From an uncultured Acidobacteriota bacterium (GTDB lineage Bacteria; Acidobacteriota; Terriglobia; Terriglobales; Acidobacteriaceae), in the NCBI GenBank assembly GCA_963793945.1, contig CAWCCE010000001.1, positions 525,716-589,715 of the forward strand: 64,000 nt of DNA, in the 5' to 3' direction. The position numbers and the translations under genes were made by a program. Of this stretch, positions 1 through 64,000 are shown in pieces (the stretch's first letter is position 1; every line of letters starts with the position of its first letter). The notes beneath the pieces were generated by a model. That model was given only the letters and a program-made list of their open reading frames with translations. It was not told where the DNA came from and searched no databases.

Positions 1-758
1 CTCCGCTGGCTCTCCTCTTCGCCATTCGCCAATTCCTGCAATCACGGCGAGAGCACAACACTGGCTCCGCCCTGCTCCCTCTGACGTCAACCTTGATTTA
101 CTACGGCGTGTTTCAAACAATCGTCGGCCTCGCAATCATGCTCCCGCCAGGTCTCGAGCGCTTGCGACCCTTCGAGCCCATGCGGTGCCTGCATCTGCTC
201 TATCTTTTGTTTTTCCAGATCGTCGGCGGACTCCTCGGTCGCTACGTTCTTCAGAGAAGTTTCTATCGCTGGCTTGTGCTCTTCGTTCCGCTCGCTGCCG
301 GTATCTTCTATGCGCAGCGCCAAATGTATCCCGCGTCCGAGCACCTCGAGATGCCTTGGTCTGCACCGCGCAATCCCTGGCTGCAAGCCTTCGCCTGGAT
401 TCGAGCCAATACTCCGACGGACGCACTCTTTGCACTTGATCCCCACTACGAATCGCTCCCTGCCGAGGACGCTCACGGCTTCCGCGCCCTCGCCGAACGC
501 AGCGCCCTCGCCGACTATGAGAAAGACGGAGGCATGGCGGCCCGCGTCCCTCGCCTCGCTCCGCGCTGGCTCAACGAAGTTACGGCGCTCAGAGGTTGGC
601 AAAATTTCCAGCCCGTGGATTTCGCGCGCCTGAAGAATAATCTCGGCGTGACATGGATCGTCCTGTCGCACGCAGACGCCGAATTCTCAGCCGCCCACCC
701 GGACGGCATGACCTGCCCCTACGCCGACGATCAAGTGCGAGTCTGCCAGTTATACTGA
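1..758 (+). CDS. polytopic membrane protein, C-terminal part (5' end lies upstream of the window)
   Basis: Frame 3 is open from nt 3 to the stop at 756-758. Hydrophobic helices (IVGLAIMLPP, LLYLLFFQIVGGLLG, WLVLFVPLAAGIFY) are followed by a soluble tail. A GT39-like membrane glycosyltransferase follows 30 nt later. Family not recognised by eye. Confidence 0.55.
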   Translation, partial: PLALLFAIRQFLQSRREHNTGSALLPLTSTLIYYGVFQTIVGLAIMLPPGLERLRPFEPMRCLHLLYLLFFQIVGGLLGRYVLQRSFYRWLVLFVPLAAGIFYAQRQMYPASEHLEMPWSAPRNPWLQAFAWIRANTPTDALFALDPHYESLPAEDAHGFRALAERSALADYEKDGGMAARVPRLAPRWLNEVTALRGWQNFQPVDFARLKNNLGVTWIVLSHADAEFSAAHPDGMTCPYADDQVRVCQLY

Positions 759-789
759 CAGTTTCAGCGAGCCGACTCTACCCAAGCGA

Positions 790-2049
790 ATGCCCACATC
801 ACCGTCCCCGACATCGCGCACCCAGCCTTATCTCTGGATGGTGCTTGTTGCCCTCGCGATCCGACTTGCCGTCATCCCGTTCGTCTATCGCGACTGGTTG
901 GATCCTTTCGTCCTTGAACACTGGGCCTTCGGACTCATCGCGCGCTCCATCGCCTCCGGACACGGCTTCGGAGGTCCATTCGCGCCCACCGGAGCCTCAG
1001 CACTCCTGCCGCCCGTGTACTCCTATCTCCTCGCCGGAATTTTCAAGATCTTCGGGATCGAAACCAAAGCTTCGATTCTCGCAGCGCTTTCGTTGAACAG
1101 CCTTTTTTCCGCGCTGACTTGTGTTCCGGTTTTTCTTTTGGCGAAGCAGGCCTTCGGAGATCGCGTCGCGAAATGGGCCGGCTGGGGATGGGCATTCTCA
1201 CCCTACGGTATCTACTACGGCGCGGATTGGGCGTGGTCCACCTGCCTCGTCACGCTCGAACTCGCTTGCTTGTTCCTGTGGGCCTGGCGTCTGGAAAATT
1301 CAACCCGCACGCGCGATTGGATCTTCTTCGGATTTTTCGGTGGCATCGCTGCCCTCACCGAGCCAGTCGTGCTGTCCGTCGTTCCACTGCTCGGACTGTG
1401 GACTATCTACCGCCGGTATCGCATGAATCGCCCGTGGAAGGTGCCGATGGCCGCGGCCGCTCTGGCTGCTCTCGCCGTGATGTCTCCGTGGTTTATCCGC
1501 AACTACGAACTCTTCCACAGATTTATTCCCGTTCGCAGCGGCTTCGGACTCGAGCTTTACATCGGCAACAATGGCTACTCCCAGCGTTGGGTCAACAGCA
1601 GCTTGCATCCCAATCATAGCGACGCCGAGCTTTCGGAATACGAGCGTGTGGGCGAGATCGCCTACATGGATCACAAGGAGCAGGAGGCCAAGGTCTACAT
1701 CCATGCACACCCGGTATGGTTCTTGTGGATGACCGGCCGCCGCATCCTCTACATGTGGACCGGTTACTGGAGCTTCGATCGCGCCTACTTAAAAGATGAG
1801 CCGCTTGATCCGCCCAACATTTTTCTCGATACGACCATGACTCTGCTCGGACTGTTCGGATTATCGCGCCTCTTTCATCGTGATTCCGCGATGGCTGTTC
1901 GTTTCGCCATCATCTTGCTCGTTTTCCCTTTGCCGTATTACATCTCGCATCCGGAGACTTATTATTTTCGTCCCGTCGATCCGCTGATCGTAATTCTTGC
2001 GGCAATCGCCGTGGCAGGCGGCGCGAGCCGTCAGAAAGCGCCAGCCTAG
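790..2049 (+). CDS. membrane glycosyltransferase, ArnT/PMT-like (GT39/GT83 type)
   Basis: 419 aa and multi-TM. The N-terminal pattern (LAIRLAVIP...WLDPF..EHWAFG.IARSIASGHGF..PF.PTG.SALLPPVY.YL) is typical of dolichyl/undecaprenyl-phosphate-sugar dependent glycosyltransferases. Confidence 0.65.
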   Translation: MPTSPSPTSRTQPYLWMVLVALAIRLAVIPFVYRDWLDPFVLEHWAFGLIARSIASGHGFGGPFAPTGASALLPPVYSYLLAGIFKIFGIETKASILAALSLNSLFSALTCVPVFLLAKQAFGDRVAKWAGWGWAFSPYGIYYGADWAWSTCLVTLELACLFLWAWRLENSTRTRDWIFFGFFGGIAALTEPVVLSVVPLLGLWTIYRRYRMNRPWKVPMAAAALAALAVMSPWFIRNYELFHRFIPVRSGFGLELYIGNNGYSQRWVNSSLHPNHSDAELSEYERVGEIAYMDHKEQEAKVYIHAHPVWFLWMTGRRILYMWTGYWSFDRAYLKDEPLDPPNIFLDTTMTLLGLFGLSRLFHRDSAMAVRFAIILLVFPLPYYISHPETYYFRPVDPLIVILAAIAVAGGASRQKAPA

Positions 2050-2135
2050 CTTTCTTTGAATCGTTCTCGATCAGCCAACGGTCTAATTTCCAGGTTCATT
2101 GAAAACAGTTCTATTGAAAACAGGTCTAGTCAAAA

Positions 2136-3176
2136 ATGAGTACGGTTCTGGTCACAGGCGGCTCCGGTTTCATCGGCAGCCATACAATTCTGCAACTGTT
2201 GGCAGCAGGGCATCAGGTTCGAACGACTGTGCGCAATCCGAAGCGCGAGGCCGACGTTCGTGCCTTGTTGAAAGTGGGCGGCGCTGAACCCGACGGCCGC
2301 TTATCTTTTTTTGCCGCTGATCTCGAGAGCGACGCCGGCTGGTCGCAAGCCATCGCTGGCTGCGATTACGTTTTGCACGTTGCCTCTCCGTTTCCAGAAC
2401 ATCTCCCTAAGCACGAAGACGAATTGATCATTCCCGCGCGCGAAGGTGCCCTGCGTGTTCTGCGAGCTTCGCGCGAAGCCGGCGTCAAGCGCGTAGTGTT
2501 AACTTCCTCCTTCGCTGCGATTGGCTACGGCCACCCGCCGCAAACCGAGCCCTATAACGAGGGAGACTGGACCGACCCCGAAGGCGAAGGTGTCGCGGCT
2601 TATGCAAAGTCGAAAACGCTCGCGGAACGCGCGGCTTGGGATTTCATCGATCACGAAGCCCGCGGCCTCGAGCTTTCTGTCGTCAACCCAGTTGCCGTAT
2701 TCGGCCCGGTTCTTGGACCTGACTATTCAACGTCGATTTTACTGGTGCAGCGGCTCATGGACGGCGCTGTTCCCGGTCTCCCGCGTCTTTGTTTTGGCGC
2801 GGTCGATGTGCGCGACGTGGCGGACTTGCACATCCGTGCGATGACTCATCTGGCCGCGAATGGCGAACGTTTTCTCGCGGTCGCCGGCAATTTCATATCG
2901 ATGCAAGATATGGCTAAGGTTCTCAAAGATCACTTGGGCGAGGCTGCGCACAGGGTTCCCACGCGCCAGATACCCGATTCCATCGTGCGCCTCGCTTCGC
3001 TGTGGGATCCGGCCATCAAGCAGATCCTGCCTGAGCTTGGTAAACAGAAGAACGCATCCAGTTACAAGGCCATTCGAGTGCTCGGCTGGAAGCCGCGATC
3101 GAACGAGGAATCCATTATTGCGACGGCCGAAAGCCTGATCCGCCTCGGTCTCTTGAAGGACAGCAAGAAGAATTGA
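2136..3176 (+). CDS. NAD(P)-dependent SDR-family aldehyde/dihydroflavonol-reductase-like oxidoreductase
   Basis: N-terminal Rossmann motif VLVTGGSGFIGSH, YxxxK (YAKSK), 346 aa extended-SDR architecture. Confidence 0.85.
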   Translation: MSTVLVTGGSGFIGSHTILQLLAAGHQVRTTVRNPKREADVRALLKVGGAEPDGRLSFFAADLESDAGWSQAIAGCDYVLHVASPFPEHLPKHEDELIIPAREGALRVLRASREAGVKRVVLTSSFAAIGYGHPPQTEPYNEGDWTDPEGEGVAAYAKSKTLAERAAWDFIDHEARGLELSVVNPVAVFGPVLGPDYSTSILLVQRLMDGAVPGLPRLCFGAVDVRDVADLHIRAMTHLAANGERFLAVAGNFISMQDMAKVLKDHLGEAAHRVPTRQIPDSIVRLASLWDPAIKQILPELGKQKNASSYKAIRVLGWKPRSNEESIIATAESLIRLGLLKDSKKN

Positions 3177-3257
3177 CCACTCGCGATACAGCCCCAGCTC
3201 CCATCCCATGTAGCGTTGCAGGGTTTACGGAGCGGGGTTAACATCTAACTACTCACG

Positions 3258-4508
3258 ATGGCGATTGCCACATCTTCACCGGTCACAACCCAGCGGCGCT
3301 TCACGATTGGCCTCAGCGAAATTCTCAATTTCGCTTACGACGCGTTCTCCAGCAACAAACTGCAATTCACGCTGACGTCGCTGGCCATGGCTGTGGGTAC
3401 CGCATCGGTGATTCTTGTCGTCACGATCGGCATGACAGGGAAGCAATACATCCTGCGGCAGATTCAAGCCATCGGCGCGAACATGATCTATGCCGACTAC
3501 GAAGGCGGAGCACAGCGCATCGATTCCACGCCCGATCCCATGACGGTCGACGATGTGAAAGCGATTCGCGAACAGGTGCCCAGCGTCGTTGCCGCTTCTC
3601 CTACCGTGGCTTTGAACGATCGCATCAGCGTTGGCGCGGGCAAGCAGAGTGACATCCTTCTGCTCGGCGTAGATCCGCAATACAAGACCGTGCGCAATTT
3701 GAAGGTTCTCGCGGGCCGTTTTTTTGATTCCGAAGATTCTGCCGGACGCAACAAGGTGGGCGTGATCACGGAGAAACTTGCGCAGAAGCTGTACAACTCG
3801 TCAGTTGGCGCCGTGGGCCAGGTCATAAATTTGAGCGGTGGTCTTCCGTTCACGATCATCGGAGTGTTCAGGGAGAGTGTCGACACGTTCGGACAGTCCG
3901 ACATACAAGATGACACCATGCTGATTCCCTACACCGTGAGCCGGTTCTTCACCCCGACGGCTGCCGTTTACCAGATTTATTTTTCGGCGGCGAGCCCGCA
4001 GGACGTGATCCCGGCCACGAACGCCATCAAACGTGTGTTGCAGTCGCGGCATCGCACGGAGTCCGTTTACAGCGTGCAGAATCTCACTCAGCTTCTTTCA
4101 GTTGCCGGACGAATCGCCGACGCTTTAACTGTCATTCTCATACTCGTGGCTTTTGTGACACTGCTTGTGAGCGGCATCGGCATCATGAATATCATGCTCG
4201 CGACAGTGACCTCACGCATCCGCGAAATTGGAATCCGCAAGGCCATCGGCGCGACCACGCGCGAGATTCGATTTCAATTCCTGGCTGAAGCCATTCTGAT
4301 CTCGCTCACCGGAGGCATTACCGGCATCGTCGCCGGCCTCGCGCTTCCATTCTCCGTGCGATTCTTCACCGACTACCATTTTCCGATTTCTGGCCTGTCG
4401 GCCATCATCGCTATCATCGTATCTTCGATCGTTGGAATCATCTTCGGCACCGTCCCCGCAACCCGCGCCTCGCAGCTCGACCCGGTCGAGAGCCTGCGTT
4501 ATGAATAA
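3258..4508 (+). CDS. ABC transporter permease, MacB/FtsX family
   Basis: 416 aa. N-terminal TM, large periplasmic MacB-like domain, then a C-terminal FtsX 3-TM bundle (GIGIMNIMLATVTSRIREIGIRKAIGAT..I..QFL.EA). No adjacent ATPase. Confidence 0.85.
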   Translation: MAIATSSPVTTQRRFTIGLSEILNFAYDAFSSNKLQFTLTSLAMAVGTASVILVVTIGMTGKQYILRQIQAIGANMIYADYEGGAQRIDSTPDPMTVDDVKAIREQVPSVVAASPTVALNDRISVGAGKQSDILLLGVDPQYKTVRNLKVLAGRFFDSEDSAGRNKVGVITEKLAQKLYNSSVGAVGQVINLSGGLPFTIIGVFRESVDTFGQSDIQDDTMLIPYTVSRFFTPTAAVYQIYFSAASPQDVIPATNAIKRVLQSRHRTESVYSVQNLTQLLSVAGRIADALTVILILVAFVTLLVSGIGIMNIMLATVTSRIREIGIRKAIGATTREIRFQFLAEAILISLTGGITGIVAGLALPFSVRFFTDYHFPISGLSAIIAIIVSSIVGIIFGTVPATRASQLDPVESLRYE

Positions 4509-4539
4509 CTTGCGAATTCAGCGCCTTGCTTAAAATCGC

Positions 4540-4565
4540 AAAAGTGTTCCTATAGGAACACTTTT
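4540..4565. terminator. perfect 26-nt palindrome, bidirectional intrinsic terminator
   Basis: AAAAGTGTTCCTA|TAGGAACACTTTT forms an 11-bp stem with a UAUA loop, an A-tract 5' and a U-tract 3'. It lies 32 nt after the permease stop. Confidence 0.6.
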
Positions 4566-4964
4566 ATGTACAAAAATGTATGTACAAATGGTTAAAAGCA
4601 GGTACAGCCGGATTCGATTTGCACCAGATCGCTTCGGCCTCCGACGAAAGTGTCGGGCAAAAGTCGTGGTACTTGCGGCGCGGCCGATCAGGCCGGGCTC
4701 GGGTTCCGCAAGCCTGGTATGGGACCCAATTGGTGGTGGGGCCGACTTTTCCTCTAAAAACCACAAAGCCGGGCTGGTTTGCCCGGCTATCCTTTTGTGG
4801 AGCTGGTTCGCTCGGTCTTGTTTCGATCGTCGACCCAGAATGTCGTTTTTACCGTATCCTCGTCCACGCCTCCGAGGCTCTCAACCCAACCGGCTGAGGA
4901 GTTTTACCCAGCCCGTCAGTCTCGAACTGTTTCTATTCGCGCGGAATCACCGCTCCCCGATCCC

Positions 4965-5216
4965 CTACATCACCATTGCCAGGTTCTCCAACTCGTGCTG
5001 GAGAACTGGCAGGGCGCAACCGGCCATTTCGACGCGGCCAGCAGCGTCCAGCGCCGCTTTCGGCGAAACCCCATACCCACGGCCCATCAGAAACACCTGG
5101 AGCAATTCGGCTGCTTCGTACGAATCAATCATGCCCCCTTGGAGCAAGTCGTTCCGCAGAGCCGCTAGTTCGGTCATTGTGAATCTGTCTTTGTCGTTCA
5201 TTGCTTTATCGATCAT
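4965..5216 (-). CDS. small hypothetical protein (83 aa from ATG 5216; longest ORF reaches GTG 5228)
   Basis: Only protein-like ORF in a ~1 kb lower-GC gap. GGAGG lies 11 nt upstream of ATG 5216. No family recognised. Confidence 0.4.
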   Translation of the reverse strand: MIDKAMNDKDRFTMTELAALRNDLLQGGMIDSYEAAELLQVFLMGRGYGVSPKAALDAAGRVEMAGCALPVLQHELENLAMVM

Positions 5217-5551
5217 GGCCGTCATCACCTCCGACTCCGACCTCGTCCCGCTTTACCGTATTAGACTCATCGGCAGTTGTGTTAGTTGCATGCAATTCGG
5301 CTGCCGTATTTGCCTTAGCTCTTTAGTACGATCCCCAATCCCCGTCTGGATGTATTAACCCCCTTGGATATCGGAAGTTGCAGGAAGGACTGTAGAGAGG
5401 AGGGCTCCGCCGAAGTGCCCTTGGTACCCAGGAGTAATACCGAACCTGACACAATGTGTCGTTTTCGGACAGCCGAAGTCCAAACTACGGCGGTTCATCG
5501 TCGAGCAATGTGGCCCGAAAGTGGGGGTGTCAAAAGAAAAGCTGACGCCGC

Positions 5552-5899
5552 TTATGCGTGCGCTAGTTCTGCCGCTGCCTGCGTGTCATAAAATTGAAAG
5601 AATTGCTCGACTCGAGTCACCTTCAACGCGTCGCGCACGCGATTGGTGACGCCTACAAGGGCAAGGCTGCGCCCATCCTTCTGATGGTTCACGTAGGCGC
5701 CCACCAGCGCTCCGATCCCGGCGGAATCGATATAGGGCACCAGGGTTAGGTCCAAGATGAGGTGAGTCGACGTGTTCCCACGGACCAGCGATTGAAACTC
5801 GAAGAAATTTGAGATCGTCACCGGGCCAACCAGCCGGAGAATTCGGCGGCCTGCTGCCGATCCAGCGGCATCTTCAATCTGCAAGGGCTCCTGCGGCAT
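5552..5899 (-). CDS. STAS-domain protein (anti-sigma-factor antagonist, SpoIIAA-like)
   Basis: Motif LILDLT.VPYIDSAGIGALVGAYV......GRSLALVGV..RVRDAL.VT.V. Start is ambiguous: ATG 5899 or TTG 5956. Confidence 0.8.
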   Translation of the reverse strand: MPQEPLQIEDAAGSAAGRRILRLVGPVTISNFFEFQSLVRGNTSTHLILDLTLVPYIDSAGIGALVGAYVNHQKDGRSLALVGVTNRVRDALKVTRVEQFFQFYDTQAAAELAHA

Positions 5900-5980
5900 C
5901 CGGAGATGGTAGTACACGAATGTGAACGGAGTGTTAAAGCCAGGGCCAACCCCCAAGTTTTCCAGACCTGCCGCGAGCCC

Positions 5981-6409
5981 CTACGCCGGCTCCGACTCCC
6001 TCTCCCGCGCCTGTGTCACCAGGCTGTCAAACTGGGTCGAATCCAGGCATAGGGCATGCTGCCCGAAGCGGGCTTCCTTACCCGTGGAATGCCAGTAAGG
6101 CATCCAGGTGAAGTGCTTGCCTTCCGCCCTGGCCTCTAGCACCACGAGAAAAGGATAGAAGGTCACCTCTTCCTCCTCTTCGCCGAGCCAGGACTCCAGT
6201 TTCTCCGGCAGGATTGCCGAAACGACTCTAAAGTCGCCGTCCCCGGCTCCCAGCTGGAAGTCGAGGTTTACATGAAGTTCTTGAGGAATTCCGCAGGCAG
6301 GGCAATCGTCTACAGACATTTTGGAGAAGTTGTAGAGCGCGTCGAACAGCTTCAGGTGGGTTGCAGATTTCTTCTTACACCGGCTGCAGTAAACGTATTG
6401 GCTCGCCAT
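5981..6409 (-). CDS. hypothetical zinc-ribbon protein
   Basis: 142 aa. CSRC...CPAC pair at the N-terminus, acidic EEEEE stretch, GGAGG 4 nt upstream of the ATG. Co-directional with and between the Trm112-like and STAS genes. Confidence 0.6.
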   Translation of the reverse strand: MASQYVYCSRCKKKSATHLKLFDALYNFSKMSVDDCPACGIPQELHVNLDFQLGAGDGDFRVVSAILPEKLESWLGEEEEEVTFYPFLVVLEARAEGKHFTWMPYWHSTGKEARFGQHALCLDSTQFDSLVTQARERESEPA

Positions 6410-6481
6410 GGAACCTCCGTGTCCCGGGAATCCAGTTGTCCGGAAACTAGGTGCCGGAGTTCCATCGCTAGCCAGCTCGCC

Positions 6482-6649
6482 CTAGGATTCGATTGTCGCC
6501 TCATCGATCAGCATGATGGGGATGTCGTCCTTCACCGCGTAGACCCGGTGGCACTGCGTACATTTCAACGTCTCCGGATTTTGACGGTATTCGAGTGCCT
6601 GCTTGCACGCCGGACAAACCAGGATTTCCAGAAGGTCTTTGGCAATCAT
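6482..6649 (-). CDS. Trm112/YcaR-family small zinc-ribbon protein (UPF0434), 55 aa
   Basis: Not in the ORF track because it is under 60 aa. My translation is MIAKDLLEILVCPACKQALEYRQNPETLKCTQCHRVYAVKDDIPIMLIDEATIES, the canonical Trm112 pattern (LL.ILVCP.CK..L......L.C..C...Y.+.DGIP+ML.DEA). Confidence 0.8.
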   Translation of the reverse strand: MIAKDLLEILVCPACKQALEYRQNPETLKCTQCHRVYAVKDDIPIMLIDEATIES

Positions 6650-6833
6650 GACCTGTGAATTGTATACGACAGCAGGCGGGCCTCACGTTGTGACCCACCG
6701 CACAGCGGGACAAGACGGCAATCACCTGCGATTTCACCGCCGAGATCGTCGAACATGCCCAGCAAGGGTTTTAGAGGTTATTCCTCCGCGCTCTCGGCGT
6801 GCCCGGCGGTGTAAGATTTTAGAGGCACAAATC

Positions 6834-7775
6834 ATGTCAGCTCTCATCCTCGATGGAACCAAGATCGCGCAAGAGATCCGCAGCGAAGCTGCCGCGGAAG
6901 TGAAAGCCATGGCCGCTTCCGGAGTTCGTCCGGGGCTGGCCGTCGTGCTCGTCGGCCACAATCCCGCGTCCGAGATCTACGTTCGCGGCAAAGTCAAAGC
7001 TTGTGAAGAGGTTGGCGTCTACAGCGAAAAGCTCACACCGCCGGAAACTGCCACGACCGCCGAGCTATTGGCCGTCGTCGAAGACCTCAACCGCCGCGAC
7101 GACATCGACGGCATCCTCGTGCAGCTTCCCCTGCCGCCGCAGGTCGACTCCAAGAAAGTCCTTCTGGCCGTCGATCCCGCGAAAGACGTCGACGGGTTCC
7201 ATCCCATGAACGTCGGCTACCTTTCGACGCAGCGTCCTGGACTCGTCCCCTGTACGCCTGCCGGGTGTCTCGAAATTCTCAAACGCAGCAACATACCCAT
7301 CGCCGGACGCGAAGCCGTCGTGGTTGGACGCTCCGACATTGTGGGCAAGCCCGCCGCCATGCTGCTCCTCAACGCTAACGCCACGGTGACCGTCTGCCAC
7401 TCGAAAACTCATGATCTGCCAGACGTTTGCCGCCGTGCCGACATCCTGGTCGCCGCAATTGGCCGGGCCGGCATGATCACGCGAGATTTCGTGAAACCGG
7501 GAGCCACCGTGATTGACGTCGGAATGAACGCGGTCACCGACCCGGCGGAGTTTGAGCGGTTCTTCGCGGGCAATGCCAAAAGGGAAGAATCCTTCCGTAA
7601 AAAGGGGTCGACGCTGATCGGCGACGTCCATCCGGAAGTCGGCGAAGTTGCCGGCGCGATGACGCCGGTCCCCGGCGGCGTCGGTCCATTGACGATCGCG
7701 ATGCTGATGTTCAACACAATCAAAGCGGCGAAGATGCGGCGGGGGAGCCGTGTGCCGGAGTTATCGCGCGCCTGA
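6834..7775 (+). CDS. folD: bifunctional methylenetetrahydrofolate dehydrogenase / methenyl-THF cyclohydrolase
   Basis: MSALILDGTKIAQEIR..., YVRGKVKACEEVG, GILVQLPLP, VVVGRSDIVGKP, TPVPGGVGPLTIAML. The ATG at 6834 fits family N-termini. The longer ORF from 6603 is an R-rich artefact. Confidence 0.95.
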   Translation: MSALILDGTKIAQEIRSEAAAEVKAMAASGVRPGLAVVLVGHNPASEIYVRGKVKACEEVGVYSEKLTPPETATTAELLAVVEDLNRRDDIDGILVQLPLPPQVDSKKVLLAVDPAKDVDGFHPMNVGYLSTQRPGLVPCTPAGCLEILKRSNIPIAGREAVVVGRSDIVGKPAAMLLLNANATVTVCHSKTHDLPDVCRRADILVAAIGRAGMITRDFVKPGATVIDVGMNAVTDPAEFERFFAGNAKREESFRKKGSTLIGDVHPEVGEVAGAMTPVPGGVGPLTIAMLMFNTIKAAKMRRGSRVPELSRA

Positions 7776-7791
7776 CTCCAAAATGACAACT

Positions 7792-7872
7792 CACCACAGA
7801 GACACAGAGTCACAGAGAAAACCTGTATTTTTTCGATCGCGGCTTCCTCCGTGCTTCTGTACCTCCGTTGTG
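7792..7872. repeat. word hairpin: CACAGAG x3 arm with a complementary CTCCGTG/CTTCTGT arm
   Basis: CACCACAGAGACACAGAGTCACAGAG (7792-7817) faces CCTCCGTGCTTCTGTACCTCCGTTGTG (7846-7872). Lies between the folD stop and the coaE start. Confidence 0.6.
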
Positions 7873-7892
7873 AAATTGCCTTTGGGAATTCC

Positions 7893-8540
7893 ATGCTAAA
7901 AGTCGGCCTCACCGGAGGCATTGCTGTCGGGAAGTCGGTAGTCGGAGAGATGTTCGTCGCGTTGGGCGCTCGGCTTGTTCAGGCCGATCGCATCGCCCAC
8001 GGGCTCATGCAGCCGGGCGAGGCCGTTTACAACGAAGTAGTCCGGCATTTCGGCCGCGAGATTCTCAACCCGGACGGCAGCATCAATCGCGCTAAACTGG
8101 CCGAAGCGGCGTTTGGGCCCGCTAGCGAAGACGCGGGCAAACGCGCCTCGCGCATCGACGAGCTCAACCGCATCGTCCACCCCGTCGTCATCCGCAGCCA
8201 GGACGAATGGATGCACGCGATCGGCATGCAGGATCCGCACGCGGTTGCCATTGTCGAGGCCGCACTGCTGCTCGAAGCTGGCGCCGCCAGACGCTTCGAT
8301 CGCCTGATCGTCGTGACCTGCACGGAAGATCAGCGCATCTCCCGCTTCGCCGCCCGCCAGAAGATGGACATGGAATCCGCCAGAAAAGAGGTTGTCCGTC
8401 GCATGGCAGCGCAACTTCCCGATGAAGAAAAGATCAAGGCGGCCGACTACGTGATCGATAACTCGGGCTCACTCGACCACACGCGCGAGCAGGTGCGTAA
8501 AATATGGGAGAAGCTGGACACCGTGGCAAGAACGTCCTGA
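7893..8540 (+). CDS. coaE: dephospho-CoA kinase
   Basis: MLKVGLTGGIAVGKS P-loop at the N-terminus, ~215 aa, typical CoaE layout. Confidence 0.9.
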   Translation: MLKVGLTGGIAVGKSVVGEMFVALGARLVQADRIAHGLMQPGEAVYNEVVRHFGREILNPDGSINRAKLAEAAFGPASEDAGKRASRIDELNRIVHPVVIRSQDEWMHAIGMQDPHAVAIVEAALLLEAGAARRFDRLIVVTCTEDQRISRFAARQKMDMESARKEVVRRMAAQLPDEEKIKAADYVIDNSGSLDHTREQVRKIWEKLDTVARTS

Positions 8541-8723
8541 CTTTTCAGCTTTGTCATCCTGAGCGGCGCCGTTGCTATGAAGGTTCTCTGCAAGTGGCCG
8601 ACCGCGCCCCCGTCTGAACCAGCGAGGCCTGCTCAACTCCTCCGCCTTTGTTTAGAATTAATCCTGGGACCTTTCCACGACCCGATACCGTACTAACCTT
8701 TAGCTGACAGGATTGTCGAAACT

Positions 8724-9872
8724 ATGAAACTCGTACGTCCGTTGATCTTTGCCGTGGCTTTGGCCGGGGCATTCTTTTATTTCACGACCTGGCGTTCCAA
8801 CGGTCGGGAGGAAGTCCACTCCTCGAACTGGTTCAGCCGGCCCGATCACGTGGAAATCACCGAAGCCGCCCCCGGCGAGGCCCTCGACGGCGAAGAACAA
8901 AACAATATTTCCGTTTACAAGAAGAACATTCCGTCGGTGGTGAACATCACCTCGCGCGCGATGACTTTTGACTTCTTCTACGGACTGGTGCCCCAGGAAG
9001 GGCAGGGCTCGGGATTCGTCATCGATAAAGAGGGCCACATCCTGACCAATTATCACGTGATCGCCGACGCCCGGCAGGTCGAGGTCACGCTCCACAATCG
9101 CAAGAAATTCAAGGCAACGGTCATCGGCACCGACCCGCCGCACGATCTGGCGGTCATTCAGATTAAATCTCCGGATCTCGTTCCAGCGGTGATGGGCGAT
9201 TCGCGCAACTTGCAGGTTGGACAGAAAGTCTATGCGATCGGAAATCCCTTTGGCTTGGCCGGTACGATGACGCGCGGCATTGTCAGCTCGATCCGTCCGG
9301 TCCGCGAGCCGAACGGCGCCATGATCGACGAGGCGATTCAGACCGACGCAGCGATCAATCCCGGAAACTCTGGCGGCCCGCTGATGAATGGCCACGGCGA
9401 GGTCATCGGCATCAACACCATGATTCTCTCGAACTCAAACCAGAGTGCGGGCATCGGCTTTGCCATTCCTATCAACACCGCCAAAGCCGTTCTAAACGAT
9501 CTCATGACTCTCGGCCGCGTGCGCCGTCCCGCGCTTGGCGTGCGCACCATTCCGATCAGTCCTGAACTTGCGGATGAAATGAGTTTGCCTGTCGATTACG
9601 GATTGCTGATCGTGCAGGTCGTCCCCGGAGGATCGGCGGATCAGGCGGGGCTGCGCGCCGGTACCGAGCGCGCCTACTTGGGAAATATCCCGATCATGCT
9701 CGGCGGAGACCTGATCATCGCCATCGATGATCAAAAGGTCGAATCCGAAGAAGACCTTTCGCAGATGATGAATGACCACCGCGCCGGAGACAAAGTGAAG
9801 ATAACGATCTACCGCAACAAAAAGAAGATGGACGTTAGCGTGTCGCTAGGCGAATCGCGCCAGCAGGTGTGA
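8724..9872 (+). CDS. trypsin-like serine protease with C-terminal PDZ domain (S1C, HtrA/DegP family)
   Basis: Signal/TM segment. Catalytic motifs TNYHV, D (DLAVIQ), GNSGGPL. C-terminal PDZ (GLLIVQVVPGGSADQAGLR.GD.I..ID). Confidence 0.9.
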   Translation: MKLVRPLIFAVALAGAFFYFTTWRSNGREEVHSSNWFSRPDHVEITEAAPGEALDGEEQNNISVYKKNIPSVVNITSRAMTFDFFYGLVPQEGQGSGFVIDKEGHILTNYHVIADARQVEVTLHNRKKFKATVIGTDPPHDLAVIQIKSPDLVPAVMGDSRNLQVGQKVYAIGNPFGLAGTMTRGIVSSIRPVREPNGAMIDEAIQTDAAINPGNSGGPLMNGHGEVIGINTMILSNSNQSAGIGFAIPINTAKAVLNDLMTLGRVRRPALGVRTIPISPELADEMSLPVDYGLLIVQVVPGGSADQAGLRAGTERAYLGNIPIMLGGDLIIAIDDQKVESEEDLSQMMNDHRAGDKVKITIYRNKKKMDVSVSLGESRQQV

Positions 9873-9897
9873 GGATCCGAACTCCTTACTCGGCTGC

Positions 9898-11937
9898 TTA
9901 ATCCGCGGGCTTGATTCCGACCGCGGTGTACAGCTCGCCGCTGTCGAATAGCGTTCCGTCTTTCATCACCATGCGGCAGCGGCGGATGTCGCTGATCCGC
10001 TCCGCCGGATTTCCTTCGACCAGCAGGAAATCCGCCCGCTTGCCAGGAGCAATCGAGCCCAATTCCTTGTCCTGCTTCAAAAGCCTTGCGGCGTTGTAGG
10101 TTGCGATTTGGAGCGATTTCGCCGCAGGAATGCCGGCTTGCACTTCCAATTCCAGTTCGCGGTGCAACATGATTCCGGCCGTGCTGTCGGTGCCCGCAAG
10201 GATCGGGACTCCAGCGTCGTACATGCGCTTCGTCATTGCCAGCATCGCCCGATAGGAATCCTTGTAAAGCTGGTCGTTGGCCGAAGTGACGGGCAATCCG
10301 CCTGAATACGCTCCGCGCTGGACCTGTGCCGGAAGACGGCTCAAGACCGGCGCTACATCGGGCGAAACCTGTCCCGGCCGCTCGGTGAACATTCCCTCGA
10401 AGGCTCCCAGGGTGACATCCACCGTGGTGTGATGATCGAGCAGCAGCTGGATAAAGTCGTTGACTGGTTTCGACTGCAGGTCGAGCTTGGCAGCGTTATC
10501 TCCAACTGCGGTGAAGCGCTCTGGGGTGCGCGTATCTTTTACCTGAGCTGCGAAGAAATTCAGGAAGATAAAGTTGATGTGCTGAATTTCGTCGGCGCCA
10601 TCTGTCACGAATTGCGCAGCGGTAATCCCATTCGGAATATGCCCGCTTACCCGCAATCCCCGCGCGTGTGCCGCTTTGACCACCGCAGGAACGAATTCGG
10701 GTTTCAGCGAGCTGTAAAGCTTGATCTGAATGTAACCGAGATCGGCATAGCGGTTGACCGCAGCTACCGCCTCGGCCTCGGTATCCGCATAAAGGCCAGT
10801 CGGAGCCTGGTATTCGCCGTGCCCATCGATGAAGCCTGCTTTCCATACGCGCGGACCGATCGCTGTGCCTTTTGTCCATTGATCCTGTAGACGCTGAAGA
10901 TCGCTGATGTCGTTCCCCATATCTCGAATGGACGTCACTCCGCTTGCCATGTTCATGATGCCGTCGACGGCCTGCGCGTGGGAGTGCATGTCAAACAGCC
11001 CAGGAAGGAGCGTTTTTCCCCGGCCATCGATCCGTTCAGCGTCGGCGGGAACCTGCACGCTGCCAGCGGGACCAATTGCAGAAAATCGGTCGCCGGTTAC
11101 AAGAACTGTTTGATCCTCGCGCATTGTGGCCCGTTCCGAATCGAAAAGGCGCACATGTTCAATCGCGAGGGGATGGGAGGGATGTTTCGCCAATTCATGG
11201 GCCAACCGTGCGTAGCGCTCGTCTCGCGCTTTCAGGTCGAGCGCATAGAGCTGATCGTTCGTTTTCTCCCAGCCTTCGCGAAGCAATGAGAACCACGTTC
11301 CCGGCACTCCAAAGAAATGATTGTCGTCATCCAGCCATAACGTCTGGGGCTCGAACGAAAGCCCGGTGATGCCGAACTCCGTGACGTGCAACTTCTGCCC
11401 GTGATCTTCGAGGGTGAGATCGGCGAGCCGCTCCAAGCGCGCCTCTCCAGCGGGAAAGAGCCGGAGCGGCGTACCATTCGCTTTCTTAAGAGCTGCCACC
11501 AAGAATGCCTGCTCGGCCGCCGACCCGTTGTTGCTCACGTAGAACGCTCCCGCGCGGGCTTGCCCTTTCTCCGTGGTGCTTTTCCAACTGGCGATGCCAT
11601 GGTTGATCTCGAAATGCTCGTCGACCGGCGCCTTGAGATAGTCGTTGCCGGTTTCGTCGACACGAAGCGGAAGACCTCCAGAGTCGAGCCAGTACTTTGC
11701 CGATACCTTCGGACCCCGCCCGCGATCGTTAAACTCGAACGTGCTTTCCACGCGTCCGTCCGGGAAATAGGTATCAACCTCACTCCCGGCAACTTTTCCA
11801 TTGGAGGCAATGGTGTAGCGGATCACTTGTGTTCCCTGTGCTACGACAGGCGGCTGCAAGGAGCAGAAGGAAAGACACGCGACAGCCAGAGTACTGAGCG
11901 GAGAGAGAAATCGCGACATGGGCAGATAGTGTGCCAC
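9898..11937 (-). CDS. secreted amidohydrolase-family metallohydrolase
   Basis: Signal peptide. HSH metal motif (LFDMHSHA) and a C-terminal GTDS....H..E......G block typical of the amidohydrolase superfamily. Start is GTG 11937 or ATG 11919. Confidence 0.8.
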   Translation of the reverse strand: MAHYLPMSRFLSPLSTLAVACLSFCSLQPPVVAQGTQVIRYTIASNGKVAGSEVDTYFPDGRVESTFEFNDRGRGPKVSAKYWLDSGGLPLRVDETGNDYLKAPVDEHFEINHGIASWKSTTEKGQARAGAFYVSNNGSAAEQAFLVAALKKANGTPLRLFPAGEARLERLADLTLEDHGQKLHVTEFGITGLSFEPQTLWLDDDNHFFGVPGTWFSLLREGWEKTNDQLYALDLKARDERYARLAHELAKHPSHPLAIEHVRLFDSERATMREDQTVLVTGDRFSAIGPAGSVQVPADAERIDGRGKTLLPGLFDMHSHAQAVDGIMNMASGVTSIRDMGNDISDLQRLQDQWTKGTAIGPRVWKAGFIDGHGEYQAPTGLYADTEAEAVAAVNRYADLGYIQIKLYSSLKPEFVPAVVKAAHARGLRVSGHIPNGITAAQFVTDGADEIQHINFIFLNFFAAQVKDTRTPERFTAVGDNAAKLDLQSKPVNDFIQLLLDHHTTVDVTLGAFEGMFTERPGQVSPDVAPVLSRLPAQVQRGAYSGGLPVTSANDQLYKDSYRAMLAMTKRMYDAGVPILAGTDSTAGIMLHRELELEVQAGIPAAKSLQIATYNAARLLKQDKELGSIAPGKRADFLLVEGNPAERISDIRRCRMVMKDGTLFDSGELYTAVGIKPAD

Positions 11938-12089
11938 ATTCCAGAAGACTGAGTTAGACTTATCTCCTGCCTATGACTGCCGTCCTTTAATTCGGCTCCT
12001 GCATCCTGAGCGAGACCTGCGCGGATGTGTGCGCCGCCGCTCCTGTCTTGTCGTTTCATCAAGTTGCTTGATAGAGAAAGGAATCCCCC

Positions 12090-12905
12090 ATGCAATTTGT
12101 GGATAAGGCATTCGCTCGCCGTCTGGAGTCGTGCGAGGAGATGCCGCAGGTGTTCTACGCGCGTGAGTTCGAGAAGACGCGGCCCGAAATCGGGCCCGCC
12201 GAAGAAGAAATCTGTGGCGGCCACATGATCTTTGCCGGCCTCGGTTCGCCGATCGGCCGGGCCACCGGAGTCGGTCTTGATCGTCCGCTTAACTCAGACG
12301 ACGTCGATCGCATCGAGCAGTTCTACCGCGAGCGCAAAGCGCCATCGCAGGTCGATCTCTGTCCCTTACACGCGCCGGAGACATTCGAAATGTTCAAGGA
12401 TCGCGGTTATGCAATCGCGGAGTTGAACAATGTCCTCTACCGGAAACTCGATCCAGCGGAGAAGTTCCCGCCTCCTCCCGATCATTGCCAGATCCGACGC
12501 AGCCCTCCGGAAGAAGCCGATGCGACCGGAGCGATCGTCGAAGGCGCTTTCTTTCCCGACGGCGCGCCAGAGGCGTTCCGCGGCCTCATGGCGCCGCTCT
12601 ATCAGATGGAAGGTGCGCTCGCCTTCGTTGCAACCGTCGGCGGCAAACCGGTGGCCTGCGGCACCGGTCTCGTCATTCCGCAGCACAAAGTCTTCGCTTT
12701 GTGTGGCGCCGGCACGCTGATCGCGTACCGGGGAAAAGGTTTTCAGACAGCCCTATTCCGTGCCCGCATGGCGGCTGCTGCTGAAGCGGGATGCGAGTAT
12801 GCGGTTGTTGTGACCCAAGGCGGTTCGGCCTCACAGCGCAACGCTGAACGCCTCGGTTTCCAAGTGGCCTACAGCAAAGTCACAGTGATCAAACAGGCGG
12901 CCTAG
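12090..12905 (+). CDS. GNAT-family N-acetyltransferase
   Basis: C-terminal acetyl-CoA fold (YRGKGFQTALFRARMAAAAEAGC..AVV.T..GS.SQRNAERLGF). AAAGGAA RBS. Confidence 0.7.
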   Translation: MQFVDKAFARRLESCEEMPQVFYAREFEKTRPEIGPAEEEICGGHMIFAGLGSPIGRATGVGLDRPLNSDDVDRIEQFYRERKAPSQVDLCPLHAPETFEMFKDRGYAIAELNNVLYRKLDPAEKFPPPPDHCQIRRSPPEEADATGAIVEGAFFPDGAPEAFRGLMAPLYQMEGALAFVATVGGKPVACGTGLVIPQHKVFALCGAGTLIAYRGKGFQTALFRARMAAAAEAGCEYAVVVTQGGSASQRNAERLGFQVAYSKVTVIKQAA

Positions 12906-12959
12906 GACTGCGCACCGGCGTTGCTCTCGAGGCGCCCTAAATTGCATAGTAAGGAGGTA

Positions 12960-13583
12960 ATGTCCAACAAAAGTCTCACGCTGCAAGGCAAGCACATTCG
13001 TCTCGAACCGCTGGGGAGCAACCACGCCGAAGGGCTGGCCGCCGCATCAGCAACAGATCCCTCTCTGTACCGTTGGAGTCCCATTCCCCAAGGAGTGTCC
13101 GAGGCCAAGAAGTACATCGACACGGCCCTGGCCTGGCAGCAAGCTGGCACCGCCGTCCCGTTCGCAATCGTTCGCATGCACGACAGTGCCGTGATCGGTT
13201 CGACACGCTTCTGGAATATCGAACGGTGGGCGTGGCCCCAAGGACATCCCGCTCACGGGCGCGGTTTCCCGGACGCCTGCGAGATCGGTTATACGTGGTT
13301 CGCAAAGTCCGCAGTTCGTACGGGCGCGAATACCGAAGCCAAGCTCCTCATGCTAAGGCATGCCTTCGAAGTCTGGCAGGTCCTTCGCGTCTGCTTCCAC
13401 ACCGACGCGCGCAATCAGCGTTCCCGTGCTGCGCTTGAGCGCATCGGAGGCCAATTCGAAGGAATCCTCCGCGCTCACCGCATGGCCGCGGACTTCATTC
13501 CGCGCGACTCGGTCCGCTACTCGATTGTCGCCTCAGAGTGGCCGACCGTGAAGCAACGCTTGATTCAATTCGTGGACCGATAG
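12960..13583 (+). CDS. GNAT N-acetyltransferase, RimJ/RimL-like
   Basis: L.G..I.LEPL...HAEGL...(W)...; ...R...ALERIGG.FEGILR.H. Strong AAGGAGG lies 5 nt upstream of ATG 12960. Confidence 0.85.
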   Translation: MSNKSLTLQGKHIRLEPLGSNHAEGLAAASATDPSLYRWSPIPQGVSEAKKYIDTALAWQQAGTAVPFAIVRMHDSAVIGSTRFWNIERWAWPQGHPAHGRGFPDACEIGYTWFAKSAVRTGANTEAKLLMLRHAFEVWQVLRVCFHTDARNQRSRAALERIGGQFEGILRAHRMAADFIPRDSVRYSIVASEWPTVKQRLIQFVDR

Positions 13584-13597
13584 CAAATTCGTTTTGA

Positions 13598-14050
13598 TTA
13601 CGCGATCGTCTTCGGCTCGAGTCCGTACGCCTTGACCCACGCATCATAATTCTCTTGAGTCGCGGGCCACTGAAAACAAAGCCCGTAGCCATCCGGGTCG
13701 CGGAACCACAACTGCCTCATTCCGTACGGCGCGACTTTCGGTTCCTTCAGGTTGACTCCATGTGCGCGCAGATGCCGGTAGGCCGCGTCGAGATCCTCAC
13801 AGCCGAAAAACAAGCACGTATCCTCGTGCGCCGCGATACGCTTAGGGTCTGGGGCTGCCGGCCGCTGATCGGCTTCATACGCCGTATTCAGCATCACTTC
13901 GGCACCGTTCAGTCGCAGCCCCGCCCAATTGCAATCGTCGCCCGGCTGGGATTTGCTCCAGACCGTGAACCCCAGCACGTCGCGGTAAAAGCGAATCGAC
14001 GTCGGCATATCGAAAACCTGGATGAGAGGGGCAACTCCGTGAATATCCAT
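13598..14050 (-). CDS. VOC/glyoxalase/bleomycin-resistance family protein
   Basis: PLIQVFDMPTSIRFYRDVLGF..., F.DPDGY.LCF. AGGAGG lies 8 nt upstream of ATG 14050; the longest ORF starts at TTG 14116. Confidence 0.85.
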   Translation of the reverse strand: MDIHGVAPLIQVFDMPTSIRFYRDVLGFTVWSKSQPGDDCNWAGLRLNGAEVMLNTAYEADQRPAAPDPKRIAAHEDTCLFFGCEDLDAAYRHLRAHGVNLKEPKVAPYGMRQLWFRDPDGYGLCFQWPATQENYDAWVKAYGLEPKTIA

Positions 14051-14124
14051 GGCGGCGTCCTCCTGCGGCGGGAAGAATATATCAAACGACGGCTGATCCT
14101 TGGTGGTTGCGGTCAAAAGTCATA

Positions 14125-14198
14125 CCACGAAGGACACGAAGTTGCACGAAGGGTACTCTTCACCAGATTTTCCTTCGTGATACCTCGTGCCTTCGTGG
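14125..14198. repeat. word hairpin, CACGAAGG family, copy A
   Basis: Left arm CCACGAAGGACACGAAGTTGCACGAAGG, 19-nt loop, right arm CCTTCGTGATACCTCGTGCCTTCGTGG. Starts 14 nt after the stop of the minus-strand AKR gene. Near-identical copy at 51317-51389. Confidence 0.75.
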
Positions 14199-14211
14199 TT
14201 GATTTGTTTTG

Positions 14212-15180
14212 TTAGACGGCGGTCTCCGCAAAGTATTCTGCAATCTCCAGCACTTCATCGCCGCTGAGGTTCAAGTCGCCCGCGTGCATCACCCCTTCGG
14301 CCTGTTTGGCGTTGCGTGCTCCCACGATTGCTCCTGTGACCGCTGGATTCTTCAACGTCCATGCAATGGCCACTTCACCCGGCGACCGTCCGTGCCGTTG
14401 CGCGATCTGCTTCAGACGTTCCACCAGAGCAAGATTCCGGGAAAGATTCGGCTCGTTGAAATCCGCATGCCCCTTGCGCCAATCGTCTTTCGGTAACGTG
14501 GAAATCCGCTCGCGCGTCATTGCTCCGGTCAGCAACCCCGAGGCCATCGGCGAATAAACAATCACCCCGATCCCTTGCCGCTCGCAGTAGGGAAGAATTT
14601 CCCCCTCCACCTCGCGATGGACCAGCGAATACCGCGGCTGCAGCGAAGTCACCGGCGCAATCGCAGCCGCGCGTTGCAGTTGCTGCTCATCGAAGTTCGA
14701 AACTCCGATCCATCGCACTTTCCCTTCGCGCTTCAGATCGGCCATCGCCTGCCATCCTTCTTCCAACTCAGGAGAATCCGGATCGGGCGGCCAGTGAATC
14801 TGATAGAGATCAATGACATCGACGCCCAGTCGGCGCAAACTGTCTTCCACTTCGCCTCGAATGGATTCTGCCTTCAGAACCTTCTGCACCTGTCCGCGAT
14901 CATCCCAGCGCAGCCCGCACTTGGTGAAGATATAAGGTCGCGCCCCAGTCCAACTCTTGAGCGCCTTGGCGACCACTTCTTCCGAGTGACCGAGCCCGTA
15001 AACCGCGGCCGTATCGATCCAGTTGACGCCCAATTCAAGAGACCGGTGAATCGCCGCGATCGAGTCGTTGTCGTCCTGCGATCCCCAGGCGAATTGCCAG
15101 CCCGACCCGCCGATCGCCCACGCGCCATAGCCCACAGGAGTGATATTCAAATCCGAGTTGCCAAGAGTGCGAGTTTGCAT
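14212..15180 (-). CDS. aldo/keto reductase
   Basis: MQTRTLG.S.L.I.PVG.G.WA.GG; IDTA..YG.G.SE; full-length 322-aa AKR. AAGGAG RBS. Confidence 0.9.
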   Translation of the reverse strand: MQTRTLGNSDLNITPVGYGAWAIGGSGWQFAWGSQDDNDSIAAIHRSLELGVNWIDTAAVYGLGHSEEVVAKALKSWTGARPYIFTKCGLRWDDRGQVQKVLKAESIRGEVEDSLRRLGVDVIDLYQIHWPPDPDSPELEEGWQAMADLKREGKVRWIGVSNFDEQQLQRAAAIAPVTSLQPRYSLVHREVEGEILPYCERQGIGVIVYSPMASGLLTGAMTRERISTLPKDDWRKGHADFNEPNLSRNLALVERLKQIAQRHGRSPGEVAIAWTLKNPAVTGAIVGARNAKQAEGVMHAGDLNLSGDEVLEIAEYFAETAV

Positions 15181-15244
15181 TCCAATCTCCTTTCGAACTT
15201 TGATTCCGGGCCTACGCCTTCCGATTCAGAAGAGGAACTAACGA

Positions 15245-15667
15245 ATGAACGCCGAAGAGATTCGTAAATATTGTATGGCTTTTCCCCAAGCCACTGAGAA
15301 TCTTCAGTGGGGAGATGATCTGTGCTTCAAAATTCGCGGAAAGATTTTCACCATAGTCAACCTCGATAATCCGCGTCTCTGCTTCAAGTGCGCGCCGGAA
15401 ATCTTTGCCGAGTTGATCGAGCGCGAGGACATCCATCCCGCTCCCTATGTCGGCCGCTACAAGTGGGTCATGCTTGACCGTCTGGACGCCGTTGGACACG
15501 AGGAACTGCGGGAGTTAATTCGCCAATCCTACGAAATGGTAGCGGCGAAGGCGCCGAGAAAGATCAAGAGCGATGGCAGCAGGAGCAAGCGAACGCTGGA
15601 CCGCAAGAAACGCATTCCGGCGATAAAACCACCGTCGGCGCGTCATAAGGCGAAGGGAGGAAGCTAA
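15245..15667 (+). CDS. MmcQ/YjbR-family DNA-binding protein
   Basis: Pattern ...YC..FP.A.E..QWG.DL.FK+.GKIF....L......FKC.PE.F..L........PAPY.+RY.W+. Confidence 0.8.
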   Translation: MNAEEIRKYCMAFPQATENLQWGDDLCFKIRGKIFTIVNLDNPRLCFKCAPEIFAELIEREDIHPAPYVGRYKWVMLDRLDAVGHEELRELIRQSYEMVAAKAPRKIKSDGSRSKRTLDRKKRIPAIKPPSARHKAKGGS

Positions 15668-15801
15668 GGCTTACACCACCGGACCCCAGAGCATGCACAG
15701 AATATAGCAATGGTCAATCTTGGCGTATATCCCGACCACGCACGAGTTCTCGCTATGTTGCGCCGGTGGTGGCAACTTTCTCGGGTTTTAGCCCGTGATC
15801 C

Positions 15802-16212
15802 TTAGTGAATCCCCTTGCTGTTCAAATAAGGCCCATACTTCTGATCCGAGCCCTGAATATGTGTCACCAGCCAGTTCTTCAAGAAATTCATAACCTCTAG
15901 CGATAGCGTACCGCTCAAGCCCGCTTTGTACTTCTGCTGAACGTCCAGCACCTGCCGCGTCAGATCCTCATGTTGTTTCTTATGGGCCGCCGTTTCGCCA
16001 TATCCAGTTTGGGCAAAAAACTCTTCCTCGCGTCCGAAATGAATCTTCGTGTAATCGATGAGCCCATCGAGAATCTTTCCCAGTGAGTCCTTCCCACGTC
16101 CGGATTGGATGGCGTCATACAGCTGATTCACCATTCCCACCAGCTTCTTGTGATCGTCGTCCAATATTTTTACGCCCACCGCCAGCTTCTCATTCCAAGT
16201 CATCAACGGCAT
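15802..16212 (-). CDS. bacteriohemerythrin (stand-alone hemerythrin-like metal-binding protein), 136 aa
   Basis: MPLMTWNEKLAVGV..IDDDHKKLV.....L; HF..EE..F....Y....H...H; NWL..HI...D. Own RBS (GAAAGGA). Only the last 411 nt of the 385-aa track ORF are real. Confidence 0.9.
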   Translation of the reverse strand: MPLMTWNEKLAVGVKILDDDHKKLVGMVNQLYDAIQSGRGKDSLGKILDGLIDYTKIHFGREEEFFAQTGYGETAAHKKQHEDLTRQVLDVQQKYKAGLSGTLSLEVMNFLKNWLVTHIQGSDQKYGPYLNSKGIH

Positions 16213-16232
16213 AATCAGATGTCCTTTCTCGT

Positions 16233-16994
16233 TCAGTTTTTCCCTTCCGTATTTTCCAACTGCTGAATCCTTTCGCTCGTGCTCCGGGCCGCCGCGGCGA
16301 TCCGGTCCAGTGTGCCCGCAATTCCTTCGACCGTGTCCGCCGCCTCTTTGGCAAAGTTCGCCACCGTTCCCAGCGACGAATTGTGCTCCTCGACGGCTGA
16401 CGCGACTGCTTTCACTTGCGTCTGGACGCCGCCCAGGTTCTCGTCCAGCGCGCCAACGGCCGAGATCACGTCCTGATTCGCCTGCCGGATGGTCGACAAT
16501 TGCTTTTGCACACCCTCGGTAGCGTCTGCCGTCTGTTGCGACAGAGACTTGACCTCGCTGGCGACAACCGCGAACCCCCTCCCGTACTCTCCCGCGCGTG
16601 CCGCCTCGATCGTCGCATTCAGCGCCAGCATGTTCGTCGCGCGGGCGATCTGGTCGATCAGGTTGGCGGTCGACGCGATCTGGTCGACCGCGTGAGCCAG
16701 CGCCGTAACCCGTTCCATAGTCCGCCTGAACTCCGCACCCGCCCGTTCGATCTTTTGTTGCGACTCGTTTACGTGGGATTCCACTTCGCTGATCCCACGC
16801 ATCATCTCCCCCATCATGCCGTAGACCATCCGGACGCTCATCACCACCGATGAGGCCGAATTGGAAGCGGCCGCCGACTCCGTTTCCGTCCGCCGGCTCT
16901 CGGCCCCAATTTCTTGCACGATGCTCAGGGTCTGCGCTGCGCTCGCCATCGCTCCACATGCTCGTCCGGTATTCCCATGCGACTCCGTTGCCAA
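16233..16994 (-). CDS. soluble methyl-accepting chemotaxis protein signalling domain (no TM, HAMP or sensor domain)
   Basis: Highly conserved MCP hairpin tip IDQIA..TN+[23 protein letters not shown]+.L..Q. Only ~250 aa. Start uncertain: TTG 16994 or ATG 16949. Confidence 0.85.
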
Positions 16995-17112
16995 AGCAAA
17001 TTAAATCCTTCTAAACGAACCGCCGCCCCAATGAAAACTCCTATTTGACTCTTTCCCCTTGGCTCGATAGCCTCAAGGGTCCTGTGCATTTCCCAAGTGC
17101 CTTCAACCGGCT

Positions 17113-18879
17113 ATGCAATCTCCGCATAAATCATTGATTTTTCTACTGATTCTCACGGCTGCCGTCAGCCTCGTCTCCGCGCCTTGTGTCCTCGGCGCGA
17201 CCCATCCCGTGCACGCCCAACACGGCATGGTCGTCACCGTGCACTCGATCGCGTCGCAGGTAGGGGCCGACATCCTGCAATCCGGAGGTAACGCCGTCGA
17301 CGCCGCCGTCGCTACCGGATTCGCCCTCGCCGTGGTTCATCCCCCCGCCGGAAATATCGGAGGCGGCGGATTCATGCTGATTCGCATGGCTGATGGCAAG
17401 ACGCACTTCCTCGACTATCGCGAGAAGGCACCAGCTGCCGCGACTCGTGACATGTACCTCGACTCCCAGGGCAACGTGATCCCCGGAGCCAGCGAGATCG
17501 GATACAAATCCATCGGTGTTCCCGGATCGGTCGCTGGCATGGTCTTCGCCGAGCAGAAATACGGAAAGCTGAGCCTCAAGCAAGTGATGGCGCCGGCCAT
17601 CAAGCTGGCCCGCGAAGGCTATGCCCTCACGTGGGGTGAAGCCGCTGACATGCACGATGAAGGCCTGGCGAAGTTTGCCGAGTCGCGCCGAATCTTCCAG
17701 CGCAACGGAGATTTCTACAAAGCGGGCGACATCTTCCGCCAGCCCGATCTGGCTCACACGCTTGAGCGGATCGCGGAGCATCCCGACGACTTCTACCACG
17801 GCGCTCTCGCCCGCGAAATAGCCGCCGCGCTGCAAAAGGGCGGAGGGCTCATCACCGCCGACGATCTCTCCCACTATGAAGTCAAAGAGCGTGAGCCTGT
17901 ACGCGGCACTTATCGCGGATACGAGGTCATTAGCGCTCCTCCGCCCTCGTCCGGCGGCACCGTCCTGATCGAGACACTGAACATTCTGGAAGGCTACGAC
18001 CTCGAGAAGATGCAGGACCGTTCCGCGCAATCGATCCACTACACTGTCGAGGCCTTCCGCCGCGCCTTCTTTGACCGTGCCGAGTTCATGGGTGATCCCG
18101 ATTTCGCCAAGATTCCTGTCGCCCAGCTCGTCGACAAGAAATATGCAGCAGCCTGGCGTGAGAGCATCGATCCGAATCACGCTAGCGTCAGCAACGATTT
18201 GAAGCGGCCCACTGTGTTCAACGAATTAGAGCAGTACGCCGCCTCACATCCACCGGCGATGACGGCGCACGAATCTAATCACACCACGCACTACTCGGTA
18301 ATCGACGCTGAGGGCAATGCCGTTGCCGTGACCACTACCATCAACGACTGGTTCGGATCCCGCGTCACTGCCGATGGCCTCGGTTTTCTTCTCAACGATG
18401 AAATGGACGACTTCTCCGCCAAACCGGGCGTTCCCAACTCCGATGGCCTGATTCAAGGTGTGGCCAATGCCATTGGGCCCGGCAAGCGCCCGCTCTCGTC
18501 GATGACTCCGACGATTGTTGTGCACGACGGCAAGACTGTTATGGTTCTTGGATCGCCCGGCAGCTCCAAAATTATTACCACTGTCGCCAACGTCTTGATG
18601 GGCGTCGTCGACTACGGAATGAACATCCAGGAAGCGGTCAACGCTCCGCGCTTCCACAATCAGTGGCTTCCCGATGTTGTGAACGTGGAAAAATGGTTTT
18701 CACCCGACACGCTGGGCGCTCTACGCATCATGGGGTACAAGATTCAAGTTGGCTTGGACGCCGCGGGCGATTCTCCCTATTGGAGCGACGCCGAATGCAT
18801 CGCTGTCGATCCCAAGACAGGTGACCGATTGGGTGCGACCGATGGGCGGAATAGTACGGGCAAGGCTGTAGGATACTAG
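17113..18879 (+). CDS. ggt: gamma-glutamyltransferase
   Basis: Signal peptide; GGNAVDAAVA; autoprocessing site (..HESNHTTHYSVID) and GSPGSS.I motifs; 588 aa. Confidence 0.93.
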   Translation: MQSPHKSLIFLLILTAAVSLVSAPCVLGATHPVHAQHGMVVTVHSIASQVGADILQSGGNAVDAAVATGFALAVVHPPAGNIGGGGFMLIRMADGKTHFLDYREKAPAAATRDMYLDSQGNVIPGASEIGYKSIGVPGSVAGMVFAEQKYGKLSLKQVMAPAIKLAREGYALTWGEAADMHDEGLAKFAESRRIFQRNGDFYKAGDIFRQPDLAHTLERIAEHPDDFYHGALAREIAAALQKGGGLITADDLSHYEVKEREPVRGTYRGYEVISAPPPSSGGTVLIETLNILEGYDLEKMQDRSAQSIHYTVEAFRRAFFDRAEFMGDPDFAKIPVAQLVDKKYAAAWRESIDPNHASVSNDLKRPTVFNELEQYAASHPPAMTAHESNHTTHYSVIDAEGNAVAVTTTINDWFGSRVTADGLGFLLNDEMDDFSAKPGVPNSDGLIQGVANAIGPGKRPLSSMTPTIVVHDGKTVMVLGSPGSSKIITTVANVLMGVVDYGMNIQEAVNAPRFHNQWLPDVVNVEKWFSPDTLGALRIMGYKIQVGLDAAGDSPYWSDAECIAVDPKTGDRLGATDGRNSTGKAVGY

Positions 18880-18984
18880 TAAAGCAATTGTTGATGGTTT
18901 GAATTCTGATTGTTGAGCCGCACGGCGCAACTCGGTTTGCATTCGTTCAACAATCATCATTCAGCAGTTTTCTGAGGGGCTTGC

Positions 18985-19806
18985 ATGCAGAAAGCAGTCT
19001 CAACTTATCTTTTCGTGAAAGAACGGCTGCACCCGGGCATACTGGACGGGCTCGCCCGCAGCGGCGTGCAGGCCATCGAGATATTTGCCGCCCGTCAGCA
19101 CATCGACTATGCCAACCGCAAGGCCCACGTAAAGGAAATTGCCGATTGGTTCAAGGGCAGCGGCATCCCGCTGAACTCCGTCCACTCTCCGCTTTATGCC
19201 GACTACGAGTGGGGACGTGCCGGTGCGCCTCCGATCAACATTGCTTCCACCGACCGCGCCGCGCGCGTCGAGGCCATGGACGAGATCAAGCGCGCTCTCG
19301 AAATCGCCGAGCAGATTCCATTCCGCTTTCTGGTGCAGCATCTGGGCGCGCCCAACGAAAGTTTCAGCGAGAAAAAGTTCGAGGCGGCGATGACTTCGAT
19401 CGAACACCTGCGCGCCTTCGCGAAGCCGCTCGGCGTCCGGATTTTGCTCGAGAACATTCCCAACGATCTCTCGACCCCCGACAAGCTCATCGAGATGATC
19501 CATGGTGCCCACTTCGACGATGTCGGAGTCTGTTTCGACTTCGGGCACGCGCACATGATGGGCTCGGTCGCCGAGGGATTCGAAATCCTGCGCAGTCAGA
19601 TCTGCTCCACTCATATCCACGACAACGACAAGATGAAAGACACGCACCTGTGGCCGGGGCAGGGAACCATCAATTGGAAAGAAGCCATGGAGTTGCTGCG
19701 ATCGGCCCCGCAAACGCCGCCCATGCTGCTGGAATTAGCGGAAGACGAAAAAGTAAATTCGTTAGAAAAGTTGCCGGAATTATTCGACCAGCTGGAAAGT
19801 CAGTAA
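18985..19806 (+). CDS. sugar phosphate isomerase/epimerase (xylose-isomerase-like TIM barrel)
   Basis: 273 aa. VQHLG....; ILLENIP; CFDFGHAHM; H+HDN pattern of the AP-endonuclease-2/TIM family. Confidence 0.8.
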   Translation: MQKAVSTYLFVKERLHPGILDGLARSGVQAIEIFAARQHIDYANRKAHVKEIADWFKGSGIPLNSVHSPLYADYEWGRAGAPPINIASTDRAARVEAMDEIKRALEIAEQIPFRFLVQHLGAPNESFSEKKFEAAMTSIEHLRAFAKPLGVRILLENIPNDLSTPDKLIEMIHGAHFDDVGVCFDFGHAHMMGSVAEGFEILRSQICSTHIHDNDKMKDTHLWPGQGTINWKEAMELLRSAPQTPPMLLELAEDEKVNSLEKLPELFDQLESQ

Positions 19807-19808
19807 GG

Positions 19809-19904
19809 ATTGAGAATTCTAGTAATTTCGTAATTGAGTAATTTTAAACGGCCGTGCAACACGATTTTAAATTGCGCAATTACTAAATTTCCCAATTGCC
19901 CAAT
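19809..19904 (+). repeat. AATTG/GTAATT word hairpin element, copy 1
   Basis: Arms ATTGAGAATTCTAGTAATTTCGTAATTGAGTAATTTTAAA and TTTAAATTGCGCAATTACTAAATTTCCCAATTGCCCAAT around an ~11-nt loop. Begins 3 nt after the upstream stop and ends 5 nt before the asnS ATG. Confidence 0.75.
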
Positions 19905-19909
19905 AAATT

Positions 19910-21235
19910 ATGTCCTCACCCGTAACCACCATCGCAGAAATCGGCAAACACGACGGCCAGTCCGTCACCATTCGCGGCTGGCTCTATAACCTGCGCGAAA
20001 GCGGGAAGCTACTCTTTCCTCAATTTCGCGACGGATCGGGAATCATTCAAGGCGTCGTCCCGAAGAACGCAGTCACTCCCGAAGTCTTCGACGCCATCAA
20101 GACGCTGACCCAGGAATCCAGCGTGATCATCGAAGGCAAAGTGCGCGCGGATAAGCGCGCCCCCGGCGGCTACGAACTCGACGTCGCCAACGTGCAGGTC
20201 GTCCAGCGCGTGCCCGAGTCTTCGCCTTACCCCATCACTCCCAAAGAGCACGGCACCGACTTCCTCATGGAGCATCGCCATCTCTGGGTGCGTTCGCAGC
20301 GGCAGGCGGCAATCCTGCGCGTGCGCGCGGAGATCATCAAGGCAGCCCGCGATTTCTTCGACGAACGCGGATTCACCCTCACCGATCCGCCGATCATCAC
20401 TCCTGCGGCCTGTGAAGGCACCACGACTCTTTTTCCAGTCGATTATTTCGACGAACAGGCCTTCCTTACGCAATCCGGCCAGCTCTACGTCGAAGCCACT
20501 GCGATGGCGCTCGGCAAGGTCTACTCCTTCGGCCCAACCTTCCGCGCGGAAAAATCCAAGACCCGCCGCCATCTCACCGAGTTCTGGATGGTGGAGCCCG
20601 AAGTCGCCTACGCGCAACTCGACGACGTGATGGATCTTGCCGAGGGACTCATCACATTCATCGTGAAGCGCTGCCTGGAAAAGCGGCGTGCCGACCTGCA
20701 AACGATCGGTCGCGACATTTCAAAACTCGAAAAGATTGAAGCTCCATTTCCGCGCATCAGCTATGACGACGCGGTAAAGAATCTCCAAGATGGCCATGCC
20801 AGCGGCAAGCTGGAGTCGAAATTTGAATGGGGCGGGGATCTCGGCTCGCCCGATGAGACCTATCTCTCCGCGCAGTTTGAAAAGCCGGTGATGGTGCACC
20901 GCTATCCGGCGAAGGTGAAGGCTTTCTACATGGAGCCCGACCCGCAGCGCCCAGACCTTGCCCTTTGCGTCGACGTCCTCGCGCCCGAAGGCTACGGAGA
21001 AATCATTGGAGGCTCGCAGCGCATGGCCTCGTACGAACTCCTGTTGCAGCGCATCCACGAGCACGGCCTCCCGGAAGAGGCCTTCAAGTGGTACCTCGAC
21101 CTGCGCAAATTCGGAAGTGTGCCGCACGGTGGATTCGGAATGGGCATCGAGCGCGCCGTAGCCTGGATCTGCGGCCTGGAACACGTCCGCGAAACCATTC
21201 CGTTCCCCAGAATGCTGTATAGGTTGTACCCGTGA
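19910..21235 (+). CDS. asnS: asparagine--tRNA ligase
   Basis: 441 aa class IIb aaRS. N-terminal OB fold. Motif [28 protein letters not shown] is AsnRS-specific; [13 protein letters not shown] is motif 3. Confidence 0.9.
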
Positions 21236-21255
21236 CGAAAGATTGGGTAGAGGAT

Positions 21256-21352
21256 ATTGAGTAATCGGGAAATTTAGTAATTGTGTAATTTGAAAAACTA
21301 CCGTGTTTTGGCCTTTCAATTTCCCAATTGCTAAATTGCCCAATTACTCAAT
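21256..21352 (+). repeat. AATTG/GTAATT word hairpin element, copy 2
   Basis: ATTGAGTAATCGGGAAATTTAGTAATTG (21256-21283) pairs with CAATTGCTAAATTGCCCAATTACTCAAT (21325-21352); the reverse complements differ at only a few positions. Lies between the asnS stop and the arginase start. Confidence 0.8.
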
Positions 21353-21378
21353 ACGCTCAATCCCTGTCGATTGACCCT

Positions 21379-22311
21379 ATGACCACGACCTCCAGTATCT
21401 CGCCCCGCAAGATTCGCGTAATCGGTGTCCCACTCGATCTCGGCCAATCGCGCCGCGGCGTTGACATGGGACCGTCTGCCGTCCGCGTCGCCGGACTCGA
21501 AGCCCGCCTCGAAGCTCTCGGCCATGAGGTCGAAGACGGTGGTAACGTCGCGGTCGCCATCCCTGAGCAGAAAAAAGAAGGCGCTGCCAACGCCAAGTAC
21601 TTGAAAGAAATCACCGCGACCTGCACCAAGGAAGCGGAACTCGTCCTGAAGACTCTGGAAGCCGGGCGCGTGCCCCTTTGCCTCGGCGGGGATCATTCCA
21701 TGGCCGCCGGCACGGTTTCTGGAGTCGCCGAGTTCTACCACCGCCAGAATCAGCGCGTCGGCCTCATCTGGATCGACGCTCACACCGACATCAACACGCC
21801 CGATTCTTCCCCCAGCGGCAACGTGCACGGCATGCCGCTCGCCGCGCTCATGGGACTGTGGCCCGGAGACCTTGCCAACATTTATGACTTCACCCCCAAG
21901 GTGAAGCCCGAGAACTGCGTGCTCGTCGGAGTCCGTGACATCGACTCCGTCGAGAAGGAAAATGTCCGCCGCGCCGGCATCGGCGTCTTTACCATGCGCG
22001 ACATCGACGAACGCGGTATGCGTACCGTCATGGAAGAGGCCCTCCGCATGGCCGGACGCGGCACTGCCGGCTATCACATCTCGCTCGACATGGATTGGGT
22101 CGATCCCGAGGACGCGCCCGGTGTTGGCACTCCCGTCCGCGGAGGCGCCACCTACCGCGAGGCCCATCTCGCCATGGAAATCATCGCCGACCACGGCCGC
22201 ATGCTGAGTTTCGAAATCGTCGAAGTGAATCCCGTCATCGACGAACACAACCGCACCGCCGATTTGGCCGTAGAGCTAGCCCTGTCAGCCTTCGGTAAGA
22301 AGATCCTGTAG
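21379..22311 (+). CDS. rocF: arginase
   Basis: IRVIGVPLDLGQSRRGVDMGPSAVR; GGDHS; WIDAHTDINTP..S.SGN.HGMP; SLDMD..DP ureohydrolase Mn motifs. The ORF-track N-terminus (from 21328) lies inside the repeat element. Confidence 0.9.
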   Translation: MTTTSSISPRKIRVIGVPLDLGQSRRGVDMGPSAVRVAGLEARLEALGHEVEDGGNVAVAIPEQKKEGAANAKYLKEITATCTKEAELVLKTLEAGRVPLCLGGDHSMAAGTVSGVAEFYHRQNQRVGLIWIDAHTDINTPDSSPSGNVHGMPLAALMGLWPGDLANIYDFTPKVKPENCVLVGVRDIDSVEKENVRRAGIGVFTMRDIDERGMRTVMEEALRMAGRGTAGYHISLDMDWVDPEDAPGVGTPVRGGATYREAHLAMEIIADHGRMLSFEIVEVNPVIDEHNRTADLAVELALSAFGKKIL

Positions 22312-22335
22312 CCACGAAAAGTCGGCTAGAGTTTT

Positions 22336-22477
22336 CTATCCGTGAGAATCAGCGCGCATCCGTGGCCGTTTTCCCCTGTGCACCTCTGTGCCCCCTGGGT
22401 TGAATGGTTTTGCATGCTTCGGTAGCGACGGATCTACACGGATTCGCCACAGATAAGAGAAGAGCGGTCTATCCGTG
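22336..22477. repeat. composite word element, ATCCGTG / CACGGAT with CTCTGTG / CACAGA
   Basis: ATCCGTG at 22338, 22358 and 22471. ACGGAT x2 at 22428-22446. CTGTGC/CTCTGTG at 22374-22392 faces CCACAGA at 22447-22453. Lies between arginase and ddl. Confidence 0.6.
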
Positions 22478-22539
22478 TTACTTACGGAACCTCCCCTGCG
22501 ATTGACGCATCGCTCGCCCCGCGTCCAAACTGGATCGTC

Positions 22540-23730
22540 ATGGAAAAGCTACGAATCGGCATCCTATTCGGCGGGCGCAGTGGAGAGCACGAAGTTTCCC
22601 TGCTCTCAGCCGCCTCCGTCCTGAACGCGATTGACAAAGATAAGTACGAAGTCGTCCCCATCGGCATCACCAAAGACGGCCGCTGGCTCACCGCAGAGCA
22701 CGCCGAAAACCTGCTGACCGGCAAGTTGGTTCTCGAACCCCGCAGTCTCCGCGCCGGTGATCCTCAGAACACCGAAGCCGCCGCCGTTCTGGCTCGTGGA
22801 GAAGCCGTCGTCGTCCCGCCCGAGCCCGTCCACCGCCAAAGTGGCCTCGTCCCGTTCCAGACCGATGCCGCGCTCATGCGCCGTGCCTCCGATCGTGCCA
22901 TCAATGTCGACGTCATCTTCCCCGTGCTCCACGGTACCTTCGGCGAAGACGGCACCATCCAGGGCCTGCTCGAACTCGCCGACATCCCGTACGTCGGCGC
23001 CGGCGTTCTCGGCTCCGCGGCTGGCATGGACAAGGACATCATGAAGTCCCTCTTCATCGCCGCCGGAATCCCCATCGTTAAACACGTGACCGTCCTTCGC
23101 AGCGCTTGGGAGAAAGATGCGAAAAGAGTCGAGAAACTCGTCTCCAGCAAACTGAAGTATCCCGTCTTCGTGAAGCCCGCGAACCTCGGCTCTTCCGTCG
23201 GCATCAGCAAGGCGCACAATCGCAAGGAACTCGGTCCCGCCATCGAAGAGGCCGCTAGGTTCGATCGCAAGATCGTCATCGAGGAGGGAGTCGGCGGCAA
23301 CAACGCCAAAGCTCGCGAGATCGAATGCTCCGTCCTCGGCAACGACGAGCCAACCGCCTCTGTCCCCGGCGAGATCGTTCCCGTCAAAGAGTTCTACGAC
23401 TACAACGCGAAGTATCTCGACGAAGGCTCTCAGCTGATCATTCCCGCGAAGCTCGCCAAAGCCCAGACGAAGAAAGTGCAGGAGCTGGCGATCAAGGCAT
23501 TTCAGGCCGTGGATTGCACCGGCCTCGCGCGCGTCGATTTCCTGATGGACCCCAAGACCGGCAAGATTTTTCTCAACGAGATCAATACCATGCCCGGCTT
23601 CACCGCCATCAGCATGTATCCCAAGCTCTGGGCGGCTTCCGGCCTGGCCTACGTCGACTTGATCGATCGCCTGATCCAACTCGGCATCGAGCGCCATACC
23701 GACAAAAAGCAAAATCAATACAGCCGTTAA
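22540..23730 (+). CDS. ddl: D-alanine--D-alanine ligase (long DdlA/Van-type)
   Basis: KLRIGILFGGRSGEHEVSL.SA..V; FPVLHG.FGEDG.IQGLLE; ATP-grasp core; NEINT.PGFT..SMYPK+W C-terminus. Confidence 0.9.
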   Translation: MEKLRIGILFGGRSGEHEVSLLSAASVLNAIDKDKYEVVPIGITKDGRWLTAEHAENLLTGKLVLEPRSLRAGDPQNTEAAAVLARGEAVVVPPEPVHRQSGLVPFQTDAALMRRASDRAINVDVIFPVLHGTFGEDGTIQGLLELADIPYVGAGVLGSAAGMDKDIMKSLFIAAGIPIVKHVTVLRSAWEKDAKRVEKLVSSKLKYPVFVKPANLGSSVGISKAHNRKELGPAIEEAARFDRKIVIEEGVGGNNAKAREIECSVLGNDEPTASVPGEIVPVKEFYDYNAKYLDEGSQLIIPAKLAKAQTKKVQELAIKAFQAVDCTGLARVDFLMDPKTGKIFLNEINTMPGFTAISMYPKLWAASGLAYVDLIDRLIQLGIERHTDKKQNQYSR

Positions 23731-23765
23731 AGAATGTCGGACCTTGCGCCATCCCGTTTCCTTCG

Positions 23766-23793
23766 TGACCCTTAGTGTCCTTCGTGGTAAATG
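23766..23793. repeat. half copy (one arm) of the CACGAAGG word element
   Basis: CCTTCGTGACCCTTAGTGTCCTTCGTGG matches the right arms at 14172-14198 and 51362-51389. No partner arm nearby. Confidence 0.55.
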
Positions 23794-23816
23794 CCTTTGT
23801 TCCCGCACGAAGAAAA

Positions 23817-23840
23817 AGCCCACGACCGAAGCCGTGGGCT
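23817..23840 (-). terminator. intrinsic terminator of the large surface-protein gene
   Basis: AGCCCACG-8 nt-CGTGGGCT hairpin, followed on the minus strand by TTTTTCTT. Lies 24 nt after the stop at 23864. Confidence 0.7.
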
Positions 23841-23863
23841 TGAGTTACGTACCAACTAACCGG

Positions 23864-26800
23864 TTACGGCTGGAACTCCCACAGGTCTTGCAGGGAGTCG
23901 AAGCCGGTGTGCAGGTTCTTCGGCTGCGAGGCCAGCGAACCCAGGCCGAAGCCACCCATCAGCCATATATTGCCATTAGCGTCAGGCCACGCGGCTCCTT
24001 GTTGCCTGCTGCCAGGAGCCAGTGTCGACGCGGTTCCCGTGTAGATGCCCAGCTGATCACTCAACTCTGAGCCATCCATCCACGTCCATTCGCCTTGGCT
24101 GTACTTCCACAGATCGTTGAAGTAGCGCCCGCCGACTCCGGATCCGCCCAGGATCCAAACGTCGCCATTGGCAGCTTTCCAGCTTGTGGCGAAGCTACGC
24201 GAACCGGGGACATTGGTCGAGTCCGGAATGCCCTGCGTTCCGAAGTTCGCTCCAGCCTCGTTCGTCTGCGAGCCGCTTATAAACGTCCAAGTGCTAGTCC
24301 CTGGCGTGAACTTCCACAGGTCATTCATTACTCCGACATTGCCATTCACGTCATATGCGAGACCGCCGAAGAGCCAGAAGTTGCCGGACGAATCAAACCA
24401 CGAGTTTGCGCCGATTCGGGCTCCTGGTACCGCGCCTGCGCCGGAGTAAACGCCCTTCGCCTGGATGGTGCTCGATCCGCTCATCCACGTCCAGGTCGTG
24501 CCATTCCACTCCCACAGGTCGTTAAGGTAATCTTCGTTTCCTGCTGAGTCGGCACCGTACCCGCCAATCATCCAGAAATTGCCGGCGGCATCCTGCGCAC
24601 CCGTCGACCAGTATCGCGATCCGGGCGTCCCGGCATTGCCAATGCCGTTGTATATGCCGGCTTGGTTCCCCACGCTCGACGCCAGCGGTCCTTGCCACAC
24701 CCAGGTGTTGGTCGACGGCGTGTATTCCCACATGTCGTTGAATGGATCGGCGCTCGGACAGAAGCCTGTAACGTTATCCGCGACATATCCCCCGAACATC
24801 CAGAAGTTGCCCGAAGCATCGGTCCAGCTCAAGTAATCGGACCGAGCGCTGGGCGTTCCCGACTGACCCACAGCGGTCGGATACGCAAAGCACTGGCCTC
24901 CCTGAGACTGGCCGTTCTTGAAGTTCCAGTTCGTGCCGTCAAACATCCACAAGTCGCTCAGAACTGACTCGGCGCCGCCTCCCGACGTCTGGTTCACTGT
25001 CGGCCCGTTGATGTCGTAACCGATGCCGCCGAAGAGCCAGAAGTGACCCGAAGCGTCGATCCAGGTGTTTTCTCCGTATCGCGTTCCCGGTTCCAGCGGA
25101 GCGGTGCCGTAGTCTCCACCCACGGCCACTACATCCGCGCCGTTGATCCACGTCCACTCGCTGATGCAGACCACGACCACGTTCGTGACGTTGGCGGTCG
25201 CTGTTCCGGTGCCGTTGCTCACCGTGCAATTCTGATCAGGTTTCGTTGGCTGGGTGAATACGGTCACGCTGTAGGTCGCGCCGTTCGCAATCGCTGTCGC
25301 AAATGTGAAAGGTCCATTCGTCGTCAGCGTCAGATTGTCCGCATTGTTGTCCTGCAACACGACCCCGGTGCTGGCAACGTTGGCCGAAAGATCATAAAGA
25401 GTTCCGCCGATCGTTACCGTGCTTCCGGTGGCGCTGCAGGTTGCCGTGACCGTTACATTCGCCGTGATCACTCCCGTGCTGTTGGCGCTAAGCGTGCAAG
25501 TCTGCCCCGTTGGCTGCGTGAGAACAGTCACCGTGTAGGTCGCACCGCTCGCGTAAGTGTTCGAGAATGTCTGCGGCGTGTTGTTGGTTGTAAACGAAAG
25601 CTGAGCGCTCTGGTCGTCTTGCACAACCAAAGTGCCGCTCGTCAGACCCGAGGCTGTGACGCTGACCGTGAGAGGTGTCGTCGCCCCGCAGTTGACCGCA
25701 ACATTCGTGACATTCGCGTTGGCCGTTCCGTTGCCGTTGGTGACAAGACAGGTCTGTCCCGCTGGCTGCGTCTTAATCGTTACCGCGTACGTCCCGCCCG
25801 CCGAAATACTTTTCGCGAAAGTGAAGCCGCCGTTCGCTGAAAGCGACAATGTGTCGAACGTGCCGTTGTCCGATAACACAATTGTTCCAGTGGTCAGGCC
25901 GGAGAGTGTCCCGCCGATGGTGTAGGTCGTCGCCGCGCACGCTACAGTGACGTTCGTGACGTTCGCGTTGGCAACCACGCCGCTCCCATTGGTCACCGTG
26001 CAAGTCTGTCCAGCAGGAGCAGTCGTTACCGTTACTGCATATGCACTTCCGGAGGCAAGGAGCCGGTCGAACGTGAATGCACCGTTCGCTGCGATATTCA
26101 AACTGTCGAACGCGCCGTTATCCGCAAGAGTGACCGTAGTGCCGTTTGGAAGTCCGCTTAGAGTTCCACCGATGCTGTAGAGCGGAGCGCAGGTGACTGC
26201 CACGTTGGTTACGTTTGCATTGGCTGTACCAGTCCCATTCGCGACCGTGCAATTCTGGTCGGTCGGCTGGGTCAATACTGTCACCGCGTATGGACTGCCC
26301 GCAGCGACCGCAGTCGCAAACGTAAATGTTCCGTTTGCGCTCAGAGACAGGTTATCGCCGCCATTGTCCTGAAGTACCACCGTACCGCTCGTTAACCCAC
26401 TAAGTGTTCCGCCGATAGTGATGGTTCCAACGACAGGAGCGCAGGCGACCGTGACATTGTTCACGTCCGCAGTTGCGGTCCCGCTACCGTTAGTGACGGT
26501 GCAGCTCTGCCCAGCAGGCTGCGTCGCAACTGTAACGGCATAAGTGCTGGCAACCGGCTTCGCGAATGTGAAGGGACCATTCGAACTTAGGGCCAAACTG
26601 TCGAAAGAGCCGTTGTCAGCCAGCACGACAGTGCCGGTGAGACCAGACACTGTTCCGCCAATCGTGAAGCCGGGAGCCCCGCAAGTCACGCTAACGCTGG
26701 TGACATTTGCATTGGCCGTTCCGCTCCCGCCCGTCACCGTGCACGTCTGTCCGGAAGGCTGCGTCGCGACCGCGACACTATAAGCACCACCCGCATTGAC

Positions 26801-27019
26801 TGCCGTCTTGAATGTGAAAGCGCCATTGGCTGTAAGGCTGAGGCTGTCGGAGGTGTTATCCGATAGGACCACGGTTGCACCGCTGGCGAGACCGGACAGC
26901 GTTCCGCCAATCGTGTACGTGGTTGTGGTTTTTGTGCCGCCAACGCTGCCGCCGCCACAAGCCAAGGAGAACAGTAAAGCCGCCATCACAACTGATAGCA
27001 GAGGTATGCGGGAACTCAT
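23864..27019 (-). CDS. large secreted (possibly lipid-anchored) protein: 7 tandem Ig-like repeats plus C-terminal Kelch-type beta-propeller
   Basis: Signal peptide MSSRIPLLSVVMAALLFSLAC (GGAGG 5 nt upstream of ATG 27019). Seven ~85-aa repeats (TIGGTLSGL...VLxDNG.D.L.L.ANG.FTF......G..Y.VTV.TQP.GQ.CTV.NG.GTA.ANVTNV.V.C). Then ~7 Kelch-like blades (NDLW.+....W.W..G.....G.YG......PG.R....W.D..GN.W+FGG). Confidence 0.85.
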   Translation of the reverse strand: MSSRIPLLSVVMAALLFSLACGGGSVGGTKTTTTYTIGGTLSGLASGATVVLSDNTSDSLSLTANGAFTFKTAVNAGGAYSVAVATQPSGQTCTVTGGSGTANANVTSVSVTCGAPGFTIGGTVSGLTGTVVLADNGSFDSLALSSNGPFTFAKPVASTYAVTVATQPAGQSCTVTNGSGTATADVNNVTVACAPVVGTITIGGTLSGLTSGTVVLQDNGGDNLSLSANGTFTFATAVAAGSPYAVTVLTQPTDQNCTVANGTGTANANVTNVAVTCAPLYSIGGTLSGLPNGTTVTLADNGAFDSLNIAANGAFTFDRLLASGSAYAVTVTTAPAGQTCTVTNGSGVVANANVTNVTVACAATTYTIGGTLSGLTTGTIVLSDNGTFDTLSLSANGGFTFAKSISAGGTYAVTIKTQPAGQTCLVTNGNGTANANVTNVAVNCGATTPLTVSVTASGLTSGTLVVQDDQSAQLSFTTNNTPQTFSNTYASGATYTVTVLTQPTGQTCTLSANSTGVITANVTVTATCSATGSTVTIGGTLYDLSANVASTGVVLQDNNADNLTLTTNGPFTFATAIANGATYSVTVFTQPTKPDQNCTVSNGTGTATANVTNVVVVCISEWTWINGADVVAVGGDYGTAPLEPGTRYGENTWIDASGHFWLFGGIGYDINGPTVNQTSGGGAESVLSDLWMFDGTNWNFKNGQSQGGQCFAYPTAVGQSGTPSARSDYLSWTDASGNFWMFGGYVADNVTGFCPSADPFNDMWEYTPSTNTWVWQGPLASSVGNQAGIYNGIGNAGTPGSRYWSTGAQDAAGNFWMIGGYGADSAGNEDYLNDLWEWNGTTWTWMSGSSTIQAKGVYSGAGAVPGARIGANSWFDSSGNFWLFGGLAYDVNGNVGVMNDLWKFTPGTSTWTFISGSQTNEAGANFGTQGIPDSTNVPGSRSFATSWKAANGDVWILGGSGVGGRYFNDLWKYSQGEWTWMDGSELSDQLGIYTGTASTLAPGSRQQGAAWPDANGNIWLMGGFGLGSLASQPKNLHTGFDSLQDLWEFQP
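25157..26916 (-). repeat. coding tandem repeats (7 x ~255 nt) inside the surface-protein gene
   Basis: Seven successive repeat units read in the translation. Each unit has two conserved Cys. Boundaries are approximate. Confidence 0.7.
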
Positions 27020-27423
27020 CTCACCCTCCAACCCAATCTTCAATCTTTTGTTTCGAATATTTACTTCGTCGCGGAGTCTACCTCAGGTGACCTGATGGGC
27101 CAGAACAGGGGGGATACAAATGACGCATGGATTCTCTGGGATCTCAATACTGGCACAACTCGCAATAAGACTCGCGCCGCGCATTCTAATTCAGTTGTCG
27201 AATATAGCAATAGCCAGAAAGTGGGGGACGAAGAAACCACGAACGAGTTGTCACGACCTGATTTTCGACTTTACGAGCCATTGATCACGATTCGCTATCC
27301 CCTGTCTTCCACTCCGATGTCTCCTAAGCCTCTATACCTTACCCCCTGACCCGCGTCGCGAACTCCCTCCAACTCTAGAAAGTCGAACTGAATCAAACCT
27401 TAGTCAAATAGGAGACCTCAAAA

Positions 27424-27594
27424 ATGCCCGACGATCAAACCCTCGCCACGATCCTCACGATCTGCGACTTGATGGGAAACCGCCAAGCCAACGCAACCGC
27501 GGCCATCGCAGCTTACGACCGCGCAATGCAAGAAGTTTTGCAGTATCGCCACTCCGCAGGGCTCACCGAGGTTGGCGGATATCCTCAAAAGTAG
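27424..27594 (+). CDS. small hypothetical protein, 56 aa (below ORF-track cutoff)
   Basis: AGGAG lies 8 nt upstream of the ATG. My translation is MPDDQTLATILTICDLMGNRQANATAAIAAYDRAMQEVLQYRHSAGLTEVGGYPQK. Protein-like composition inside an otherwise non-coding 1.3-kb AT-richer gap. No family recognised. Confidence 0.35.
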   Translation: MPDDQTLATILTICDLMGNRQANATAAIAAYDRAMQEVLQYRHSAGLTEVGGYPQK

Positions 27595-28018
27595 CGACAC
27601 TGAAAAATTCGGCGACTGTCACTTTTCCACAGCCCCCCGGCGATCGCGTGTGACATCTGCCCTTGCGCCTGGGCCAAAGCGAAGCGCATCCTCGTCAAGG
27701 CGGAGATGGTAGATGTGACAATAAGAAAAAAGCTCGTAAGTGGTTTAGAATCAATATTTTGACCTCTAACCTCTACGCGCTCAAGATTTTGCAAACGCAT
27801 TTTGCAGAACCCGCGCCAGTCAAGGCTTTCAGAGAGGGTAGGGGGAGGGGGCTACCCTAAAACCGAGCCTGATTCCCAAATCGAAACCGTCAGGAAATGC
27901 TCTCGTTAATCGCAAGTTCAGAAATATTTTCAGTTTTCAGATCTCAAAGAAAATCTTGTCATTCCGAGCGAGAGCGAGGAAGCCGCTGTTCCCCACCACG
28001 AGCACTCTCCGATACCCC

Positions 28019-28047
28019 TTGACGTCCCCATCCCGATTTTGTAGCAT
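28019..28047 (+). promoter_or_regulatory. sigma70-like promoter of the riboswitch-controlled operon
   Basis: TTGACG (28019-24), 17-nt spacer, TAGCAT (28042-47). Followed by a GTTCGCTC-UUCG-GAGCGAAC hairpin at 28059-28078. Confidence 0.5.
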
Positions 28048-28080
28048 CGTAGAGACAAGTTCGCTCTTCGGAGCGAACCT

Positions 28081-28198
28081 GAATTTCATGCAGAGTGGCT
28101 GAGGGACGAGCCCTGAGACGCCACGGCAACCGATCCGGGATCATATATCCCGGATGCTTGGTGCCAACTCTCTCCTGGAAACAGGGAACATGGGATTC
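28081..28198 (+). promoter_or_regulatory. SAM-I (S-box) riboswitch aptamer
   Basis: P1 is GAAUUUCAUG/CAUGGGAUUC. Conserved cores: AGAGUGGCUGAGGGA, GCCC, UGAGACGCCACGGCAACC, perfect 8-bp P3 (AUCCGGGA/UCCCGGAU), GGUGCCAA, and P4 with a GAAA loop. Order and spacing match the S-box consensus. Confidence 0.85.
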
Positions 28199-28233
28199 GG
28201 TATGCGCACTGCTTTTTTATTCGCATTCCGATA

Positions 28234-28274
28234 GCCTCTTTTCCTTTTCCTGGAAAAAGAGGCCTTAGTTTTTT
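28234..28274 (+). terminator. riboswitch expression-platform terminator hairpin with U-tract
   Basis: GCCUCUUUUCC-loop-GGAAAAAGAGGC (one bulge) followed by UUAGUUUUUU. A second overlapping hairpin, GGCCUUA-GUUUUU-UAAGGCC, is followed by AAUUUUU. Confidence 0.6.
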
Positions 28275-28349
28275 AAGGCCAATTTTTCCGGCTCGTCTTC
28301 GGCTACTCGTTGCTTTGAAAGAGAACAAAGCAAGAAAGCGAGTAGCGAC

Positions 28350-29639
28350 ATGTCTCATTACGAACTGCGGTGCCGCGAATGCGGACGGACTTGGGGAAAC
28401 CAGCCCCGCTCCATCTGCGACGATTGTTTCTCCCCCTTGGAAGTGGCTTACGACTACGACGCGCTAAAAGCGTCCGTCAGCCGTGAGCGGATCGCCCAGC
28501 GGCCGCCGAACATGTGGCGCTATTCCGAACTGTTGCCCCTCCCCCAAGGCTATACACCGCGATTGCCGGTCGGATTTACTCCGCTCTTTCCAGCTCCGCA
28601 ATTAGCGAAGCAGTTGACGGGAACGGCCGCTGCCGCGGGTAATCTCTATTTGAAGAACGACGCCGTGTGTCTGCCCACGCTGAGCTTTAAGGACCGCGTT
28701 GTCGCCGTCGCGCTGTCACAAGCGAAGGAATTCGGTTTCGACACGGTCTCATGTTCGTCGACTGGAAACCTGGCGAACGCCGTTGCCGCGCACGCCGCGC
28801 GCGAAGGCCTGAAGGCGTGGATCTTCATTCCCTCCGACCTTGAGCCCGCGAAGATTCTCGGCACGAACGTGTTCGGCGCGAAGGTCGTCCGCATCGCCGG
28901 CAACTACGATCAAGTCAACCGTCTCTGCTCGCAGATCGCCGATGAACATCGCTGGGGATTCGTGAATGTGAACCTCCGTCCTTACTACGCCGAAGGATCG
29001 AAGACTGTCGGATTCGAAATCGCCGAACAACTCGGATGGCGCTTGCCCGACAACATCGTCTGTCCGATGGCAGGCGGATCGCTGATCGTGAAAATCAAGA
29101 AGGCATTCGACGAGCTGATCAAGCTCGGCCTGGTCGAGCCGAAAGAAGTGAAGTTCTTCGGCGCCCAAGCCACAGGATGTTCGCCGATCTCGACAGCTGT
29201 GAAAACCGGCGCCTCCGAGATCGAGCCGCAGAAGCCAAATACCATCGCGCGCTCGCTGGCGATCGGCAACCCAGCTGACGGCCACTACGCGATCAAGACC
29301 ATCAAGAACAGCGGTGGATGGAGCGAAGACGTCAGCGATCTGGAAGTGATCGACTCGATCAAACTGCTGGCGGAAACCGAAGGCGTCTTCACCGAAACCG
29401 CCGGCGGAGTAACGGTAGGGACGGCAGGGAAGCTGTATCGCCAAGACCGCATCCTGCCTGACGAAACGACCGTTCTCTGCATCACCGGAAATGGATTGAA
29501 GACGACCGACGTGCTCGCGGGCGCTTACGAAGTCGAGCGTCCGATCGCGCCGAAGCTGACGGAGTTCGAAAACTATCTGCAGCAGACGCTGACACCATCG
29601 GAAATCCGCGGTGTCATTGCAGAAACCGTAGGAGCGTAA
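28350..29639 (+). CDS. threonine-synthase-family PLP enzyme with N-terminal zinc ribbon (ThrC-like; candidate MetM-type homocysteine synthase)
   Basis: 429 aa. CRECG...CDDC Zn ribbon. PLP lysine context PTLSFKDR. Fold-type II PLP motifs (SSTGN, GGS). Preceded by the SAM-I riboswitch and followed by a sulfur carrier. Confidence 0.88.
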   Translation: MSHYELRCRECGRTWGNQPRSICDDCFSPLEVAYDYDALKASVSRERIAQRPPNMWRYSELLPLPQGYTPRLPVGFTPLFPAPQLAKQLTGTAAAAGNLYLKNDAVCLPTLSFKDRVVAVALSQAKEFGFDTVSCSSTGNLANAVAAHAAREGLKAWIFIPSDLEPAKILGTNVFGAKVVRIAGNYDQVNRLCSQIADEHRWGFVNVNLRPYYAEGSKTVGFEIAEQLGWRLPDNIVCPMAGGSLIVKIKKAFDELIKLGLVEPKEVKFFGAQATGCSPISTAVKTGASEIEPQKPNTIARSLAIGNPADGHYAIKTIKNSGGWSEDVSDLEVIDSIKLLAETEGVFTETAGGVTVGTAGKLYRQDRILPDETTVLCITGNGLKTTDVLAGAYEVERPIAPKLTEFENYLQQTLTPSEIRGVIAETVGA

Positions 29640-29641
29640 TC

Positions 29642-29923
29642 ATGCCGATCACGGTTCAGATTCCAACAGCATTGCGGCGCCACACCGAAGGCGTGAAATC
29701 CATCACCTGCGCTGCGTCGAACTTGGGAGAATTATTCTCGGTGCTCGACGAGAAGTTTCCAGAACTGAAGCCTCACATTCGCGACGACCAAGGCCAGATT
29801 CGCCGCTTTCTGAATATCTACGTGAATGAAGAAGACATCCGCTTCCTGGGCGGACAAGCGTACGCTTTCCAGGAAGGCGACGAAGTATTGCTCGTTCCAT
29901 CGATCGCCGGCGGCAAGAACTAG
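29642..29923 (+). CDS. MoaD/ThiS/CysO-family sulfur-carrier protein (beta-grasp, C-terminal GG)
   Basis: 93 aa. Resembles M. tuberculosis CysO by eye (IPT.LR.HT.G.KS......L......L......L.........+.RF.NIYVN.ED+RF..G.......GD.V...P..AGG). Ends AGGKN. Starts 2 nt after the ThrC-like stop. Confidence 0.85.
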   Translation: MPITVQIPTALRRHTEGVKSITCAASNLGELFSVLDEKFPELKPHIRDDQGQIRRFLNIYVNEEDIRFLGGQAYAFQEGDEVLLVPSIAGGKN

Positions 29924-29992
29924 ATGTGCAAGTCGCGACGTCGATCAGCAGCGGCATGAGCTGTCACTCATCACTGCTTACTAGCGACTGCT

Positions 29993-30979
29993 CTACTGCG
30001 GCGTTTCCGCTGACACCTGCCCAGTCGACATGTGCAGTTCCTTCGTTCGGTCGATCACCCACTGAGGCATTTCCGGAGCGCCCTGCGGAATCTTGCCTTG
30101 CGTGATGGCCCAATGCTCGATCCAACCTGTGCCTTCTTCTCCGACATACGTATCGGGCAAGCTGTACGCCTGATCGCTTAACGCATCTTCCAGCGTGATA
30201 AAGCGATATCCACGCTTGCGCAGCAGATCGAGCAATTCTCCGATGTGATCCGCTTCAAGGTTGCTCGCGTGCAGCAGAAGAATCTGCTTCGGTTCATAAC
30301 CGATCACCTTGGTTGACAGTTGCTCTGCGAATGCGATCGAAGCATCGTGATGCGCAAGATATTCCTTCACGATTTGCTGTTGGAGCGTCGCATCGTTGCG
30401 TTTCTTCGCGTCTTCGTAAAGTCCGGCGAACATCCAGTCCCAACCGTCAAGCGTGATGGGAGCGATTCGATATCCGCGTTGCGTCAGGAATTCTTCCGCC
30501 TTGCGCCGCGTCGCCAGATCCCGGCCGGTGTCGAGGTAGGGATGGCGGAAGTAGCGAAGCTTCATCTTATGCTGCGCGAGCAGCATGCGCGTCACACTCT
30601 CTCCCTGCACAACTTCGTCTTCCCAATCCTTCAACTCGATCTGATTCAAAGAAGCATGGCTGAATGTGTGATTCCCGAGTTCGAAGCCGTAATCGAGCCA
30701 CATTTTCAGGACATTGATGCGGGCATCAACTTCTCCCGGCTTGTAGAGTTTCTTCTCGTTGACGAAGCCGACGACTGCAATCTTCTGGTCGCGCAGCGTG
30801 GTCAGCAGCTTCGTGGTCAACGCCGTGATGTCGGCAGCGGGCAGGCGGTCGGCCATCCCAGCCGGCAGATCGTCGATCGTGACGGCGACCTGGCGATCAA
30901 TCTTTGTGGTTTGAGCATATAGGGATAGTGAGAGCAGGCAGCAGGCAACGGCAACGAAGAATGAGGACAAGGTTTTCAT
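29993..30979 (-). CDS. secreted polysaccharide deacetylase (NodB/CE4-like)
   Basis: Signal peptide MKTLSSFFVAVACCLLSLSLYAQ from ATG 30979. VAVTIDDLP; NHTFSH; LLHA motifs. Confidence 0.8.
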   Translation of the reverse strand: MKTLSSFFVAVACCLLSLSLYAQTTKIDRQVAVTIDDLPAGMADRLPAADITALTTKLLTTLRDQKIAVVGFVNEKKLYKPGEVDARINVLKMWLDYGFELGNHTFSHASLNQIELKDWEDEVVQGESVTRMLLAQHKMKLRYFRHPYLDTGRDLATRRKAEEFLTQRGYRIAPITLDGWDWMFAGLYEDAKKRNDATLQQQIVKEYLAHHDASIAFAEQLSTKVIGYEPKQILLLHASNLEADHIGELLDLLRKRGYRFITLEDALSDQAYSLPDTYVGEEGTGWIEHWAITQGKIPQGAPEMPQWVIDRTKELHMSTGQVSAETPQ

Positions 30980-31101
30980 GCGGCTCCTGTTTTGAACGGA
31001 ATGGATATTAGAACATGATCCACACATCGGCCGCGTCTGCGTCCTCAAGGAAGAACGATGACGGAGTCCGCAAAACATTTTGAAGCGCTTGACGGGTACT
31101 G

Positions 31102-31126
31102 TATAATCTAACTAACTGGTTAATTA
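31102..31126 (+). promoter_or_regulatory. TATAAT box plus candidate TetR operator palindrome
   Basis: TATAAT at 31102-07, followed by TAACTAAC-TG-GTTAATTA (31109-26; 7 of 8 positions symmetric). Ends 3 nt before the tetR ATG. Confidence 0.4.
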
Positions 31127-31129
31127 AGC

Positions 31130-31885
31130 ATGCCTCGACATCCCCATCGAACGGAGCGGCGGGTACTCAAAGAAGAGCGCCGAGAGTTACGAAAACAGGT
31201 GCGCCAGCAGCGGCATGATGTCCGCCGCATGGGCTCCCGAGGGCAACCAGAGGAGAGCCGGACTGCGATTCTAGCGGCGGCGGCGCACGAGTTTGCTCAG
31301 TTCGGCATTGCCGGGGCGCGCACGGATGCGATCGCGCGTGAGGCCGGCGTAAACAAGGCGCTCCTGTATTACTACTTCAAAGACAAAGAAACCTTGTACG
31401 GAGCCGTGCTGGACGAGGCCTTCTCGGGGTTGAAGACCACAGTGCTGCGGGTGCTGGATGGAGACGGGGCCCCGCGAGACAAGATCATGGCGTATGCCGG
31501 GGCCTATTTTGACTTCATCGCTTCGAGCCAGCTCTACCCTCGACTGATGCAGCGGGAAATGATGCGAGCAAAGGAAGGCCAGTCGCCGCACATCGATAAG
31601 GTCATCAAGACGTACATCCAGCCGATTTTCATGCGAGTGAGCGAGGTCATGAAAGAAGGAATCACGAAAGGCGATTTCCGCCCGGTCAATCCGGTTCATT
31701 TTGTGCCTTCGATGGTGGCCATAATCGTTTTCTATTTCAGCAGCGCCCCGATGATGCAAAAGATTGTCGGCTTCAACCCGCTGACGCCGGAGCGAATTGC
31801 CGAGCGTCGAGCGGCAGTATTGGATTTCATCTCCGCCGCGTTGTTCCGTCCCAGGAGCAACGGCACGCAAGGAGCACGCTCATGA
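31130..31885 (+). CDS. TetR/AcrR-family transcriptional regulator
   Basis: HTH region ILAAAAHEFAQFGIAGARTDAIAREAGVNKALLYYYFKDKETLY. Arg/Lys-rich N-terminal extension. Confidence 0.9.
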   Translation: MPRHPHRTERRVLKEERRELRKQVRQQRHDVRRMGSRGQPEESRTAILAAAAHEFAQFGIAGARTDAIAREAGVNKALLYYYFKDKETLYGAVLDEAFSGLKTTVLRVLDGDGAPRDKIMAYAGAYFDFIASSQLYPRLMQREMMRAKEGQSPHIDKVIKTYIQPIFMRVSEVMKEGITKGDFRPVNPVHFVPSMVAIIVFYFSSAPMMQKIVGFNPLTPERIAERRAAVLDFISAALFRPRSNGTQGARS

Positions 31886-32973
31886 GCGCGCGCAACCGTT
31901 TTCTGATTCTTCTCAGCGTCATTTTTGTAATCGCTGCCAGCTACTACTACTTCTCGACGGATCACTCGCGCGACCTTGTGCTGATTGGCACCGTCGATGC
32001 GAACCAGGTGATCGTGAGTGCGCAGGTCGAAGGCCGCATCCAGAAGCTTCTAGTGGATGAGGGCACGCCGGTAAAGGCCGGGGACCTGATTGCCGTGCTC
32101 GATCCGTCGGAACTCCAGACGCAGGAGGCCGCGGCGACAGCGACAATTGCCAGCCTGCAACACAAGGTCGCGGAGATGCAGCACACCGAGGCGTCGACGT
32201 CCGGCTCTACGACGAGCGATGTGGCGAACGCGGAGGCCAAAGTTTCCTCTGCGAAAGCACAACTGCTCCAGGCGCAGGCGGCGCTCGACCGTACGGAGAG
32301 CGACAGCCGCCGCACCGTCGAGCTGGCGAAAGCAGGAATTGATTCGGATCAGGAGCGAGTGCAAGCAGAAACGAATCTGCAAGCGGCGCAGGCGACGGTT
32401 CAGGCGCAGAGGGATCTGGTCACCGCTGCTGAAGCCGACCTGAAGTCCGCGATCGCTCGAACCAACCAGGCCAACGCCGCGAAGAGCACGGTAGCCTCCA
32501 CAGAGGCTGACCTGAAGAATGCGATCGCACAAAAGAATCAAGCTGCGGTCCGTCTGGGCTACACCAACATCTATGCTCCGGTGACAGGAACGGTTTCTGT
32601 TCGTGCGGCACGGCAGGGAGAAGTTGTAAACATCGGCGCGCCGATCGTGACCATCGTGGATCTGAGCGATACATGGGCCCGAGCGGCGATTCCTGAAACT
32701 TATGCCGATCACATCGGTTACGGCGACGTGCTGCGCGTGCGGTTGCCTGGCGGAACTGTGACCCAGGGAAAAGTCTTCTTTAAGGGCGTGGAGGGGGATT
32801 TTGCGACGCAACGCGATGTGAGCCGCATGAAACGTGACATCAAAACCATTGTGCTGAAAGTTCGATTGGACAATCCAAAGGGTGCGTATGTCCCCGGCAT
32901 GACTGCGGAAGTGCTGGTGTCTCCGGATCAGATCAAGAATGGCAGCACGCAGTCTGCGAAAGCTGCGGAGTAA
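31882..32973 (+). CDS. HlyD-family membrane-fusion (periplasmic adaptor) protein
   Basis: N-terminal TM, lipoyl-like half motifs (V.AGD.IA.LD / I.AP..G.V), long coiled coil. ATGA overlap with tetR. Confidence 0.85.
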   Translation: MSARNRFLILLSVIFVIAASYYYFSTDHSRDLVLIGTVDANQVIVSAQVEGRIQKLLVDEGTPVKAGDLIAVLDPSELQTQEAAATATIASLQHKVAEMQHTEASTSGSTTSDVANAEAKVSSAKAQLLQAQAALDRTESDSRRTVELAKAGIDSDQERVQAETNLQAAQATVQAQRDLVTAAEADLKSAIARTNQANAAKSTVASTEADLKNAIAQKNQAAVRLGYTNIYAPVTGTVSVRAARQGEVVNIGAPIVTIVDLSDTWARAAIPETYADHIGYGDVLRVRLPGGTVTQGKVFFKGVEGDFATQRDVSRMKRDIKTIVLKVRLDNPKGAYVPGMTAEVLVSPDQIKNGSTQSAKAAE

Positions 32974-32975
32974 CC

Positions 32976-34070
32976 ATGACGGCCGAAGTGAATTCCAAAC
33001 CGAATTCAGCAAACGCGTCTTCCACGGCGGCACCAGCTTCCATGCTGGAGAAGCCGATCTACGATCCGAACGCGCCTTCAGCGATCGAGGTGGATCACAT
33101 CATCAAGAAGTACGGTGACTTCACGGCGGTCGATGACGTTTCGTTCAGCGTGAAAGAAGGAGAAATCTTCGGATTGCTGGGACCGAACGGAGCCGGGAAG
33201 TCGACCTTGATCAGAATGATGACCACTCTCATTCCAATCACGTCTGGCCATGCGCGCATCGCGGGACACGATGTAGCGAAGGAGCCGAATGCGGCCCGTC
33301 GCATGATTGGCGTGATCCCGCAGGCGCTGACCAGCGACCTCGATCTGACGGTCGAGGAGAACATGAATATTTATGCCAAGCTCTACGACGTTCCCGCGAA
33401 AGAACGGAAGCAATCGATTGAAGAGCTTCTTGAGCTTGTTGATTTGACCAAGTGGCGCAATGCGGCAACCAAGACGCTCTCTGGAGGCATGCGGCGACGA
33501 CTCGAGATCGCGCGCGGGCTGGTACACCATCCGAAAATCTTCTTTTTGGACGAGCCGACGACGGGGTTGGACCCGGTTTCACGCGTGGCTGTCTGGGAGA
33601 TGCTGGGCAATATCAAGGAGCACCGGCAGCTCACCATTCTGATCACGACGCACTACATGGACGAGGCGGACCGCCTGTGCGACCGGATTGCAATTGTCGA
33701 TCACGGCAAGCTAGTTGCGCTTGATACGCCCACGGCTCTAAAGGCGAGTGTACCCGGATCGAACGTGATCGAGGCGCAGTTCGAGAATCCCCCGGCAGAT
33801 TGGGAGCAGCGGCTGCATGCACTCGGGGATGTCACTTCAGTACAGCATGAGGGTGCGGGCATGTATCGCGTGCTGACCGGTAACGGATCGCTCACGACCA
33901 CCCAACTCGTCGAGATGTCGGTGCACAGTAAAGTGCTGGTGAAGTCGCTCTCGGTGCAGAACACGACACTCGACGATGTTTTCGTGCATTACACCGGCCG
34001 GCAGCTGCGCGATGAATTGCAGAAATCGTATGCGTTTGTGATGCCGCAGCGGCCGGGATTGCAGCCATAG
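32976..34070 (+). CDS. ABC transporter ATP-binding protein (DrrA/ABC-2 type)
   Basis: Walker A GPNGAGKST, signature LSGGMRRR, Walker B IFFLDEPTTGLD, H-loop TTHYM, plus a C-terminal regulatory domain. Confidence 0.9.
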   Translation: MTAEVNSKPNSANASSTAAPASMLEKPIYDPNAPSAIEVDHIIKKYGDFTAVDDVSFSVKEGEIFGLLGPNGAGKSTLIRMMTTLIPITSGHARIAGHDVAKEPNAARRMIGVIPQALTSDLDLTVEENMNIYAKLYDVPAKERKQSIEELLELVDLTKWRNAATKTLSGGMRRRLEIARGLVHHPKIFFLDEPTTGLDPVSRVAVWEMLGNIKEHRQLTILITTHYMDEADRLCDRIAIVDHGKLVALDTPTALKASVPGSNVIEAQFENPPADWEQRLHALGDVTSVQHEGAGMYRVLTGNGSLTTTQLVEMSVHSKVLVKSLSVQNTTLDDVFVHYTGRQLRDELQKSYAFVMPQRPGLQP

Positions 34071-34075
34071 AGTCT

Positions 34076-34146
34076 GTCGTTCGTCGCTGGTCGTTGCCCA
34101 GGTTGCTCATAATCACCGGCTTTGCAAACGACTACCGACTATCGAC
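34076..34146 (+). repeat. word hairpin, GTCG(NNN) x3 with complementary CGAC arm, inside the ABC operon
   Basis: GTCGTTCGTCGCTGGTCGTTG (34076-96) faces CAAACGACTACCGACTATCGAC (34125-46). GTCG/CGAC words pair at a 7-nt period. Lies between the ATPase stop and the permease start. Confidence 0.6.
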
Positions 34147-34180
34147 TGCGGGTTCACGACCAAGAAGTGGAGATGTACGA

Positions 34181-35293
34181 ATGAATCGAATGATGGCGAT
34201 TGTCGAGCGCGAGATGCGCAAGTTCTTCCGGTCGCCGGCGCTGATGCTCGCGTCGATGATCTTTCCTCTCGTCCAGTTGATTATTCTGGGCAACGCCTTT
34301 GGCGGCAAGATTCATGATGCCAAAATAGCCTTCGTCGACGAAGACGGGGGACCTCAGGCGGTAAGAATTCGCGAAGCTTTCGATGCCGTCCGCGCCAACA
34401 TTCGCACGTTTGTGCCGATTGACTACGACGACGAGAAACAGGCCGTAAAGGACGTACGCGATGGGAAACTGCAAGGCGCGGTGATCATTCCTCCGCAATA
34501 TTCGCAGCACGTCTACGAGGAAAACCATCCGCGAATCGGGCTGGTGGTCGACAACAGCGACAATTTTATGAGTTCGGCTGTCGAGTCAGAACTGACAGAC
34601 CTGACCAACGCACTCAATCAGCCGACAGTTTCGCCGCGCATTCTGCAGCAAACCGCGCTCGATATCGTCGAACTCTATCCGTACATCGAATACATGAAGT
34701 ACCTGCTGCCGGGGTCGCTGGTGCTGGCGATGTTTGTTTCGGTGATGATTGGCGGCGGCATGCTCTACATCGATGACAAGGCGCGCGGAGTGCACGAAGG
34801 CTATCTGGTCACGCCGATCACGAAACTCGAGTTGGTGCTCGGACTGAATCTTGCGGGTGCGATCAAGGCTGTGATGACCGGCGTGATCATCGTGGGAATC
34901 GGGTCGATGATGGCTGGGGTAGGCACGATTTTCAATCCCCTGACTATGTTCGGGCTGGTGATCATGATCGTGCTGACATCACTGGCCTTCAATACGATGA
35001 TGTTTCTGTTGATGGTGCGAATTGAAGATCCGCTGGTGCCTCGCGCGATGTTCGGTATTCTCAACACGCTCTTATTCTTTCCGAGCGGCTCGGTGTATCC
35101 GATTCAGGCGTTTCCGCGGTGGCTGCGGGCGATTGCGAAGTGTGATCCGTTTACCTACGCCGTGGACGGCTTCAAGTGCCTGCTGCTGAAAGAGACCTCG
35201 CTGTCGGCAGTTTGGGGAGACATGCTGTTCTTGTCGATTTTTGCGGCCGTTACGCTCGGGATCGCGATTCCGCTGTTCAAGAGAACTCTCTGA
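34181..35293 (+). CDS. ABC-2 type transporter permease
   Basis: MNRMMAIVEREMRKFFRSP N-terminus typical of ABC-2. Large extracytoplasmic loop, then 5 C-terminal TMs. GGAG RBS upstream of ATG 34181. Confidence 0.85.
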   Translation: MNRMMAIVEREMRKFFRSPALMLASMIFPLVQLIILGNAFGGKIHDAKIAFVDEDGGPQAVRIREAFDAVRANIRTFVPIDYDDEKQAVKDVRDGKLQGAVIIPPQYSQHVYEENHPRIGLVVDNSDNFMSSAVESELTDLTNALNQPTVSPRILQQTALDIVELYPYIEYMKYLLPGSLVLAMFVSVMIGGGMLYIDDKARGVHEGYLVTPITKLELVLGLNLAGAIKAVMTGVIIVGIGSMMAGVGTIFNPLTMFGLVIMIVLTSLAFNTMMFLLMVRIEDPLVPRAMFGILNTLLFFPSGSVYPIQAFPRWLRAIAKCDPFTYAVDGFKCLLLKETSLSAVWGDMLFLSIFAAVTLGIAIPLFKRTL

Positions 35294-35295
35294 AC

Positions 35296-35337
35296 ATTGA
35301 GCAATTGGCAAATCGGCTAATTGTGTAATTGAAAACC
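35296..35337 (+). repeat. AATTG/GTAATT word element, copy 3 (intact left arm, degenerate right arm)
   Basis: ATTGAGCAATTGGCAAATCGGCTAATTGTGTAATTGAAAACC aligns with the left arm and loop start of copy 2. Begins 3 nt after the permease stop. Confidence 0.6.
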
Positions 35338-35426
35338 AAAGGCGTGCTTCCGAACAGCCTGGGTTCTCATTACTCTTCATTTGGGAACTTTTGCGTTCTT
35401 CGCCGTGTCCGTTATGCTAGAGAGGT

Positions 35427-35885
35427 ATGACTCTTCTGGACGCTGCAGAATACGATCCCGAGAAGGCGCGAAAACGGACGCGCAAAATTATTGCAGGCAT
35501 CGCTATCGTCTTAATTCTGGCTGGACTAGGCTGGTGGTTTCGCTACTGGCCGGAGGAGCGCCTCGTCGGTCATTTCTTCGACGCGCTGCAGAAGCAGGAT
35601 TACAAGACTGCATATGGGCTATGGATGCACGATCCCGATTGGTCGCAGCATCCGGATAAGTTCCCAAAATATCCGTACGGCGACTTCTACCGTGACTGGG
35701 GACCCGGCGGTGAATGGGGATTGATCAAGACCCAGAAGGTCTATGGCGCGAGCACATGCCCCGGCCCGGGCAGTGGAGTTGTGGTCGACGTCATCGTGAA
35801 CGATCGCGCCGAGCACGCACAAGTGTGGGTGGAGAAAGGCGACAAGACGTTGAGCTATCCGCCATGCGAGCTAATTTTCCACTGA
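35427..35885 (+). CDS. hypothetical membrane-anchored protein
   Basis: 152 aa. Basic N-terminus plus one TM (IIAGIAIVLILAGLGWWF), then a W/Y/D-rich soluble domain. The 3' end overlaps the fabD 3' end by 15 nt (convergent). Confidence 0.55.
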   Translation: MTLLDAAEYDPEKARKRTRKIIAGIAIVLILAGLGWWFRYWPEERLVGHFFDALQKQDYKTAYGLWMHDPDWSQHPDKFPKYPYGDFYRDWGPGGEWGLIKTQKVYGASTCPGPGSGVVVDVIVNDRAEHAQVWVEKGDKTLSYPPCELIFH

Positions 35886-36842
35886 GGCACTGTTAGCGGG
35901 AGCTTTTTCGAGAGCCTCCAGCATTTTCGAAAGAGACGCGTCGTCGCCAACGTTCAAGCAAGTTTTCGAGCGGTCAATCTGCCGCATCAATCCGCACAAA
36001 ACTTTTCCCGGACCCACTTCGATGAAGGTCTGAACGCCTTGCGCGATGAGCAAGCGCATGCACTGGTCCCACTGGACCGCGCCGGTCACTTGGCGGACGA
36101 GAGTATCAAGCGCGCGTAAGTCGTCTGTCACAAGCTCTGCATCCACGTTGCAGGCGACCGGGTAAACCGGCTTGTGCCTAGTGAGGTTGTTAAGATCCTT
36201 CTCCAGGCGGTCCTGCGCGGGTTTCATCAGAGAACAATGGAAGGGGGCACTGACCGGCAGCAGTTTGGCGCGCTTGGCGCCGCGCTCGTCAGCGAGTTTT
36301 GCGGCGCGCTCGACAGCGGTCGTGTTCCCGGAGATCACGATCTGCTCCGGTGAGTTGATATTCGCGGGAGAGCAGACTTCATTCTGCGCGGCGTCTTGGC
36401 ACACAGCGGTGACTTTTTCCAGATCCATGCCGAGGATGGCGGCCATTGCGCCGACACCGACCGGGACAGCTTCCTGCATATACTTGCCGCGATTACGAAC
36501 CGTACGTACGGCGTCGGCAAACGTGAAGGTTCCGGAGGCAACGTGGGCGGCGTATTCTCCGAGACTGTGTCCGGCGACGTAGCTCGGCTTTGGAAGACGC
36601 GTCTCGAGCACGCGGAGAGCGGCGATCGATGTGGTCAGCATCGCGGGCTGCGTGATCTCGGTGAGGCGGAGTTGATCTTCCGGTCCCTCGAAGCACAACT
36701 GGGACAGCTTGTAGCCGAGGGCTTCGTCGGCCTCTTCAAAGGTCTGCCGAGCCACAGGATATTTTTCGGCCAAATCTTTGCCCATACCAACGGCCTGCGA
36801 GCCTTGGCCCGGGAAGAGAAATGCGATGGTGGTATCAATCAT
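35871..36842 (-). CDS. fabD: malonyl CoA-ACP transacylase
   Basis: FLFPGQGSQ.VGMG; active site GHSLGEY.A; Q..V.W pattern. Confidence 0.95.
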   Translation of the reverse strand: MIDTTIAFLFPGQGSQAVGMGKDLAEKYPVARQTFEEADEALGYKLSQLCFEGPEDQLRLTEITQPAMLTTSIAALRVLETRLPKPSYVAGHSLGEYAAHVASGTFTFADAVRTVRNRGKYMQEAVPVGVGAMAAILGMDLEKVTAVCQDAAQNEVCSPANINSPEQIVISGNTTAVERAAKLADERGAKRAKLLPVSAPFHCSLMKPAQDRLEKDLNNLTRHKPVYPVACNVDAELVTDDLRALDTLVRQVTGAVQWDQCMRLLIAQGVQTFIEVGPGKVLCGLMRQIDRSKTCLNVGDDASLSKMLEALEKAPANSASVEN

Positions 36843-36851
36843 GGGATCAGT

Positions 36852-37898
36852 TCAGTTGGACTGCGTTACTGCTTCGTTCGTTGCCGGATGAAGAGCGGCC
36901 AGGCCACTCTCGATCGACTGGTTGACGCCGCTCTCAGAGAATTCCGCAGCAACCCGCACTGCGTTCTTCATGGCATTGGCGTTCGAAGATCCGTGCGTGA
37001 TGATGCATACGCCCTTCACGCCCAGCAGTGGCGCGCCTCCGTACTCTGTGTGGTCGAGACGCTTCTTAAAGTCAGTGAAGGCGCTGCGGGATAGCAAGGC
37101 TCCGACCTGGCGCGTGATCGTTGCTTTCAGCGATTCTTTCAAAGCGGTGCGAACCAGGTTTGCTACGCCTTCGGAGATTTTCAGCGCAACATTTCCGACA
37201 AAGCCGTCGGCCACGATGACATCGACTTCTCCGTTATAGAGATCGCGTCCTTCAACGTTCCCGACAAAATTCAGGGGAAGCTGCTTGAGAAGCTGGAAGG
37301 CTTCGCGAGTGAGATCGTTGCCTTTGGACTCTTCTTCGCCGATGGAGAGCAGGCCGACGCGAGGTCCGCGAGTGCCGGGCTTGCGGCCGAACATGGCGCG
37401 GAAATAAACGTCTCCCATGACGGCGAATTGTTCGAGATTCTGCGCCGAGCAATCGACGTTGGCGCCGACATCGAGGAGCATGGCGGGATTCCCTGGGGCA
37501 GTGGGAAAGACAGCGGCGAGCGCGGGACGATCGACGCCGGGAACCGCGCCGAGGACAATCTTGGCGGTCGCCATGGCGGCGCCGGTGTTTCCGGCAGTGA
37601 CGAATCCGGCAGCCTGTCCTTCGCGCACCATGCGCAGGCCGACGCGCATGGAAGAATCGCGCTTGGCGCGGATGGCCTCCACCTTGTCGTCCATGGTGAT
37701 GTATTCGCTGGCGTGGACGATTTCGATGGGCAGGCGGCGAGCGGCCGAGTGACGGTCAAGTTCTGTCCTGACGATGGTCTCGGGACCGATCAGCAGAACG
37801 CGCACGCCGTATTGGCGCGCGGCCTGAATCGCGCCCTCGATTTCAGGCTTGGGCGCGCGATCCGAACCCATCGCATCCAGCGCGATGACGCTAGGCAT
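36852..37898 (-). CDS. plsX: phosphate acyltransferase
   Basis: IALDAMG.D..P; L.GP.E......; [10 protein letters not shown]; conserved rpmF-plsX context. Confidence 0.95.
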
Positions 37899-37912
37899 GG
37901 TGTGTGATGAAA

Positions 37913-38098
37913 CTAGCTGGTTTCCTCAACGTCGAGTACTTCGCGTCCCTTATAGTAACCGCATTTCGGACAAGCGCGGTGGGGCATCTTTTTCTCGTGA
38001 CAGTTGGGACATTCGGAGAGGCTGTGGCTTTTCAGAGCATCGTGAGCCCGCCGGGTAGAGGTGCGTTTCTGGGAGTGTCGCCGCTTTGGATTAGGCAT
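37913..38098 (-). CDS. rpmF: 50S ribosomal protein L32
   Basis: [10 protein letters not shown]...RR.H. plus CPNCHE...PHR.CP.CG.Y; 61 aa. Confidence 0.95.
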
Positions 38099-38235
38099 GG
38101 TATTGAATTCCTTGTAAAAAGCTGTCGGCTCTCAGCCATCAACTTTGACTTGATACCGATTGTTCGTGTGAAACCGGACTTGGTGAAGGAGTGTCTCAGG
38201 CTAACAGCTGATAGCCGAAAGCCGAGAGCTCTTTC

Positions 38236-38787
38236 TTACTTCTCAATTCTGTCGCGGATCTGTTTCAACGCCGCCCAGCGCGGATCCTCGACTGCGGTCG
38301 AGCAGGAACATTGTTCCTGATTCAGATTCTTGCCGCACTGCGGGCATAATCCTTTGCAGTCCGGGCCACACGTAACCTTCAACGGCAGCGCCAGTAAAAC
38401 CTGCTCGCGCAGGACATCTTCGAGCAGAAGGCCGTCGCCCTGATAATAGCCGATCTCAGCTTCTGCGTCGGTAACAGAAAGTTCGTCGCGGCCTGCATCG
38501 GTGCCCACGGGCCGATAGAGCAATTCAAAATCACGCGTGACATCTTGCTTTACCGGCTCAAGGCAGCGCGCGCACTGCAACTCAAGCCCCGCCGACAGGT
38601 GACCTCTCAGGCGTATGTCCTGAATTATCTTCTGTTTGCCGTGATGCTCCTCGATCACTTCGGCGTGCCCAGAGGCCTTTAGCGGAGTGCGCTGGCGAGC
38701 GTCGGGTCCAAGGTCGATGACACCGGGCTGAAACTCCTCCTCAAAATCGAGAGGATGACGTTCCAAATCTTTGATGTCGAGGAACAT
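38236..38787 (-). CDS. yceD: YceD/DUF177 family protein (large ribosomal RNA subunit accumulation protein)
   Basis: Conserved position upstream of rpmF. C-terminal C..C...C.....C cluster (CKGLCPQCGKNLN...C.C). Confidence 0.88.
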   Translation of the reverse strand: MFLDIKDLERHPLDFEEEFQPGVIDLGPDARQRTPLKASGHAEVIEEHHGKQKIIQDIRLRGHLSAGLELQCARCLEPVKQDVTRDFELLYRPVGTDAGRDELSVTDAEAEIGYYQGDGLLLEDVLREQVLLALPLKVTCGPDCKGLCPQCGKNLNQEQCSCSTAVEDPRWAALKQIRDRIEK

Positions 38788-38941
38788 GGCGAAATCTCCG
38801 CGGCGATCGCGCCGACAACGGCCCGCGGAAGCACGCCAAGAGGCGTAAGTACCGCAAGGAACAAGACTTAGGATAAAGCCAAGAGTGTACGTGTGTCAAG
38901 AAAAGGGGAGGAGGAAATAGACTCTTGGTGTGCTAGACTTA

Positions 38942-38960
38942 CCATAGGGAAACCCTATGG
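38942..38960 (+). promoter_or_regulatory. palindrome overlapping the antitoxin start codon (candidate VapB operator or translational hairpin)
   Basis: CCATAGGG-AAA-CCCTATGG is a perfect 8-bp inverted repeat. The ATG at 38957-59 lies in the right arm. Confidence 0.45.
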
Positions 38961-39208
38961 CGACACTTTACGTGGAGAACCTACCTGACGACCTGCATAA
39001 GGCTTTGAAGAAACGTGCCCGAGCGAATCGCAGCTCGATCGCATCCGAGGTGATCGCGCTGTTAAAGCAGTTCGTTCCGACTGAGGCAGAGCTAAAACGG
39101 CGGCGAGAGTTTTATGACCGGCTAGCCGAACTGCGAGCCAAGCCTCCTATTGGACCCGGCCCCTTCCCCTCGGCGGAGGAGATGATTCGAGAGGATCGCG
39201 AGCGTTGA
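38957..39208 (+). CDS. vapB: ribbon-helix-helix antitoxin (FitA/VapB-like)
   Basis: MATLYVENLPDDLHKALKKRARANRSSIASEVIALLK is an Arc/MetJ-type RHH. Its stop overlaps the TTG start of the PIN gene (TTGA). Confidence 0.8.
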   Translation: MATLYVENLPDDLHKALKKRARANRSSIASEVIALLKQFVPTEAELKRRREFYDRLAELRAKPPIGPGPFPSAEEMIREDRER

Positions 39209-39642
39209 CCACTTTTGTTCTAGATGCGAGCGTCGCCGTGAAGTGGGCGATGCCGCTGGCTCTTGAGCCTCTGACCCGAGAAGCTTTGGATTTGATGAAG
39301 CGGTACGTCAAGGGCGAAGTGGAATTTATTGTCCCGGACATCTTCTGGGCTGAGGTGGGCAGCGTTCTTTGGAGAGGCGCGAAGCAGCAAAGATGGGAAA
39401 GTGGTCAAGCCGAAGCGGTGGCGCTCGACATCAGAGCTCGCAATTTCGAAACTATTCCTTCACAGCTATTAATGCATGAAGCTCTGCAGATCGCTTTCGC
39501 TTACGATAGGAATATCTACGACTGCCTGTACGCGGCTTTGGCCGTCGAATCGAAGGCCCCGTTAATCACCGCCGACGAGCGGCTGGCGAATGCGCTGGCT
39601 GCTCATCTTCCCGTGAAATGGCTTGGAGCGTTGAATTTGTAG
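39205..39642 (+). CDS. vapC: PIN-domain ribonuclease toxin
   Basis: FVLDASVAVKW (first acidic residue), ...YD..Y.ALA......L+TAD..L. 145 aa. 4-nt overlap with the antitoxin gene. Confidence 0.85.
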   Translation: MTTFVLDASVAVKWAMPLALEPLTREALDLMKRYVKGEVEFIVPDIFWAEVGSVLWRGAKQQRWESGQAEAVALDIRARNFETIPSQLLMHEALQIAFAYDRNIYDCLYAALAVESKAPLITADERLANALAAHLPVKWLGALNL

Positions 39643-39663
39643 GGGTATTATCCTCCGTCCCGT

Positions 39664-41415
39664 TCAATCCCCGAGTCGCAGAACTTCTACTGCGCGTGTC
39701 GGCACTTCCTCAAAGATAAGTCCTTTCTCGACCTCGATAGATGACTCTTCGATCCGGTGCGGGACGTACCAGAACACAACTGCGGCGGGCAGAAAAAAGA
39801 TCATGCGCAGTGGTTCCGACAGCGCCCATGACTCGATTTGCGGCGTGAGTACGGCGAAGAGGAAGAATCCGAAGAGCGTTCCTAGAAGAGTGACGATGGA
39901 GTGTTGCTGAAAGACCGGCAAAGGGCAGGTGAATGGCAGCTTGCGGAAGCGAATCAAGACCGCTTGCGTCAGAAGCACGGACCAGGCTGCGACGAGAAGC
40001 GTGTGCAGGCTGGCAACGATCCAGCCATAAAAGTACGTGTAAAGAGGAAGTGCGATCAGCACGAGCCACGGGACGATGAAAGTCAGGATCACATTTCTTG
40101 CCAGCGCGCGGCATTCGTGTTGCCCGGCGTCGAGCGTGAGGCGAAATATCCAGTTGGAGCGTACGTCAACTGGAATTTCGAAGACCAGGCGCACGCCAAC
40201 GACAATGAAGAAAACCAGAACGAATGGAATGGCGAGCGCGTCGGCCGACGGCGCCGATCCGCGCGCGGAATTCTGGGCCGCCGCAAGGAACTGCAAGCCC
40301 AACACCAGGCCAAGACCAGCAATCGCGGCAAGAGCCAGACGGTGAGCCTCGCTGCGGAATAGCGTTCTCCATACAAAATGGAAGCAGCCGCGCTGGAACG
40401 GCTCACGCAGGATCAAAGATTCAAACCAACCGAAGAAGGGCAACGGTTTGCCTCCTCGCCGGTTAGAAGGAATGTCCGCCATTTCCGGAATGCGAAGAAA
40501 GTGACGGCGATAGCCAAGCGCGTAGGCGCAAAAAGCGGCAGCCAACGCCACCGCGAGACCGGGAAGCGCCAGCCGTCCAAGCGCGGCGAGGGCCGGACTC
40601 GAGGCTCCGTGGAGCGACTGCCACATTCCCAGAAACCAACACGAAGGCAGGAGAATCAAACAAGCCTGAGCATCCAGTGGCACTCGTTGCAGTCTCTCTG
40701 GAATGGCGAAGCTTGTGCTCAGCATCGTCATGAAATACATCACGACCAGAACGCGGGCATACGGAGAAATCCTGCGGAAAACAAGCGGAGGCAGAACCAT
40801 GAGAAGGAATCCGAGCAGTGAGAGGACAGCGAGGAAAGCGAAGATGCTAGCCAGTCCAACAATCAAGACGTGAACAAGAGCGAATTTCACGAAGAAAAAG
40901 AACGATGTCTGCGATGCCCCGACGCCAAGAGGAAAGAGAACCGAAGAAGCAGCGTTGACGTCGATCGAAATGAGACTCGCCAGGAAGAGCACGGCGAAGA
41001 GATTCGCAAAGAAAATAGTCCAAGTGGAGATCGGCTGCGGCACTAGATTCATGTAATCGCGGCGATCTGGGAAGAGTGCATCCCAGCGCCAGACAGCCAC
41101 CGTCCCAGTTACCGCCATTGAGAGGGCGATGAAGAAATATTCATCCGGCATCGCGACGGCGGCTGGGTTGATATTGCGAGCGTCGCGCATCCACGACAGT
41201 AGCGTGGAGTACTTCACGAACATTAGAACGGATACGAATCCTCCGGGCAAAGCCAGAAGGGTGAGCACAAGGCCGACGCCGAGGTCGAGGCCTTCGGAGT
41301 CGGACTCACCGCCTCCGCGGAAAATACGCGCGACAAGAATTCGAAACAGCCGCCAGAACTGCCGCTCGCGATAGTAGTCCCACCATTGGCGGAATACTTC
41401 GAATGGAGAAGTCAT
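39664..41415 (-). CDS. polytopic membrane protein of unknown family (putative permease partner of the adjacent ABC ATPase)
   Basis: 583 aa and at least 12 hydrophobic segments by eye. ATGA overlap with the upstream ABC ATPase gene. No recognisable ABC-2/FtsX motifs. Confidence 0.6.
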   Translation of the reverse strand: MTSPFEVFRQWWDYYRERQFWRLFRILVARIFRGGGESDSEGLDLGVGLVLTLLALPGGFVSVLMFVKYSTLLSWMRDARNINPAAVAMPDEYFFIALSMAVTGTVAVWRWDALFPDRRDYMNLVPQPISTWTIFFANLFAVLFLASLISIDVNAASSVLFPLGVGASQTSFFFFVKFALVHVLIVGLASIFAFLAVLSLLGFLLMVLPPLVFRRISPYARVLVVMYFMTMLSTSFAIPERLQRVPLDAQACLILLPSCWFLGMWQSLHGASSPALAALGRLALPGLAVALAAAFCAYALGYRRHFLRIPEMADIPSNRRGGKPLPFFGWFESLILREPFQRGCFHFVWRTLFRSEAHRLALAAIAGLGLVLGLQFLAAAQNSARGSAPSADALAIPFVLVFFIVVGVRLVFEIPVDVRSNWIFRLTLDAGQHECRALARNVILTFIVPWLVLIALPLYTYFYGWIVASLHTLLVAAWSVLLTQAVLIRFRKLPFTCPLPVFQQHSIVTLLGTLFGFFLFAVLTPQIESWALSEPLRMIFFLPAAVVFWYVPHRIEESSIEVEKGLIFEEVPTRAVEVLRLGD

Positions 41416-42176
41416 GCGGCGCTCATTACGGAAACGATGTCGCTGGCGACGCGCGCCGTGTCCACATCGTCGACCAGATGGAGGAACGTATTCTCGAGGG
41501 ATTGTCCGAGAATCTTATGGATGTTGATCACTGAATCTTGCGCGATCACTGCGCCCTTGCGAAGGATCAGCACATCGGTGCAAACCTTCTCGACGACTTC
41601 GAGGACATGCGAACAATAGAAGACAAGTTTGCCGCTGCGGCCGAGCTCGTGCACAAGGTTCTTGAAGATTAAAGCCGACGTGACGTCCAATCCCGACAGT
41701 GGCTCGTCGAAGATGAAGATATCCGGATTGTCCATGAGGGCCGCGATGAGCAGAATGCGCTGTCGCATGCCCTTCGAATAGCTTCCGATGCCGGCGAAGC
41801 GGTGGGGATGCATCGAGAACAGTTCGAGCAGGGAATCGATCGTGATCGCGAGTTTTGTCCGAGGCATGCCACGAAGAGTGGCGATCATTTCCAGATATTC
41901 CCAGCCCGTCAGGTAAGGATAGAGATGGGCCTCCTCGGGGACGTAGCCCAGACGTTTCCGGAAACCGGGTAAGTCATGTCGGATGTCCTGGCCATACAGT
42001 TGCACGACACCGCGCGTGGGTTCGAGCAAACCGGTGAGCATTTTCACGGTCGTGCTTTTACCGGATCCGTTCGGGCCGAGACAGCCGAGGACTTGTCCGG
42101 GGCGCAAGGTGAACGACAAGTCTTGGACAGCGGGAAGGGAAGCGTAACGCTTGGTGAGATGCAGCGCCTCAAGCAT
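41412..42176 (-). CDS. ABC transporter ATP-binding protein
   Basis: Walker A GPNGSGKST, signature YSKGMRQR, Walker B IFIFDEPLSGLD, H-loop CSHV. Confidence 0.9.
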   Translation of the reverse strand: MLEALHLTKRYASLPAVQDLSFTLRPGQVLGCLGPNGSGKSTTVKMLTGLLEPTRGVVQLYGQDIRHDLPGFRKRLGYVPEEAHLYPYLTGWEYLEMIATLRGMPRTKLAITIDSLLELFSMHPHRFAGIGSYSKGMRQRILLIAALMDNPDIFIFDEPLSGLDVTSALIFKNLVHELGRSGKLVFYCSHVLEVVEKVCTDVLILRKGAVIAQDSVINIHKILGQSLENTFLHLVDDVDTARVASDIVSVMSAA

Positions 42177-42309
42177 AGTGATCTCCAGCGATGGAGTTTG
42201 TGGGCGACGATCTGAAAGCTAGAAAGACACGGGAACCCTAACGCGTTAGACACCGAACCAAAAGCACAAGCTCCCTGTTATTTTCGCGTCGAGAGCGACG
42301 ATTCATTGA

Positions 42310-43185
42310 TCATTGCATGGTAAGGCCGAGCGCCTTCACCGTGTCCGGATCCAGCGTGTTTTTTCCGTCCTTCTTTGTAACGACGCCGAAGCTGCCCGAG
42401 TAGTCCCAGATCGCCCATCCGATGTTGTGGCGTTCAAGCGCAGTGTGAACGTCGCTGAGCCACGCGAGACGGTCTTGCGGTTGGGCGCGGCGGTAGACGC
42501 CGAATTCGTTGCACACTAGCGGAACACCGTTTCGCTTGCCCCAGTCTGCGGCCTGATTGATCTCGGCTTCGACTCGCGCAGCGTCCCAATGATCCTGGCC
42601 GTAGCGGACCACATAGAGGCGATCGATCGCTTCTGGAATTTTCTCCGCGACCTGAGCGGCGTTCTGCGGATTCGATGGGTAATGCAAGTCCTTCAGCCAG
42701 TTCCAGTAATACGGTCCCCATGAAGCGCCTTGATGCGTGAAGATGTGCGGCTCGTAGAAGTGGAATACATAAATGACGTTGGGATCGCGCAGCGGTTCCA
42801 TGAAGATCATGTCGTCATCGTTATCCCAGTGCGCTCCGGGAGCAAGGATCGTATTCGACGGCGCGCCCTGTCGAATCGCTTTCGCCAGCCTCGTGGCCAC
42901 ACCTTGCCACCGATAAGCGTCGTGCATCTCCGGCTCGTTCGGGATCTCGAAGAAGATGCGTTCAGGGTCCCATGACGATGTCGAATAATGCTGCGCGACC
43001 CTGCGCCAGAAGTCAGCAAAGCGCTCGACGAAATCATCGTCTTTCTCGAGCTTGGCTTTAAAGTCGGAGTCCGGGTGCATGTCGAGTTCGACCGCGAGTC
43101 CAGCATCAAGAATCATCTTCATAGCTGCGTCGAGATAGCTGTAGTACTCCGCGCTGCCGTTGGGACGACGGGCTGCGTCCATCAT
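42310..43185 (-). CDS. glycoside hydrolase family 5 (cellulase/mannanase-like); annotated from the first ATG, but GH5-like sequence continues upstream without a start codon
   Basis: Acid/base EIPNEPE and nucleophile VCNEFG motifs. HFYEP; WAIWDY. See the finding for 43186-43497. Confidence 0.75.
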   Translation of the reverse strand: MMDAARRPNGSAEYYSYLDAAMKMILDAGLAVELDMHPDSDFKAKLEKDDDFVERFADFWRRVAQHYSTSSWDPERIFFEIPNEPEMHDAYRWQGVATRLAKAIRQGAPSNTILAPGAHWDNDDDMIFMEPLRDPNVIYVFHFYEPHIFTHQGASWGPYYWNWLKDLHYPSNPQNAAQVAEKIPEAIDRLYVVRYGQDHWDAARVEAEINQAADWGKRNGVPLVCNEFGVYRRAQPQDRLAWLSDVHTALERHNIGWAIWDYSGSFGVVTKKDGKNTLDPDTVKALGLTMQ

Positions 43186-43494
43186 CGGCTGCGGATTGAC
43201 GCTGAGGCGGACGTGATCGAACCCAGCGGACTTGATCAGGGCAATGTCCGCCGAGGTCGTCCAAGTTTCGAAGTGCTCTTTGGTGTATCCCTTGGAGTCG
43301 TAGACCTGCGCGAACCACTCGCTGAGATTGACGCCGTGACGGAAGTGAGCAAGTGTGAAGCCGGCACCGAAGAAGTGGGAGTGGTCTGGGCGAGCGAGAT
43401 CGTAGAAAAAAGTAGAATTGCGGGAACGCAGTTGCGGAACACGGGTCCACCTGGGTGAGACGCCGGCGCTACTCTGGCCTGCGATATGCGCGGA

Positions 43495-45612
43495 TCAGCT
43501 AATAATCGGCAGCGCTCGGATTCGTTTCTTCGTCGCCGCGTAAATTGCATTGCACAGCGCTGGAGCGATGGGAGGCACGGACGGCTCGCCGATTCCGCTC
43601 GGAGCTTCCGCGCTCGGAACCGCATAGACTTCCACCATCGGCGTTTCTTCCATCCGCAACGGCGCGTAGTCGTCGAAGTTGCCCTGAACGACGCGTCCCT
43701 TTTCGATCGTGATCTTCGCGCGTAAAGCATTAGCAAGGCCGTAGACGATTCCACCTTGAATCTGTTGTTCCAAAATGCTCGGATTGATCACTTGGCCGCA
43801 ATCTACGACGGCTACGACGCGATGCACACGGGGCTGATCGTTTTCCATGGTGATCTCGACGACTTCGGCCATGTAGGAGGCGAAGCAGCCGAAACAGGCA
43901 ATGCCGCGGAAGCGTCCGGTGGGAAGAGGCTTATCCCAGCCAGCTTTTTCTGCGGCTAGCTGGAGTACTCCACGCATGCGAGCGGTGTGCCATGTGGTGG
44001 TGAAGTACTGCAGGTCTTGATCTTTTTCGAGCAAGTGCAAGCGGTACTGCAAAGGATCTTTTCCCGCTGCGACGGCGAGTTCGTCGACAAAACTTTCCAA
44101 CGCGAACGCCGCTTGGAGCGCGTACACCGAGCGCATCCAACCGAGAGGCACCGGAGTTTCCGTCATCACGTATTCGATGGAGTAGTTCGGAAGTCCGTAA
44201 ACTGGTCCTGCTTCATCCGGAAGGTCGGGATCGACTCCGTTCGGCACCGGCAGACCTTTCTGGCCGCTGATGGAGGGCGCGATGATGCGGTGAGTCAGCG
44301 CCGTGGGAAATCCTGAGCCGTCGACCTTCGCGCTGATTTGATGCAGGCTTGCAGGGCGGTAAGTTGAGGAGCGCATGTCGTCTTCGCGCGTCCAGAGAAC
44401 CTTCACCGGAGCGTTGATCGCCTTTGAGACTAGCGCGGCTTCGACGGCATAGTCATGTTCGAGGCGTCGACCGAAGCCTCCACCCATCAACGTGACGTTG
44501 ACCTTCACTTGATCGGGGTCGAGTCCGATCGCGGGGGCGACAGAGTCACGGCAATCCTGAGGAACTTGCGTCGGCGCCCAGATCTCGCATTTCAATGTCT
44601 GATAGTGTGCGGTGCAGTTGCCGGGTTCCATCGGGGCGTGCGCCATGAAAGGCAGCGAGTACTCCGCGGAAACTGTTCGCCCCGAAGCTTTGGTTGGATC
44701 GCCTGCCAGATATATGCTGGCGGGTTTCTTGGTCGCTCCCTGTTTGAGGGAAGCGATGACGGCAGCGGTATTCAGATCTTTGTTGGTGCCGTCGTCCCAC
44801 GTGATGTTGAGTACTCGACGGCCGTCCATAGCGCCCCACACGCTGTCGGCAACGACAGCAACGGCTGAGTCGCTGATCTTACCCACGTAACTGACGCCGG
44901 AAATCTTCTTCGAGTCTTTATCATCGAAGCTCGACACTTTGCCGCCGATCGTGGGGCAACGCGAGAGCACGGCGTATTTCATTCCCGGCAGTTGGAAGTC
45001 GATTCCGAAGGTGGCTTCGCCTTTGACCTTGGATGGCGAATCGACGCGGGGCAGACGTTGCCCAACGATCTTGTAGTCTTTGCTCTGCTTCAGTGGAACA
45101 TCAGTCGGAATGGGAAGCGTTGAAGCTTTGGCGACGAGATCTCCGTAAGCGACGCTACGGTTGGTGGCGGCGTGCTTGATGTGGCTGTTCTCTGCCGTGC
45201 AACCGGATCGGGGAACATTCCAAGTGAGGGCCGCGGCGGAGATGAGCATTTCGCGGGCAGCAGCACCGGCTTTGCGCATGGGATCCCATGTAGTGCGAAT
45301 GCTCGCGCTGCCTCCGGTTGTCTGATCGCCGAATAGGTTGCTGGCCCCAGCCTGTTCGATCTCGATCTGCTTCCAGTCCGCTTCGAGTTCTTCCGCGAGG
45401 ATCATGGGGAGCGCCGTACGAACACCCTGTCCCATCTCCGAGCGCGCGACGACGATTGTGATTTTGTTGTCTGGAGTAATTCGCAGATAAGCGTTGGGCG
45501 AAAAGAATTCTCTTTCCGAACGACTTCCATGCGGTAAGTAGAAACCGATGACCAGACCGGCGCCGGCGGCCACGCCGGCGGTAACGAATCCACGGCGAGT
45601 CATCGGGCTCAT
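43495..45612 (-). CDS. molybdopterin-binding subunit of xanthine-dehydrogenase-family oxidoreductase (IorB/aldehyde-oxidase beta type), Tat-exported
   Basis: Twin-arginine signal [20 protein letters not shown]; 705 aa; GGGFGRR motif; ATGA overlap with the 2Fe-2S subunit gene. Confidence 0.88.
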
Positions 45613-46076
45613 CGTGTTCCTCCGTTCGCGGCAGCGCGGTGGATCGCTTTGCGGATACGTTCATATGTTCCGCAACGGCAAAGGTTACCGTTCATGGCTT
45701 GAGTGATCTGATCGTCGGAAGGGTTGGGCGTCTTCGCTAGCAGCGCCGCGGCGGACATGATTTGCCCGGGCTGGCAGTATCCGCATTGCGGAACTTCTTC
45801 CGCAATCCAGGCTGATTGTAATACGTGCAGCCCATTGGCAGAGAGGCCTTCGATCGTCGTGATGCTCTTACCCGAGACTTGCGAGACGGGAGTTGAGCAG
45901 GAACGGATCGCGCTGTCTTCGACGTGGACCGTGCAGGCGCCGCACAATCCAGCGCCACAGCCAAATTTTGTGCCGGTCAGGCCCAGCGTGTCGCGCAGGA
46001 CCCAGAGAAGAGGAGTTTCGGGAGGAACGCTGACTTTTTTTTCACTGCCGTTGATGCGGAGTGTGAGATCGGCCAT
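45609..46076 (-). CDS. (2Fe-2S)-binding small subunit (IorA type)
   Basis: GCG.G.CGACTV and C.TP......QCGYC.PG..M; CRCG.Y..I motifs; 155 aa. Confidence 0.9.
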
Positions 46077-46109
46077 GTGGGTGAGTTCTGAGACAGCAAC
46101 ATGGTATCA

Positions 46110-46204
46110 GGGAGCAGAGGTAAGGGAGCAGGGGTTAGGTGCCAAGGATCAGCGTGGGGCCGCGCTTTAGTGGGAATCAGTGATGAGTGAATAGTGATGA
46201 GTGA
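46110..46204. repeat. two direct word dimers with 14-nt period: GGGAGCAG x2 and AGTGATGAGTGA x2
   Basis: GGGAGCAG at 46110 and 46124. AGTGATGAGTGA at 46179 and 46193. The reverse complement of the second word (GTCACTCATCACT) recurs at 29963-29975. Confidence 0.65.
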
Positions 46205-46271
46205 CTTGGCGGTTCGACGCCACGGCTGGCGCGATATCTGAACTCACGCCGCCTGCTCTCTGGCCCCGACC

Positions 46272-46997
46272 TTATTTCAGCTCTGCCAACTTTTCCGTGG
46301 CCAGCTGTCCGGCCTCGTTGGAGGCATTGTCTTTCTTAATCTGCTCGTAAAGGCGCTTGGCGTCGAGAGGTTGGTTCGAGTTCTGGTACGTCTCCGCCAA
46401 CTGCAACTGTGCGGTCACTTTACTGACCGAGTCCGTCGGCTTGTTGATCAGTTCCTGATAGAGGGTGATGGCATCCTTTGCACGACCGTTGTTGGCATAG
46501 AAAGCGGCCAACGCGTCTTTGGCGAGGGACGAAACCTGTCGGTTGCCGTTCGAGATCACTTCCTTGAAATTGCTTTCGGCACCGGCTTTGTCGCCAAGGC
46601 TGACTGCAGTTACCCCGAGAAAATAGTGGGCCATATCAGCGGTGCGCGTATGCGGATATTTGTCGACAATTGCCTGAAACTGCTTCTGCGCAGCCTGAGA
46701 GCGTTCTTTTGCCGAAGTGAACGTCGGGAAATCAGGTTGCGCCGGAGTTCCGGCGGGGCGCAACTGCGTGTCCATCGTACGCACTGCCTGGGACAACTCC
46801 AGGCTGGCTTTCTGGTCTTGACCGTTCAAGTAGTACCAGCCGCCAATCACGGCACCCAGGAGCACAGCCACAACGACTGCGGAAATGACAATCGTGGTCC
46901 GATGCTCGACGGTCCAATCGGCGGTTTTTTCAGCGGCGCCGATTGTGACTCGGCTGAATGCGTCTTGCTTGAGTTGATGGCGGGTTTCTGCGCGCAC
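46272..46997 (-). CDS. membrane-anchored TPR protein (YfgM-like)
   Basis: GTG start with an AGGGA RBS. Cytoplasmic N-terminus, one TM (IVISAVVVAVLLGAVIGGWYY), TPR-like C-terminal domain. Confidence 0.65.
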   Translation of the reverse strand: MRAETRHQLKQDAFSRVTIGAAEKTADWTVEHRTTIVISAVVVAVLLGAVIGGWYYLNGQDQKASLELSQAVRTMDTQLRPAGTPAQPDFPTFTSAKERSQAAQKQFQAIVDKYPHTRTADMAHYFLGVTAVSLGDKAGAESNFKEVISNGNRQVSSLAKDALAAFYANNGRAKDAITLYQELINKPTDSVSKVTAQLQLAETYQNSNQPLDAKRLYEQIKKDNASNEAGQLATEKLAELK

Positions 46998-47248
46998 AAA
47001 CTTCCCTTCTGACTATAGCGGTGGGCTGATTAAATTGTTCGAGACAAACTAGCAGTTTAACAGGGTGAAAAGGGGGCGTCAAAAGCGGGATATTCATCGA
47101 ACAACGCCAAAAGCGCCAGACAAACATCTGGTGGCTGTTATGAGAGCCTGTGGCGCCGATTCCCGCGTCGACTCATTGTTTCGTCTTTCAAAGCGCCGCA
47201 TCCTTCTGCTACTCTGCGCTTTCCGTTCTGGGGAGGAATCAAGCAAAA

Positions 47249-49033
47249 ATGTCTTCGCACAAGCGATTTATCTCGACCCTTGCGGTCTTGTCGTGTCTCG
47301 CGCTTTTCTCGTTTGGAGCCGATAAGAAATCCAAAGAAACGAAAGCAGACGACAGCAACAAGCCGTCGTACGAACTACCACAGCCTGCGACCGAAACGCT
47401 TGACTTCGCCATGTATCAGCGAATTCGGGAGGAGGGCCTCGAACATTCGCACGTGATGGAATATGCCTCGGGCCTGGCGGACGGGATCGGTCCGCGGCTG
47501 ACTGGTTCTCCAAACCTGAAGCGAGCGAATGAATGGACGCGCGATCAACTGACCGCGATGGGGTGCAGCAATGCGCACCTTGAAGATTGGGGCGAGTTTG
47601 GCATGGGCTGGCGTCAACTCAACACTTGGGTGCGGATGTCCGCGCCTGACACCGCCGTTTTCATCGCGCAAGCATTGCCGTGGTCACCCTCGAGCCACGG
47701 TCCGGTGAGCGGCCGTGCGATTTGGATCGATGCAAAGGACGAGAAAGATCTCGAGAAATTCAAAGGCAAGCTGGAAGGAAAGATTGTTTTCTTCGGTCCG
47801 ATGCGTGACGTGAAGCCTGTCGACAAGCCGCTGTTCGAGCGTCGCGATGATGCGAACCTCAAGACCACAGCGGAATTTCCGGTGCATGTGGGCGAGCCGC
47901 AAGATGGGTTCGCAGACTTCATCAAACGGCTCGAATTTCGCGAAAAGGCAGGACAATTCTTCGCGGCGGAGCACGCTGCGGCCATTGTAATTCCGAGCCG
48001 CGACGGTCGCAACAACGGTGGATCGGGCGGTACGATCTTCGACGACGGCGGAGCCGGCATGGGATGGTTCACATACAAGCGCGAGCACGCGGAGGCTCTT
48101 CCAGTCGTCGTGACCGCCATTGAAAACTATGGCCGCGTGTATCGATTGCTCAAGGCGAACGTGCCCGTGAGCGTCGAGATGGACGTGGAAACGGAATTCA
48201 CGGGCGATCATGAGCATGGCTTCGACACGATCGCTGAGATCCCCGGCACCGATCCTAAGCTCAAGGACGAAGTTGTGATGGTCGGCGGGCATCTGGATTC
48301 GTGGGCGTCGGCAACTGGGGCGACGGACAATGGTGCGGGAACGGTGGTTGCGATGGAAGTGATGCGGATACTGAATGCCCTGCACGTGCAGCCGCGCCGC
48401 ACAATTCGCGTCGGCCTTTGGACTGGCGAAGAGCAAGGCGAGTTCGGTTCCTACGGATACGTAAAACAACACTTCGGATTCGTCCCACTCTCAACGGCGG
48501 CGGATCAGATGTCGCTGCCCGACTTTCTGCGCAAACCTGCCGGCCCGGTCGAGATCAAACCCGAGCAGCAGAAGATCTCCGGATACTTCAACGTCGACAA
48601 CGGATCGGGGAAAATCCGCGGTATTTACTTGCAGGAGAACGCGGCCGTGGCTCCCATCTTTCAGCAGTGGATTCAGCCGCTCGCCGACCTTGGCGTCAGT
48701 ACCATCACGATGCGCAACACCGGTGGCACCGATCACGAGGCGTTTGATTCCGTCGGTATTCCGGGCTTCCAGTTCATTCAGGACATGCTGGATTATGGAT
48801 CGCGCACGCACCATTCCAACATGGACACCTACGAGCGCTTGCAGCCGGACGATCTGGCGCAGGCAGCCACAGTCGAGGCAATCTTCGTTTACAACACAGC
48901 GATGCGGGACCAGATGCTGCCGCGCAAGCCGCTGCCGCATCCGGAACTCAACGAGCAGAAGAATGCTCCGCTGAAGAACGTCATGCCCGGAGCCGAGGCC
49001 GCACAGGAAGAAATGAAGAAGCCCGGAAATTAG
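47249..49033 (+). CDS. secreted M28-family aminopeptidase with PA domain
   Basis: Signal peptide from ATG 47249 (GGGAGGA RBS). VMVGGHLDSW..ATGATDNGAGTVVAMEVMRIL zinc-ligand block; GGTDHEAF. Confidence 0.85.
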   Translation: MSSHKRFISTLAVLSCLALFSFGADKKSKETKADDSNKPSYELPQPATETLDFAMYQRIREEGLEHSHVMEYASGLADGIGPRLTGSPNLKRANEWTRDQLTAMGCSNAHLEDWGEFGMGWRQLNTWVRMSAPDTAVFIAQALPWSPSSHGPVSGRAIWIDAKDEKDLEKFKGKLEGKIVFFGPMRDVKPVDKPLFERRDDANLKTTAEFPVHVGEPQDGFADFIKRLEFREKAGQFFAAEHAAAIVIPSRDGRNNGGSGGTIFDDGGAGMGWFTYKREHAEALPVVVTAIENYGRVYRLLKANVPVSVEMDVETEFTGDHEHGFDTIAEIPGTDPKLKDEVVMVGGHLDSWASATGATDNGAGTVVAMEVMRILNALHVQPRRTIRVGLWTGEEQGEFGSYGYVKQHFGFVPLSTAADQMSLPDFLRKPAGPVEIKPEQQKISGYFNVDNGSGKIRGIYLQENAAVAPIFQQWIQPLADLGVSTITMRNTGGTDHEAFDSVGIPGFQFIQDMLDYGSRTHHSNMDTYERLQPDDLAQAATVEAIFVYNTAMRDQMLPRKPLPHPELNEQKNAPLKNVMPGAEAAQEEMKKPGN

Positions 49034-49140
49034 AGCCCGGGCAGTGTTCGCGGAACGGCGGAGGCGATTGTCCTCACATGATCTGCAAAATGCGAACGCC
49101 GCCGATTGCTCGGCGGCGTTTCTTCCAGCAAAAGAGCTTC

Positions 49141-49509
49141 TTACCGCGGGGCTTCCTCCAGCAATCCTTGCTCGAGTTTTTCCTGGCATTCGATGCAGTG
49201 GCGCGTCCACGGCACGGCCTCGAGACGCTTCGCGTTGATCTCTTTGCCGCAGTGGATGCATTCGCCGAAGCTGCCTTCGCGAATGCGAACGAGGGCGCGG
49301 TCCACCATCTGCAATAGCTGGCGCTCGTTGTTGCTCTGGCTGAACAAAAATTCCTTGGTGTAAGAACTAGCCGCGCGATCGGCAATGTCCTGCGCCGTGT
49401 CTTCGTCGGCGGAGCGGCCGTCGGCCTGCGTCCGATTCACCGTATGACGCAATTCCTGCTGCCGCGTCTCTAAACGTTTCTTGAATGCTTCCAATTTCTT
49501 CTTATCCAT
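49141..49509 (-). CDS. DksA/TraR-family C4 zinc-finger protein
   Basis: Coiled-coil N-terminus. CIHCGKEI...RLEAVPWTRHCIECQ is a 4-Cys finger. ATG 49509 fits family length (~122 aa). Confidence 0.85.
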   Translation of the reverse strand: MDKKKLEAFKKRLETRQQELRHTVNRTQADGRSADEDTAQDIADRAASSYTKEFLFSQSNNERQLLQMVDRALVRIREGSFGECIHCGKEINAKRLEAVPWTRHCIECQEKLEQGLLEEAPR

Positions 49510-49761
49510 AAAGTTCACTTCGAATCCTGAAAAGGCCTTATAACTCTTAGGACGCCCCGCAGCGGAGGCGTCCGTGGTCATGAGGCCAAACGAAAATGAT
49601 AAGCGCGGGAATTAAGATGCGTCAACCGCTCAAAGGGCTGTCGACAGACCGCAGCGACGCCAAGTGATCCTAATCACGCGCTTTATTCCTAGGTTAGAAA
49701 CCCGCCATCAATCCGGATGTTGCGGAATGCCTCCTATGCGGAGGAGTCTCGCGCTGCACCG

Positions 49762-51243
49762 TTATCTGGGCAAAGGTTCTTTCATGTCCGCCAGCGCGTA
49801 TCCTACGACGGCCATTGCGGCCGCATTCTCGCGCAGTTCGCTCGGGACAATCTTGTCGAGGGTATCGGCGGCGCTGTGGTGATAGTTGAAGTACGTGCGG
49901 CCGTCCTGCCGAAGTCCCAGTGCGGGGACGCCCGCTTCGGACATCGATGAAATATCCGCCCCGGGGGGATAGCTGCTCGGCTGGAGAGCGGTGGCTCCGA
50001 AGCTTTCCAAAACATTCAACGCCGGACGAAGCAGATCGGCCGCGTTAGCCGACATTCGGATATCGAATCCGAGTGGGTGCGCGGCTCCAGAATCGCTTTC
50101 GATCGCGGCGACATGCTTGGGGAAATCACTCGAATGATCCTTCGTATAGGCCTGACTTCCCGCACCGCCGCTTTCCTCGTCTATCCATGCAATCACACGC
50201 AGCGTGCGCTTGGGATGAAGGTGGAGCTTCTGCAGAATCTCGGCCGACTCCATTGCGACCGCAACTCCGGCTGCGTCGTCGATGGCTCCGGTGCCGAGGT
50301 CCCAGGAGTCGAGATGTCCGGAAACAACGACGATCTGTTCGGGATGCTCGGTGCCTTTCAAGTCGGCGATGACGTTATAGCCGATCGCATCGGGAAACTT
50401 TTGCGGCGTCAGCGTAAGATGCATGCGGACTGTGCCTTGTGCTGCGAGGTGAGCGATGAGTTCCGCGTCCTCGGACGTAACGGCGCCAGCCGGGATCCCC
50501 GCTGGAACGCTAAACCCGGTATGCGGCAGACGGTAATCGGCGTTTTCCACGGACCGGACGAGACCGGCAACAGCGCCCAGATCCGCTGCGGCTTTGGGTC
50601 CAGCCGCCCGGTAGCGAACGGCTTCCCCGTAAGCGATGAAAGAAATGCCCGCCGCCGCCTTCTGCTTATCGAAGATTTCGTTAAACAAAACAATCTTGCC
50701 CGCGACATGTTCTCGTCCGAGTTTCTTCAACTCATCGAAATTGTTGACGACGACGACATCTGCGTTGAGTCCTTCGGCGGGTGTCGCGGTACTTCCGCCG
50801 AGAGCCGTGAGTACGATTTTCTGGCTTGTTCCGGGAACCTGTCCTGAATATTCCACAAGCTCCGCCGTTTCCGCGCCGCGCACCCAGTGCGGAACTTTCA
50901 CTTCTTCGAGTTGGACATCGAGCCCAAGCTGTCGGAGTTCGCTGGCGACATAGTCCACGGCGGCCTTGGCCTGGGGCGAGCCGCTGATGCGCGGTCCGAT
51001 GTTCTCCGTCAAATGCGCGACTTGATTGTAGGCGTAGTCGTCCGAGAGAGCCGCCGTCTTGATTTCCGTCAACTGGTCGAGCAGCTGAGCGGAATAATTT
51101 TCCTGCTGCGCCTGCGTCATCTGCGGAATACCGCCGAACGGGTTCGGCGCAGGGGCCGGAGGGTTTTGGGCAACTGCGACTGTTGAGAGTGCGGCTAACA
51201 GAATGGTGATTGGAAGTGTTGGGCGAAAGGGGACGCTTGGCAT
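49762..51243 (-). CDS. secreted M28-family peptidase with PA domain
   Basis: Signal peptide from ATG 51243. VVVSGHLDSWDLGTGAIDDAAGVAVAMESAEIL; YHHSAADT. Confidence 0.85.
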   Translation of the reverse strand: MPSVPFRPTLPITILLAALSTVAVAQNPPAPAPNPFGGIPQMTQAQQENYSAQLLDQLTEIKTAALSDDYAYNQVAHLTENIGPRISGSPQAKAAVDYVASELRQLGLDVQLEEVKVPHWVRGAETAELVEYSGQVPGTSQKIVLTALGGSTATPAEGLNADVVVVNNFDELKKLGREHVAGKIVLFNEIFDKQKAAAGISFIAYGEAVRYRAAGPKAAADLGAVAGLVRSVENADYRLPHTGFSVPAGIPAGAVTSEDAELIAHLAAQGTVRMHLTLTPQKFPDAIGYNVIADLKGTEHPEQIVVVSGHLDSWDLGTGAIDDAAGVAVAMESAEILQKLHLHPKRTLRVIAWIDEESGGAGSQAYTKDHSSDFPKHVAAIESDSGAAHPLGFDIRMSANAADLLRPALNVLESFGATALQPSSYPPGADISSMSEAGVPALGLRQDGRTYFNYHHSAADTLDKIVPSELRENAAAMAVVGYALADMKEPLPR

Positions 51244-51316
51244 GTCGGACGACAGTGTATCTGACCTGCTTAGGAAATGAGAACTGTGGGCCGGCAGTGA
51301 AACAGAAGAGCATTTA

Positions 51317-51389
51317 CCACGAAGGACACGAAGTGGCACAAAGGTGAGTCGGTGCTTTGTTCCTTCGTGATACTTCGTGTCCTTTGTGG
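51317..51389. repeat. word hairpin, CACGAAGG family, copy B
   Basis: CCACGAAGGACACGAAGTGGCACAAAGG, loop, CCTTCGTGATACTTCGTGTCCTTTGTGG, followed by the same TTGAT.T(G)TTTT tail as copy A. Confidence 0.75.
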
Positions 51390-51413
51390 TTGATGTTTTA
51401 TCTAATCTCAGCC

Positions 51414-51441
51414 CAAAAAAATGGCCCCATTGCTGGGGCCA
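51414..51441 (-). terminator. strong intrinsic terminator (minus strand)
   Basis: On the minus strand: UGGCCCC-loop-GGGGCCA followed by UUUUUUU. Confidence 0.7.
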
Positions 51442-51770
51442 CGTTTCAAGAGGCTACGATTGGTGGGCGATGTCAGGAAAGGCGATGCAAGATGCCGTTC
51501 CGAAAGCCAGAACGGCACTTCGGGAAGTGACGCGTAGAATCGAAGAGGATGAAGGTCATGGAGTGTGCGGCCTCTTTCTTACATACGACTGAAGCACTTG
51601 CCGCACCAAAATGTGGAAATCCTGTGATTACCGTCACGCCTTTACGTAAGTGTAATTAATTTATGCACTTATGGCGTGCTGAATAAGGCTGGGGCGAAGT
51701 TGATAGTACCGACAACCGGAGCCCTCAAGTGCAGAACAATGCATATTCAATGCAGCGCCATGCCAAGCGC

Positions 51771-51802
51771 AAAGTAAAAGCCCATGGCAGCTCGCCATGG
51801 GC
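51771..51802 (-). terminator. intrinsic terminator of the gvpL/F-like gene
   Basis: On the minus strand: GCCCAUGGC-GAGCU-GCCAUGGGC followed by UUUUACUUUG. Lies 21 nt after the stop at 51823. Confidence 0.7.
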
Positions 51803-51822
51803 CATTGCAAAAGCAAGGGAAT

Positions 51823-52569
51823 CTAGCTGTTGCCGGCTACCGTGCGAAGCTTGCCGGGCAGGAAGTGGTAGGGAGGCCATGGACCGCTGATGGCCACTTC
51901 GCAATTCTTAAGCTGCTTGGCTGCCGTGCTGTACCGATTCTGATACTTTTCCACGCTCTTGGAGTCGATCAGGTGGGCGATATCGATCAACATGCCCTCG
52001 GGCGCGACCTTCTTGCAGCTGACTTCTTCTTCCAATGGATTGAACAGCTTATGGACCTGGACCGAGAGAGCCCGAGCTTTCGTCTGACGCTCGCGTTCTC
52101 TCGACGCCTTCACTTTGAGCTTGGACAGATAATCGCCGCCAACGGTGTCGGGAAGTTCGATGTCGATCATCGCTTCGCGCAGGGAACCATCGCGGACGAC
52201 CAGCTTGATGTGCATTTCGGACTTGCCGCGCAGCTTCGCGACACTCAGGCCAAAAGCGCGCCGGTTGACCCGGACGGCCTGGCGAAGTGCGTCATCGCTA
52301 TCGAAGATTGTGCCGAATTTGAAGGGCAGGACGGTGGAATTGCGGAAGCAGTTGCTGACGACTCGCGCATGCTCAATCGCGGCTTTATGGTCGAGTTCGC
52401 CGGCTGTGTGGTCGTATTCGCTGACTATTACGGCGAATTCACCACTGGGATAGCTCAGAACAGCAGCTCCGTTGACCCCTTGAACTCCCTCAAGAAGAAA
52501 AGGACGTCGGGTGCGGGTGCCATTTGGGAGGGTTTGGTGCTCGGTAAGACAGTACGCGTACCACGCCAT
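51823..52569 (-). CDS. GvpL/GvpF-family protein (gas-vesicle accessory protein homologue), orphan
   Basis: 248 aa. Family hallmarks by eye: N-terminal aromatic start (AWYAYCL), AV+VS, H..V+......TVLPFKFGTIF, GK.E..+K+, coiled middle part, C-terminal ISGPWPPYHF. GGAGAG RBS. Confidence 0.72.
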   Translation of the reverse strand: MAWYAYCLTEHQTLPNGTRTRRPFLLEGVQGVNGAAVLSYPSGEFAVIVSEYDHTAGELDHKAAIEHARVVSNCFRNSTVLPFKFGTIFDSDDALRQAVRVNRRAFGLSVAKLRGKSEMHIKLVVRDGSLREAMIDIELPDTVGGDYLSKLKVKASRERERQTKARALSVQVHKLFNPLEEEVSCKKVAPEGMLIDIAHLIDSKSVEKYQNRYSTAAKQLKNCEVAISGPWPPYHFLPGKLRTVAGNS

Positions 52570-52717
52570 GTTGAACTCTCCGAACCGGGATGGAGACGGA
52601 CCAAGCCGTCTCTCACGTCGAGTTATTTCGCCAAAGCTTGTGAACTGCGAGTTTGGAAGTAAGGAACGGGCGGTACTGGGCTAACCGGAAGCGTTTACAG
52701 TCGCACTTCCTGTATGC

Positions 52718-52746
52718 ATCTTACTTTGGGCACCTTGTAAATGCAA
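52718..52746 (-). promoter_or_regulatory. candidate sigma70-like promoter for the gvpL/F-like gene
   Basis: On the minus strand: TTGCAT, 17 nt, TAAGAT, ~150 nt upstream of ATG 52569. Confidence 0.35.
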
Positions 52747-52777
52747 CTTTTTCTTGCAGTGGAGCATCGGCAGGTGT

Positions 52778-54370
52778 TTATTTGGCGATCGTTGCGTGGT
52801 TCGCGCGCTCCTGTTGGGCCAGGAGTACGACTCGCAGCATCTCGTCCCAGGGGGCGGGTTTGCCCGTCCATATCTCGAATTGGCGGGCCGCTTGATGCAC
52901 GAACATTTCGATCCCAGAAATGACTTGTGCTCCACGCTCCTTCGCCAGTTTCAGAAGCCGCGTTTCTGCCGGATCATAAACCATATCAAAGACATAGCGG
53001 GCATTGATCTCTTTGTCCTGAAGTGGCGTTTCGCGCGTATTTCCCATCCCAACCGGAGTGGCATTGATGATCACATCGAACGCCACCTTCTTCAGATCCG
53101 GACGCTTCATGAGTCGGGCGCGTGCCTGATGCGCCAGCTTTTTTGCGTGCGCTGCACTGCGATTCAGAATGTAGACTTCCGCGCCTCGTTCTTTGAGGCC
53201 GAACACAGCGGCGCGCGCTGCGCCTCCTGCTCCGATTACTAGAATCCTGGCACCCTCGATCGTGCTTAGGCGGCGTTCCAGCGGGCGAACCACTCCAGCT
53301 GTATCCGTATTGAAGCCGTAGAGTTTGCCATCCTGTGCGCGCACGACCGTGTTACAAGCGCCGACCTTGGTGGTGTGCGAGTCGGTGTTATCGAGGTGTG
53401 GCAGGATCGCTTCCTTGTACGGCATCGTCACGCTGATGCCATGAATCGGGATCTCTTTGACGCAGGTCAAGAGATCCTTCAGAGTCTTAGCGTGCAGCGC
53501 TAAGTAAACACCGTTAACGTTCTCGCGGCGGAACGCCGCGTTCATGATTGCCGGAGAAAGCGAGTGCGCGATCGGATCTCCAACGACGCCATAGACCTTG
53601 GTCGCGACGTCCACCTGATCGATGCGATATACGCTGCGCAATTCCTGCGCTGTGGCTTGCCCGGGAGCGGTCTCCTGTCCCGCGCCCGCCGAAGCGAAGG
53701 TAAACAGGCTCCCAGCGCGAACGCCCAAGACGCGACTGATGATTCCTTGCTCCCCCATGCACATGCCGACCAGGGAATGCCGGTCGCCTTCGCGCGACAG
53801 GAATTTGATCATGGTCACGTTGTCCGCGAGCGTCGTCGCTGTGCTGACGACTTTGTAATAGTCTGCCGGATACGCGGCCATTTTTTCGAGAGCCTCGTCC
53901 AATTTCTTGGTCGCCCGAAAATCGTGGAACGAAAGGATCAAGCCGGCGCGGGAACGAAGCTTCTGCAATTGAGCAGGCTTACACTTGCTGGCGGTTTGAA
54001 GCTCCACGTCTACTAACTGGCAGCCTGCAGCGATTGCTTTCCCCAGAATGTCGAGTTGCGATGCGATGGAGCCGCGGAACTTGCCTCCATTGGAGGCCCG
54101 GCGGCAAGTGGCAATTACTACCGTACCGGGATAGCTTTCAATGAATCGCTTAACGCGAGGAAGCGCCAGTCCCGGCTTGGCGAGGTAGTCTAACCTGAAC
54201 TCTAGGAAAGAGTTATCCCGGGTCAGTCCTTCGGCCTTTTCGACCATTTCGTTCGCGTCAGCACCAATAACGGCAACGCAAACTCGCGGCAACCGCAAGG
54301 GCAGCAGGCGTGGTGCGAGAGGGGTGGCCGAAATCATCGTTCTCAGTTGTGTACCCGGTTCAACGTTCAT
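52778..54370 (-). CDS. bifunctional 3-dehydroquinate dehydratase (type I) / shikimate 5-dehydrogenase fusion
   Basis: The N-terminal half has AroD-like motifs (EFRLDYL, IATCR...GG.F.G, VDVEL, ILSFHDF). The C-terminal half is AroE-like (VYGVVGDPIAHSLSP..MN.AF, SVTMPYKE, NT, GFNTD, VIGAGGAARA). Confidence 0.9.
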   Translation of the reverse strand: MNVEPGTQLRTMISATPLAPRLLPLRLPRVCVAVIGADANEMVEKAEGLTRDNSFLEFRLDYLAKPGLALPRVKRFIESYPGTVVIATCRRASNGGKFRGSIASQLDILGKAIAAGCQLVDVELQTASKCKPAQLQKLRSRAGLILSFHDFRATKKLDEALEKMAAYPADYYKVVSTATTLADNVTMIKFLSREGDRHSLVGMCMGEQGIISRVLGVRAGSLFTFASAGAGQETAPGQATAQELRSVYRIDQVDVATKVYGVVGDPIAHSLSPAIMNAAFRRENVNGVYLALHAKTLKDLLTCVKEIPIHGISVTMPYKEAILPHLDNTDSHTTKVGACNTVVRAQDGKLYGFNTDTAGVVRPLERRLSTIEGARILVIGAGGAARAAVFGLKERGAEVYILNRSAAHAKKLAHQARARLMKRPDLKKVAFDVIINATPVGMGNTRETPLQDKEINARYVFDMVYDPAETRLLKLAKERGAQVISGIEMFVHQAARQFEIWTGKPAPWDEMLRVVLLAQQERANHATIAK

Positions 54371-54575
54371 CGGGACGAACGGCGAATTATTACAGGCACT
54401 TAATTACTTATGCAACAAGGGATTAACATCCGGGGCCAAAAACTTCTGCTCCGGGGTGCCCAACACCCTCGTAACCTTGACCCTCCCGTAGCTGCTTGTT
54501 ACCTTCCGCTTGAAGCCTTTCTTTTCTGGCGTTTAACAAGGGAGAAGGACTGCGAAACGGCTCCCCGGAGGTAAC

Positions 54576-55532
54576 ATGAAGAAAACAGGATTGTTAGTAC
54601 TGGTGCTCGCGACGGCAGCTTGGGGACAGTCGGCAGATGATAGCGCCGCGGCAGCGGCACCCCAAGGAACTGTCCCGACCACGGCGAGCTTTCCCACCGA
54701 GCGGGTGCAGACACCCACTTATTCCGACCTTTATTGTGCTGGTTTCATCAGCAAACATATCCTGCCCGATGCCAACTTCGTTGCTGGCGGGTTGCAGACG
54801 CCGTCTACCACGAAGTTTACTCGTGGGGACATCGTGTACCTTGAGGGAACCGGATACACAGCGGGCGCTGAATACGAAGTCATCCGCGAATTGAGGGATG
54901 CCAATGAGTATGAAATGTACCCGGGCCAGAAAAAGCTGATGAAGGAAACGGGGCAGCCGTATGAAGAGGTGGGCCGGGTGAAAATCGTGGACACCCGCAA
55001 CAAGACCGCCATCGGGCAGATCGAATATGCCTGCGACGGCGTGAATCCGGGCGATACGACGATTCCGTTTGCCGAGAAGCCAGCCCTGACCTTCCACACT
55101 CCCATGCGCTTCGACCGCTTTCTTCCAGCGGGCAGTAAGGTTTCCGGCCGGATCGTGATGGGTAAGGATTTCGATTCAGAACTGGGGACGGGCCAGAAGG
55201 TGTATCTCAACGTTGGCTCAAACCAGGGTGTGAAGATAGGCGACTACTTCCGTGCCGTGCGCTCTTACGAAGCCGACCTGAAAGACCCGGTGGATTCGCT
55301 CTCCTTCAAGGCTGCCATCGCCGAGGACACGCAGAAGAAGGTGCCCTCAGTCGATCCGGCAATGTTCACAAAAGGGAACGGTCCTGTGATTCACGTGCGC
55401 GACCTGCCCCGCAGAGCTGTATCCGAGATCGTGATCATTGGCGTTACCGACACGACCGCTACCGGCATGATTGTCTTCTCTTTGGAAGACACGCATGCTG
55501 GCGACAACGTGGAAATCGATCAGACCAACTAG
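54576..55532 (+). CDS. secreted hypothetical protein with two related beta-rich modules
   Basis: Signal peptide MKKTGLLVLVLATAAWGQ (GGAGG RBS). Internal duplication visible by eye: GD.VYLEG.G...G.EYEVIR....G.VKIVD.....A.GQI......V..GD versus GQKVYLNVG...GVKIGDYFRAVR....SEIVIIGV....ATGMIV.......GD. Confidence 0.6.
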   Translation: MKKTGLLVLVLATAAWGQSADDSAAAAAPQGTVPTTASFPTERVQTPTYSDLYCAGFISKHILPDANFVAGGLQTPSTTKFTRGDIVYLEGTGYTAGAEYEVIRELRDANEYEMYPGQKKLMKETGQPYEEVGRVKIVDTRNKTAIGQIEYACDGVNPGDTTIPFAEKPALTFHTPMRFDRFLPAGSKVSGRIVMGKDFDSELGTGQKVYLNVGSNQGVKIGDYFRAVRSYEADLKDPVDSLSFKAAIAEDTQKKVPSVDPAMFTKGNGPVIHVRDLPRRAVSEIVIIGVTDTTATGMIVFSLEDTHAGDNVEIDQTN

Positions 55533-55556
55533 TTCGCTGTAGTTCTGCTGTCCCAG

Positions 55557-55590
55557 ACCGGGAACGCAAAAGCGTTCCCGGTTTCGTTTT
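55557..55590 (+). terminator. intrinsic terminator
   Basis: ACCGGGAACGC-AAAA-GCGTTCCCGGT is a perfect 11-bp stem followed by TTCGTTTTG. Lies 25 nt after the stop. Confidence 0.8.
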
Positions 55591-55850
55591 GCTTGCACTA
55601 CACATCGTCAAGTGTGACTTCTACACATGGCAGCCAATCTCGCGATTTATGAAGAGGCCGCCAGCATCAGCCATCGCTGCCGGCGTGCCGGTTGGTCAGT
55701 TCGTCCGTAGATGTGCTGATGTGTTCCGTAGCGCTACGGCGCAATTGGAAGATATTTACGACGGATCGCGATTTCACCCACTACCAGCGGGTGGTGCCCT
55801 TGCGGCTTCTCGTTCCATCGCGATAGCAGCACCCCTCACGGGTGCGATGC

Positions 55851-56438
55851 TCAGTGCTTATCGCCAAAGACCTCAGCAGTGAACGCTTCGATAATTGCAC
55901 CATTCCGCCATGCGTCCATCGGTAATCCTGCCTTATGACAGGTGTGATTGAGGAACGTTTCCCGATCCCAATTATGTTCAACCGGAACCTGGGGCAGTAG
56001 AAGCCCGCGGCGTCCGGCCATGCTGATCACAAGTCCGTGGCGTCCGATCTCAATAGATTCGGGGACAATCGACTGTGGGAGAGAGAGGATGCTGAGCTCC
56101 ACGTCGAGATGGGGTGCCTCTTCCATCTTCACGGGCGGAAACCGTGTGTCTTCGAAAGCAGCGGCTCGAGCTGTTTCCGACACTACGCGATACACGGAAC
56201 CGATCGGCAGAACGTATCCGACACATCCGCGCAATGCACCGTTAAGGTACAGCGACGTGAATACCCCACGAGGTTCTTCGAGATGAGGGGTCGGAGGCTT
56301 GAGCGGAATCTCTCGGCTTTCGAGCGCAGAAAGAATCGAGTCGTGAGCTAGTCGCAAAAGCAGAACTCTCTCGTCTTGCGAGAATTCGCCACGGGAGGAT
56401 TGCTCGAAATCAACGGGACTAGGTAGAGGCTGCGACAT
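55851..56438 (-). CDS. AMMECR1-domain protein (AmmeMemoRadiSam system protein A)
   Basis: GVF.SLY.NG.LRGC+GY..P......V...A..AAFED.RFPP+...E...L..E+S+L. 195 aa. Confidence 0.85.
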   Translation of the reverse strand: MSQPLPSPVDFEQSSRGEFSQDERVLLLRLAHDSILSALESREIPLKPPTPHLEEPRGVFTSLYLNGALRGCVGYVLPIGSVYRVVSETARAAAFEDTRFPPVKMEEAPHLDVELSILSLPQSIVPESIEIGRHGLVISMAGRRGLLLPQVPVEHNWDRETFLNHTCHKAGLPMDAWRNGAIIEAFTAEVFGDKH

Positions 56439-57153
56439 CAGGATCGGCCGCCGGCCGTGCGGGTTTTCTCCGCCGGCTCAGGATGAAGGCGCGGCGGCGG
56501 CGCTTGACCACGCGCCGATCAATCTTCGACCAGAAGGCCACAAAGTAGTCGATCGCCGACACCAGAGAGACGAATACCATAAACCAAATCGCGAGATACG
56601 CAATCCAGTGAATCGGAAGGAAATAATTTCCGTAGACCGGCCATTCTTTCCAGTGATGATCCAGAATGACCGCGACTACTGAGACGATCTGCACCACCAT
56701 TTTCAGCTTGCCAAGTTGGCTGGCTTCAATAGTGAATCCTTCCGACGCCGCGATCGAGCGCAATCCACTGACTAAGAACTCGCGTCCAATGACAACCACC
56801 GCAATCCATGCAGGAACCAGGCTGGGATTTAGCTGCACCAGCGTCACAAACGCGGCTGCGATGAGAAGTTTGTCGGCGAGCGGATCCAGCAAAATGCCGA
56901 TGGTTGTGATCTGTCCGCGCCTGCGCGCCAGATAGCCGTCGATACCATCCGTCATAGAGGCCGCGATAAAAAGGGCGGACGCCAGCAACTCTCTCTCTCC
57001 GGTGATCCCATTGAACCGTGGGCTTGAAAGAATCCACATCAGCAGAGGAATGCTGAAGATGCGAATGAGCGTGATGGAATTCGGTAGGTTCACACGACTA
57101 CGGGGGGCTCCGGTGGCCAGCCGGCAACCAAGTTGATTATCCTCCTCGGCCAA
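56419..57153 (-). CDS. pgsA: CDP-diacylglycerol--glycerol-3-phosphate 3-phosphatidyltransferase with basic C-terminal tail
   Basis: NLPN.IT..R......+; CDP-alcohol phosphotransferase motif DG.DG.LAR.......G..LDP.ADK. R/K-rich 40-aa C-terminal extension. Overlaps the AMMECR1 start by 20 nt. Confidence 0.85.
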   Translation of the reverse strand: MAEEDNQLGCRLATGAPRSRVNLPNSITLIRIFSIPLLMWILSSPRFNGITGERELLASALFIAASMTDGIDGYLARRRGQITTIGILLDPLADKLLIAAAFVTLVQLNPSLVPAWIAVVVIGREFLVSGLRSIAASEGFTIEASQLGKLKMVVQIVSVVAVILDHHWKEWPVYGNYFLPIHWIAYLAIWFMVFVSLVSAIDYFVAFWSKIDRRVVKRRRRAFILSRRRKPARPAADPDVAAST

Positions 57154-57235
57154 AGGGAACGCAATGGAGCAGAAGTCACAAAAGACTGGAATTGGGGACG
57201 AGGAATTTCTCCGTCCCCAATCTGAACTGCACTCT

Positions 57236-57649
57236 CTAGCTGGCGGTGCCGGTCTTGCCGAGGGAGGAGAGCAGACTCTCCCCCATCTGCATGAGGTTGG
57301 ACTGTTCAGGAACGGCGCCGTTAGGCGACAACTTGTCCATCACAGTTGGAAGCAATTGCGAGAGCGTCGCGCCTGCCTGCTCCGGTGAAACTCCTAGTTT
57401 CTGCGCCAGTGCCTGCACTGGGCCAGAGCCCAATACCTGCTGAATCTGAGCAGGGCTGACAGACTGGTTTTCGCCAGTGCTAATCCACGAGTTCACTAAC
57501 CCACCCAAGCCGTTGCTGTGGAAGGATTGCACCAGCCCCGACACGCCACCGGGATGATTTTGGATCATCTCCAAGACTGCGGAGGCTTCGGGATTGGAAC
57601 CCGCTACTCTACTTGCTGCGATGTTTTCCAGATTGTCCAACAAACCCAT
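57236..57649 (-). CDS. YidB-family protein (DUF937)
   Basis: MGLLDNL...; GG+.GL+..F...GLG..+.SW+.TG.N..+S..Q+...LG......LA...G+S.......L+.LLP..+D.L+P.G. Confidence 0.8.
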   Translation of the reverse strand: MGLLDNLENIAASRVAGSNPEASAVLEMIQNHPGGVSGLVQSFHSNGLGGLVNSWISTGENQSVSPAQIQQVLGSGPVQALAQKLGVSPEQAGATLSQLLPTVMDKLSPNGAVPEQSNLMQMGESLLSSLGKTGTAS

Positions 57650-57733
57650 AAATACTCCTTTCAGACAGACCGAGCGTTACAGATCGGAGCGCGAAGGTCT
57701 GGAACCATTGGAAGCATTCCAGACCCTCGTGGC

Positions 57734-58054
57734 TCATTTTTGCTTGGCGATAATCTTGTCCTTGATTTTGTTGTAGGTTGCCTGCGGAAGGACTTTCTTC
57801 CGGACGAGATCGGTCTTAGCTTTGTAGGGCCGTCCGTCGATGATCTTCTGGGAATACACAGCTCCAATGCCAGGAAGCGCATCGAGCTGATCTTTCGTAG
57901 CAGAGTTGATGTCGAGCAAGTCAGCCGACGCGGAAGCGGTCGTGCCCTTGCTCGGGGCCATGGTGCCTGCGGCTTGGGCCATGCTCAGACAGCTGAATAG
58001 TGAAATGCCAGCGAGAACGATGAGAATGCGCGAGAGCAGAGTTTTCTTTGTCAT
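57734..58054 (-). CDS. secreted ComEA-like helix-hairpin-helix DNA-binding protein
   Basis: Signal peptide, then L+DINSAT.DQL.ALPGIG...+.KII..RPY, a tandem HhH motif. 106 aa. Confidence 0.8.
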
Positions 58055-58075
58055 AGTTCCTCCTTCAGTTTCGAA

Positions 58076-58819
58076 TTAGTCGGATTGAGAAGCTTTATAG
58101 CCGGCAGCTTTGGCTTCGTCTTCGGTCATAAACTTGCCGCTCTTGGTCTTGCCATACCATCGCCCGCCTTTGTGGTAAACCTTCGAGTCCATATTGACCC
58201 AGACTTTGCCCGAAGATTTTGCAGCGGCGATGTCAGCGTCGGACGCGGCTGGGGTTGCAGCGGCCTTCGGCGCCGCTGCCTTCTTCGCGGGAGATGCTGC
58301 AGGTGCCATTGTGTTGGTTGCCGCTGGAGCGGGAGCGGCCGCCGGTGCTGGCTTCGAAGCAGGCGTTGCCGTTGCGGCCGGGGCCGCCATCGAGTTTGCC
58401 GCTGGTGCGGATGACCCGGTCGATGCCATCGACGAACTCGACTTCTTGCTCTTCTTGGAAGATGTCTTGGCGGTAGAGCTGCCCGCGGCTGATGCGCTCC
58501 CGGAAGCGGCATCGGTTGCCTTCGATGCTGAGGATTTCGAGGTATCGGCCGCTGGAGCGGAAGAGGCGCCGGCGGCGTCAGCCTTCTTGCTCTTCTTGGA
58601 TGTGGATGACTTCTTTGTGTTTGAAGTATCAGTAGCCGCCGCCGAGCTGTCAGTTCCAGCCGCTGCAGCTTTCTTGGATTTCTTCGATTTCTTGGTTGTA
58701 GTAGTCGAGCTTTGATCCGCCGGAGAACTGGATTGGGTTTGCGCCCACGCCATCGTTCCGGCGATCGCTAAAGACAGACACACAAATACGAACCATTTCG
58801 ACAGTAGTTTTTTGTTCAC
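58076..58819 (-). CDS. secreted low-complexity (Ala/Ser/Thr/Lys-rich, KKSKK repeats) protein with a small conserved C-terminal domain
   Basis: GTG 58819 with a GGGAGA RBS, giving signal peptide VNKKLLSKWFVFVCLSLAIAGTMAWAQ. About 190 aa predicted disordered. C-terminus is KVWVNMDSKVYHKGGRWYGKTKSGKFMTEDEAKAAGYK. Confidence 0.6.
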   Translation of the reverse strand: MNKKLLSKWFVFVCLSLAIAGTMAWAQTQSSSPADQSSTTTTKKSKKSKKAAAAGTDSSAAATDTSNTKKSSTSKKSKKADAAGASSAPAADTSKSSASKATDAASGSASAAGSSTAKTSSKKSKKSSSSMASTGSSAPAANSMAAPAATATPASKPAPAAAPAPAATNTMAPAASPAKKAAAPKAAATPAASDADIAAAKSSGKVWVNMDSKVYHKGGRWYGKTKSGKFMTEDEAKAAGYKASQSD

Positions 58820-59007
58820 AGGATTCTCCCGAAAAATGTTCGTGAGGCTGAGCGCGCCCCACATTCTTGGTGGAAAGATTTTTGCGCGCCAACGCGCCGA
58901 ACCCGAGCCCAAGTAGCGTGCTACATAATGACAAGGCCGGTCCGAATGGTCAAGCAAGAGAAAAGGCCTCCATCGAAATGGAGGCCCTGAATTCTGTGAG
59001 TCGAGAC

Positions 59008-60285
59008 TTAAGCGTAGATGCCGCGTTGCCGAATTGTGTAGGCCACACGGTCGATTGCCAGCATGTACGCGGCGATGCGATTGTTCACGTGGTGAGTTTC
59101 GGCGTAGCGCACAACGTCTTCAAATGAGGACTTCATGATCGCGTCGAGTTGTTCGTTGACCACTGACTCTTTCCAGAAATATCCTTGACGATCCTGCACC
59201 CACTCGAAATAGGAAGTGGTCACGCCGCCGGCGTTTGCGAGAATGTCAGGAATCACGAAGACTCCCTTGTCGGTGAGGATATCGTCAGCCGCGGATGTTG
59301 TCGGCCCGTTTGCGCCCTCCGCGAGGATGCGGCACTTCACGCGATCAGCGTTGCGGCTGGTGATGACATTCTCGGTGGCCGCTGGAATCAGAATCTCGCA
59401 ATCTTCCACCAACAAGTCGGCAGTCTCGGCTTTTTCCGCGCCGGGAAATCCGTGGACGGTTCCGTTTTTCTGTCGGAAGTCGACCAGAGCCTTCAAGTCG
59501 ATGCCGTTCTTGTTGTGCAAGCCGCCACCAACTTCGGCGATGCCGATCACTTTGTAGCCCGCTTGATGCATCAGCAACGCCGCATTCGATCCCACGTTGC
59601 CGAAGCCCTGCACGATCACGCGCGTGCGAGTGCGATCGAGGCCCAACTTCTGGCAAGCCTCATCGCACACAATCATCACTCCGCGTCCGGTAGCTTCGCG
59701 GCGTCCACGAGAGCCGCCGATGTTGATCGGCTTGCCGGTCACCACGGCGGTCACCGTCTGGCGCATGTGCATGGAGTACGTATCCATCATCCACGCCATA
59801 ATTTGTTCGTTGGTGTTGACGTCGGGAGCTGGTACATCTTTTTCCGGACCGATGAATTCAATGAGTTCAGAAGTGTAACGGCGAGTCATGCGCTCGACTT
59901 CGCCCATCGACATCTTATGCGGATCGCAGATCACGCCGCCCTTGGCTCCGCCGAACGGAATGTTCACCACTGCGCATTTCCACGTCATCCAACTAGCCAA
60001 TGCTCGCACTTCATCCAGCGTTACATCCGGTGCGTAACGAATGCCACCTTTGGCAGGTCCGCGCGCAATCGAATGCTGCACGCGGAAGCCGGTGAAGACC
60101 TCGAGGTGGCCGTCGTCCATCTGCACTGGAATGTAGACCGTGACTTCACGGTTGGGGTAGCGCAGGACTCGCCACAAGCCCTCGTCCAGATTCAGTTTCT
60201 GAGCGGCCAGGTCGAAGCGCGCACGCTGCGACTCCCACGGATTTGTTTCTTTATCCACATGCGGGGGCGTTGTAATCGTCGTCAT
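59008..60285 (-). CDS. gdhA: Glu/Leu/Phe/Val-family glutamate dehydrogenase
   Basis: [11 protein letters not shown], catalytic-Lys region FGGAKGG, Rossmann [11 protein letters not shown] 60285 with a GGAGAA RBS. Confidence 0.92.
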
Positions 60286-60508
60286 AAAAGGGTTCTCCGG
60301 AATGATGGCAGCCAGCGATTGAGGGCGGATGCCTGCCATTGCCGGACGATTTCCGGCTGTAGGCGGCCAAACGTTCAGAGTATATGAGGCTGGATGGCAG
60401 GGAAGCAAGCCGCATAGGTTGATCACGGTGGTGACTTGCGGTTCGTTCCGGAATGCCGAGACGAGATCCGGCTACTCCATTGCCATGAGTTGCAGGTTCG
60501 TCGCAGCG

Positions 60509-63346
60509 TTATTCGTCAGGTTCGGGCGCGGCCTCTGTGGTCGCGTCAGTTTTCGGATGAGCCGCAACGATCGCCTGCCAGTTCAGAATCGCGTTCCACA
60601 GCAGTCGCTGGTCTCCGCGATTCAAGTCGCGGTGCATCGGATTGAAATTGAAACTGACCACGTGTCCTTTGCTCACAGGCATGTCTAAGATTGCTGGCCG
60701 CCCAATCAGATTTTCCTCTCCCCACGCTTGGCCACTCACAACGAAAGATTGGGCGTCAGAGTCACCCCATTCCATCACAACTCCGCTGCGATCTTCGGGA
60801 CCATCGAGACAAGTCGTGCAATACGCCATGCGCAGCCAGCGACGCGGAGTATTGTAGAGCGGAAAATTCTGTCGGAAGACATACGTGTGCGTGGGGTATC
60901 CGTAGGCAATGGGATGATCCGGGCGGTCGAAGGTGACGCGGACATGGGCCCCGGGCGTGCGCGTGCCCGCTTGCTGCGACGCAGCTGACGAAGCCCCGCC
61001 CCCTCCCGCCCCGCTGCGTGGAACTCCTCCGGACGAACGTCGAACGAAGCGCACGAGTCCGCCTTCGAGCGCGAGCATACTTCCACTGCCCAGCGTTATC
61101 ATCAGGCCGCCATCGTCGATGAATTGTTGAATCTGCGCCAGTCCTACGTAGCCGATTCCTCCAGTGATGTCGTCCGATTCCGCCGGCGTTCCAAAGCTCG
61201 GCGTTTGCGAGGTTTTCTTAAACGGCATGGGCGACCATATCTTGGGCAAGCCTTCGATCTGCTCGGCGAGTTCGAGATCAACGTGGCCGTAGAGCAACAC
61301 GTCAATGCGCGAACGCAGATTTCCCGCGCGAATGTCTTCGTCACGCAAATACGTGTACGGAACCTTCCGCTGATCGAGCGAGTATCGAATCCATCCAATC
61401 GAGTCGGTGTCGGCCCACGGAACCCACACTCCAATGCGAGGTGCTTCCGCTCTGTGCGCGGTGACGTTTGGGGCGAACGAAGTTTCTGTGAAGTCGAGAC
61501 CAAGTTCGGCAGCTGCAGATTGAATCGCGTCGTGCAATCCCGCTTGATCGCCGATGATCCATGATCCGGCAGGAAACTTCGCGCGATCCTGCTCAAACTC
61601 GTGCTCGGCGATTTGAATTTCAAAATTCGCGAGGCGATAGCGCGCTGCGAGCAATGACTCCTGTCCAGTATCCTTCAGCAAATAAACAGCGCCACCTCCT
61701 TTGACGTGTCCTGTGACGTGCGGCGTCTCCGTCAGTGCCGTGACTGATGCTTCACGAATCGATGCGTCAGAAGTGGGAATTGCATCCAGATGATAGTGCG
61801 CCGGAAGCTCCCATGAAACGTCGTCATAAGGAGCCTCACCGTCCTTCGGATAATTCTGCGGAGTGAGCAGATCGACCGCGTAGTTGCGATACGGCTGGTC
61901 GAGCCGCACCACATAAGTTCCTGCTGGATAGCTTCCATCCTTCAGTTGAATGGCATTTTGCGCGCGCGAAACTTCAATATGCTGCCCGATCAACCGTCCT
62001 ACCATTTGAGCCACGCGCGCTGGATCGCCTTGATCCTCTGGGATCAGAAATGCATAAGGCGGTTGTGTGAGCCCTTTCTGCCAAGAGTCCCATCCTTTCT
62101 TGTAGAAATTTCGGAGCATCTCTTTTGACTGGCGCGCGGTTTCGTCCAGCGCGATCAGGGCGCCCGTTTCCTGATAATTCAGATTGTCCCGGGCTGACCA
62201 TGTCACCTCGCTGGGCGCAGGCACCAGTTGGTACCACTGCATCCGCGTTGCTGACGGCGTAATCGATCGCTTCTCCGTCTCCGCGCTGCCGTTGCCGAAC
62301 GTTTCGTATCCTCGCCCAATGCTGTTGTGATTCATGGCCACGGAATCGAGGTACAAGTGCGCGAAGGCCTCGCCAAAATTCCACGTCGAAACGCCAGGCA
62401 TCCCCATCGCCGTCATGGCTTCAACTTCGCGAAAGCTGAGCTCGAGAAACTCGCTGTACGTGATCGGATCGATGTTCGGGTTATAGGGGCCTGTTCCATT
62501 CCACGTCATCATCAGGGGCACGCCCTCGTGCAGGTCGTGCACGACCGTCGGATGCCACTCGTGAAACATGCGGTGAACGGCTTTCGTCGTTTCGTGTGTC
62601 TGCTGATGCGTGTCGCGATTGATGTCGACGAATGTGTACTTCGACCAGTACGGCGGCGATTGCCGAGGAAGAGTTGCGCGATCCGTTTTCCCCTTGAGGT
62701 AGCGATAGAACCAGTCCACCATCTTGTCGCGGCCATCCGGATTCGAGATGGGATTAATCAGCACGACGAGCTGTTCCCGAATTTTGCGGATCATCGGCTG
62801 CTCCGACACCGCTAGCCGGTAAGCAAGCTCCAGCATCGCTTCGGTGGATCCGGTTTCGTCCGAATGCAGTGCAGCGTTGAAGTAATAAAAGGGTCGCGCC
62901 GTTGCGATCAGTTTTTCGGCCGCGTCTTCGTTTGTGCGTCGCGGATCGGCCAGTGCAGCGGTGGCGGCCTTGAGGCGATCAAGATCGCGGATCCCCGCCT
63001 CGTCGGCGATCGCAAGCATAAGAATTTCTCGGCCTTCTTCGCTATGTCCAATGGTGAATACGTGCACGCGCGGGCTTGCCGCGGCAAGGGCACGAGCGTA
63101 GGCATATGCCTTTTCTGTGCCGACAAGCTCTCCCGGAGCGCCCATGATTCGTCCGAAGAATTTCTCAGGCGATGGGACTTTGTCGGACTGCGGAACGTAC
63201 GAGATTAGGGGAGAAACAAAATGCGCATCCGTGGTTGCGGCTGCGATCGCCTCAACTGAGCCTCTTTCCGCAACGTCTGGACTCTGCGCAACCGCAGTTG
63301 CTGCGAACGCAATCGACAGCATCCACACATAAGCCACTCTGAACAT
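60509..63346 (-). CDS. large secreted M14-family zinc carboxypeptidase-like protein
   Basis: Signal peptide MFRVAYVWMLSIAFAATAVAQ. M14 zinc motif HSDETGS and NPDGR. ~945 aa with a long C-terminal extension. Confidence 0.8.
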   Translation of the reverse strand: MFRVAYVWMLSIAFAATAVAQSPDVAERGSVEAIAAATTDAHFVSPLISYVPQSDKVPSPEKFFGRIMGAPGELVGTEKAYAYARALAAASPRVHVFTIGHSEEGREILMLAIADEAGIRDLDRLKAATAALADPRRTNEDAAEKLIATARPFYYFNAALHSDETGSTEAMLELAYRLAVSEQPMIRKIREQLVVLINPISNPDGRDKMVDWFYRYLKGKTDRATLPRQSPPYWSKYTFVDINRDTHQQTHETTKAVHRMFHEWHPTVVHDLHEGVPLMMTWNGTGPYNPNIDPITYSEFLELSFREVEAMTAMGMPGVSTWNFGEAFAHLYLDSVAMNHNSIGRGYETFGNGSAETEKRSITPSATRMQWYQLVPAPSEVTWSARDNLNYQETGALIALDETARQSKEMLRNFYKKGWDSWQKGLTQPPYAFLIPEDQGDPARVAQMVGRLIGQHIEVSRAQNAIQLKDGSYPAGTYVVRLDQPYRNYAVDLLTPQNYPKDGEAPYDDVSWELPAHYHLDAIPTSDASIREASVTALTETPHVTGHVKGGGAVYLLKDTGQESLLAARYRLANFEIQIAEHEFEQDRAKFPAGSWIIGDQAGLHDAIQSAAAELGLDFTETSFAPNVTAHRAEAPRIGVWVPWADTDSIGWIRYSLDQRKVPYTYLRDEDIRAGNLRSRIDVLLYGHVDLELAEQIEGLPKIWSPMPFKKTSQTPSFGTPAESDDITGGIGYVGLAQIQQFIDDGGLMITLGSGSMLALEGGLVRFVRRSSGGVPRSGAGGGGASSAASQQAGTRTPGAHVRVTFDRPDHPIAYGYPTHTYVFRQNFPLYNTPRRWLRMAYCTTCLDGPEDRSGVVMEWGDSDAQSFVVSGQAWGEENLIGRPAILDMPVSKGHVVSFNFNPMHRDLNRGDQRLLWNAILNWQAIVAAHPKTDATTEAAPEPDE

Positions 63347-63473
63347 GAGGCCCCCTCGGCGCGGTGGGGCGAAGTTTAACACGCAGCGCCAAGGCGATTC
63401 TGTTCAGATCTTCCTTCACGAATATGACGGTGGGTCGTTGCCGCGCGCTTCGTCACTGTGATGAAATCCTTGT

Positions 63474-64000
63474 ATGAATCGCCGACATTTTCTCAGTCTC
63501 TCGGCCGCCGCGTGCGCGGCATCTCTTCCCTTATCGCGGCTGTTTGCAGAAAACGATTCTGTAGCTTCTTTGCGGCTCACGCTCCGCCCCGATCGCTTGG
63601 GCAACAAGATCGGCTCGGACTTCACTGGACTCAGTTACGAGTCGGCACAGTTGGGGAATCCAAATTTCTTTTCAGGCGAAAATTCAGGGCTCATCGGATT
63701 TGTGAAGCGGCTCGGTTCCTCCGGCGTTGTGCGAATCGGAGGCAACACCAGCGAGTACTGCTATTGGACTCCTGATCTCAATTCCCAGACGAAGCTTCCG
63801 AATGATGAAAGCATGCGCACTGGAGACAAGGCGAATCCCATTGCCTTTGGACTTGCCGTCGGACCCGACACCGGGCATCGCGCCCCTGCGCCCGTGAAGA
63901 TCACTCCGGCGGCGGTGCGCAATTTGCGCGACTTCCTCGACGCCACCGGATGGGATCTCATCTATGGCCTGAACATGGGCACGGGCACGACGGAAGATGC
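63474..64000 (+). CDS. Tat-signal secreted glycoside hydrolase-like protein, N-terminal part (possibly GH79/heparanase-like); 3' end outside the window
   Basis: Not in the ORF track because there is no stop before the window end. My translation is MNRRHFLSLSAAACAASLPL (Tat-like)...GLSYES......FFS.....L..F.K.LG..GV+RIGGNTSEY..W. Family assignment is tentative. Confidence 0.5.
   Translation, partial: MNRRHFLSLSAAACAASLPLSRLFAENDSVASLRLTLRPDRLGNKIGSDFTGLSYESAQLGNPNFFSGENSGLIGFVKRLGSSGVVRIGGNTSEYCYWTPDLNSQTKLPNDESMRTGDKANPIAFGLAVGPDTGHRAPAPVKITPAAVRNLRDFLDATGWDLIYGLNMGTGTTED

Follow-up and report, generated by a model that had tools for sequence, protein, structure and literature searches.

A SAM-I riboswitch precedes a metM-like and metO-like gene pair in an acidobacterial genome: a likely MetM/MetO-type route to homocysteine

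Organization of the Locus

The window, the whole 64 kb stretch of DNA analysed here, from a soil acidobacterium of the class Terriglobia, carries on its plus strand a SAM-I leader followed by the gene of a 429-aa ThrC-family protein and that of a 93-aa carrier. The region is best explained as a two-gene operon expressed from a conserved promoter, and its features are given below.

28019..28047, plus strand: sigma-70-type promoter (-35 TTGACG at 28019-28024, 17-nt spacer, -10 TAGCAT at 28042-28047)
28059..28078, plus strand: 5'-proximal hairpin GUUCGCUC-UUCG-GAGCGAAC (predicted fold), a few nucleotides 5' of P1
28081..28198, plus strand: SAM-I (S-box) aptamer with a P1-P4 four-way junction (RF00162)
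28081-90/28189-98, plus strand: P1, 10 bp, two of them G.U
28101-06, 28110-13 and 28125-31, plus strand: aptamer core motifs GAGGGA, GCCC and GGCAACC, respectively (sequence check)
28133-40/28148-55, plus strand: P3, ATCCGGGA with TCCCGGAT, eight perfect pairs
28160-67, plus strand: core segment GGUGCCAA (sequence check)
28174-77/28182-85, plus strand: P4 with a GAAA loop
28197..28231, plus strand: predicted leader hairpin H1, immediately 3' of the P1 3' strand
28233..28263, plus strand: leader hairpin H2 (CCUCUUUUCC ... GGAAAAAGAGG), conserved in sequence in the close-relative leader alignment A4
28261..28287, plus strand: terminator-like hairpin GGCCUUAG-UUUU-UUAAGGCC (hairpin at 28261-28280), then AAUUUUU
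28290..28310, plus strand: anti-aptamer segment GGCUCGUCUUCGGCUACUCG, complementary to the 5' strand and loop of aptamer P2 (28093-28113)
28302..28346, plus strand: sequestor hairpin, GCUACUCG (28303-28310) with CGAGUAGC (28339-28346), predicted fold
28312-28335, plus strand: inner hairpin inside the sequestor, predicted fold
28350..29639, plus strand: metM-like gene, 429-aa ThrC-family PLP enzyme (PF00291 PALP, E 1e-62)
29642..29923, plus strand: metO-like gene, 93-aa ThiS/CysO-type sulfur carrier (PF02597)

The promoter and the 5' UUCG hairpin proposed in the initial annotation were both recovered, and their placement is kept in approximately 28 related Terriglobia loci. In a consensus scan, the promoter TTGACG-17-TAGCAT agreed with the consensus at 9 of 12 positions, a single match that is by itself no better than chance; across those loci, a TTGAC(G/A) and TAnnAT pair lies at the same offset to the aptamer. 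The loops of the hairpin are variable, and its stem covaries in the relatives (e.g., GUUUGCCC/GGGCAGGC); this hairpin might serve to stabilise the 5' end of the mRNA. Among the 48 ORFs scanned in the 64 kb window, no gene for a JAMM protease/Mec, ThiF/MoeZ, thrB, hom, metX or metY was found.

The SAM-I Riboswitch and the Mode of Control

The sole Rfam match in the 64 kb window was to RF00162, at 28083-28196 of the plus strand, with a score of 66.2 bits (gathering score 44.4; E 3.4e-13) over the full model (1-108), and every S-box hallmark assigned in the initial annotation agreed with the sequence. A purpose-built covariance model scored the same aptamer at 124.5 bits. In an alignment of 18 homologous leaders, P1-P4 were recovered in the RNAalifold consensus, and compensatory changes were observed at 14 of the 29 consensus pairs. 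Judged from sequence and covariation, the element is a bona fide SAM-I riboswitch.

Downstream of the aptamer, the pairing of H1 is retained among relatives while its sequence varies. The initial annotation had also placed U-tract hairpins in this part of the leader; one terminator-like hairpin with a U run was indeed found at 28261-28280, but terminator-like sites in the window were not enriched over shuffles (three found compared with 2.8 expected). U tracts lack conservation within the clade, many related leaders having none, so that a role of 28261-28287 in termination is uncertain. With U tracts often absent and no such enrichment, transcription termination was not favoured as the conserved expression platform.

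The anti-aptamer segment would form a duplex of -34.6 kcal/mol with the aptamer. Its GCUCGUCC is conserved in alignment A4, and in 25 of 51 loci the leader contains 8-9 nt that are exactly reverse-complementary to the aptamer sequence GGACGAGCC; an RNAduplex comparison of the anti-aptamer with the ribosome-binding site across all loci gave no significant complementarity (median z -0.5). In the sequestor hairpin, CGAGUAGC covers an SD-like GAG just 5' of the AUG, and the calculated cost of opening the RBS/AUG region rose from 5.4 kcal/mol when the aptamer was not enforced to 10.4 kcal/mol when it was. The sequestor is present in the minimum-free-energy fold of both states; thus, a clean thermodynamic two-state switch was rejected, and the switch model needs either this 5 kcal/mol gap or kinetic control during transcription. 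On the basis of these folding models, we proposed that repression by SAM probably acts at the level of translation. When SAM is absent, segment 28290-28310 would invade the P2 strand of the aptamer and leave the ribosome-binding region open; when SAM is present, the aptamer would hold and GCUACUCG would pair with CGAGUAGC beside the AUG, hiding the ribosome-binding region. Plentiful SAM would in this way shut the operon off.

The Enzyme

The protein encoded by the metM-like gene carries an N-terminal Cys4 ribbon (C8xxC11...C23xxC26) and a PLP lysine (K114), which together with the PALP domain confirms its description as a threonine-synthase-family protein with an N-terminal CxxC..CxxC element. 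That standard pipelines would call it threonine synthase was also borne out: it scores 262.6 bits on TIGR00260 (threonine synthase; cut-off 167.1), and every homologue with a name in public data is a "threonine synthase". For comparison, the canonical thrC products of two Nitrospirota loci, L064 and L065, score 320-328 bits on this model. Like canonical ThrC (TIGR00260; 1uim, 2zsj, 6cgq and 2d1f), the window protein has the ThrC fold and the SFKDR PLP-lysine motif and, as proposed here, would use O-phosphohomoserine. In contrast to canonical ThrC, it has approximately 50 extra N-terminal residues that hold the Cys4 ribbon, and the ThrCs in the PDB align to it only from residue ~51 onward; it also differs in its separate clade, in SAM control and in the coupled sulfur carrier.

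In a neighbour-joining tree, neither the PDB ThrCs nor the second thrC of L064 and L065 grouped with the window enzyme. Its sister clade consists of SAM-I-linked actinobacterial homologues (Micromonosporaceae, ~50-51% identity), one of which has a SAM-I element directly upstream. Conserved residues differ at 21 positions between the MetM-like clade and canonical ThrC, including T88L, S155N, N157R and R160Y in Thermus numbering. At the level of motifs, the window protein has STGNL for STGNT, VNLRPYY for NSVNPxR and AGGSL for GNAGN. Thermus T88, S155, R160 and N188 are common to all solved bacterial ThrCs and absent from the window enzyme, in which L141, N208, Y213 and G242 take their places, N188 thus being replaced by Gly; at least 96% of the MetM-like clade shares L141, N208 and Y213. 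We take these four Thermus residues, from the papers on 1UIM and 1V7C, to lie around the site of the substrate phosphate. The enzyme appears to be a paralogue distinct from housekeeping ThrC, and its label as "threonine synthase" is probably wrong.

The Carrier

The carrier ORF begins 2 nt after the metM-like stop codon, and its AGGAG Shine-Dalgarno sequence sits within the 3' end of the metM-like gene. The resemblance to Mycobacterium tuberculosis CysO noted earlier holds over the full length of this ThiS-family protein: CysO (3dwg_C), its best solved relative, matches residues 1-91 (E 4e-21). At the C-terminus, Gly90-Gly91 is extended by two residues, Lys-Asn. In the 69 carrier loci, the GG is invariant and the tails beyond it vary; some acidobacterial carriers bear unusual Cys-rich tails. 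The second-best PDB match, 4n6e_B, is deposited as a 'ThiS/MoaD family protein', and we take 4n6e to be a complex between such a carrier and BexX, an enzyme of thiosugar synthesis.

Related Loci and Genomic Context

We compared 80 related loci, two of which, L018 and L036, lie on the closed chromosomes OY970064.1 and OZ255702.1. An S-box core regular expression found SAM-I elements in only 26 of the 80 and missed many true elements; it was replaced by Rfam scans combined with the purpose-built covariance model, by which one SAM-I element was found upstream of the gene in 52 of the 80 loci. In 10 loci a SAM-II-like element stands in place of SAM-I, and a Met/Cys-rich mini-ORF leader of the MAMCC kind was observed in three loci as well as in 13 further metagenome contigs. 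Thus, a leader of one of these kinds precedes the gene in 65/80 loci, and no threonine-related leader signal was seen among the 80. Each of the three kinds of leader suggests a link with the sulfur amino acids rather than with threonine.

Immediately 3' of the metM-like gene, 69 of the 80 loci have the carrier gene. Clustering of the neighbouring ORFs of all 80 loci revealed no conserved third gene beyond lineage synteny, and across many phyla, including cyanobacteria, the two-gene operon stands alone with no biosynthetic cluster around it. A few loci from other phyla have informative neighbours. In L066, the order is SAM-I, metM-like, metO-NIL, cysK, cysM, Prok-JAB (JAMM) and ThiF, and in L058 and L075 the metM-like gene and metO are followed by ThiF. 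In L064 and L065, the metM-like gene and metO are followed by the canonical thrC, HomK (TIGR02535) and aspartate kinase, which links the pair to the kinase that forms O-phosphohomoserine. A second ThrC-like ORF considered in L026 was identified as cysK.

Comparison with Known Systems

A MetM/MetO route in which metM is preceded by a SAM riboswitch has been described in Streptomyces albulus, GenBank BHXC01000007 (Hasebe et al. 2024, Appl Environ Microbiol 90:e01247-24, as cited in PMC12172450 and in the GapMind 2026 preprint), so that the pathway named in the initial annotation was correctly attributed to Streptomyces. According to the description given there, the S. albulus system shares with the window a ThrC-homologous PLP enzyme that is routinely annotated as threonine synthase, a ThiS/CysO-type carrier and a SAM riboswitch before metM; it also shares the chemistry proposed here, in which O-phosphohomoserine and a carrier thiocarboxylate yield homocysteine, and, as the window pair would, it needs Mec and MoeZ. 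The window differs in its lineage (Acidobacteriota, class Terriglobia), in that the accessory genes are not nearby, in the KN tail of the carrier and in a leader that appears to be built for translational control. S. albulus MetM enters this comparison by description, and the actinobacterial proteins that were aligned are the Micromonosporaceae homologues at ~50-51% identity; a homologue search started from the actinobacterial representative yielded Micromonosporaceae only.

The same clade includes the 'ThrC' of Microcystis aeruginosa, which also has a metO-like neighbour and is 51.6% identical to S. albulus MetM (PMC12172450); cyanobacterial homologues share 55-58% identity with the window protein. 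The Microcystis enzyme is reported to form threonine from O-phosphohomoserine in vitro, to act as a threonine synthase/deaminase and to be induced by threonine (PMC12172450). Compared with the window, the Microcystis gene is without a SAM riboswitch, and that source reports no MetM-type function in vivo (PMC12172450).

The CysM/CysO/Mec/MoeZ system of M. tuberculosis has a full-length homologue of the carrier in CysO (structure 3dwg) and follows the same logic, in which a fold-type II PLP enzyme brings together a phosphorylated hydroxy-amino acid and a protein thiocarboxylate. However, that system makes cysteine from O-phosphoserine, whereas the window pair has a ThrC scaffold instead of CysK/CysM and would use a substrate one carbon longer in a gamma-replacement; moreover, the mycobacterial genes are clustered with mec and those of the window are not.

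In Wolinella succinogenes, HcyS/MetY/HcyD/HcyF carry out protein-thiocarboxylate-dependent homocysteine synthesis, and the ThiS-like carrier, which provides the sulfur for homocysteine, has an extra C-terminal residue that is removed by a metalloprotease before activation. The carrier of the window is likewise ThiS-like, with the KN tail beyond its GG. The enzymes differ: that of Wolinella is a fold-type I O-acetylhomoserine sulfhydrylase (MetY) acting on O-acetylhomoserine, whereas that of the window is of the ThrC type.

Proposed Function and Alternatives

We consider it likely that the operon carries out MetM/MetO-type homocysteine synthesis from O-phosphohomoserine and the carrier thiocarboxylate and that it is repressed by SAM, probably at translation. 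The 429-aa enzyme would bind O-phosphohomoserine on PLP, eliminate phosphate, and then add sulfur at C-gamma instead of water at C-beta; the sulfur donor would be the C-terminal thiocarboxylate of the 93-aa carrier, and the product homocysteine. We infer both this chemistry and the trimming and activation of the carrier. By analogy with the action of Mec on CysO and MetO, a JAMM-type protease would be expected to trim the KN tail, and by analogy with MoeZ, a ThiF/MoeZ-type E1 would be expected to adenylate and sulfurate the carrier; the genes of both would lie elsewhere in the genome.

It is unlikely that the enzyme is a functional threonine synthase, perhaps acting as a threonine deaminase too, and that the adjacent carrier gene has an unrelated role. 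This reading would accord with the TIGR00260 score (262.6 bits against a cut-off of 167.1), with the retention of the PLP lysine, the SxGN loop and N154 of ThrC, and with the in vitro synthase and deaminase activities of the Microcystis clade member, which has a metO-like neighbour (PMC12172450). The leaders argue against it, being of the SAM-I, SAM-II-like or Met/Cys-rich kind in 65 of the 80 loci with no threonine signal seen, as does the pairing with the carrier in 69 of them. In addition, L064 and L065 hold a canonical thrC in the same operon, and the conserved ThrC residues have given way to others at Thermus positions 88, 155 and 160 in at least 96% of the clade, and at 188 in the window protein.

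Two further products deserve consideration. Synthesis of cysteine from O-phosphoserine and the carrier thiocarboxylate, which would make the pair a CysM/CysO analogue on a ThrC scaffold, seems very improbable to us. Some genes related to cysteine are likewise under S-box control, the closest solved relative of the carrier serves the O-phosphoserine-dependent CysM, the mini-ORF leader has Cys as well as Met codons, and the L066 operon contains cysK, cysM and a Mec-like JAMM protease; but L066 thereby already has its own cysK and cysM, the scaffold is that of ThrC with a homoserine-length substrate instead of CysK/CysM, the pair is linked in L064 and L065 to thrC and to HomK, which forms O-phosphohomoserine, and homocysteine is the product of MetM, the characterised relative. 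We give still less credence to another sulfur metabolite, such as a thio-amino acid or a natural-product precursor, for which the BexX/CysO-type carriers of thiosugar synthesis would be the model. The match of the carrier to 4n6e_B and the Cys-rich tails of some acidobacterial carriers would suit such a product, whereas a stand-alone operon in many phyla, free of any biosynthetic cluster, speaks against it, and control by SAM is in keeping with a housekeeping function in the metabolism of Met and SAM.

Implications for Methionine Metabolism

Acidobacteria rank among the commonest bacteria in soil. The pathway itself is already published (Hasebe et al. 2024) and built into the annotation tool GapMind; what the present locus would add is a wider range for the 2024 Streptomyces pathway, taking in Terriglobia and, judging from gene neighbourhoods, at least six other phyla. 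Because the named homologues are all called "threonine synthase", metabolic reconstructions would overlook a route to methionine and might enter threonine synthesis two times, and recognition of the gene as MetM-type would correct both errors. The locus and its relatives would also offer a clean natural case in which distinct RNA devices keep a single operon responsive to SAM or Met.

A broader reading joins four elements: the operon as the sole homocysteine route in Terriglobia, three interchangeable sensors, the Cys4 ribbon as a dock for the carrier, and the variable tails after GG as a maturation step. We offer this combination tentatively and regard it as doubtful in its entirety. If it were true, O-phosphohomoserine would be the single branch point of threonine and methionine, as in plants, and the flux to methionine would be set at one gene; an unlinked protease would mature the carrier in a ubiquitin-like step defined by the variable residues beyond GG. 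In different lineages of one class, that gene would answer to SAM-I, to a SAM-II variant scoring below threshold, or to a device that has yet to be described, either a Met/Cys mini-ORF or an RNA element.

SAM-I Riboswitch and Leader of the metM-Like Operon

In the Rfam scan of the 64-kb window, RF00162 (SAM-I) was the only family found; its full-model match scored 66.2 bits (gathering threshold 44.4; E 3.4e-13). The SAM-I element claimed in the initial annotation was thus recovered, and each of its parts agrees with the sequence at the positions listed here.

Features of the operon in the window (P1, P3, P4 and the S-box motifs by sequence reading)
28019-28047, promoter-like TTGACG-17-TAGCAT, 9/12 consensus score
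28059-28078, 5' hairpin
28081-90/28189-98, P1 stem
28083-28196, + strand, RF00162 match
28101-06, 28110-13 and 28125-31, S-box core motifs GAGGGA, GCCC and GGCAACC
28133-40/28148-55, P3 stem, perfect, 8 bp
28160-67, GGUGCCAA
28174-85, P4 with GAAA loop
28261-28280, terminator-like hairpin in the leader
28350-29639, metM-like ORF, 429 aa, PALP domain, C8xxC11...C23xxC26
29642-29923, metO-like ORF, 93 aa, ThiS family, starting two nucleotides after the metM-like stop

The promoter score taken alone is at chance level, yet the same -35/-10 pair and 5' hairpin recur at equal offset in about 28 related loci; because of this recurrence and of compensatory changes in the hairpin stem among related loci, we take both elements, which had also been annotated initially, to be real.

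Downstream of the aptamer, the leader segment 28290-28310 (GGCUCGUCUUCGGCUACUCG) is computed to form a 19-20-bp duplex (-34.6 kcal/mol) with the 5' strand and loop of P2 (28093-28113), and its 3' part, GCUACUCG, has an alternative predicted partner, CGAGUAGC (28339-28346), which spans the SD-like GAG immediately 5' of the AUG. We infer two alternative states, in one of which the segment would pair with the aptamer, and in the other of which pairing of its 3' part would cover the GAG. Of 51 loci, 25, all of the window's subclade, have an exact 8-9-nt reverse complement of aptamer GGACGAGCC in their leader; a sister subgroup has GACGAGC, at codons 2-4, as the partner of GGCUCGUC, and in a subclade with aptamer ACGGGC, the leader carries GCCCGU. 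The computed cost of opening the RBS and AUG was 5.4 kcal/mol with an invadable aptamer versus 10.4 kcal/mol with the aptamer enforced. These observations would fit a translational off-switch. The minimum-free-energy fold forms the RBS hairpin in both states, so kinetics may matter. A second caveat to this reading is the terminator-like hairpin at 28261-28280.

Diversity of Leaders Upstream of metM-Like Genes

Searching for homologues in a single genome per GTDB species gave 80 loci with a metM-like gene. A covariance model built from 18 related leaders gave a consensus with P1-P4 and compensatory changes at 14 of 29 consensus pairs. With this model, exactly one SAM-I element was detected in the window and in each of 52 of the 80 loci, without exception on the coding strand, at a distance of about 90-270 nt from the downstream gene, and Rfam scans of two locus subsets agreed.

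In nine Terriglobia loci, a pseudoknot SAM-II-like element with an intrinsic terminator stands in place of SAM-I, with the same operon downstream. The near-identical sequence GUGGCGAUUUAGGGCRACUUGCUCCACGUAAAAAACUGCUAAAG, followed by a strong terminator, scored 26.4 bits on RF00521, below the gathering score of 36, and is therefore overlooked by a gathering-level Rfam scan. In L073, a further locus, RF00521 was matched above gathering (37.5 bits, 4737-4810); this match lies 1.2 kb upstream, and an ORF separates it from the gene.

SAM-II-like elements in related loci
L022:5782-5825, L029:5732-5775, L030:5768-5811
L035:5770-5813, L044:5731-5774, L045:5628-5671
L046:21-64, L047:5779-5822, L050:5782-5825

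Among Ca. Angelobacter and its relatives, a subclade of Terriglobia, a leader of about 150 nt containing a mini-ORF was found 170-260 nt upstream of the metM-like genes, in three further loci and, by a degenerate-pattern search, in 13 metagenome contigs (L019:5771-5935; L021 from about 5790; L024 from about 5079; also L082-L094). No Rfam family matches this leader. The encoded peptide, MAMCC(H/R/C)TMAM(R/C/G)V...RQ(K/T)G(S/Q), contains 4-5 Met and 2-4 Cys, and its wobble positions are nearly invariant, so the RNA itself seems constrained too. The surrounding stem, CUUUCUGUCUC/GAGGCAGAAAG, is compensatory in 4 of 11 pairs and is followed 3' by a terminator, ACCCGCUGCC-loop-GGCAGCGGGUUUUU; GAGGCAG can alternatively pair with the terminator CUGCCUC, which would form an antiterminator. 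This leader is a candidate Met/Cys-responsive attenuator or new riboswitch.

Taken together, a SAM-related or Met/Cys-related leader precedes the gene in 65 of the 80 loci, and no threonine-related leader signal was seen among the 80. Loci in which no leader was detected belong to Cyanobacteria, Nitrospirota or Marinimicrobia, or their sequence ends close to the gene. Riboswitch-class switching ahead of one operon and the undescribed Met/Cys mini-ORF leader are the most interesting by-products from outside the window.

The MetM-Like Enzyme Is Distinct from Canonical ThrC

The PALP domain and the four N-terminal cysteines bear out the initial assignment of the 429-aa protein to the threonine synthase family, and the database label predicted there is confirmed. 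Its closest homologues have 87-92% identity, and those named are from Terriglobia/Acidobacteriota metagenome-assembled genomes (e.g., Ca. Sulfotelmatobacter). All homologues with a name are called threonine synthase, and the universal annotation is explained by the NCBI threonine synthase equivalog TIGR00260, on which the enzyme scores 262.6 bits against a cut-off of 167.1. Alignments to the solved ThrCs (Aquifex 2zsj, Thermus 1uim, B. subtilis 6cgq, and M. tuberculosis 2d1f) begin only at about residue 51 (E about 1e-46 to 1e-39). The extra N-terminal part holds the four cysteines, and a diverse alignment showed no variation at C8, C23, and C26.

In a neighbour-joining tree, the comparison with bona fide ThrC that had been suggested, the enzyme fell outside the ThrC clade, which held the four bacterial PDB ThrCs and the second thrC of two Nitrospirota loci, and grouped with other carrier-linked proteins. 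The sister of this group is an actinobacterial (Micromonosporaceae) clade with 51% identity, in which the SAM-I element of the Micromonospora coriariae gene stops 8 nt short of the start codon. The metM-like and ThrC groups differ at 21 positions conserved inside each group, including (Thermus numbering) G64V, M65V, T88L, S155N, N157R, R160Y, Q164S, N191L, W249G, and D323T, with the PLP lysine (K114 in the window), the S-T-G-N loop, and N154 retained. Thermus T88, S155, R160, and N188 presumably contact the substrate phosphate, which we take to help water addition at C-beta in ThrC. Replacement of these four residues would suit an enzyme in which phosphate elimination is kept and the reaction ends differently.

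The Sulfur Carrier and Its C-Terminal Tails

The 93-aa protein, initially annotated as resembling CysO, belongs to the ThiS family and matches M. tuberculosis CysO (3dwg_C) over residues 1-91 (E 4e-21). Gly-Gly is invariant in the carrier, and the residues after it vary: 23 loci, including all cyanobacterial carriers found, end at Gly-Gly, most Terriglobia carriers have one to three unconserved residues (KN in the window), and some loci have longer tails. HcyS-Ala of Wolinella is a known pro-form carrier, trimmed by a protease before activation. The variable short tails are as expected of a putative pro-form of this kind. Mec, a JAMM protease, is listed as required for MetO maturation (GapMind 2026 preprint).

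In six Acidobacteriaceae carriers (L027, L031:3674-4051, L037:7250-7621, L039, L041, and L042), the reading frame continues beyond Gly-Gly and encodes a Cys-rich tail, conserved as CCSYCGQEECxCG(D), with ThiS as the only Pfam domain; metal binding or sulfur relay are guesses at its role. In two other loci (L066:7257-7772 and L058:7605-8138), a NIL domain (PF09383) follows Gly-Gly at the C-terminus. MetN, the ATPase of the methionine importer, also ends in this domain, and the fusion would mean that the carrier is freed by proteolysis and is linked to methionine.

Genomic Context and Distribution

About three quarters of the 80 loci are from Acidobacteriota, and the remainder from Cyanobacteria, Nitrospirota, Planctomycetota, Chloroflexota, Sumerlaeota, a deltaproteobacterium, and Marinimicrobia. 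A carrier homologue lies immediately downstream in 69 of them, with no other conserved neighbour beyond lineage synteny, indicating a self-contained two-gene operon. Among 48 ORFs of the window scanned with Pfam, none was a JAMM protease, ThiF/MoeZ, thrB, hom, or met gene.

Loci with linked genes, in gene order after the leader
L066 (deltaproteobacterium): SAM-I, metM-like, carrier-NIL fusion, cysK, cysM, Prok-JAB protease (108 bits), ThiF (276 bits)
L058 (Sumerlaeota): metM-like, carrier-NIL fusion, ThiF
L075 (Marinimicrobia): metM-like, carrier, ThiF
L064:166-7379 and L065:5968-10140 (Nitrospirota): metM-like, carrier, canonical thrC, TIGR02535 (HomK), aspartate kinase; citramalate synthase also in L064

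The Nitrospirota operon is a compact aspartate-family cluster at the O-phosphohomoserine branch point. Its canonical thrC (363-366 aa, TIGR00260 320-328 bits) lacks the ribbon, and its HomK is a phosphoglycerate-mutase-like homoserine phosphotransferase of a family shown to form O-phosphohomoserine (GapMind 2026 preprint). This operon joins the producer of the proposed substrate, the true threonine synthase, and the MetM-like/carrier pair, an arrangement that sits poorly with a housekeeping ThrC role for the MetM-like protein.

Predicted Function and Alternatives

The Streptomyces route named in the initial annotation is published: Hasebe et al. (2024), as cited in PMC12172450 and the GapMind 2026 preprint, described S. 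albulus MetM, a ThrC homologue often misannotated as ThrC, as forming homocysteine from O-phosphohomoserine and MetO thiocarboxylate, with Mec and MoeZ serving MetO and a SAM riboswitch upstream of metM. The window operon shares with it a ThrC-distinct paralogue, an adjacent Gly-Gly carrier, and a SAM riboswitch, but the accessory genes are absent from the 64-kb window. We propose that this pathway is most likely the best explanation, in which the window enzyme would convert O-phosphohomoserine and carrier thiocarboxylate to homocysteine, and Mec- and MoeZ-type proteins would serve the carrier.

A true threonine synthase/deaminase, as claimed from in vitro activity for a Microcystis member of the clade (PMC12172450), is improbable for the window enzyme in view of its regulation, carrier coupling, and residue changes and of the Nitrospirota operon. 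Kinship with CysO and the context of L066 would suit a cysteine synthase using O-phosphoserine; however, the ThrC scaffold and the linkage to HomK and thrC make this very improbable. The wide distribution of the pair and its stand-alone arrangement make a role in specialised metabolism unlikely.

GapMind implements the MetM/MetO pathway and explicitly notes the threonine synthase misannotation (GapMind 2026 preprint), and MetM homologues beyond Streptomyces have been noted (PMC12172450); our literature search found no paper tying the pathway to Acidobacteria. For a major soil phylum, the window operon thus provides a re-annotation that is sound and useful, and not a new mechanism, since the pathway is already published.

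Other Features of the Window and Flanks

Upstream of the operon, on the opposite strand (23864-27043, - strand), lies a protein of 1059 aa that has no NCBIfam match and carries a DUF4369 domain and Kelch/beta-propeller repeats. A 145-aa PIN-domain ORF (39205-39642) directly 3' of an 83-aa ORF (38957-39208) on the same strand looks like a VapBC-type toxin-antitoxin pair. In the flanks of L030, a Terriglobia locus, Rfam identified a lysine riboswitch (867-1055, - strand, 70.6 bits) and an Acido-Lenti-1 small RNA (12957-13002, 52.7 bits).

Follow-up and report, generated by a model that had tools for sequence, protein, structure and literature searches.

A solitary GvpL/GvpF-family gene is a near-universal core gene of the Acidobacteriaceae and very probably acts independently of gas vesicles

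To our knowledge, GvpF and GvpL proteins are understood only as assembly factors of gas vesicles. GvpF is described as the primary binding partner, chaperone-like in character, of the hydrophobic GvpA helix, and GvpL as the scaffold of the nucleation complex for other accessory proteins; GvpF/L structures gave no mechanism, and the canonical molecular activity is unsettled (PMC11445434). The window analyzed here, a stretch of 64,000 nt from the genome of an uncultured Acidobacteriota bacterium, carries a single gene of this family (hereafter referred to as the orphan), for which a preliminary description of the same DNA had offered two readings: a role of the family outside gas-vesicle assembly, or a detached paralog of a distant gvp cluster. 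The features of the locus are collected in Table 1.

Table 1. Features at and around the orphan locus, in coordinates of the 64,000-nt window.
Feature	Position	Strand	Basis or remark
CDS of the orphan GvpL/GvpF-family protein, 248 aa	51823..52569	-	Pfam; fold; ATG common to 21 orthologs; dN/dS 0.018
Predicted -35-like hexamer, TTGCAT	52741..52746	-	read in the sequence; genus alignment; TTGC[ACT][ATG] in 19/21 orthologs
Predicted -10-like hexamer, TAAGAT, 17-nt spacer	52718..52723	-	sequence; genus alignment; cross-genus pattern
5' stem-loop of the leader, GGAAGUG / CGCUUCC, 7 bp, 10-nt loop	52687..52710	-	begins near the predicted transcript start (about +1); RNAalifold
Leader hairpin, GAGACGG-cuuggu-CCGUCUC	52593..52612	-	11 nt 5' of the Shine-Dalgarno sequence
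Shine-Dalgarno sequence, GGAGAG	52576..52581	-	6 nt 5' of the ATG; sequence
Intrinsic-terminator-like hairpin, 11 pairs (7 G-C), T-rich tail UUUACUUUG	51779..51803	-	
aroDE	52778-54370	-	
M28 peptidase	49762-51339		
Conserved block 3' of the orphan terminator	51420-51600		
Terminator-like hairpin at the conserved block	51442-51421	-	
Antisense ORF, 292 aa	51784-52662	+	shadow ORF

The product of the orphan reading frame matches the Pfam profile GvpL_GvpF (PF06386) over positions 1-244 of 245 (E 3.6e-46; 158.6 bits, against a gathering score of 23.6 bits), and the motifs MAWYAYC, TVLPFKFGTIF and GPWPPYHF can be read in it. Both the family assignment made in the preliminary description and the landmarks it named (an aromatic N-terminal strand, TVLPFKFGTIF and GPWPPYHF) are thereby borne out, and all motifs conserved family-wide in GvpL/GvpF (LPFRFGT, RGKxE, GPWPPYHF) are retained. 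The best NCBIfam match is the GvpL equivalog NF045778, which aligns over residues 4-238 with 43.4 bits (cut-off 200); the cyanobacterial GvpF equivalog NF052351 yields 24.7 bits (cut-off 350). With both scores far under their cut-offs, the orphan falls within the superfamily but into neither characterized type. Assignment to the GvpF or the GvpL paralog was attempted and given up in view of these scores and of the unresolved deep branches (32/60) of the tree presented below.

A first AlphaFold model, based on an alignment of close homologs only, was mediocre (pLDDT 64.8), and a second (AF2), with the sister clade described below added to the alignment, reached a pLDDT of 84.5 and a pTM of 0.78. 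A Foldseek search of the PDB with the AF2 model returned the GvpF crystal structures 4QSG (E 6.8e-13, TM 0.69/0.70) and 6L5D (E about 2e-11, TM 0.67-0.70) as the only significant matches, all others having E >= 2e-3 and reflecting generic ferredoxin-like similarity. As modeled, the orphan is a protein of the two-domain GvpF fold. Across approximately 20 genera (21 orthologs) the ATG start and the N-terminus MAWYAYC are fixed and 58 positions are invariant, C7, C185 and C223 among them. Variability is greatest in the tails of the protein, which are His-rich in one subclade of the family clade. The opposite strand carries an antisense open reading frame (Table 1) that exceeds the real gene in length and would be chosen by naive longest-ORF calling; homology and codon-level constraint all lie on the minus strand, and this frame was discarded as a shadow ORF.

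The host genome, that of a Ca. Sulfotelmatobacter from peat soil (6.11 Mb in 25 contigs, 97.65% complete), was searched genome-wide with profiles in six frames and found to contain exactly one GvpL_GvpF locus. The Gas_vesicle profile (PF00741), which covers GvpA/J/M/S, had no match in this 97.65%-complete genome even at E <= 1, and the best genome matches to GvpK (13.4 bits; cut-off 25), GvpG (19.7 bits; cut-off 30.6) and GvpN (24.1 bits; cut-off 266.8) are noise of a type also found in control genomes. The statement in the preliminary description that gvpA/J/M, N, G and K are missing from the 64 kb of the window can hence be extended, by profile search, to the whole genome. The 16 other sampled genomes of the genus, most of them 98-100% complete, likewise had no Gas_vesicle match (0/16), and the orphan does not lie in a gvp cluster, the same non-gvp locus recurring in 20 other genera.

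Within the genus, an ortholog is present in 24/24 sampled genomes, at 87-99% identity. An order-level draw comprised 201 genomes, 172 of which belong to the family that holds Ca. Sulfotelmatobacter and the cultured Acidobacteriaceae. A GvpL_GvpF match was obtained in 171 of these 172, most with exactly one, and the 28 sister-family genomes of this draw gave none (0/28). The 15/172 family genomes that carry Gas_vesicle genes are exactly those with two to four GvpL_GvpF matches. Cluster-encoded GvpF/L adjoins the shell genes in all 15, and the orphan sits at another locus in the five checked (5/5); orphan and cluster lie on separate contigs in G083 (C4 vs C29), G054 (C3 vs C2) and G060 (C13 vs C26). 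The three clusters examined (L143-L145) hold three GvpL/F genes each. One of them, L143 (G144:C1:2836000-2854000), is a true gvp cluster with GvpG, three GvpL_GvpF, three Gas_vesicle and GvpK genes, and embeds a PAS histidine kinase (sensor kinase) and a response regulator between its gvp genes.

These distributions bear directly on the notion that the orphan is a detached paralog that provides GvpF/L function for a gvp cluster at another genomic site, a notion that draws on GvpF/L being otherwise known only from gvp clusters and on the approximately 2% of the genome that is unassembled. Against it, the genome lacks Gas_vesicle, GvpK, GvpG and GvpN, none of the 16 other genus genomes has Gas_vesicle, and cluster-bearing relatives carry GvpL/F genes of their own within the cluster in addition to an orphan at a different locus. 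This second reading of the preliminary description is thus refuted, and we give it next to no credence.

A profile of the orphan clade built from the 21 orthologs delimits the gene further. In a phylum-wide draw, the host genome and 22/22 family genomes score 400-458 bits, and the best match in the remaining 278 Acidobacteriota genomes reaches 72.5 bits, so that the orphan constitutes a sharply bounded orthologous group. Cultured strains with an ortholog include Acidobacterium sp. S8, Paracidobacterium acidisoli, Pseudacidobacterium ailaaui and Acidipila rosea. A tblastn search of the orphan against plasmids and phages gave no match and PADLOC returned nothing, and a defense or mobile origin was accordingly dismissed. 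Two family genomes depart from the pattern. G188 is the only one without a GvpL_GvpF match, and the complete genome G074 carries a copy with a single frameshift near residue 131, in a variable linker (L154, G074:C1:2669500-2672500, ~1560-1565), both halves of which are 80-85% identical to an ortholog from the same genus; the frameshift is either a sequencing or assembly error or a very recent lesion. In view of these two genomes, the gene may be dispensable in some backgrounds, or the exceptions may be assembly errors. The orphan is retained intact in 170/172 family genomes, a count drawn from related and therefore non-independent genomes; it is a core gene of the family, nearly universal and present as a single copy.

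An exhaustive search of representatives revealed a gap in identity between the orphan group (at least 48%) and all remaining sequences (at most 39%), and recovered seven full-length proteins at 25-39% identity that have the same YAYC...GPWPPYHF frame. The preliminary description had suggested a phylogeny of orphan versus cluster-encoded GvpF/L. In a maximum-likelihood tree of 58 sequences, the orphans form their own monophyletic clade (support 96/93), the seven proteins form a second orphan clade that is sister to it (100/99), and three clades of Acidobacteriota cluster-encoded paralogs stand apart, with branches much longer than those of the orphans. The orphan clade is a distinct and vertically inherited clade within the GvpL/GvpF family.

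Three other Terriglobia families harbor the sister clade (12/14, 4/4 and 6/7 genomes; 283-377 bits). Three of its members, located on long contigs, are solitary among unrelated housekeeping genes, with no gvp neighbors: one has dapB, asd and EPSP synthase nearby, another tig-clpP-clpX-lon, RNase H and a SurA-like protein, and the third Uma2 and a short-chain dehydrogenase. Arg-rich tails follow GPWPPYHFLP in this clade (L148-L152; P0175, P0176, P0181, P0249), as in ...RLPLRARAVRV. The cysteines C7, C185 and C223, which are invariant in the family clade, suggested a possible metal site; conservation of C185 and C223 is incomplete in the sister clade.

The orphan also appears to be equipped for its own expression. 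The TTGCAT-17-TAAGAT arrangement named as the promoter in the preliminary description fits the sigma-70 (E. coli) consensus at 7/12 positions, which is why a consensus scanner left the hexamers uncalled. The hexamers are nevertheless conserved in the genus, and the pattern TTGCNN-N16-18-TANNAT (with TTGC[ACT][ATG]) recurs 112-203 nt 5' of the ATG in 19/21 orthologs representing some 20 genera, compared with 0.2 on average for shuffled sequences, a contrast somewhat inflated because the pattern was written after the sequences had been seen. This conservation shows a predicted sigma-70-like promoter belonging to the orphan. The predicted leader, which would start near 52711, spans approximately 142 nt, close to the ~150 nt previously proposed, and contains the GAGACGG/CCGTCTC hairpin already described together with a second element absent from that description, the 5' stem-loop, which is the better supported of the two. 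The 5' stem-loop shows compensatory changes in 5/6 consensus pairs tested, with 94.7% of cells paired vs 39-54% with a slid partner, and 0/500 shuffles reach the observed values. Support for the GAGACGG hairpin is modest (84% of cells paired, 5/7 pairs double-changed, 2-4/500 shuffles as high), and across genera the -70 to -8 region does not fold with lower energy than its shuffles (mean z -0.27), so that what speaks for this hairpin is its modest covariation within the genus.

At the Shine-Dalgarno site, the genus and the genera nearest to it show GGTTCGGAGAG with little or no variation. A further candidate leader structure, a long-range pairing of the conserved leader box GUACCGCCC with the start-codon region proposed by RNAalifold, was rejected: its 3' side never varies, and leader-to-start complementarity in 24 loci was no better than with shuffled leaders (mean z -0.04). 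An Rfam scan of positions 51300-52900 at E <= 1 returned nothing. The terminator claimed earlier corresponds to the 11-pair hairpin of Table 1. No terminator was found between the aroDE stop (52778) and the orphan promoter, and some read-through from aroDE is consequently possible. The orphan transcript is likely monocistronic; the promoter and terminator signals uphold this part of the preliminary description, and the possible read-through qualifies it.

The block 3' of the orphan terminator (Table 1) is conserved in the genus and has a counterpart in the equivalent position beside the ortholog in three other genera (L122, L125, L126), at 66-72% identity. Besides a terminator-like hairpin, it contains a 28-codon minus-strand ORF with a Shine-Dalgarno-like AAAGAGG, and part of a 71-codon plus-strand ORF that has no Pfam match. 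Substitution periodicity in the block is weak (211/158/126), and it could be a small gene or a small RNA.

Selective constraint was estimated by comparing genes of the window with the loci of the genus. For the orphan (67 loci), median amino acid identity is 97.2%, with dN 0.022, dS 1.10 and dN/dS 0.018; for aroDE (53 loci) the corresponding values are 87.1%, 0.081, 1.84 and 0.045, and for the M28 peptidase of Table 1 (17 loci) 76.6%, 0.16, 1.93 and 0.078. Since dS is near saturation these ratios are rough, but the ranking of orphan below aroDE below M28 peptidase is clear. The orphan is under very strong purifying selection, and its protein is better conserved than that of the adjacent aroDE. 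Its dS is clearly below that of both neighbors; a codon bias caused by high expression may account for this, as may constraint at the mRNA level.

Constraint of this order is difficult to reconcile with a functionless relic of a lost ancestral gas-vesicle cluster. The patchy occurrence of gvp clusters in the family (15/172) means that its ancestor may have had one, but a relic would not be expected to show a dN/dS of 0.018 at a dS of ~1.1 and to outdo aroDE in protein conservation, to be intact in 170/172 genomes, to keep its start codon, promoter and leader, or to form a clade separate from the cluster copies instead of being nested among them. We consider this explanation refuted as well, and scarcely worth entertaining.

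Immediately around the orphan lie aroDE (a bifunctional DHquinase_I and shikimate dehydrogenase gene), which precedes it in the same orientation, as well as two M28 peptidases and DksA, in agreement with the aroDE and M28 peptidase neighbors given in the preliminary description. Synteny across Acidobacteriota, a further comparison it had suggested, shows that this non-gvp neighborhood recurs: 12/20 genera-spanning loci, some of them in genomes with a gvp cluster elsewhere, have aroDE upstream in the same orientation, and pgsA (phospholipid synthesis) is convergent and downstream in 10/20. The distance from aroDE to the orphan varies between ~0.3 and ~5 kb in these loci, and the recurrence of aroDE and pgsA at variable distances fits vertical inheritance better than an operon. 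No operon partner or conserved functional neighbor was found in the 20 loci or in the sister-clade contexts. Guilt by association was likewise abandoned as an approach, because neighbors vary by subclade, gaps and orientation are variable, and the sister-clade contexts are mutually unrelated.

The same neighborhoods bear on whether the orphan might be a small-molecule sensor, its two ferredoxin-like half-domains acting as tandem ACT/PII-type ligand modules, possibly in amino-acid biosynthesis. After GvpF, the weak structural matches of the model are PII/GlnK, NikR C-terminal domains and the tandem ACT-like 2nyi and 1u8s; aroDE adjoins the gene here, and dapB, asd and EPSP synthase lie near one sister-clade member. 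These matches, however, have E >= 2e-3 and a TM of ~0.2 over the query, amounting to generic ferredoxin-like similarity; the other sister-clade contexts (tig-clpPX-lon, RNase H and SurA-like; Uma2 and short-chain dehydrogenase) are unrelated, and the presence of aroDE in only 12/20 loci, at such variable gaps, looks like a conserved chromosomal neighborhood. A sensor function is therefore an improbable reading of the gene.

A core gene under strong constraint, in a genome devoid of gvp genes, argues for a function independent of gas vesicles, and we regard such independence as very probable. The first reading of the preliminary description, a role outside gas-vesicle assembly, accordingly gains support from core-gene status, purifying selection and the separate clade. 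What this role might be can be put forward only tentatively. By analogy with the described proteins, the GvpF fold may have a second role in Terriglobia, in which it would chaperone or help to assemble a client other than a Gvp protein, possibly an unseen protein assembly. The orphan would be a cytosolic two-domain GvpF-fold protein whose conserved motifs might serve to hold a hydrophobic or amphipathic segment of this client or to deliver it, binding to such a segment being what the retention of the family-wide motifs, together with the roles of GvpF and GvpL, would lead one to expect. Since no partner, operon mate or conserved functional neighbor was found, this mechanism is drawn from analogy. 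Taken together, the explanation that joins gas-vesicle independence, in which our confidence is high, to a specific mechanism, in which it is low, is one that we moderately favor.

A variant of such an assembly role would make the orphan a factor or nucleator of an unrecognized protein-bounded or membrane-associated structure of Terriglobia, with partners that bear no detectable similarity to GvpA. The description of GvpL as a nucleation-complex scaffold (PMC11445434), the retention of all family-wide motifs and the convergent pgsA neighbor in 10/20 loci are compatible with this scenario. It is made doubtful by the lack of a conserved small hydrophobic gene adjacent to the orphan, by the failure of PF00741 to match anywhere in the genome even at E <= 1, and by the literature searched, in which no such structure is reported for the family; we rate it about as unlikely as the sensor and below the chaperone-like role for a non-Gvp client.

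A full-text literature search found no paper on an orphan GvpF/L in Acidobacteriota, and the gene is not mentioned in the supplements of two acidobacterial omics studies. Public records label the orthologs either 'GvpL/GvpF family gas vesicle protein' or 'hypothetical', and the former label is, in these genomes, not evidence of buoyancy. The Acidobacteriaceae are dominant, abundant and poorly understood bacteria of soil and peat. Near-exceptionless retention of the orphan, under tighter constraint than a shikimate-pathway enzyme and in hundreds of genomes unable to make gas vesicles, indicates that the fold does something else in these organisms, and the partner of the orphan could reveal a core process of the family. 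Should a non-Gvp client exist, bacteria that rank among the most abundant in soil would have it as a core trait. The orphan could also make the molecular action of a GvpF-type protein accessible in a less complex setting, from which ten other Gvp proteins are absent.

Among known systems, the cyanobacterial GvpF proteins of Microcystis aeruginosa (4QSG) and Anabaena sp. PCC 7120 (6L5D) share with the orphan the Pfam family, the modeled fold over the whole length (TM 0.67-0.70), a similar size (242-253 aa vs 248 aa) and common motifs near LPxRFG and GPWPPY. Identity in the structural alignment is 17-18%, and sequence-profile matches are weak (E 7e-6 and 1e-3) and confined to the N-terminal half. 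Unlike cyanobacterial GvpF, the orphan lies outside a gvp cluster, in a host genome without a GvpA to bind. GvpL (NF045778) is of the same Pfam family, but its partners GvpJ/M/S, GvpK and GvpG are missing from the host genome. The cluster-encoded GvpL/GvpF of gas-vesicle-positive Acidobacteriaceae share both protein family and host family with the orphan, yet they fall in separate clades on much longer branches, score 30-60 bits on the orphan profile where orphans score 400-458, and sit on other contigs or loci. The sister orphan clade (e.g. P0414, P0477, P0249) differs from the orphan in its chromosomal neighborhoods, its Arg-rich C-terminal tails and the incomplete conservation of C185 and C223. 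At 25-37% identity, it resembles the orphan in length and in the YAYC...GPWPPYHF frame, and its members are likewise stand-alone genes, with upstream gaps of 170-360 nt, that are near-universal in their own families.
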